Shown here: in pieces, positions 1 through 11,240 of the stretch
Layout: each line of letters begins with the position of its first letter
Numbering within the stretch: the stretch's first letter is position 1
Assembly (NCBI RefSeq): GCF_049969415.1
Contig: NZ_JBMFOX010000033.1
Location: 1-11,240 of the forward strand
Direction: 5' to 3'
Length of the DNA: 11,240 nt
From: Candidatus Hadarchaeum sp.
GTDB lineage: Archaea > Hadarchaeota > Hadarchaeia > Hadarchaeales > Hadarchaeaceae
Made by a program: the position numbers and the translations under genes
Notes under the pieces: model-generated
The model's database searches: none
What the model was told of the DNA's origin: nothing
Seen by the model: the letters and a program-made list of their open reading frames with translations, nothing else

Positions 1-473
1 GAACAGGCCTTAGAAAATGCGGGGATAGCGAAGTTCAACTTAGTGTCTGTCTCAAGCATAATCCCCCCAAATGCAAATTGATACTGCGGGAAGAGGGTCT
101 GAAACACCTGCACGATGGACAAATCGTTTTCGGTGTTTTCGCGAGATGCAACAGCGACGAGCGGAGGAGGCTGATATCCGCGAGCATAGGTTGTGCCCTC
201 CCAGCGGATGAGAACACTTGCGGGTACATCAGCGAGCACGATGCCTACGGGCAAACGGCGGAAGAGGCTGGCGATTACGCGGAAGACGTGGCAGCCTCCA
301 TGCTCGCGAGCGCGTTGGGTTTACCTTTCGACCCGAACAAAAGCTGGGACGAAAGAAAAAAGATATGGAAGATTTCTAAAAAAATCGTGAAGACCACGAA
401 CATAACTCAGACCGCCTTAGTTAAGGAGGGGATGTGGTCAACGGTCCTCTGCGCAGCGGTTTTCGTGTTATAG
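1..473 (+). CDS. pdaD: Pyruvoyl-dependent arginine decarboxylase, 5' end outside window, with a -1 frameshift at ~66-72 (sequencing error, pseudogene or programmed frameshift)
   Basis: Frame 1 from base 1 reads EQALENAGIAKFNLVSVSSIIPPNAN* (TGA 79-81) and carries the family NLV-x-VSSI self-cleavage motif. Frame 3 continues CKLILREEGL...SASIGCA...GYISEH...AEDVAASMLAS...WSTVLCAAVFVL* to TAG at 471-473. Confidence 0.88.
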   Translation, partial: TGLRKCGDSEVQLSVCLKHNPPKCKLILREEGLKHLHDGQIVFGVFARCNSDERRRLISASIGCALPADENTCGYISEHDAYGQTAEEAGDYAEDVAASMLASALGLPFDPNKSWDERKKIWKISKKIVKTTNITQTALVKEGMWSTVLCAAVFVL

Positions 474-478
474 TACCT

Positions 479-1240
479 CTAATCTTTTTTCATGATGTAC
501 TTTTCCACGAGCTCCTTGAATGCAACGAACGGTTTTGCTTCCGCCACCGCGTTTAACACAGCTGGGCCCTTCGCGCGAATCCCGGCCATCACTTTAACAC
601 CTCGCTCGAAAAACGGCTCGGGAAGCGTGCTCGCGGTGGGGCCCGCGAGTGCCACAAACTTCGCGTTTTTCGATAGCTCGAGCAATCTATCGATGGTTCC
701 GTTGATCAAGCTCGACCCGCTTATAACCACGACATCCGCTTTTGGTAATATCGAGTCGACAAAGGTATCTGGCAGGGCATCCCCTCTCAACCAGGGGTTG
801 CGTTCAAAAACGTGAACCTCCCGGGCATTCTCCCTCAGCTTCCCGACTAGGGGCCTTATGTACCCAACCACTGCGACGCTGTCTTCCCTCCTCACATCCA
901 TCGCATCAAAGGCGTCCATTCCAAACTGCCGCTCGTAACCTTCGGAGTCCATCAGGTGTTGTGAGAGGGCATTCAACGTCGCGATGCCAACGGTCCTCTC
1001 GATCATGTCGAACGAGTTCGCCAACCGAGCGATCTCTAAAGCCTTGAAGCCGTGAAAGTCCCGCCTGCGACCCCAGTGGGAATGCCCAATGTCCTCGATC
1101 GGCGTGTGACAGAGACCGACGTAACTGTTATCGAGCATCACTGCGGTATAGCAGAGGCTCACGCATACTCTCGAGAGCGTCAAGTCTTCTAACCGCCTTC
1201 TCCGCTCTCCGACCAGATTCAATAACTCGTCAACAATCAA
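479..1240 (-). CDS. DUF364 family Rossmann-like protein (putative heavy-metal chelation; N-terminal DUF4213-like part)
   Basis: 253 aa ORF with IGIATLNALSQ, VAVVGY, VFERNP, DVVVISGSSLINGTIDRLLEL and GPTAS motifs. Its TTG start overlaps the upstream mrp stop (TTGA, 1237-1240). Confidence 0.85.
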   Translation of the reverse strand: MIVDELLNLVGERRRRLEDLTLSRVCVSLCYTAVMLDNSYVGLCHTPIEDIGHSHWGRRRDFHGFKALEIARLANSFDMIERTVGIATLNALSQHLMDSEGYERQFGMDAFDAMDVRREDSVAVVGYIRPLVGKLRENAREVHVFERNPWLRGDALPDTFVDSILPKADVVVISGSSLINGTIDRLLELSKNAKFVALAGPTASTLPEPFFERGVKVMAGIRAKGPAVLNAVAEAKPFVAFKELVEKYIMKKD

Positions 1241-2073
1241 GCTTGCGTCCCCCGCTGTTTCAAATACCCCTCCACTTTGTCAACCACCTGCATGAAGGCT
1301 TTGGCCGCCGGAGTTTCGGCATGCTCGATGATGAAAGGCGTTCCTCTGTCCGAGTCCTCACATATCCTCTGATCAATTGGAATCTTCCCTAAAAATGGTA
1401 CGCCGAGTTCCTCCGATATCTTCTGCCCACCGCCGATCCCCAAAATGTCAAATTCCGCACCACATTTTGGACAGACGAACCCGCTCATATTTTCGATTAC
1501 TCCCACTAATGGCACACGTAATTCCCTCGTAAACCCGATGGCTCGCTTGACGACTATTTGGGAAACTTCAGAAGGAGCAGTTATCATCAAGATGCCATCG
1601 ATATCGGATATTAACTGCATAATACTAAGGGGCTCGTCTCCGGTACCCGGAGGCAAATCTATAAGCAAAAAATCTAAATTACCCCAAGCCACGTCAGCTA
1701 AAAACTGCCTGATTGCGCCCATCTTCATGGGGCCGCGCCAGATGACCGGGGTCTCATCGTCCGGGAGTAAGAAATCCATGGAGACAACTCTTATGTCGAG
1801 TGGACCTTTTGCCGGAAAAATTCCCGGTGGTCCAGTAGCTAGCTCCCGACCCCTTATGCCAAGTATTTTGGGAATGCTCGGGCCGTGGATATCAACGTCC
1901 AAAACTCCTACCTTGTAGCCCTTTCGTGCCAGTGCGATAGCTAGGTTAGCGGCAATGGTGCTCTTGCCGACTCCACCCTTCCCACTCAAGATTGCCAGTT
2001 TATGCTTGATTTTGGCCATCCGTATTTTGATGCGTCTCTCCTGCTCCTGCATTTCTTTCGCTCGTTCTTCCAT
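1237..2073 (-). CDS. mrp: Mrp/NBP35 (ApbC) Fe-S cluster carrier ATPase
   Basis: SGKGGVGKST deviant Walker A, DVDIHGPSIP, PVIWRGP, DLPPGTGDE, ENMSGFVCPKC. ATG 2073 preferred because GGGTGG lies just upstream; GTG 2082 is the alternative start. Confidence 0.95.
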   Translation of the reverse strand: MEERAKEMQEQERRIKIRMAKIKHKLAILSGKGGVGKSTIAANLAIALARKGYKVGVLDVDIHGPSIPKILGIRGRELATGPPGIFPAKGPLDIRVVSMDFLLPDDETPVIWRGPMKMGAIRQFLADVAWGNLDFLLIDLPPGTGDEPLSIMQLISDIDGILMITAPSEVSQIVVKRAIGFTRELRVPLVGVIENMSGFVCPKCGAEFDILGIGGGQKISEELGVPFLGKIPIDQRICEDSDRGTPFIIEHAETPAAKAFMQVVDKVEGYLKQRGTQA

Positions 2074-2097
2074 CCGTTCCACCCATTACAAACTGCT

Positions 2098-2117
2098 TTA
2101 TTTGCGATTGCACAAAT
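2098..2117. promoter_or_regulatory. Palindromic operator copy 1 (TTATTTGC-GATT-GCACAAAT) in the mrp / methyltransferase divergent intergenic region
   Basis: Matches the copies at 9281-9300 and 10552-10571 and overlaps an AT-rich TATA-like tract (2114-2125). Confidence 0.7.
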
Positions 2118-2155
2118 ATAATTATCGTTGGTGAGGGTGAAGCGGCGGGAGTGGA

Positions 2156-2767
2156 ATGATGACGGCAGGCGATGTAGAAAAATTTGTGCGATTTTACAGC
2201 AGCGACTTCGGCAAGAAAATTCTAGCTAAAGAAGCCGAGTACCTAAAGGGCGAGTTGAAGGGGCGAAAAAAGATCCTCGATATCGGATGCGGAATTGGCT
2301 GTTTTGAAGAAATACTATCCGAGCTGAACATCGTTGGCCTCGACAACTCGAAGGAGGCATTAGAAGAAGCGAGAAGGAAGAGCGATAAAAGATTCGTGCT
2401 CGGGAATGCGGAACATCTTAATTTTCTCAACGGGACTTTTGACGGTGCCTTCACGGTGACGACCTTGGAATTCTTGGACAACTACAAAAAAGCCGTGGAC
2501 GAGGTGGCTAGAGTCCTGGAGCCGGGGGGCAAATTTGTTGCTATGATGTTAAATCCTGAATCGGAGTACTTCAAGTCTCATATAGGTAAACCGGACTCAT
2601 ATTTCAGGAAAATAAAGTGCACCAACCCAAAGGAGATAGAGCAACACATCTCTAGATCCTTTACCGCCGCTGGCGAATATTTTCTGGGGATACGAGGTCA
2701 AGAGATTTTCGACACTCGCGATAAGCATCTGGCAGCCCTGTACGTGGTCAAGGGAACAAGGGCTTAG
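2156..2767 (+). CDS. Class I SAM-dependent methyltransferase
   Basis: ILDIGCGIG motif I, GLDNS, GNAEHL-F-NGTFD, EVARVLEPGG. Confidence 0.9.
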   Translation: MMTAGDVEKFVRFYSSDFGKKILAKEAEYLKGELKGRKKILDIGCGIGCFEEILSELNIVGLDNSKEALEEARRKSDKRFVLGNAEHLNFLNGTFDGAFTVTTLEFLDNYKKAVDEVARVLEPGGKFVAMMLNPESEYFKSHIGKPDSYFRKIKCTNPKEIEQHISRSFTAAGEYFLGIRGQEIFDTRDKHLAALYVVKGTRA

Positions 2768-2783
2768 CTCTCACCAGATATTT

Positions 2784-3347
2784 TTATTTTGAGAAGATAG
2801 TGAAAGATTGCTCTGGCAGGAAATCAAACTCTTGCTTCACTCGATACCCGGCCTCTTTCATCTCTTCTATAATAGTTTCTCGAGGAACATAATGTCCAAA
2901 CATCCCGTGGAAGGTGAAAGGTTTGGCACGCTTGTACTCTACGATGGCAACTCTTCCTTTTGGTTTTAAGAAGCGTCTCAATTTTTTAAAATATTCCACT
3001 CGATTTGTTAAATGGTGGCACACATTGCGCATAAAGACTAAATCTAAACTTCTTTCGGGCAAAGCCAAGTCTTCTCCAGCAACAAGGATTGTTTCAACAT
3101 TATTGAGCCCCTGTTCCTTAGCACTGTTCTTGATAAATTTCAGAAATCTTGGATTTGTATCGACCGCGTACGCCCTCCCTTTTCTTCCAACGGCTTCTGC
3201 GAACCGTAGGCAAAAATAGCCGCCTCCAGCCCCAACATCCGCAACATTTTGTCCTTGCCGCAATTCTAAGGCTTCTAATATCTGATCAGGTTTATTTCTC
3301 GGATCAGAAGCTTTCCTGTTAAACACCTTTGCCTTAAGATTTCTCAT
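2784..3347 (-). CDS. Class I SAM-dependent methyltransferase (UbiE-like)
   Basis: VADVGAGGGYF, AYAVD, LPERSLDLVF, LKPKGRVAIVEY; GAGG RBS upstream of the ATG. Confidence 0.9.
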   Translation of the reverse strand: MRNLKAKVFNRKASDPRNKPDQILEALELRQGQNVADVGAGGGYFCLRFAEAVGRKGRAYAVDTNPRFLKFIKNSAKEQGLNNVETILVAGEDLALPERSLDLVFMRNVCHHLTNRVEYFKKLRRFLKPKGRVAIVEYKRAKPFTFHGMFGHYVPRETIIEEMKEAGYRVKQEFDFLPEQSFTIFSK

Positions 3348-3413
3348 GTTTATCCTCGTTTCATATTTATTTGGGAATTGTGTTTAGTTTATACTTGGTG
3401 GGGCTTGGATAAA

Positions 3414-3881
3414 ATGACAAAATTGAAACCGATATGGATAATCTACACCCCATACAAAAAGGACGGGGACGTGCCATACCAATCGTGCAAATCGAAAGAT
3501 GTGGATGAGATTGAAGTTTCCAAGGAGTACGAGGAGGGGCTGAAGGACATTGAAGGGTTCTCCCACCTCATAATTTTGTACGAGTTCCACAAGTCCGTAA
3601 AGCGCTCGGTAAAAAAGGAGCATTACTTGGAGTCGCAGGGGCTTTTGGTAAAACCTTACCTAGACGACACTCCACGCGGGCTTTTTGCCACGAGATCCCC
3701 AAACAGGCCAAACCCAATTGGGCTCACCATCGTCGAGTTGTTGGAGCGCAAAAGAAATGTCTTAAAGGTAAGGGGCGTCGACATGCTCGATGGCACCCCC
3801 CTCTTGGATATCAAACCCTATGTCCCGAAGTTTGACCAAAGAGATAACGTTAGAATCGGCTGGCTTGAAGGAAAGATATAG
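3414..3881 (+). CDS. tsaA: TsaA/TrmO (YaeB, UPF0066) family SAM-binding protein, N-terminal domain only
   Basis: GLKDIEGFSHL, GLFATRSPNRPNPIGLT, GVDMLDGTPLLDIKPY, RIGWL. ATG 3414 preferred to TTG 3378. tRNA m6t6A activity is not certain for this single-domain form. Confidence 0.9.
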   Translation: MTKLKPIWIIYTPYKKDGDVPYQSCKSKDVDEIEVSKEYEEGLKDIEGFSHLIILYEFHKSVKRSVKKEHYLESQGLLVKPYLDDTPRGLFATRSPNRPNPIGLTIVELLERKRNVLKVRGVDMLDGTPLLDIKPYVPKFDQRDNVRIGWLEGKI

Positions 3882-3894
3882 GATACACGATACC

Positions 3895-5241
3895 CTATCG
3901 ACTTCTTGCCGCATTCTGCGCTGCTAAAACCAAGGGATACATGGTGGGAGGAGGCGTGAGATAGGGATGGGTGGCCATCTGAAAAGTTTCCAGTTCTGTT
4001 ATAGTGAATCTCCTTTGTATCGCGATTCCGATCGCGTTAATTAACTCCCCGCAGGACATCCCTCCAGCCACTTGTCCCCCCAGCAAAGCTTGACCCTCCT
4101 TTGAGAAGACCAGCTTAACCAACACCTTATGCGCTCCAGGCAGTACGGAAGGATGTTTGTCCACGGCCTCGGCCTTACCTGATACTACATCAAATCCCTC
4201 TCGCTTTGCCGTGTTCTCCGTCAATCCGGCAGAACCCAACACGAGCCCGCCAACATAAGTGGAGAAGATCCCAATAGTCCCCTTGCTCTCGCGCAACACC
4301 TTCAATTTATATAGATTCGCTCCAGCAATTCGGGCTTCTGCGGTGGCGATGGAAGCAAGCAGGACAGGGGCGTCCTTCCGGGTAAAAAAGTCCCTCTTGC
4401 CCGCACAGTCTCCGATAGCGAAAATATCTGGGTCTATAGTTCTCATGTATTCATCAACCCAGATGCCCTTTCCTTTCCCAAGCTCAAGACCCGCATCTAG
4501 GGCCAACTTAGTATTAGGACTAGCCCCGACTCCTAAGATAACGCAATCGACATCGATTTCTTCCCCAGTTGAAAGGCGTACCTTCCTGACCCTTTCATCG
4601 CCCATCACTTCTTCCGCTCTGGTCCCGGTCAAAATTTTTACCCCTTGAGACGACAATTTCTCCTCAACCAGCTCGGAAAATTCAGGGTCAAAGGAATTGG
4701 CCAAAAGATGGGGGAGCATCTCCACTACGATGACTTCGGGACCTTTAACCTTAGAGAGCTCGTCTGCAAGTTCTACCCCGATAAAGCCCCCACCCAGAAC
4801 TAGAACCCTTTTACATCCCCTCGCATATTCTACCATATCCTTGAGATAGTTCAGGTCTTTTCTTATTGAATACACTCCCTTCTTATCAATACCTGGAATC
4901 GGCGGAAGGATGGGATTGGAACCGAGAGCCAAGACCAATTTTTCATAGCGATAATCATTGCCACTCTCGGTGTGGACTATCCTGTTCCGGCGGTCAATCT
5001 TGACCGCACGATCCACCACGAGTTCGATGTTCTGTTTTTCCAAGGACATGTAGCTCATAGCGTTTTGCTCGGGTTTTTCCAAGCTCGCGATCATGTAAGG
5101 TATGCCACACGGAATAACACCTCTCTCCACATCCCTCATCAGCAAGATTTTCTTTTCGGGATAATTCCAGCGAGCGGTAAGGGCGCAAACAATTCCCGCC
5201 GGTCCTCCACCTATGATTAAGACATCTGTATCCCTCTTCAT
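3895..5241 (-). CDS. FAD-dependent pyridine nucleotide-disulfide oxidoreductase (CoA-disulfide reductase / NADH oxidase family)
   Basis: IIGGGPAG FAD motif, single redox Cys in PCGIPY, GGGFIG..VEM NAD(H) motif, T-DPDIFAIGDC, C-terminal dimerisation domain. ATG 5241 follows an AGGGAG RBS (ORF track starts at 5262). Confidence 0.92.
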   Translation of the reverse strand: MKRDTDVLIIGGGPAGIVCALTARWNYPEKKILLMRDVERGVIPCGIPYMIASLEKPEQNAMSYMSLEKQNIELVVDRAVKIDRRNRIVHTESGNDYRYEKLVLALGSNPILPPIPGIDKKGVYSIRKDLNYLKDMVEYARGCKRVLVLGGGFIGVELADELSKVKGPEVIVVEMLPHLLANSFDPEFSELVEEKLSSQGVKILTGTRAEEVMGDERVRKVRLSTGEEIDVDCVILGVGASPNTKLALDAGLELGKGKGIWVDEYMRTIDPDIFAIGDCAGKRDFFTRKDAPVLLASIATAEARIAGANLYKLKVLRESKGTIGIFSTYVGGLVLGSAGLTENTAKREGFDVVSGKAEAVDKHPSVLPGAHKVLVKLVFSKEGQALLGGQVAGGMSCGELINAIGIAIQRRFTITELETFQMATHPYLTPPPTMYPLVLAAQNAARSR

Positions 5242-5374
5242 CGTATCTCCCTTTCTCATCATTCATCCAATTTAACTCTTTGCTTCATCATGCTTTGTTT
5301 TTAAACTTGTCTCATAAAACACGGAATGTAGTTAAATTAAATCTTCATTCTTGTTTTCCAGGCTATCTGCGACT

Positions 5375-5674
5375 TCATAACTTATCTTGTATAGATTTTA
5401 TTTTGCCTTCCATGCTCAGCGGCTTGTCGCGTCGGTCGTCAATTTTAATGATGGTGACTACCCTCAGGATTTCTTTATCAAAAACAGCTTCGTGCATCTT
5501 CTTAGCCAGATCTAAGAGATTCTTCAGATCTCCCTCCACGATTGTCCCCATTGAGGTTAGCTCATATTTAATGTCCTTCTCTTTGTTCAATATCTCAAGA
5601 GCATCCGCAACGTGTTTGCTAACCGAAGGTGTTTTTGCTCCCAGGGGGATGACACTTATCTCCATTATCGCCAT
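5375..5674 (-). CDS. MTH1187/DUF77 thiamine-binding protein family
   Basis: MAIMEISVIPLG..SVSKHVA, YELTSMGTIVEG, RVVTIIKIDDRRDK; GGAGG RBS before ATG 5674. Confidence 0.92.
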   Translation of the reverse strand: MAIMEISVIPLGAKTPSVSKHVADALEILNKEKDIKYELTSMGTIVEGDLKNLLDLAKKMHEAVFDKEILRVVTIIKIDDRRDKPLSMEGKIKSIQDKL

Positions 5675-5727
5675 TTTTATCTCCTCCGTTTCAGCTTTTC
5701 CCAACTGCTATCAGGATTCGGATTAAC

Positions 5728-5931
5728 TTAGCCTTGCTGGGCCCAAGGCGGCCCTCCGGCGCCACGTCTCCCGCCAGGCGGCCCCTTGTCGATGCGATGA
5801 ATCATCGCTGCCGGAGCACCACACTTGGGACATGCCGGTGGCTTGGGCACCCCTTGGGGAACTTCTATAATGTTTCCGCAGGCGAAGCACCTGAACCTTT
5901 TGGTCGGCACCATAGCAGGTGGTTGCGCCAT
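5728..5931 (-). CDS. Small zinc-ribbon/rubredoxin-like protein (CxxC-x15-CxxC) with G/R/P-rich tail
   Basis: 67 aa, FRCFACG...CPKCG...IHRI. The ATG overlaps the upstream ATPase stop (TGATG) and follows a GGGGGTGA RBS. Confidence 0.8.
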   Translation of the reverse strand: MAQPPAMVPTKRFRCFACGNIIEVPQGVPKPPACPKCGAPAAMIHRIDKGPPGGRRGAGGPPWAQQG

Positions 5932-6857
5932 CAGATTTCACCCCCTTTCAGTCTGTCTCGAATGGTTAAAATTAAGGACATCAACGCTTTTCCGGCTGGG
6001 CTGTTCGGAGCTTTCTTCATCAGAGGCTCGCCCGCGATGTAGGAACGCAAGAGTTCCTCATCCAAGGGGATTTCAGCGGTTAACTTGATCCCTCGTTCAT
6101 GACATATATTTAGGAGTTCGTCCTTTAGCCCACCTGGAACATCGGCCTTGTTCAAAACCACTTCCACAGGTAATTCCAGCTCTCGGGCGAGGGCTAAGAT
6201 AAATTTCAAATCGTGCGTGCCCAAGGGCGTGGGTTCGGTCACGGCTAGGGCAAGGTCGGAAACCCATAAGGGCTGAGCCACGGTGTTGTGAACCCCTGGG
6301 GCGGTGTCGATTACTGCCACATCGTATCCTCCATTCCGCAACTCGCTGATGGCACGGAGCACCGTCGCGCGCGCCATCAAAGGGGATCTTGGCTCCGTCG
6401 GCTTCAGCTCGCCCACCACGAGCTTGAGTCCGTCGGCGTCTGCGGTGTAAGTAGTTCCGATCGTTTTCCATCCGTCCCCTATGGCCCCATATCCACAAAC
6501 CAACTTGCATGCTCCGCATCCCGAACAGAGTTCCTCAAAAAATATCGGAGTTTCTCCTTGGAGACTGATTAACGCATGTTCATGGCAAGCGTCCACGCAT
6601 TTCATACATCCAACACATTTCGTTTCTTCGATTACCGGTCTAAAGGTCCTTACCTCGTTGCCGGCATCGAGTTTCATCCCCAACAACGCTGCGCAGCACG
6701 GTCCATCGACATCAGCATCGACCAACATGACCTTTAAGCCCTCCATGTTAAGGCCCACAGCCAAGTTCACGGCGACCATGGTTTTGCCTGTCCCCCCCTT
6801 CCCTCCAGTAACAGCCACAATCGGCACGTCCACGTTTTTCTTCCTGAGAGTCACCAC
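5931..6857 (-). CDS. MinD-superfamily P-loop ATPase with inserted 2x[4Fe-4S] ferredoxin domain (COG1149-type), copy B
   Basis: TGGKGGTGKT, DADVDGP, CVGCMKCVDAC and CSGCGACKLVC, DTAPG, VTEPTPLGTHDL, VLNKAD. Confidence 0.92.
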   Translation of the reverse strand: MVTLRKKNVDVPIVAVTGGKGGTGKTMVAVNLAVGLNMEGLKVMLVDADVDGPCCAALLGMKLDAGNEVRTFRPVIEETKCVGCMKCVDACHEHALISLQGETPIFFEELCSGCGACKLVCGYGAIGDGWKTIGTTYTADADGLKLVVGELKPTEPRSPLMARATVLRAISELRNGGYDVAVIDTAPGVHNTVAQPLWVSDLALAVTEPTPLGTHDLKFILALARELELPVEVVLNKADVPGGLKDELLNICHERGIKLTAEIPLDEELLRSYIAGEPLMKKAPNSPAGKALMSLILTIRDRLKGGEI

Positions 6858-7747
6858 AAAATTTCCCCCACTTTATTTCCTATCGCAGCCAGAGCTTTCG
6901 AGGCTTTTGTATCAGGATTAAACTCTATGATTGGCTTCATTTGTACAAGTGCTTTGGCGACTTCGTAGTCGATGGGAATTTCACCTAAAAACTGAAACCC
7001 GAGTTCACGCACAACCCAATCTTTGAGGACGATTTCGAAATCCTTTGAATAACCGCTCTTGTTTATCACCACACCAGCGGGGACATCGAAGTGCTTTATG
7101 ACTCGGGACAAGCGCTCAAGGTTCCTTTTCGCGGCAGGTGTAGGTTCTGTCACAGCGATGACATAGTCCGCGCCCGTGATGGAGGCTATGACCGGACAAC
7201 CTATGCCAGGTGCAGCGTCAACTATAAGCACATCGCTCCCTTCGTCCTGCGCTTTCCTTCGCGCGATATTCCTTATGCTCGCCACGAGGTGTCCGGAGTT
7301 GTGTTCACCAAGTTTTAACTTCCCGGTTGCGCATCCGAACCCATATTTAGTCTCTTCAATGCTGAGCGTGCCTGTGTCTGCCTCGTTTACCTCGATCGCA
7401 TTGGTGGGACACACGAGCTTGCAAACACCACATCCCTCACACATAAGTTCCACCACTATTGCCCGTCCGCCGTCTGGCATTGCCATCGCTCCGAAGGGGC
7501 AAACTTCGACGCACTTGCCGCAGGAAACGCATTTGTCTACATCAACTCTGGCCTTCTCCGAAGCTCTGACATTCATAGAAAAAATATTCTTTCCGCCGCC
7601 GAGCGCCAGTAATAGGTCAGGGGCATCCACGTCCGCATCTGCCACGAAAACTTTTACCCCCCTTTTAGCCAGAAAAACGGCGAGGGAAGCCGCAACCGTG
7701 GTCTTGCCAGTACCACCTTTCCCGGAAGCGACCACAATTTCCTTCAA
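6851..7747 (-). CDS. MinD-superfamily P-loop ATPase with inserted 2x[4Fe-4S] ferredoxin domain (COG1149-type), copy A
   Basis: SGKGGTGKTT, DADVDAPDL, CVSCGKCVEVCP and CEGCGVCKLVCP, GEHNSGHLV, DAAPGIGCPV, VTEPT. TTG start after GGGTG. Confidence 0.93.
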   Translation of the reverse strand: MKEIVVASGKGGTGKTTVAASLAVFLAKRGVKVFVADADVDAPDLLLALGGGKNIFSMNVRASEKARVDVDKCVSCGKCVEVCPFGAMAMPDGGRAIVVELMCEGCGVCKLVCPTNAIEVNEADTGTLSIEETKYGFGCATGKLKLGEHNSGHLVASIRNIARRKAQDEGSDVLIVDAAPGIGCPVIASITGADYVIAVTEPTPAAKRNLERLSRVIKHFDVPAGVVINKSGYSKDFEIVLKDWVVRELGFQFLGEIPIDYEVAKALVQMKPIIEFNPDTKASKALAAIGNKVGEILW

Positions 7748-7757
7748 CAGCTACACC

Positions 7758-8651
7758 CTAGCGTGAGCCGATGATGTACTGGTTTATGGCGTCTTTAATT
7801 TTCACGCCGGGTGGAACCATCACCATTTGAATTCCGAATTGGCCAGCAACAGCAGACACGTTAGGGCCAAATCTCCCGGCCAAGATATGCCCCACGCCTT
7901 CGGCGGCGAGCATCTGAACCACGGCTATCCCAACTCCGCTTGGCGAAGAGATAAATTGGTTAGGTAGGATCTTCACACTTTTGATATCTTTACCATCGAT
8001 TTCCACGATAGTGAAGTTCGGACATCTGCCAAACATGGGCGACACCATGTCGTCGAGCCCTCCCGGTCCTTGGCTTGCAACACCTACCTTAAAGCGGCCT
8101 GTCGGTGGAGGAGAAGGCTTCGGCGTTTGTTGCGGAGGATATTGCGTTGATGGAACCATCGGCGGGTAAGGGCCCATTCCCCCTCCCATCCATCCCCACA
8201 TTCCACGTCCCATACCCATTCCTCGGCCCATTCCCATCCCGGGACCAAAAGGGAACATAACGGGAGTCGGAGATGATTCAGCTCCTTCCTTGGATTCTTT
8301 GCAGGCGTCCTCCAGTGAAGCCAGCTTGGCCTTGTCTTCAACCAGTTCATTCACGGCTTCTTTGACTGTTTCAGCCGAGGTCATGTAAACACCGATACCG
8401 CTCTGCGCAAGAAGTTGCATCGCCTTGGGCCCCATTCCCCGTGTCACTACTGCGTCCACGCCGCTGGATGCCAAGATCTCAGCTGGAGTTTTATCGTAAC
8501 CAAAATGAGTTCCCCGGTTGTCGATGATGCTCACGCCGACTATTTTACTATTCTTGAGCTCCACTACGGTGAATACGTCGCAACGGCCGAGGTGAGGGGA
8601 GATTGTCGCATCGAGTCCGCCAGGCGTGTTTGATGGTATGGCTATTTTCAT
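7758..8651 (-). CDS. Tandem NifB/NifX-family (IPR003731, IssA-like) protein with G/M/R- and P-rich linker
   Basis: Domain 1: MKIAIP..ISPHLGRCDVF..GMGPKA..GIGVY. Domain 2: KVGVAS..VSPMFGRCPNF..GVGIAVVQ..GRFGPN. Linker: GMGMGRGMGMGRGMWGWMGGGMG followed by a Pro-rich stretch. Confidence 0.9.
   Translation of the reverse strand: MKIAIPSNTPGGLDATISPHLGRCDVFTVVELKNSKIVGVSIIDNRGTHFGYDKTPAEILASSGVDAVVTRGMGPKAMQLLAQSGIGVYMTSAETVKEAVNELVEDKAKLASLEDACKESKEGAESSPTPVMFPFGPGMGMGRGMGMGRGMWGWMGGGMGPYPPMVPSTQYPPQQTPKPSPPPTGRFKVGVASQGPGGLDDMVSPMFGRCPNFTIVEIDGKDIKSVKILPNQFISSPSGVGIAVVQMLAAEGVGHILAGRFGPNVSAVAGQFGIQMVMVPPGVKIKDAINQYIIGSR
8172..8240 (-). repeat. Coding low-complexity repeat (GMGMGR)x2-GMWGWMGGGMG
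   Basis: Imperfect GGRATGGG-type repeats inside the NifX-like gene. Confidence 0.7.
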
Positions 8652-8694
8652 GGCGATTCTACATCCTTGATTTTGTAATGGCGTTGTTCACGCT

Positions 8695-8979
8695 TTACTC
8701 TTTCTTGGTCAGTGCTCCCTTAAGTTCACTTATCCTAGCCTCGACGCCTTTGAGTTCCTCCTCGAGCTCTGCCTTGTATGCCTCCAGAGCTTCGATCTCC
8801 TGCTCCGGCGTCGGTGGAGAAGGCACGAACGGCGGAAGTGGGTAGTAAGGTGCCGCTGGGGGTTGTTGTGCAGGTTGCGAGGGTCGCTGCGGCGCTTGCG
8901 CGTATGGCGGATAGGGTGGATACATCACGTATGGATTTATGTACCACCACCAGCATCTCCAACCTCTAGGCCACCACAT
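8695..8979 (-). CDS. DUF5320-like small protein: W-rich N-terminus, P/Y/Q-rich middle, C-terminal coiled coil
   Basis: Likely start ATG 8979 after a strong AAGGAGGT RBS. 94 aa: MWWPRGWRCWWW...PEQEIEALEAYKAELEEELKGVEARISELK. Confidence 0.82.
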   Translation of the reverse strand: MWWPRGWRCWWWYINPYVMYPPYPPYAQAPQRPSQPAQQPPAAPYYPLPPFVPSPPTPEQEIEALEAYKAELEEELKGVEARISELKGALTKKE

Positions 8980-9007
8980 TTTTTCTAACCTCCTTTCATT
9001 TTGTTTG

Positions 9008-9265
9008 TCAATATCCCGGGTAGGGGTACTGCGGATAGGTCGCGTAGGGGTATCCGTAGGTGCCTGGATAAGCCCACCACCACCTCGGAAGCCATGGGAA
9101 TCTAGCACAGACCCAAGGGTTCCACCACCAACCTCTGCCGAAACCGTACAACCATCCCGGCCTCTGCCAAGGCGGTAAATAGCTGAAAGGACCCCTACCA
9201 GGCCAAGGCCCAAACCAGCCGCGACCACCTCGACCTATTCCCCAACCGAAACCTGGCCACCACAT
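9008..9265 (-). CDS. W/G/P/Y-rich low-complexity small protein (resembles the N-terminal part of DUF5320-like proteins)
   Basis: 85 aa with a GAGGTGG RBS, first gene after a BRE/TATA promoter. Motifs GPWPGRGPFSYLPPWQRPGW and CARFPWLPRWWW. Confidence 0.8.
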   Translation of the reverse strand: MWWPGFGWGIGRGGRGWFGPWPGRGPFSYLPPWQRPGWLYGFGRGWWWNPWVCARFPWLPRWWWAYPGTYGYPYATYPQYPYPGY

Positions 9266-9280
9266 ATTTTACCACCTCTG

Positions 9281-9300
9281 TTTTGTGTTATTGCACATAA
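9281..9300. promoter_or_regulatory. Palindromic operator copy 2 (TTTTGTGT-TATT-GCACATAA)
   Basis: Most symmetric copy; lies between the TATA box and the RBS of the 9265 gene. Confidence 0.78.
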
Positions 9301-9302
9301 TT

Positions 9303-9317
9303 ATATTTAAGCTTTTC
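9303..9317 (-). promoter_or_regulatory. Archaeal BRE/TATA promoter of the 9265-5375 operon
   Basis: Minus strand reads GAAAAGC-TTAAATAT, ending 38 nt upstream of ATG 9265. Confidence 0.75.
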
Positions 9318-9325
9318 GATGGTTT

Positions 9326-10189
9326 TTACAATGAGACAACATCACCGGTTCTAAGCTGCCTGCACTTCTCCCCGAAGACTTCGATAAACTTTGCAATTGC
9401 TTTCTCTCCGGTACAATGACACGGCATGATGGCTTTCACACCAGCCCTTTGGAGTTCCCCGACGGTTGCTCCTATCCTTTTAGCGCTCGCGTTCGCCAAG
9501 TGAAAACCCCCAATCACAGCATGCACTCTCTTCGAACCTGTCGCCTTCTGAGCCTGCTTGATGGTGTTAATCAAACCTGCGTGAGCGCAACCCGTGATTA
9601 TCACCGATCCTTTACTCCTGACTGTCACGAAAAGTGCCTGATCATCTATCATGTGATCATCGACTAGCTTGCCCCCTTTTGTGGTCTTGAATCCTTTGAC
9701 CCTTTCCAATTGGCTGGTCCTTTTAATCTCTCCGCTTACCAAAACTCCAGGCATTATGGATGTTTGTCCTCGTTTCAGGATTAAGATGCCGCCCGATTTC
9801 TTCAGCTCTGAGGCCTGAAAGGGGATGCCAGCTTTTTTGAGACGTTTCTTCTTCATCACGAATTTTGGCTCGAGCGCTCCCGGATGAGCTATCACCGGCA
9901 CTTTCCGGCCGATGTGTTTCAGGATGCCCAAGAGTCCGCCGGTGTGGTCGTAGTGCCCATGGCTCAGCACAATCGAATCTACCTTTCTCAACTCGATGCC
10001 TAGTTTCTGGGCATTTTGCATGACGATATCCGCAGATGGCCCGGTATCCATCAGCAAGTTGGTCGTATGTCCTCCAGCTTTCAGCTCGATGAAAAATGAT
10101 AGCCCGTGCTTGGCGGCGAGTTCTGACTGGAGCTGGTTTTTGAAATCATCGACCAAGACCGTGAGCCGCATCCCATCGACTTGGCTCAA
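9326..10189 (-). CDS. MBL-fold metallo-hydrolase (COG1237 / MJ0301-like)
   Basis: HGLSF, LMDTG, LSHGHYDHTGG, DDQAL, TGCAHAG, IGGFHL, PCHCTG. Its TTG start overlaps the DUF134 stop. Confidence 0.92.
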   Translation of the reverse strand: MSQVDGMRLTVLVDDFKNQLQSELAAKHGLSFFIELKAGGHTTNLLMDTGPSADIVMQNAQKLGIELRKVDSIVLSHGHYDHTGGLLGILKHIGRKVPVIAHPGALEPKFVMKKKRLKKAGIPFQASELKKSGGILILKRGQTSIMPGVLVSGEIKRTSQLERVKGFKTTKGGKLVDDHMIDDQALFVTVRSKGSVIITGCAHAGLINTIKQAQKATGSKRVHAVIGGFHLANASAKRIGATVGELQRAGVKAIMPCHCTGEKAIAKFIEVFGEKCRQLRTGDVVSL

Positions 10190-10536
10190 ATACCCCTCTC
10201 CTCTGAAGGCGGGGGAGGTGCAGGCGTGATCACGAGTGGACGGCGTTCGACGAGCATACAGGCAACCTTTTTCCTAGCACTTTCCAAGCAGCGCCACACC
10301 GTCCCCCGCGAGACTTTCATTCGTTTGGCAGCCTCCTCCTGGTTCAGCCCTTCGTGATAGATGAGACAGAATGCCTCGAGCTCATCGTATGTCATGTAGA
10401 TGGGCTCGCCTCCTGATACTGGCAGATTATCCGGGCCAATGGGTGCAAACCCTGCTACTTCCAACATCACGCGGACGAACCTAGGTTTCATTGGCCTCCC
10501 AGGCCCAAGCCGTCGCCAACACCATCTTCGACGCAT
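10186..10536 (-). CDS. DUF134 (UPF0251) HTH DNA-binding protein, probable regulator of the cluster
   Basis: GRPMKPR, FAP, DELEAFCL..EGLNQEEAAKRMKVSRGTVWRCLESARKKVA..LVE. Confidence 0.92.
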   Translation of the reverse strand: MRRRWCWRRLGPGRPMKPRFVRVMLEVAGFAPIGPDNLPVSGGEPIYMTYDELEAFCLIYHEGLNQEEAAKRMKVSRGTVWRCLESARKKVACMLVERRPLVITPAPPPPSEERGI

Positions 10537-10551
10537 GTAAATCTGTATAAT

Positions 10552-10571
10552 TTTTGTTCATTTGCACGTAA
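10552..10571. promoter_or_regulatory. Palindromic operator copy 3 (TTTTGTTC-ATTT-GCACGTAA) upstream of the DUF134 gene
   Basis: Ends 15 nt before ATG 10536 and overlaps a BRE/TATA-like GGAAATC-TTTTAC on the minus strand. Confidence 0.72.
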
Positions 10572-10600
10572 AAGATTTCCTATTGTTTGGGCCAGTTTTT

Positions 10601-11004
10601 CTACAAGCCAAACGGGTTCAGGTGATAAATTATGCTACCGACCGCTACTGCTAATAGGAAAGTTCCGGCGGGTATCGCGATCGCATCCTTCTATCCCAGC
10701 TCTCCCGCCAAAACAGCGACCATGGCTATGCAGGGCACGTAGATCGCCACCACCAGCGCAAACACGAAAACTGGAGTGCGTTCATCAAGCTAGCAAGACC
10801 TGCCGGACCAGCGAGGGACACGAGCAGCACGAGTGCTCCTTCTTTGCGGATGAAGCCGTAGATCAAGGGAATGATGGCAACGGCGGGGAGACCGAGCAGG
10901 CCAGTAGTGAAGGGCGCAAGCGGCCCAGTTATCGAATTCAGCACACCCGAGACATGGAGGATACCTATCACAAAGCTGCCCACGAGCAGCAAAGGCACCG
11001 CGAT
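10601..11004 (-). pseudogene. feoB: Ferrous iron transporter FeoB, C-terminal membrane fragment, inactivated
   Basis: Reads IAVPLLLVGSFVIGIL..PLAPFTTGLLGLP..IYGFIRKE..MNALQF, then a frameshift at 10767-10770, then VFALVVAIYVPCIAMVAVLAGELG*KDA..YHLNPFGL*. Premature TAG at 10691-10693 replaces the usual Trp. No GTPase or N-terminal part upstream (in-frame TAA at 11008-11010). Confidence 0.85.
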
Positions 11005-11099
11005 TGGTTAGTCGGGTTACGAAGAATAAAGCAGGCGCAGAGGGGATCCAATTCGACAAAATAATCACAGCCAGCAATTTCTTTGATTTTTTGTTTTCG

Positions 11100-11120
11100 C
11101 CGGGTTCAAATCCCGGGGAC
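11100..11120 (+). other. Isolated tRNA T-arm fragment (possible att-site scar)
   Basis: CCGGG-TTCAAAT-CCCGG is a perfect T-stem/loop, with no D-arm, anticodon arm or matching acceptor 5' strand upstream. Confidence 0.55.
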
Positions 11121-11240
11121 GATATGATTATACCCTTTGCAGCACGCACGCAAAAAACGGGATGCTTCGTTTTTGTGTTCGAAAGCAGGTTTTGTTTTTG
11201 AAATCAGGCGCCGGCGAACACTTGACGAACCCCGCCCCGT

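What the first reader, a model, noticed from the sequence alone, without database searches (positions are those of the whole stretch)
2098..10571. Three copies of a 20-bp palindrome define a candidate DUF134 operator and regulon
Seen: TTATTTGC-GATT-GCACAAAT (2098-2117), TTTTGTGT-TATT-GCACATAA (9281-9300) and TTTTGTTC-ATTT-GCACGTAA (10552-10571). All are intergenic and share TT-GCAC, approximating TTWTGTGC-N4-GCACAWAA. Each ends 15-24 nt before the first start codon of a minus-strand unit and abuts or overlaps a TATA-like element, which is repressor geometry. One copy precedes the only HTH gene in the window (DUF134), implying autoregulation. DUF134 has no characterised function or binding site that I know of, so this is a concrete candidate.
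Basis: partly seen in the sequence, partly recalled or inferred. Interest (0 to 1): 0.85.

Follow-up and report, generated by a model that had tools for sequence, protein, structure and literature searches.

The report
Operator sites of the DUF134 regulator
Three copies of a 20-base palindrome sit on the promoters of iron-sulfur-handling genes in this archaeon and are very probably the docking sites of the neighbouring uncharacterised DUF134 DNA-binding protein, which gives that widespread protein family a testable job.

Summary

- **Specificity.** A matrix built only from sites in other genomes ranks the three window sites among the four best hits in the 1.47-Mb genome. The other two of the top five lie before a second DUF134 gene and a second DUF5320 gene on contig C1.
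- **Placement.** Each site starts at or overlaps a TATA-like element and ends 15 nt before a start codon. This is repressor geometry.
- **Conservation.** The palindrome TGTGC-N4-GCACA is kept at orthologous DUF134, DUF5320/NifX-like and Mrp promoters across Hadarchaeota. It also occurs beside DUF134 in Desulfurococcales, Ignisphaera, Thermoplasmata and Aenigmatarchaeota.
- **Bacterial counterpart.** Bacterial DUF134 genes carry the same 5-4-5 architecture with TGAAC or TGAGC half-sites, which change together with the recognition helix.
- **Solved relative.** The closest solved relative is the B. subtilis DeoR DNA-binding domain. It binds a palindrome of the same spacing with a TGAAC half-site.

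Best reading (about 0.8): DUF134 is an autoregulated dimeric repressor of an ORP/IssA-like Fe-S gene set.

Caveats: no binding has been shown, the signal is unknown, and three promoter-like sites lie in incomplete genomes where no DUF134 was found.

My library searches found no such description in print. This scan had reached the same reading before on other genomes.

The parts
10552..10571 (-). Operator copy 3, on the promoter of the DUF134-MBL unit (autoregulatory site). Gene-orientation reading: TTACGTGCAAATGAACAAAA.
   Evidence: 24.1 bits. The same site type precedes DUF134 in G001, G002, G003, G007 and the C1 paralogue.
9281..9300 (-). Operator copy 2, on the promoter of the DUF5320/NifX-like/MinD-ferredoxin operon. 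Gene-orientation reading: TTATGTGCAATAACACAAAA.
   Evidence: 29.5 bits, best hit in the genome. In 11 Hadarchaeota promoters the 20 motif columns carry 1.66 bits per column, against 0.47 and 0.36 in the flanks.
2098..2117 (-). Operator copy 1, on the promoter of the Mrp-DUF364 unit. It lies in a 73-bp divergent spacer shared with a methyltransferase gene. Gene-orientation reading: ATTTGTGCAATCGCAAATAA.
   Evidence: 25.5 bits. The orthologous Mrp promoters of G015, G004 and G007 score 26-28 bits, and those of G003, G009, G013 and G028 score 14-20 bits. G006, without DUF134, scores 0.5 bits.
9301..9318 (-). TATA-like TTAAATATAA (9301-9310) and purine-rich BRE-like CGAAAAGC (9311-9318), directly upstream of operator 2 in gene orientation.
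   Evidence: Read. The AAAGCTT plus TATA-like arrangement recurs in relatives. The promoter assignment is inferred from usual archaeal promoter geometry; the transcription start is not mapped.
2118..2125 (.). TATA-like ATAATTAT abutting operator 1.
   Evidence: Read. ACGATAATTAT is conserved before the site in G015, G004 and G007. Inferred.
10568..10580 (-). Candidate BRE/TATA (GGAAATCTTTTAC in gene orientation) overlapping the distal end of operator 3.
   Evidence: Read. GRAAATCTTA is conserved in G001, G002, G003 and G007. Inferred.
10186..10536 (-). DUF134 gene (116 aa), the proposed regulator. It has a sigma-70-region-4/DeoR-type helix-turn-helix with recognition helix SRGTVWR.
   Evidence: PF02001 at 59.4 bits against a cut-off of 27. 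Best PDB matches by sequence and by fold are the DeoR DNA-binding domain, 7bhy and 8r7y. Homodimer model: ipSAE 0.78, best control 0.00.
9326..10189 (-). Metallo-beta-lactamase-fold gene that overlaps the DUF134 stop by 4 nt. Its function is unknown; it may be a partner or sensor.
   Evidence: Pfam Lactamase_B. The DUF134-MBL pair recurs on C1 and in G004, G009 and G010.
9008..9265 (-). First DUF5320-like small gene (85 aa, rich in W/G/R/P), the first gene behind operator 2.
   Evidence: Translation. Paralogue with a PF17253 hit. Homologues follow the operator in other phyla.
8695..8979 (-). Second DUF5320-like small gene (94 aa, from the internal ATG of the 8695-9228 ORF), with a coiled-coil tail.
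   Evidence: Translation. Weak PF17253 hit at E 0.0019.
7758..8651 (-). Protein with two NifX-like (Nitro_FeMo-Co) domains.
   Evidence: PF02579 at 132 bits, 2 stretches. It matches the C-terminal part of the MrpORP model.
5931..7747 (-). Two MinD/ParA-type P-loop ATPases with 4Fe-4S ferredoxin inserts (6851-7747 and 5931-6857).
   Evidence: Operon membership is inferred from 10-nt and overlapping gene junctions.
5723..5941 (-). Small 72-aa gene with no family, probably the last or next-to-last gene of the operon.
   Evidence: A homologue lies beside NifX in G057.
1237..2082 (-). Mrp/NBP35 (ApbC-type) Fe-S carrier ATPase, the first gene behind operator 1.
   Evidence: PF10609 at 322 bits. NCBIfam MrpORP at 352 bits, below its cut-off of 450; the match covers only model positions 1-250 of 365, so the model's C-terminal part is not matched.
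479..1240 (-). DUF364/DUF4213 ('putative heavy-metal chelation') gene, overlapping the Mrp stop.

Best explanation
The three 20-bp palindromes are operators of the DUF134 protein encoded at 10186-10536, and probably also of its paralogue on contig C1.

**The protein.** DUF134 is a stand-alone helix-turn-helix domain of the B. subtilis DeoR (SorC family) type. It most likely binds as a symmetric dimer. Each recognition helix (SRGTVWR) would read one TGTGC half-site of TGTGC-N4-GCACA, with the two contacted G/C positions 11 bp apart. An N-terminal GRPxKPR arm possibly touches the A/T-rich flanks.

**The effect.** Each operator starts at or overlaps the TATA-like element and ends about where transcription should start. 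A bound dimer should therefore block pre-initiation-complex or polymerase access. DUF134 would then repress:
- its own DUF134-MBL unit;
- the DUF5320 / NifX-like / MinD-ferredoxin operon;
- the Mrp-DUF364 unit;
- the paralogous DUF134 and DUF5320-NifX units on C1.

Together these form an ORP/IssA-like set for handling or storing iron-sulfur species, embedded among feoB, dtxR, ferritin, VIT1 and rubrerythrin genes.

**Shown by computation:** motif specificity, conservation, co-occurrence with DUF134, homology to the DeoR DNA-binding domain, and a dimer model.

**Inferred:** actual binding, repression rather than activation, and the signal. The signal is presumably Fe-S or iron/sulfide status, relayed by a partner such as the NifX-like, DUF5320 or MBL protein, because DUF134 has no ligand domain of its own.
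For: 1. **Specificity.** A matrix from 18 sites of other genomes ranks the three window sites plus C1:34057 (before a DUF5320 paralogue) and C1:39133 (before the second DUF134) as the top 5 hits of the genome, at 29.5 to 18.4 bits. Order-2 Markov genomes average 0.7 hits at 17 bits or more.
2. **Footprint.** In 11 Hadarchaeota DUF5320 promoters the motif columns carry 1.66 bits per column, against 0.47 upstream and 0.36 downstream.
3. **Orthologous promoters.** The Mrp promoter carries the site in 8 of 8 DUF134-positive genomes of families f1 and f5. In same-genus G006 the best score is 0.5 bits; there feoB runs straight into Mrp and no DUF134 is found.
4. **Co-occurrence in family f1 (46 genomes).**
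   - Perfect TGTGCWWWWGCACA occurs in 11 of 21 DUF134-positive genomes and 0 of 25 DUF134-negative genomes.
   - With up to 1 mismatch there are 51 sites against 22 control in the positives, and 18 against 35 control in the negatives.
   - Relatives are not independent, so the Fisher p of 3e-5 overstates the case.
5. **Other phyla.** The same 14-mer sits next to DUF134, DUF5320 or NifX-like genes in Desulfurococcales (L059, L060, L066), Ignisphaera (L061, two perfect tandem copies), Thermoplasmata (L067) and Aenigmatarchaeota (L069).
6. **Family-wide architecture.** Perfect TGNNC-N4-GNNCA palindromes number 13 within 300 nt upstream of the DUF134 match, in 11 of 80 loci, against 0.36 expected. 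Half-site and recognition helix change together: SRGT[VL]WR goes with TGTGC, SR[PVS]T mostly with TGAAC, and SRQT with TGAGC or TGATC.
7. **Solved relative.** The best PDB match by sequence (E 6e-7) and by fold (rmsd 0.6 A over 41 columns) is the DeoR DNA-binding domain, helix ISRPTVSR. Its left half-operator ATTGAACAAAATTTCAAT has a TGAAC half-site and the same G-to-C spacing. Its domains sit about one DNA turn apart and dimerise through a beta-strand after the HTH (PMC11229326 sections read).
8. **Dimer model.** ipSAE 0.78 against a best control of 0.00. Contacts agree in at least 85% of runs and partner pLDDT is 71-72. The mark was reached by 20 of 30 solved homodimers and 1 of 23 solved monomers. 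Because DeoR DNA-binding-domain dimers are solved, the pass may partly reflect likeness to them.
9. **No other candidate of this HTH type.** No SorC effector domain is found in this 95%-complete genome, so the two DUF134 paralogues are the only DeoR-type HTH proteins found.
10. **DtxR excluded.** It is present in 30 of 31 relatives whether or not they carry the motif. A different box type sits before dtxR-feoA.
Against: - No binding or expression data exist; everything here is computational.
- Three promoter-placed sites lie in genomes with no detectable DUF134. G012 and G052 have one upstream of feoA/feoB, and G053 has one between feoB and a NifX-like gene. These genomes are 79-87% complete.
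- Of the 18 sites with up to 1 mismatch in DUF134-negative f1 genomes I examined 13. Eight lie inside open frames of 174 aa or more and 5 look intergenic. Five were not examined.
- Inside the window alone the 14-bp core is not above chance.
- Of 15 DUF134 upstream regions in relatives, 4 carry a strong site, 3 an intermediate one and 8 none within 170 nt. The 8 include all 4 of the f4 subfamily.
- Of 17 SRGT-type loci from genome contigs (3 of them Hadarchaeota or close kin, 14 from other archaea), 6 have no site with up to 1 mismatch, and 2 more have only doubtful ones: L062, whose only match at up to 1 mismatch lies 840 nt downstream beside no annotated gene, and L071, whose best match has 2 mismatches.
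- The C1 promoters are paralogues of the window promoters, so part of that similarity could be inherited.
- The right half of the Mrp site is degenerate in G003, G009, G013 and G028.
- Transcription starts are unknown and the TATA assignments were made by eye.
- DUF134 has no evident sensor, and its cysteines are not conserved.
Confidence: 0.8

Rival explanations
1. The palindrome is a real operator, but a different transcription factor reads it. DUF134 would merely be one of its target genes.
For: Promoter-like sites occur in G012, G052 and G053, where no DUF134 was detected. I did not screen all other HTH families of the genome for the same phyletic pattern.
Against: The site lies directly before DUF134 genes in five archaeal phyla. 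A same-architecture palindrome precedes bacterial DUF134 genes, and its half-site changes with the DUF134 recognition helix. The nearest solved homologue of the DUF134 HTH binds that architecture. The three exceptional genomes are 79-87% complete.
Confidence: 0.1
2. The resemblance comes from shared A/T-rich core-promoter sequence, duplicated promoters or chance, and there is no dedicated factor.
For: The core-only count in the window is at chance level. The flanks TTAT and ATAA are what archaeal promoters look like anyway. Two of the five genome sites belong to paralogous gene pairs.
Against: The five sites are the top 5 genome-wide hits of a matrix made from other genomes. The G/C-containing core is the most conserved part, not the A/T flanks. 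The motif is present at non-homologous promoters (Mrp, DUF5320, DUF134) and in distant phyla. It is missing from the G006 Mrp promoter.
Confidence: 0.03
3. The palindrome acts as an RNA or DNA hairpin, for example a 5'-leader structure or a terminator of the upstream gene, rather than as a protein-binding site.
For: It is an inverted repeat. Sites 2 and 3 lie just after the stops of upstream same-strand genes (MBL and feoB).
Against: The sequence itself is conserved, not just its pairing. Natural variants such as GAACA or GCAAA in place of GCACA break pairing without compensation. No T-run follows the sites. Arms of 5-8 bp that are mostly A/T would make a weak hairpin. By usual geometry the site lies upstream of the expected transcription start. 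I did not fold it.
Confidence: 0.03
4. The iron-dependent repressor DtxR, with two genes on contig C1, binds the motif.
For: The neighbourhood is iron-related. In G012 and G052 the motif lies before a feoAB operon, and in G012 a DtxR-family gene lies on the same contig and strand beyond feoB.
Against: DtxR is found in 30 of 31 relatives, including those without the motif. The dtxR-feoA promoter of this genome carries two boxes of another type, TTAGGTTCGCCTAAA and TTAGGTTTACCTAA. No TGTGC site lies there.
Confidence: 0.01

Closest known systems
DNA-binding domain of Bacillus subtilis DeoR (SorC family) and its dra-nupC-pdp left half-operator (PDB 7bhy, 8r7y; PMC11229326)
   Same: It is the best PDB match of DUF134 by sequence (E 6e-7 over HTH residues 53-90) and by fold. 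Its recognition helix is ISRPTVSR, against SRGTVWR here and SRPTFxR in bacterial DUF134. It binds as a dimer to a palindrome with a TGAAC half-site and the same 11-bp G-to-C spacing, and it acts as a repressor overlapping the promoter (sections read).
   Different: DeoR carries a C-terminal effector domain of about 250 aa and forms tetramers. DUF134 is 116 aa with no such domain, and none is encoded in this genome. DUF134 adds an N-terminal GRPxKPR arm. The archaeal half-site is TGTGC, not TGAAC.
Orange-protein (ORP) complex genes and MrpORP of Desulfovibrio (PMC6345978; the orp operon papers are known to me only from its reference list)
   Same: The gene content matches: an Mrp/NBP35 ATPase (352 bits to the NCBIfam MrpORP model), NifX-like domains and MinD-type ATPases with ferredoxin inserts. 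Both are anaerobe-type Fe-S handling sets.
   Different: According to the title of a reference in PMC6345978, the orp operons there are co-regulated by sigma-54 and a cognate regulator, not by a DUF134 operator. Here Mrp falls below the MrpORP cut-off (352 against 450 bits): the match covers only model positions 1-250 of 365, and the NifX-like domains sit on a separate protein.
IssA, the thioferrate iron-sulfur storage protein of Pyrococcus furiosus (PMC5524996)
   Same: IssA has a NifX-type IPR003731 domain plus an unstructured tail rich in Trp, Gly, Arg and Pro (section 12). The operon here encodes NifX-like domains and separate small W/G/R/P-rich DUF5320 proteins. IssA is made only when iron and sulfide are abundant (passage).
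   Different: Here the domain and the 'tail' are on separate proteins. I did not test homology of the tail or membership of the IssA clade. The passages I read name no regulator for issA.
Archaeal repressors that bind between the TATA box and the transcription start (a class recalled from general knowledge, not looked up here)
   Same: The operator directly follows or overlaps the TATA-like element and ends about 15 nt before the start codon.
   Different: The protein family differs. Transcription starts are not mapped here, so the geometry is inferred.

Membership tests
DUF134 / UPF0251 (PF02001) | Match to the Pfam model above its gathering score | tested here: met
   59.4 bits against a cut-off of 27, model positions 5-90 of 98. 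The C1 paralogue scores 57.9 bits.
DUF134 / UPF0251 (PF02001) | Match to the NCBIfam equivalog PRK04217 above its cut-off | tested here: not met
   97.4 bits against a cut-off of 115. The model's name is still 'hypothetical protein'.
DUF134 / UPF0251 (PF02001) | Sigma-70-region-4-like helix-turn-helix core | tested here: met
   Sigma70_r4 at 28.2 bits. The model has three helices (50-61, 66-73, 77-97) with pLDDT above 90. Fold hits are the DeoR DNA-binding domain and sigma region 4.
SorC/DeoR family repressors | C-terminal sugar-phosphate effector domain of about 250 aa (PF04198), called the family hallmark in PMC11229326 | tested here: not met
   The protein is 116 aa. PF04198 has no match anywhere in the genome. 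It works like the DeoR DNA-binding domain but is not a SorC family member.
SorC/DeoR family repressors | DeoR-type HTH DNA-binding domain that dimerises on a palindromic half-operator | tested here: inconclusive
   Sequence and fold similarity, a dimer model that passes its controls, and operators of the same architecture. No binding experiment.
Autoregulated repressor with an operator over the core promoter | Operator in front of the regulator's own gene | tested here: met
   Site 10552-10571 ends 15 nt before the DUF134 ATG. The same holds for the C1 paralogue and for G001, G002, G003 and G007.
Autoregulated repressor with an operator over the core promoter | Operator overlaps the TATA-to-start region, and binding lowers transcription | not testable with these tools
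   TATA-like elements abut the sites. Transcription starts and the effect on transcription are unknown.
ORP complex / MrpORP | Mrp ATPase fused to a C-terminal NifX-like domain, scoring above the MrpORP cut-off | tested here: not met
   352 bits against a cut-off of 450; only model positions 1-250 of 365 are matched. The NifX-like domains lie on a separate protein.
DtxR operator | Box of the type found before dtxR-feoA in this genome | tested here: not met
   The boxes share no core with TGTGC-N4-GCACA, and the DtxR phyletic pattern does not follow the motif.
IssA-type Fe-S storage | IPR003731/NifX-type domain plus a cationic Trp/Gly/Arg-rich tail | tested here: inconclusive
   The domain is present (PF02579). 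A tail-like composition is found on the separate DUF5320 proteins. Clade membership was not tested.

The most novel reading that the evidence does not exclude
DUF134 proteins may be a cross-domain family of minimal regulators: DeoR-type DNA-binding domains without an effector domain. They would act as the dedicated switches of the anaerobe ORP/IssA-like iron-sulfur storage and trafficking genes in both Archaea and Bacteria.

- **Operator.** All read one architecture, TGNNC-N4-GNNCA.
- **Specificity.** A simple code may apply: the residue after the conserved Ser-Arg of the recognition helix, plus a Trp three residues further on, would set the two central bases of the half-site (TG, AA, AG or AT).
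- **Signal.** They may sense Fe-S or thioferrate load indirectly, through the co-encoded NifX-like, DUF5320 or MBL proteins acting as co-repressor or anti-repressor.

If true, this would name the missing regulator for IssA-type iron/sulfide-dependent expression.
Probability: 0.3. Interest if true: 0.75.

Novelty: new member of a known kind. Interest (0 to 1): 0.6.

Why it matters
DUF134 (UPF0251, PF02001) is an old, widespread family in anaerobic archaea and bacteria with no assigned role.

- **What the finding offers.** A defined operator, a defined regulon and a solved structural analogue turn the family into a directly testable regulator.
- **Link to Fe-S biology.** It ties the family to the poorly understood ORP / NifX-like / DUF5320 / Mrp gene sets, which probably store or traffic iron-sulfur species where iron and sulfide are plentiful.
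- **Specificity code.** The half-site and the recognition helix change together across lineages. This offers a small natural series for working out how this HTH type reads DNA.
- **Uncultured organisms.** For uncultured Hadarchaeota it provides a first regulatory circuit that can be tested with purified protein alone.

Tried and rejected
It gave only a modest excess of extra genome hits: 3 against 0.53 expected at 19.5 bits or more. An earlier version of that script timed out. I replaced it with a matrix from other genomes.
- **Core-only count in the window.** Not significant.
- **Reversed-sequence control for palindrome enumeration.** Invalid, because the reverse of a palindrome is again a palindrome. 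I used a uniform expectation instead.
- **DtxR as the binder.** Rejected.
- **A SorC-type full-length regulator in the genome.** None found.
- **Fused, longer DUF134 forms that might reveal a sensor domain.** Of 8 hits, three carry PF07907 and none carries a NifX domain. The tool itself says a blank is weak evidence here.
- **f4 Hadarchaeota subfamily** (helix SQPTFHR, DUF134 followed by Mrp). No TGNNC-type site was found. One locus has another perfect palindrome, which I did not follow up.
- **Firmicute-type DUF134** (helix ARTTVQ, extra cysteines). Of the 30 loci without the S-R-x-T helix pattern, 3 have a palindrome with up to 1 mismatch upstream, and one of those is the archaeal L069.
- **Papers on sipA/issA regulation (PMC2953673) and the orp operons (PMC3133258).** Not held, so I could not read them. 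Whether they name a DUF134-type regulator is unknown to me. Supplements of the IssA and DeoR papers were not seen.
- **Literature searches.** DUF134 as a word start gave 35 papers, nearly all about DUF1343-type names, judged from the listing. Whole-word DUF134/UPF0251/PF02001/COG1342 gave 4. DUF5320/PF17253/MTH1175/TM1290 gave 11. IssA/thioferrate/regulator gave a listing of 12. Judged from the listings, and from passages of PMC5886521, PMC5524996, PMC8351635 and PMC6345978, none describes a DUF134 binding site.
- **Not tried.** No RNA-seq look-up and no folding of the palindrome as RNA.

Full report
**1. Observation**

The window is a whole 11,240-bp contig (C33) of a 1.47-Mb, 138-contig, 95%-complete genome. 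Record titles of its closest relatives say Candidatus Hadarchaeota.

Read in the direction of the genes they precede (minus strand) they are:
- ATTTGTGCAATCGCAAATAA
- TTATGTGCAATAACACAAAA
- TTACGTGCAAATGAACAAAA

All are intergenic. Each ends 15 nt before a possible start codon: GTG 2082, ATG 9265 and ATG 10536.

Sites 1 and 2 are directly preceded by TATA-like elements, ATAATTAT and TTAAATATAA. The latter sits behind a purine-rich CGAAAAGC. Site 3 overlaps a weaker GGAAATCTTTTAC.

**2. Genes**

Pfam and NCBIfam give the following, all on the minus strand:

| Coordinates | Gene |
|---|---|
| beyond 10726 | feoB 3' end |
| 10186-10536 | DUF134 |
| 9326-10189 | MBL-fold gene, overlapping DUF134 by 4 nt |
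| 9008-9265 and 8695-8979 | two small W/G/R/P-rich DUF5320-like genes |
| 7758-8651 | double NifX-like protein |
| 6851-7747 and 5931-6857 | two MinD-type ATPases with ferredoxin inserts |
| 5723-5941 | 72-aa gene |
| 1237-2082 | Mrp/NBP35 |
| 479-1240 | DUF364 |

- Further on lie a thiamine-binding-protein gene and a pyridine-nucleotide-disulfide oxidoreductase.
- The Mrp protein scores 352 bits against the MrpORP model, below its cut-off of 450.

Contig C1 holds a paralogous iron neighbourhood. In order it encodes dtxR-feoA, feoB, a second DUF134, MBL, dtxR, ZIP, a radical-SAM gene, rubrerythrin-VIT1, DUF5320, NifX-like, rubrerythrin, peroxiredoxin and ferritin.

**3. Is it more than chance?**

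Within the window the 14-bp core is not enriched: 5 hits against 3.89 expected. That test is circular.

A matrix from the three sites finds two further loci at 19.5 bits or more, against 0.53 hits expected. That is modest as a number. What stands out is where they lie:
- C1:34057 is 5 nt before the DUF5320 paralogue.
- C1:39133 is about 12 nt before the second DUF134.

The clean test is a symmetrised matrix from 18 sites of other genomes. Its consensus is TTATGTGCAATTGCACATAA. Its five best hits in this genome are exactly these five sites, at 29.5, 25.5, 25.5, 24.1 and 18.4 bits. Simulated genomes average 0.7 hits at 17 bits or more. The motif is therefore not frequent at random positions.

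**4. Conservation in Hadarchaeota**

PF02001 is found in 16 of 31 relatives and in 34 of 66 genomes of the phylum.

Before DUF134 itself:
- The site is near-identical in G001, G002, G003 and G007 (about 26 bits).
- It is recognisable in G004 and G010 (TAATGTGCAATACCACT, 15-17 bits).
- It is a related palindrome in G019 (TTTCGTGATATTTCACATAA).
- It is not found within 170 nt in 8 of 15 loci, including all four of the f4 subfamily (helix SQPTFHR).

Before the DUF5320 operon it becomes an almost perfect palindrome, TTATGTGCAATAGCACAAAT, in G009, G004, G010, G007, G015, G028, G057 and others. In 11 such promoters the 20 motif columns hold 1.66 bits per column, against 0.47 and 0.36 in the flanks.

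Before Mrp it is present in all 8 DUF134-positive f1/f5 genomes that have this Mrp orthologue, at 14 to 28 bits, with TTTYGTGCAATCGC the conserved part. In same-genus G006, feoB runs directly into Mrp, no DUF134 is found, and the best score is 0.5 bits.

**5. Co-occurrence**

In family f1 (46 genomes):

| | DUF134-positive (21) | DUF134-negative (25) |
|---|---|---|
| Genomes with perfect TGTGCWWWWGCACA | 11 | 0 |
| Sites with up to 1 mismatch | 51 | 18 |
| Backwards-read control | 22 | 35 |

Relatives are not independent, so the Fisher p of 3e-5 is only indicative.

Of the 18 sites in DUF134-negative genomes I examined 13:
- Eight lie inside open frames of 174 aa or more.
- Two are of unclear meaning (G048, G042).
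- Three look like real promoter sites: G012 and G052 before feoA/feoB, and G053 between feoB and a NifX-like gene.

A profile search at E up to 10 finds no DUF134 in G012, G052 or G053, or in G048 and G006. The three genomes with promoter-like sites are 79-87% complete. This is the main evidence against the reading, and it remains open.

**6. Beyond the phylum**

Among 80 DUF134 loci from named genomes, the same 14-mer with up to 1 mismatch sits next to DUF134, DUF5320 or NifX-like genes in:
- Desulfurococcales (L059, L060, L066)
- Ignisphaera aggregans (L061, two perfect tandem copies between divergent DUF5320 and DUF134)
- a Thermoplasmata MAG (L067, perfect, before NifX-DUF134)
- an Aenigmatarchaeota MAG (L069, two copies)

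In the DUF5320 and NifX promoters aligned (L059, L060, L061, L066, L067) the site sits just after a TATA-like element, and in most of them a GGTG-type ribosome-binding site follows before the start codon. All these proteins have the helix SRGT[VL]WR.

Bacterial DUF134 genes with helix SR[PVSAQ]T are preceded at about 20-100 nt by TGAACATATGTTCA, TGAGCATATGCTCA or TGATCAAATGATCA. Perfect TGNNC-N4-GNNCA palindromes number 13 within 300 nt upstream, in 11 of 80 loci, against 0.36 expected.

Helix and half-site change together:
- Gly plus Trp goes with TGTGC.
- Pro, Val or Ser goes mostly with TGAAC.
- Gln goes with TGAGC (3 loci) or TGATC (1 locus).

The TGAAC form resembles a Gram-positive LexA box that I recall but did not test. 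Its position before DUF134 in many phyla argues for DUF134.

**7. The protein**

The best solved relative by sequence (E 6e-7) and by fold (rmsd 0.6 A over 41 columns) is the DNA-binding domain of B. subtilis DeoR.

According to PMC11229326 (sections read), that domain:
- dimerises through a beta-strand after the HTH;
- places its two domains about one DNA turn apart;
- reads the left half-operator ATTGAACAAAATTTCAAT, with base contacts in TTGAACA.

That operator fits TGNNC-N4-GNNCA with one mismatch and has the same spacing.

The DUF134 model has the same helices followed by a strand (101-103). A homodimer model passes its controls, with ipSAE 0.78 against a best control of 0.00. This may partly reflect likeness to the solved DeoR dimers.

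DUF134 lacks the SorC effector domain, and none is encoded in the genome. It works like the DeoR DNA-binding domain but is not a SorC family member.

DtxR is excluded. It occurs in 30 of 31 relatives regardless of the motif, and dtxR-feoA has its own, different boxes.

**8. Mechanism**

By usual archaeal promoter geometry, transcription starts roughly 25 nt after the TATA centre. This rests on general knowledge and was not measured here. On that basis the operators cover about -2 to -25.

A bound dimer should therefore hinder polymerase recruitment. That would repress DUF134 itself and the ORP/IssA-like genes.

The targets resemble two known systems:
- the Desulfovibrio orange-protein gene set (PMC6345978, passages);
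- a split version of IssA, which has a NifX-type domain plus a Trp/Gly/Arg/Pro-rich tail (PMC5524996, section 12).

IssA is made only when iron and sulfide are abundant (passage).

The signal is unknown. DUF134 has no ligand domain and no conserved cysteines. I therefore infer a protein partner (NifX-like, DUF5320 or MBL) as the sensor. This is the weakest step of the argument.

**9. Novelty and verdict**

My library searches and the passages I read found no description of a DUF134 function or site. NCBIfam still calls the family hypothetical. Two possibly relevant papers were not held.

This scan had already reached the same DUF134-operator reading on at least six other genomes. I read those notes after my own analysis. 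They agree with it but are not independent proof.

What this window adds:
- the Hadarchaeota TGTGC variant;
- a five-site regulon;
- a natural loss case (G006);
- the pairing of helix and half-site.

The kind of system, a small autoregulated HTH repressor with a palindromic operator, is well known. The family assignment is new. Confidence is 0.8 that DUF134 binds these sites, and somewhat less that it represses.

Noticed in passing
L001 11884-11925 (G000:C1, upstream of dtxR-feoA): Two boxes, TTAGGTTCGCCTAAA and TTAGGTTTACCTAA, lie just before the dtxR-feoA start. This is probably the DtxR operator of the feo operon, a circuit separate from the TGTGC motif.
   Followed up: partly
window 9008-9265 and 8695-8979: Two tandem small genes are very rich in Trp, Gly, Arg and Pro, and the second ends in a coiled coil. 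Their composition matches the IssA tail described in PMC5524996. Together with the NifX-like genes, the operon may be a split IssA-like Fe-S store.
   Followed up: partly
L044 (G006:C12:3804-7634): In this same-genus genome feoB is followed directly by the Mrp gene. The whole block from DUF134 to the MinD genes appears to be missing, and the Mrp promoter has no motif.
   Followed up: partly
L022 (G012:C25) and L140 (G052:C100): A conserved TTATGTGCAATTGCMMATAA lies upstream of feoA-feoB in two genomes where no DUF134 was detected (79% and 87% complete).
   Followed up: partly
L073-L133, Firmicute-type loci: A DUF134 subtype has helix ARTTVQ, an N-terminal C-x3-C and C-terminal cysteines, possibly a metal or cluster site. 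It shows no TGNNC-N4-GNNCA palindrome upstream, so it may use another operator.
   Followed up: no
L005 (G027:C1), about 45 nt before DUF134: A perfect 18-bp palindrome, TAAGGTGTAAACACCTTA, lies before the f4-subfamily DUF134 (helix SQPTFHR). It may be that subfamily's operator.
   Followed up: no
window 2185-2198: TGTGCGATTTTACA, a 2-mismatch core match, lies 29 nt inside the methyltransferase ORF 2156-2767. It is probably chance.
   Followed up: no
window 3-473 (+) and L001 7530-7853 (+): Two stretches match pyruvoyl-dependent arginine decarboxylase.
   Followed up: no

Follow-up and report, generated by a model that had tools for sequence, protein, structure and literature searches.

Described systems of this kind are those of the ORP complex of Desulfovibrio and of IssA. 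In Desulfovibrio, Orp3, Orp4 and Orp8 co-purify, and Fe-S is handed to them by MrpORP, a protein that is polar in these cells; the orange protein binds a Mo-Cu-S cluster (PMC6345978). According to the same source and PMC8359166, the ORP complex itself is only "putatively involved in cell division". IssA is described as building thioferrate particles of 20-300 nm by means of an IPR003731 domain and a cationic, aromatic, Gly-rich tail (PMC5524996). Here we analyze an archaeal locus that joins features of both.

Gene content and distribution of the locus

The analyzed sequence (hereafter the window) comprises positions 1 to 11,240 of contig NZ_JBMFOX010000033.1 of Candidatus Hadarchaeum sp., an uncultured heat-spring archaeon, in which a cluster of nine genes occupies positions 5375..10536 (Table 1). 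ORF calls and Pfam matches bear out the initial annotation: each of the nine genes is real and is encoded on the minus strand, and eight of them, the exception being DUF77, recur in relatives. The tight coupling of the genes that had been proposed is also borne out: only 10 nt separate the NifX and ATPase A genes, the two ATPase genes overlap by 7 nt, those of ATPase B and the zinc ribbon by 1 nt, and those of DUF134 and the MBL hydrolase by 4 nt if the latter starts at TTG, the remaining intergenic gaps being 23-60 nt. As first noted, there are no nitrogenase genes within the window, and no PF00148 matches were detected in the whole genome, which is 95% complete.

Table 1. Features of the window that are discussed in the text
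Feature	Position	Strand	Basis
DUF364/DUF4213 ("putative heavy-metal chelation")	479..1240	-	PF04016 134.8 bits, PF13938 62.4 bits
Mrp/NBP35 Fe-S carrier ATPase, MrpORP type	1237..2082	-	PF10609 322 bits
Second operator TGTGCAATCGCAAA (minus strand)	2101..2114	.	PWM 23.7 bits, second-best in genome
Pyridine nucleotide-disulfide oxidoreductase (CoA-disulfide reductase / NADH oxidase type)	3895..5262	-	PF07992 218 bits
DUF77 / MTH1187-family thiamine-binding-like protein	5375..5704	-	PF01910 109.5 bits; TIGR00106 107 bits
ZnR, 67-aa CxxC...CPxC zinc ribbon	5728..5931	-	Zn_ribbon_8 26.8 bits, below cut-off 34.4
ATPase B, architecture as in its paralogue ATPase A	5931..6857	-	Pfam, motifs
ATPase A, MinD/ParA P-loop with inserted 2x[4Fe-4S] ferredoxin domain	6851..7747	-	PF10609, PF01656, Fer4 families
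Tandem NifX-like protein	7758..8651	-	PF02579 132 bits, two stretches
D5320, 94-aa P-rich coiled-coil protein	8695..8979	-	PF17253 24.6 bits
WG85, 85-aa Trp/Gly/Pro/Tyr-rich protein	9008..9265	-	no Pfam match
Operator palindrome TGTGCAATAACACA, consensus TGTGC-N4-GCACA	9284..9297	.	top PWM match
Predicted TATA-like box TTAAATATAA of internal archaeal promoter, 60-nt gap 5' of WG85	9301..9310	-	sequence
MBL-fold hydrolase	9326..10189 (start TTG 10189 or ATG 10171)	-	PF00753 47.3 bits
DUF134 (UPF0251) helix-turn-helix protein, likely repressor	10186..10536	-	PF02001 59.4 bits, cut-off 27
Operator-like site CGTGCAAATGAACA, degenerate (2 mismatches in the arms)	10555..10568	-	~20 nt upstream of DUF134 start

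The co-occurrence analysis covered 80 WG85-type loci, in which NifX is found in 67, DUF134 in 66 (mostly divergent from the WG85-type gene), ATPases A and B in 46 and 42, respectively (adjoining each other in most of the loci that have them), Mrp in 27 and the MBL hydrolase in 19; the compared loci are related to each other, so these counts overstate independence. The minimal conserved unit consists of a DUF134 gene divergent from a DUF5320-NifX pair behind an operator. Among the 41 genomes of the order, DUF134 is present in 21 and the ATPases in 13; DUF134 accompanies the ATPase in 13 of 13 cases and WG85 in 11 of 11. The module is accessory, and two IscU genes are present in the same genome as well. 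The best solved relatives of the MBL hydrolase, 2p4z and TM1679/3h3e, are both uncharacterized.

Counted initially as part of the cluster, DUF77 proved to be a lineage-specific neighbor that occurs in 2 of the 80 wider loci and, within the order, in 3 of 12 loci; it is possibly co-transcribed, outside the conserved core. The oxidoreductase gene 3' of the cluster (239 bits on TIGR03385, short of its 578.8 cut-off) holds this position in Hadarchaeota only, adjoining the cluster in loci L025, L030 and L031; among the wider loci it occurs in 3/80.

DUF5320-type small proteins and the tandem NifX-like protein

The WG85 protein contains 15 W (genome background 1.1%), 17 G, 15 P, 10 Y and 7 R with no D or E (pI 10.0). 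It has 341 homologues at E<=1e-3 (PF17253 is recognized on 29 among the 120 matches listed), an invariant PG.GP..PPW.RPG motif and a near-invariant C.RFP.LPR.WWA motif, and, along a 38-aa stretch, is 74% identical to a complete DUF5320-like protein encoded on contig C1 of the same genome. D5320 begins with MWWPRGWRCWWW; its middle is rich in Pro and Gln, and a coiled coil of four heptads makes up the C-terminus. Its PF17253 match falls just below the cut-off of 27 and covers only the C-terminal part (residues 50-86). The GTG at 9228 was rejected as its start codon in favor of the ATG at 8979, hence the span given in Table 1. For the 25 D5320 homologues, the sole source name given is Hadesarchaea. 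In the protein P0260, the CARFPWLPRWWWA motif and a D5320-type tail are combined within a single protein. By these relationships, WG85 and D5320 are two halves of a DUF5320-type protein: WG85 lacks the coiled coil and is the N-terminal module of a DUF5320 subtype found in archaea, whereas D5320 is the C-terminal module. None of the genes is a chance ORF; WG85 and D5320 homologues keep the same order in all six closely related loci.

The tandem NifX-like protein consists of two NifX-like domains (aa 1-119 for domain 1, aa 179-297 for domain 2), each with a single conserved Cys, and of a linker between them (aa 120-178) that is first Gly/Met/Arg/Trp-rich and then Pro-rich (15 G, 15 P and 9 M counted over 72 aa). 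The two domain types separate at 99/99 in the domain tree, and the PDB relatives are MTH1175 (2e-11) and, for domain 2, the orange protein 2wfb (3.7e-9). The 29 full-length relatives are named Hadarchaeaceae/Hodarchaeaceae. Fusions of NifX with DUF5320 are common, 48 by our own count among the 120 relatives listed, with Pfam confirmation in L031, L036 and L101, and the coiled coil is found both in D5320 and in these fusions. In AlphaFold2 models, the linker has pLDDT <50 between domains at ~90-95, and WG85 has a mean pLDDT of 47.9, which is consistent with disorder in both without proving it.

Composition counts reproduce the low-complexity segments of the initial annotation, which took them for "stickers", and the linker does display the chemistry of the IssA tail, with GMGRGMG repeats and a Gly/Arg/Met/aromatic composition. 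These properties could point to a large IssA-like Fe-S particle or phase-separated condensate, with the Trp/Gly/Arg-rich small proteins as a multivalent scaffold and the NifX domains nucleating a thioferrate-like mineral. The particles formed by IssA, the similar chemistry of the linker and WG85, the multivalency expected of the coiled coils in D5320 and the NifX-DUF5320 fusions and the low model confidence for WG85 and the linker speak for such an assembly. However, beyond conserved composition, the segments carry invariant linear motifs and are not plain low complexity, which suggests specific binding; of the 72 linker residues, only 3 are Arg, compared to 7 cationic residues in 70 of the IssA tail as described (PMC5524996); and two of the five supposed sticker segments, the DUF134 arm and the zinc-ribbon tail, make more sense as components of the regulator (see below). 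We regard a particle or condensate as rather unlikely.

The shared operator and the DUF134 regulator

The palindrome upstream of WG85 lies between the TATA-like box and the ribosome site GAGGTGG (9272-9278). With a PWM built from relatives' sites only and the reversed genome as control, it is the best match in the genome (24.3 bits against a control maximum of 18.6). Operators with at most one mismatch are found upstream of 71 of 78 WG85-type genes across archaeal phyla, with a chance expectation of 0.2 (maximum 3 in 200 shuffles), and upstream of none of the control genes (0/46 ATPase A, 0/11 TrmO, 0/10 methyltransferase). A/T-rich boxes occupy the equivalent position in all six related loci, and we read the one preceding WG85 as the probable TATA box. 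Genome-wide, the three top PWM matches are located upstream of WG85, of Mrp and of a second DUF5320-NifX pair. The Mrp site directly follows an A/T-rich box and is kept in 5/5 related loci, compared with only 1 of 25 Mrp genes outside this lineage. In a sister family with a different DUF134 subtype, TGAAT-N4-ATTCA takes the same position in 5 of 6 loci.

DUF134, already proposed as the regulator, likely represses transcription via this palindrome, as suggested by its position, its co-occurrence with WG85-type genes and the one case of regulator/operator co-variation. Its N-terminus is G/R/P-rich, but an alignment of 65 homologues reveals a conserved R.R.R.G..GRP.KPR arm, which we take to be AT-hook-like, rather than a sticker, together with a conserved SRGT.WR helix and no conserved Cys column. 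A DUF134-MBL pair paralogous to that of the cluster is encoded on contig C1; this second DUF134 belongs to an island that also encodes FeoB, DtxR, VIT1, ZIP, a ferritin-like protein and rubrerythrin, and feoB adjoins both DUF134 copies of the genome. The C1 paralogue has TGTGCGAATGAACA in the upstream position equivalent to that of the degenerate site next to the cluster's DUF134 gene, which scores <12 bits in the PWM scan and is therefore only a weak candidate for DUF134 autoregulation.

Among 37 long DUF134 representatives, five are fused to NifX, seven to a zinc ribbon and one to an Fe-S motif. In BLASTP, ZnR matches such a fused ribbon (P0267, E=9e-7, 29% over 56 aa); the IHR motif and the G/R tail are shared, and the G/R/P-rich tail of ZnR, MIHRxDKGPPGGRRG, is conserved across the 18 rows of the family alignment. 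This CxxC microprotein, whose tail was also initially considered a sticker, probably represents a stand-alone version of the module that DUF134 fusion proteins carry at their C-terminus. A single DUF134-DUF5320 fusion, in L057, may be an assembly artefact, and no second one was found among the best 150 representatives.

Given these fusions, the resemblance of ZnR to the fused ribbon, the make-up of the minimal conserved unit and the lack of a conserved Cys in stand-alone DUF134, one could envisage that WG85, D5320, the zinc ribbon and one of the NifX domains serve chiefly as sensors and co-regulators for DUF134, conveying the Fe-S or redox state to the promoter, and not as a store or scaffold. 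However, a sensor would not have to be the main regulated product, the abundant NifX-DUF5320 fusions with IssA-like tails look like a cargo protein, and the ATPase pair and Mrp fit poorly in a pure sensor, so that this role appears distinctly improbable.

ATPases, Mrp and the iron-gene context

Each of the two ATPases, which are 32% identical over 280 aa, contains GKGGTGKT and two CxxCxxCxxxC motifs; for ATPase A, a search of PDB relatives found no solved chain spanning the whole architecture. Mrp, with its GKGGVGKS and CPKC motifs, is matched by the NF041136 MrpORP model (352 bits, positions 1-250 of 365, cut-off 450) and the ApbC model (222 bits). Its stop is overlapped by 4 nt by the DUF364 gene, which also follows Mrp in L026, L027 and L028. 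The operator at the Mrp promoter in all five loci of the lineage and the inclusion of both Mrp and DUF364 in the cluster of a sister family (L032, L033, L035) uphold the assignment of Mrp to the same unit.

The genes that recur next to WG85-type loci encode a small ferritin-like protein (15 loci), DtxR-FeoA (12), IscU (12) and FeoB (8). Orange protein, to which domain 2 is homologous, binds Mo-Cu-S (PMC6345978), the linker is Met-rich (9/72 residues) and aldehyde:ferredoxin oxidoreductase genes are present in 7 of the 80 loci, all of which would suit a cargo of heterometal sulfide, such as a thiometallate of Mo, W or Cu, e.g. for tungsten/molybdenum enzymes. Such a cargo is nevertheless very unlikely considering that no Mo/W transport or cofactor families were found in the 24 recurrent neighbor clusters scanned, as opposed to the iron genes listed above, and that feoB is the neighbor of both DUF134 copies. 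An accessory role in MinD-like positioning or cell division, as originally proposed for the ORP complex, would accord with the MinD/ParA family of the ATPases and with the polar MrpORP (PMC6345978), but division genes are not recurrent in the neighborhoods of the 80 loci, and metal-cluster chemistry is indicated by the iron regulators and Mrp as well as by the NifX domains and the ferredoxin inserts, making this role extremely improbable.

Predicted function

The gene set and its conservation, the shared operator, the fusions linking the parts and the iron-gene context are directly apparent, and the initial view of one conserved, co-regulated unit linked to iron and Fe-S handling holds. With moderate confidence, we favor an ORP/IssA-type module that would hold and hand over labile iron-sulfur (iron-sulfide) material behind a DUF134-repressed archaeal promoter. 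In such a module, the two NifX-like domains would hold anionic Fe-S species, which the Gly/Arg/Met/aromatic linker and the two DUF5320-type small proteins might stabilize or organize, as proposed for the IssA tail, with the coiled coil contributing multivalency. The ATPase pair, of the Orp3/Orp4 type, could load or release the cargo using ATP and four [4Fe-4S] clusters, and the MrpORP-like Mrp might pass clusters on or mature the ATPases. DUF134 bound to TGTGC-N4-GCACA, just 3' of the TATA box, would block transcription and, having no conserved cysteine, would probably read the state of the cargo via partner modules, namely the zinc ribbon, NifX and DUF5320, which are fused to DUF134 in other organisms.

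Comparison with the ORP complex and IssA

The system had been presented as undescribed, which does not hold up. Compared at the gene level, its core, i.e. the tandem NifX-like protein, two ferredoxin-insert MinD ATPases and a MrpORP-like Mrp, matches the Desulfovibrio genes for the ORP complex, here combined with Gly/Arg/aromatic tails like that of IssA, and the cluster is a variant of these partly studied iron-sulfur handling genes of anaerobes. What is new are the odd Trp/Gly-rich small proteins as conserved members of a DUF5320-type family with invariant motifs; the TGTGC-N4-GCACA switch common to many archaeal lineages, with a copy before Mrp in this one; DUF134 as the likely repressor, elsewhere fused to NifX or a ZnR-like zinc ribbon; the common NifX-DUF5320 fusions; and iron rather than Mo/W genes as recurrent neighbors.

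In particular, the paralogous ATPases with their paired cysteine motifs resemble Orp3 and Orp4, and NifX domain 2 matches the orange protein, whose reported Mo-Cu-S cargo (PMC6345978) differs from the Fe-S cargo proposed here. Mrp scores highest on the MrpORP model, yet it lacks the C-terminal NifX-like domain of MrpORP. The GMGRGMG repeats of the linker are IssA-like and also occur in the tail of a NifX-family protein from Thermococcus, which shares 37% identity with NifX domain 2.

Gene content and conservation of the cluster

Judging from its sequence, this locus represents a version, from Hadarchaeota, of the orange-protein (ORP) gene set of Desulfovibrio, a gene set of a known kind that is functionally unsolved, combined with features resembling IssA, the thioferrate store of Pyrococcus furiosus, under a DUF134 operator. 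The initial annotation had proposed a candidate undescribed system; the ATPase pair, the orange-protein-like NifX and the MrpORP-like Mrp instead match the known ORP gene set. The underlying observation, a run of genes with low-complexity segments, was confirmed as a whole in the window, contig C33 of a 1.47 Mb, 95.25% complete genome. Among homologues with a source name, the nearest ones are from Hadarchaeota MAGs. The odd compositions of the products agree with our residue counts, and the run is indeed tightly coupled, with the genes from the tandem NifX to the zinc ribbon ZnR overlapping or lying 10 nt apart and the other gaps measuring 23-60 nt. A longer open reading frame of D5320, from 9228, is an over-extension. 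Scans for sigma70 promoters and terminators, neither of which is applicable to an archaeon, stayed at chance level, and a search of sequencing runs listed no RNA run with this locus.

Features of the window (nucleotide positions; Pfam scores in bits for two products)
Feature	Positions	Strand	Remarks
Pyruvoyl arginine decarboxylase sequence	3-473	plus	
Operator upstream of Mrp	2101-2114		
CoA-disulfide-reductase/NADH-oxidase-type flavoprotein	3895-5262	minus	VIPCG active-site Cys
DUF77	5375-5704	minus	
ZnR, 67-aa zinc ribbon	5728-5931	minus	
ATPase B, MinD-type ATPase with ferredoxin insert	5931-6857	minus	
ATPase A, MinD-type ATPase with ferredoxin insert	6851-7747	minus	
Tandem NifX-like protein	7758-8651	minus	
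D5320, 94-aa Pro-rich coiled-coil protein	8695-8979	minus	PF17253 24.6 bits
WG85, 85-aa Trp/Gly/Pro/Tyr protein	9008-9265	minus	no Pfam match
Palindrome (operator) upstream of WG85	9284-9297		
TATA-like box	9301-9310		
MBL hydrolase	9326-10189	minus	
DUF134	10186-10536	minus	PF02001 59.4 bits, over gathering cut-off 27
Decayed feoB	10604-11001	minus	alignment of the final 133 codons with the intact contig C1 FeoB runs through two frames

The full tandem NifX protein is encoded in 7 of the 41 genomes of the same order. The gene order WG85, D5320, tandem NifX, ATPase A, ATPase B is kept in six relatives, four of which contain an extra single NifX gene after D5320. DUF134 lies upstream in the three of these six whose locus shows one, with the MBL hydrolase between DUF134 and WG85 in two; ZnR follows ATPase B in four (in one as a truncated fragment), and Mrp-DUF364 is found a few kb away in three. 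The layout differs in the sister family, where the cluster opens with two genes of the DUF5320 type and a NifX-DUF5320 fusion, continues with NifX, DUF134, Mrp, a further NifX and the ATPases (B before A), and closes with DUF364 and MBL; Mrp and DUF364 are here part of the cluster itself.

The co-occurrence analysis that had been proposed was run on the best 80 loci with a WG85-type gene, and detected NifX in 67, DUF134 in 66, the two ATPases in 46 and 42, Mrp in 27, D5320 in 22, the MBL hydrolase in 19 and ZnR in 17, all of which are lower bounds because many loci are cut by contig ends. DUF77, which had been counted as a component of the run, is present in only two of these loci and was dropped from the system. 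The module is accessory: among the 41 genomes of the order, which are kin so that the presence pattern is descriptive, 21 have DUF134 and 20 have NifX, with 18 having the two together, while an ATPase occurs in 13 and WG85 in 11, and every genome with an ATPase or WG85 also has DUF134.

A shared operator and its predicted regulator

The 60-nt gap 5' of WG85 contains a TATA-like box followed by the palindrome TGTGCAATAACACA and then by a ribosome site, an arrangement also present in 6/6 close relatives. An inverted-repeat scan with seed 6 overlooked this operator because its arms are 5 nt long. When the whole genome was scanned with a weight matrix built from the relatives' sites alone, the top three matches were the site upstream of WG85 (24.3 bits), a site upstream of Mrp (23.7 bits) and a site on contig C1 (19.0 bits) that precedes a second DUF5320-NifX pair; the reversed-genome control tops at 18.6 bits, and matches below about 18 bits (on C41, C2 and others) are inside the control range. 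The Mrp site is retained in 5/5 related loci.

Across phyla, the operator TGTGC-N4-GCACA, with at most one mismatch and at most 160 nt upstream, is found at 71 of 78 WG85-type genes (34 exact), against a mean of 0.2 and a maximum of 3 in shuffles. The 933 kb of the 80 loci contain 134 operator sites, 105 of them upstream of WG85 and/or DUF134 genes, and no site was found in these loci before ATPase A (0/46), TrmO (0/11) or methyltransferase genes (0/10). DUF134 is mostly divergent from WG85 in these loci, the intergenic region being common to both; in the window, the DUF134 promoter carries a degenerate operator-like site only. Two operators in tandem are often found in the intergenic regions between DUF134 and WG85 of Bathyarchaeia.

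In the sister family (region of loci L032-L036), a different palindrome, TGAAT-N4-ATTCA, is located 5' of the first DUF5320-type gene in five of six loci with the same position and geometry, often in tandem and right after the TATA box, and the DUF134 proteins of this family belong to another subtype (PF02001 95-101 bits vs 59 in the window protein). From these observations taken together, we infer that DUF134 is the operator-binding protein. The location of the operator directly after the TATA box suggests that DUF134 acts by repression.

Small proteins of the DUF5320 family

The WG85 protein has 341 homologues, with PF17253 (DUF5320) found on 29 among 120 listed. A search of one genome per species yielded 305 relatives, and the best 80 loci are archaeal without exception, most of them from Bathyarchaeia and then Hadarchaeota, with further representatives in Nitrososphaeria, Thermoplasmata, Thermofilaceae, Desulfurococcales, Thermococci, Methanodesulfokora and Hecatellales. 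In an alignment of 63 sequences, the motif PG.GP..PPW.RPG is invariant and C.RFP.LPR.WWA is near-invariant; the mean AlphaFold2 pLDDT of WG85 is 47.9. D5320 has 25 relatives and matches the coiled-coil end of DUF5320. Although both proteins miss the PF17253 gathering cut-off of 27 bits, D5320 by 2.4 bits, other comparisons show the homology of both to Pfam DUF5320.

In particular, the second locus of the same genome encodes a 95-aa protein that combines the WG85 motif and the DUF5320 coiled coil in one chain and is followed by a NifX gene, and in P0260, one of the 25 relatives of D5320, the second of the WG85 motifs is joined to the D5320 tail. In view of these joined forms and the PF17253 matches on WG85 homologues, WG85 and D5320 together seem to represent a DUF5320 that has been split or duplicated and that belongs to an archaeal subtype with a PPWQRPG motif. 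On these alignments, they are members of a conserved family rather than orphans. NifX-DUF5320 fusions account for 48 among 120 listed relatives of the tandem NifX and, by source names, come from archaea and bacteria. Most likely, the small proteins serve the NifX carrier as conserved partners, and they may do the same for the regulator.

DUF134 and the signal that it may sense

An Arg-rich N-terminal arm with a GRP.KPR motif and a helix-turn-helix are common to the 65 archaeal DUF134 proteins that we aligned. Given the conserved Arg-rich GRP.KPR, which we take to be AT-hook-like, the arm is probably a DNA-binding element rather than a low-complexity 'sticker'. No Cys column is conserved among these 65 homologues, and sensing by DUF134 through its own cysteines was rejected on this ground.

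Fusions were collected in a library-wide search, from those of the best 150 DUF134 matches that are at least 150 aa long. The 37 representatives include five fusions to NifX, seven to Zn_ribbon_8-like domains and one to the PF04060 Fe-S motif. The fused ribbons show the layout CxxC...CPxC..IHR followed by a Gly/Arg tail, the same as in ZnR of the window. In a Thermoplasmata MAG, DUF134 (88.7 bits) and a WG85-motif/DUF5320 protein share a single 200-aa ORF (L057:7653-8255, plus strand). Since the best 150 representatives yielded no further example, none of them spanning both halves, we place little weight on this fusion, which may be rare or an assembly artefact, and do not regard it as a recurrent architecture. 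Through the NifX, ribbon and DUF5320 fusions, the regulator is linked with the ribbon, with NifX and with DUF5320 as parts of a single functional unit.

One could further imagine that the recurrent Arg/Gly-rich arms and tails of DUF134 (its DNA-binding arm included), ZnR, the DUF5320 pair and NifX all bind one and the same thioferrate-like anionic polymer and so form a closed feedback circuit around an Fe-S polyanion, a scheme that we consider quite improbable. The quantity sensed would be the free inorganic Fe-S polyanion, and this cargo would compete with DNA for the repressor, turning on its own storage and hand-over machinery. If true, this would amount to a ferritin-plus-regulator logic for iron sulfide that is widespread in anaerobic archaea. 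In the literature that we searched, no account of a DUF134 role, a DUF5320 link or the operator was found: the excerpt of PMC5886521 carries UPF0251, a synonym of DUF134 like COG1342, only as a row of a mutation table, and the DUF134 text match in PMC10434189 is in fact DUF1349.

ATPases, Mrp and the tandem NifX protein

ATPases A and B each contain GKGGTGKT and two CxxCxxCxxxC motifs, and are 32% identical to each other over 280 aa. The best model for Mrp is MrpORP (NF041136), with 352 bits over positions 1-250 of 365, below the cut-off of 450; a Pfam search of the window Mrp found no PF02579, that is, no C-terminal NifX-like (Di-Nase) domain of MrpORP.

Both domains of the tandem NifX protein contain the IPR003731/PF02579 globular fold typical of the IssA N-terminus and are modelled by AlphaFold2 with pLDDT of about 90-95, and the linker (residues 120-178) falls below 50. 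This internal stretch of 59-72 residues contains 15 G, 15 P, 3 R and 7 aromatic residues, has a pI of 9.5, and places its Gly/Arg part before its Pro part. Domain 2 (residues 188-295) matches the orange protein (PDB 2wfb, E=3.7e-9) and is 37% identical to a Thermococcus NifX-family protein, the tail of which also contains the linker repeat GMGRGMG.

In a tree of 34 chosen NifX rows, in which this Thermococcus protein of IssA-like layout stands in for P. furiosus IssA, a split with 99/99 support separates two groups. One of them unites domain 1 and the NifX with a Cys/His tail from the Mrp-NifX-NifX-ATPase operon of Bathyarchaeia; the NifX of contig C58, on a long branch, also falls in this group, and its position may be wrong. 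Domain 2 groups with IssA-like, DUF5320-fused and WG85-adjacent NifX; a group of 19 rows (support 88/89) places it with the Thermococcus protein, which has a GMGRG tail, and with the NifX-DUF5320 fusions. The tandem protein thus consists of two NifX types on either side of an IssA-like tail.

In Bathyarchaeia loci such as L071, L073, L078, L100 and L104, the full operon is Mrp-NifX-NifX-ATPase B-ATPase A, in which one NifX ends in a short GQGRGRG tail and the other in a Cys/His tail, ...EGCLHAEEHEH.

Iron-related neighborhood

A decayed feoB gene adjoins DUF134 in the window; it contains a frameshift and an in-frame TAG at a Trp of the paralogue, and the 240 nt that remain to the contig end are without a match. 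On contig C1 of the same genome, a second FeoB-DUF134-MBL set and the second DUF5320-NifX pair are part of an island of iron and oxidative-stress genes (locus L117, about 30500-46300). The island encodes a ferritin-like protein, peroxiredoxin, rubrerythrin, Lrp, NifX, a full DUF5320-like gene behind the operator, VIT1, radical SAM, ZIP and DtxR proteins, an MBL-DUF134 pair with an operator-like site, the intact FeoB, DtxR-FeoA and ferritin. Further neighbors in the 80 loci are small ferritin-like proteins (15), ABC ATPases (13), DtxR-FeoA (12), IscU (12), Lrp (11), radical SAM proteins (9), flavodoxin (9), FeoB (8), OsmC (8) and peroxiredoxin (7), and none of the 24 neighbor clusters scanned is a family for Mo/W uptake. 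The gene context favors iron over molybdenum.

The SufB/SufD-type scaffold (PF01458) was not found in the eight genomes of the host genus or in two of a neighboring genus, and is present in 26 of the 41 genomes of the order; the SufB-less genomes mostly contain IscU-type genes. IscU is encoded in seven of the eight genomes of the genus, with two copies in the host, which rules out the cluster as the only Fe-S assembly system of the organism.

Several other genes were observed nearby. In a genome of the same genus (L026:4438-4797, on contig C23 of G004), the place of DUF77, immediately 3' of the ZnR gene, is taken by an IscU-type gene (NifU_N, E=4e-32). The flavoprotein gene is found after the cluster both in the window and in several relatives from Hadarchaeota; in Pyrococcus, the sulfur response involves IssA together with a CoA-dependent sulfur reductase of the same family. 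Sequences of pyruvoyl arginine decarboxylase lie beside both DUF134 regions of the genome (the second at C1:37529-37852) and in seven of the 80 related loci.

Functional implications

The function of the system is most likely, as far as its gene content tells, the holding and handing over of iron-sulfur material. How such material is buffered, stored and distributed in strict anaerobes is little understood so far; to our knowledge, IssA is the sole characterised Fe-S store, and we know of no function assigned to the ORP complex since 2011. In the present locus and its relatives, the two are connected by the order of the genes, by fusions among them and by the DNA switch that they share, and experimental handles are at hand, namely the 14-bp operator, DUF134 as a candidate repressor with detachable sensor-like modules, and a minimal DUF5320-NifX unit. 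If our reading is true, two domain-of-unknown-function families acquire a role, and the operator could trace the regulon across Bathyarchaeia, Hadarchaeota, Korarchaeota and other uncultured archaea.

Comparison with known systems

The tandem NifX protein of the window shares the domain family PF02579 with the nitrogenase cofactor carriers NifX, NafY and NifB-C, a family that binds complex Fe-S clusters non-covalently. As had been noted, the window contains no nitrogenase genes, and neither in it nor in the 95.25% complete genome is there a match to the NifDK/NifEN family (PF00148), which excludes any part in the assembly of FeMo-cofactor.

For IssA of Pyrococcus, PMC5524996 describes an IPR003731 domain and a thioferrate-binding tail, which is first Pro-rich and then cationic, aromatic and rich in Gly. 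Both proteins come from anaerobic archaea and have a PF02579 domain; the stretch that follows it in the window protein, which contains Pro, Gly, Arg and aromatic residues and is predicted to be unstructured, resembles the IssA tail in part. The window tail, however, is internal, between two NifX domains, and it is Met-rich, with 3 Arg and 7 aromatic residues in 72 vs 7 cationic and 14 aromatic in 70 in IssA; the aromatic and cationic load is carried in the window by separate small proteins.

The ORP complex of Desulfovibrio vulgaris Hildenborough consists of Orp3, Orp4, Orp5, Orp8 and Orp9/MrpORP. Orp3 and Orp4 are described as paralogous MinD-type ATPases with ferredoxin motifs (PMC6345978); Orp3, Orp4 and Orp8 co-purify, MrpORP passes Fe-S clusters to them in vitro, and the cellular role is given, in the excerpts of these papers, as 'putatively cell division' (PMC6345978, PMC8359166). 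The likeness includes a paralogous MinD ATPase pair with two [4Fe-4S] motifs each, an orange-protein homologue of the NifX-like ('Di-Nase') kind, an Mrp closest to MrpORP, and an anaerobic host without nitrogenase. Within the proteins compared (Orp3, Orp4, Orp8 and Orp9, leaving aside Orp5 and Orp7), the window ATPase pair corresponds to Orp3 and Orp4, the NifX-like protein to Orp8, and Mrp to the P-loop half of Orp9. With regard to sigma54-type regulation, no EBP gene was found in the window, where the promoter is of the TATA type with a palindrome and a DUF134 gene. The Desulfovibrio ORP genes are reported to be regulated by sigma54, the Fe-S redox sensor OrpR and IHF (PMC3897727, PMC8359166), whereas here the palindrome is located at an archaeal TATA promoter. 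In further contrast to the Desulfovibrio complex, the window NifX is a tandem of two domain types with an IssA-like linker, Mrp has no C-terminal NifX-like domain and is encoded 3.6 kb away, and the set is enlarged by a pair of DUF5320-type proteins, a zinc ribbon, an MBL hydrolase and DUF134.
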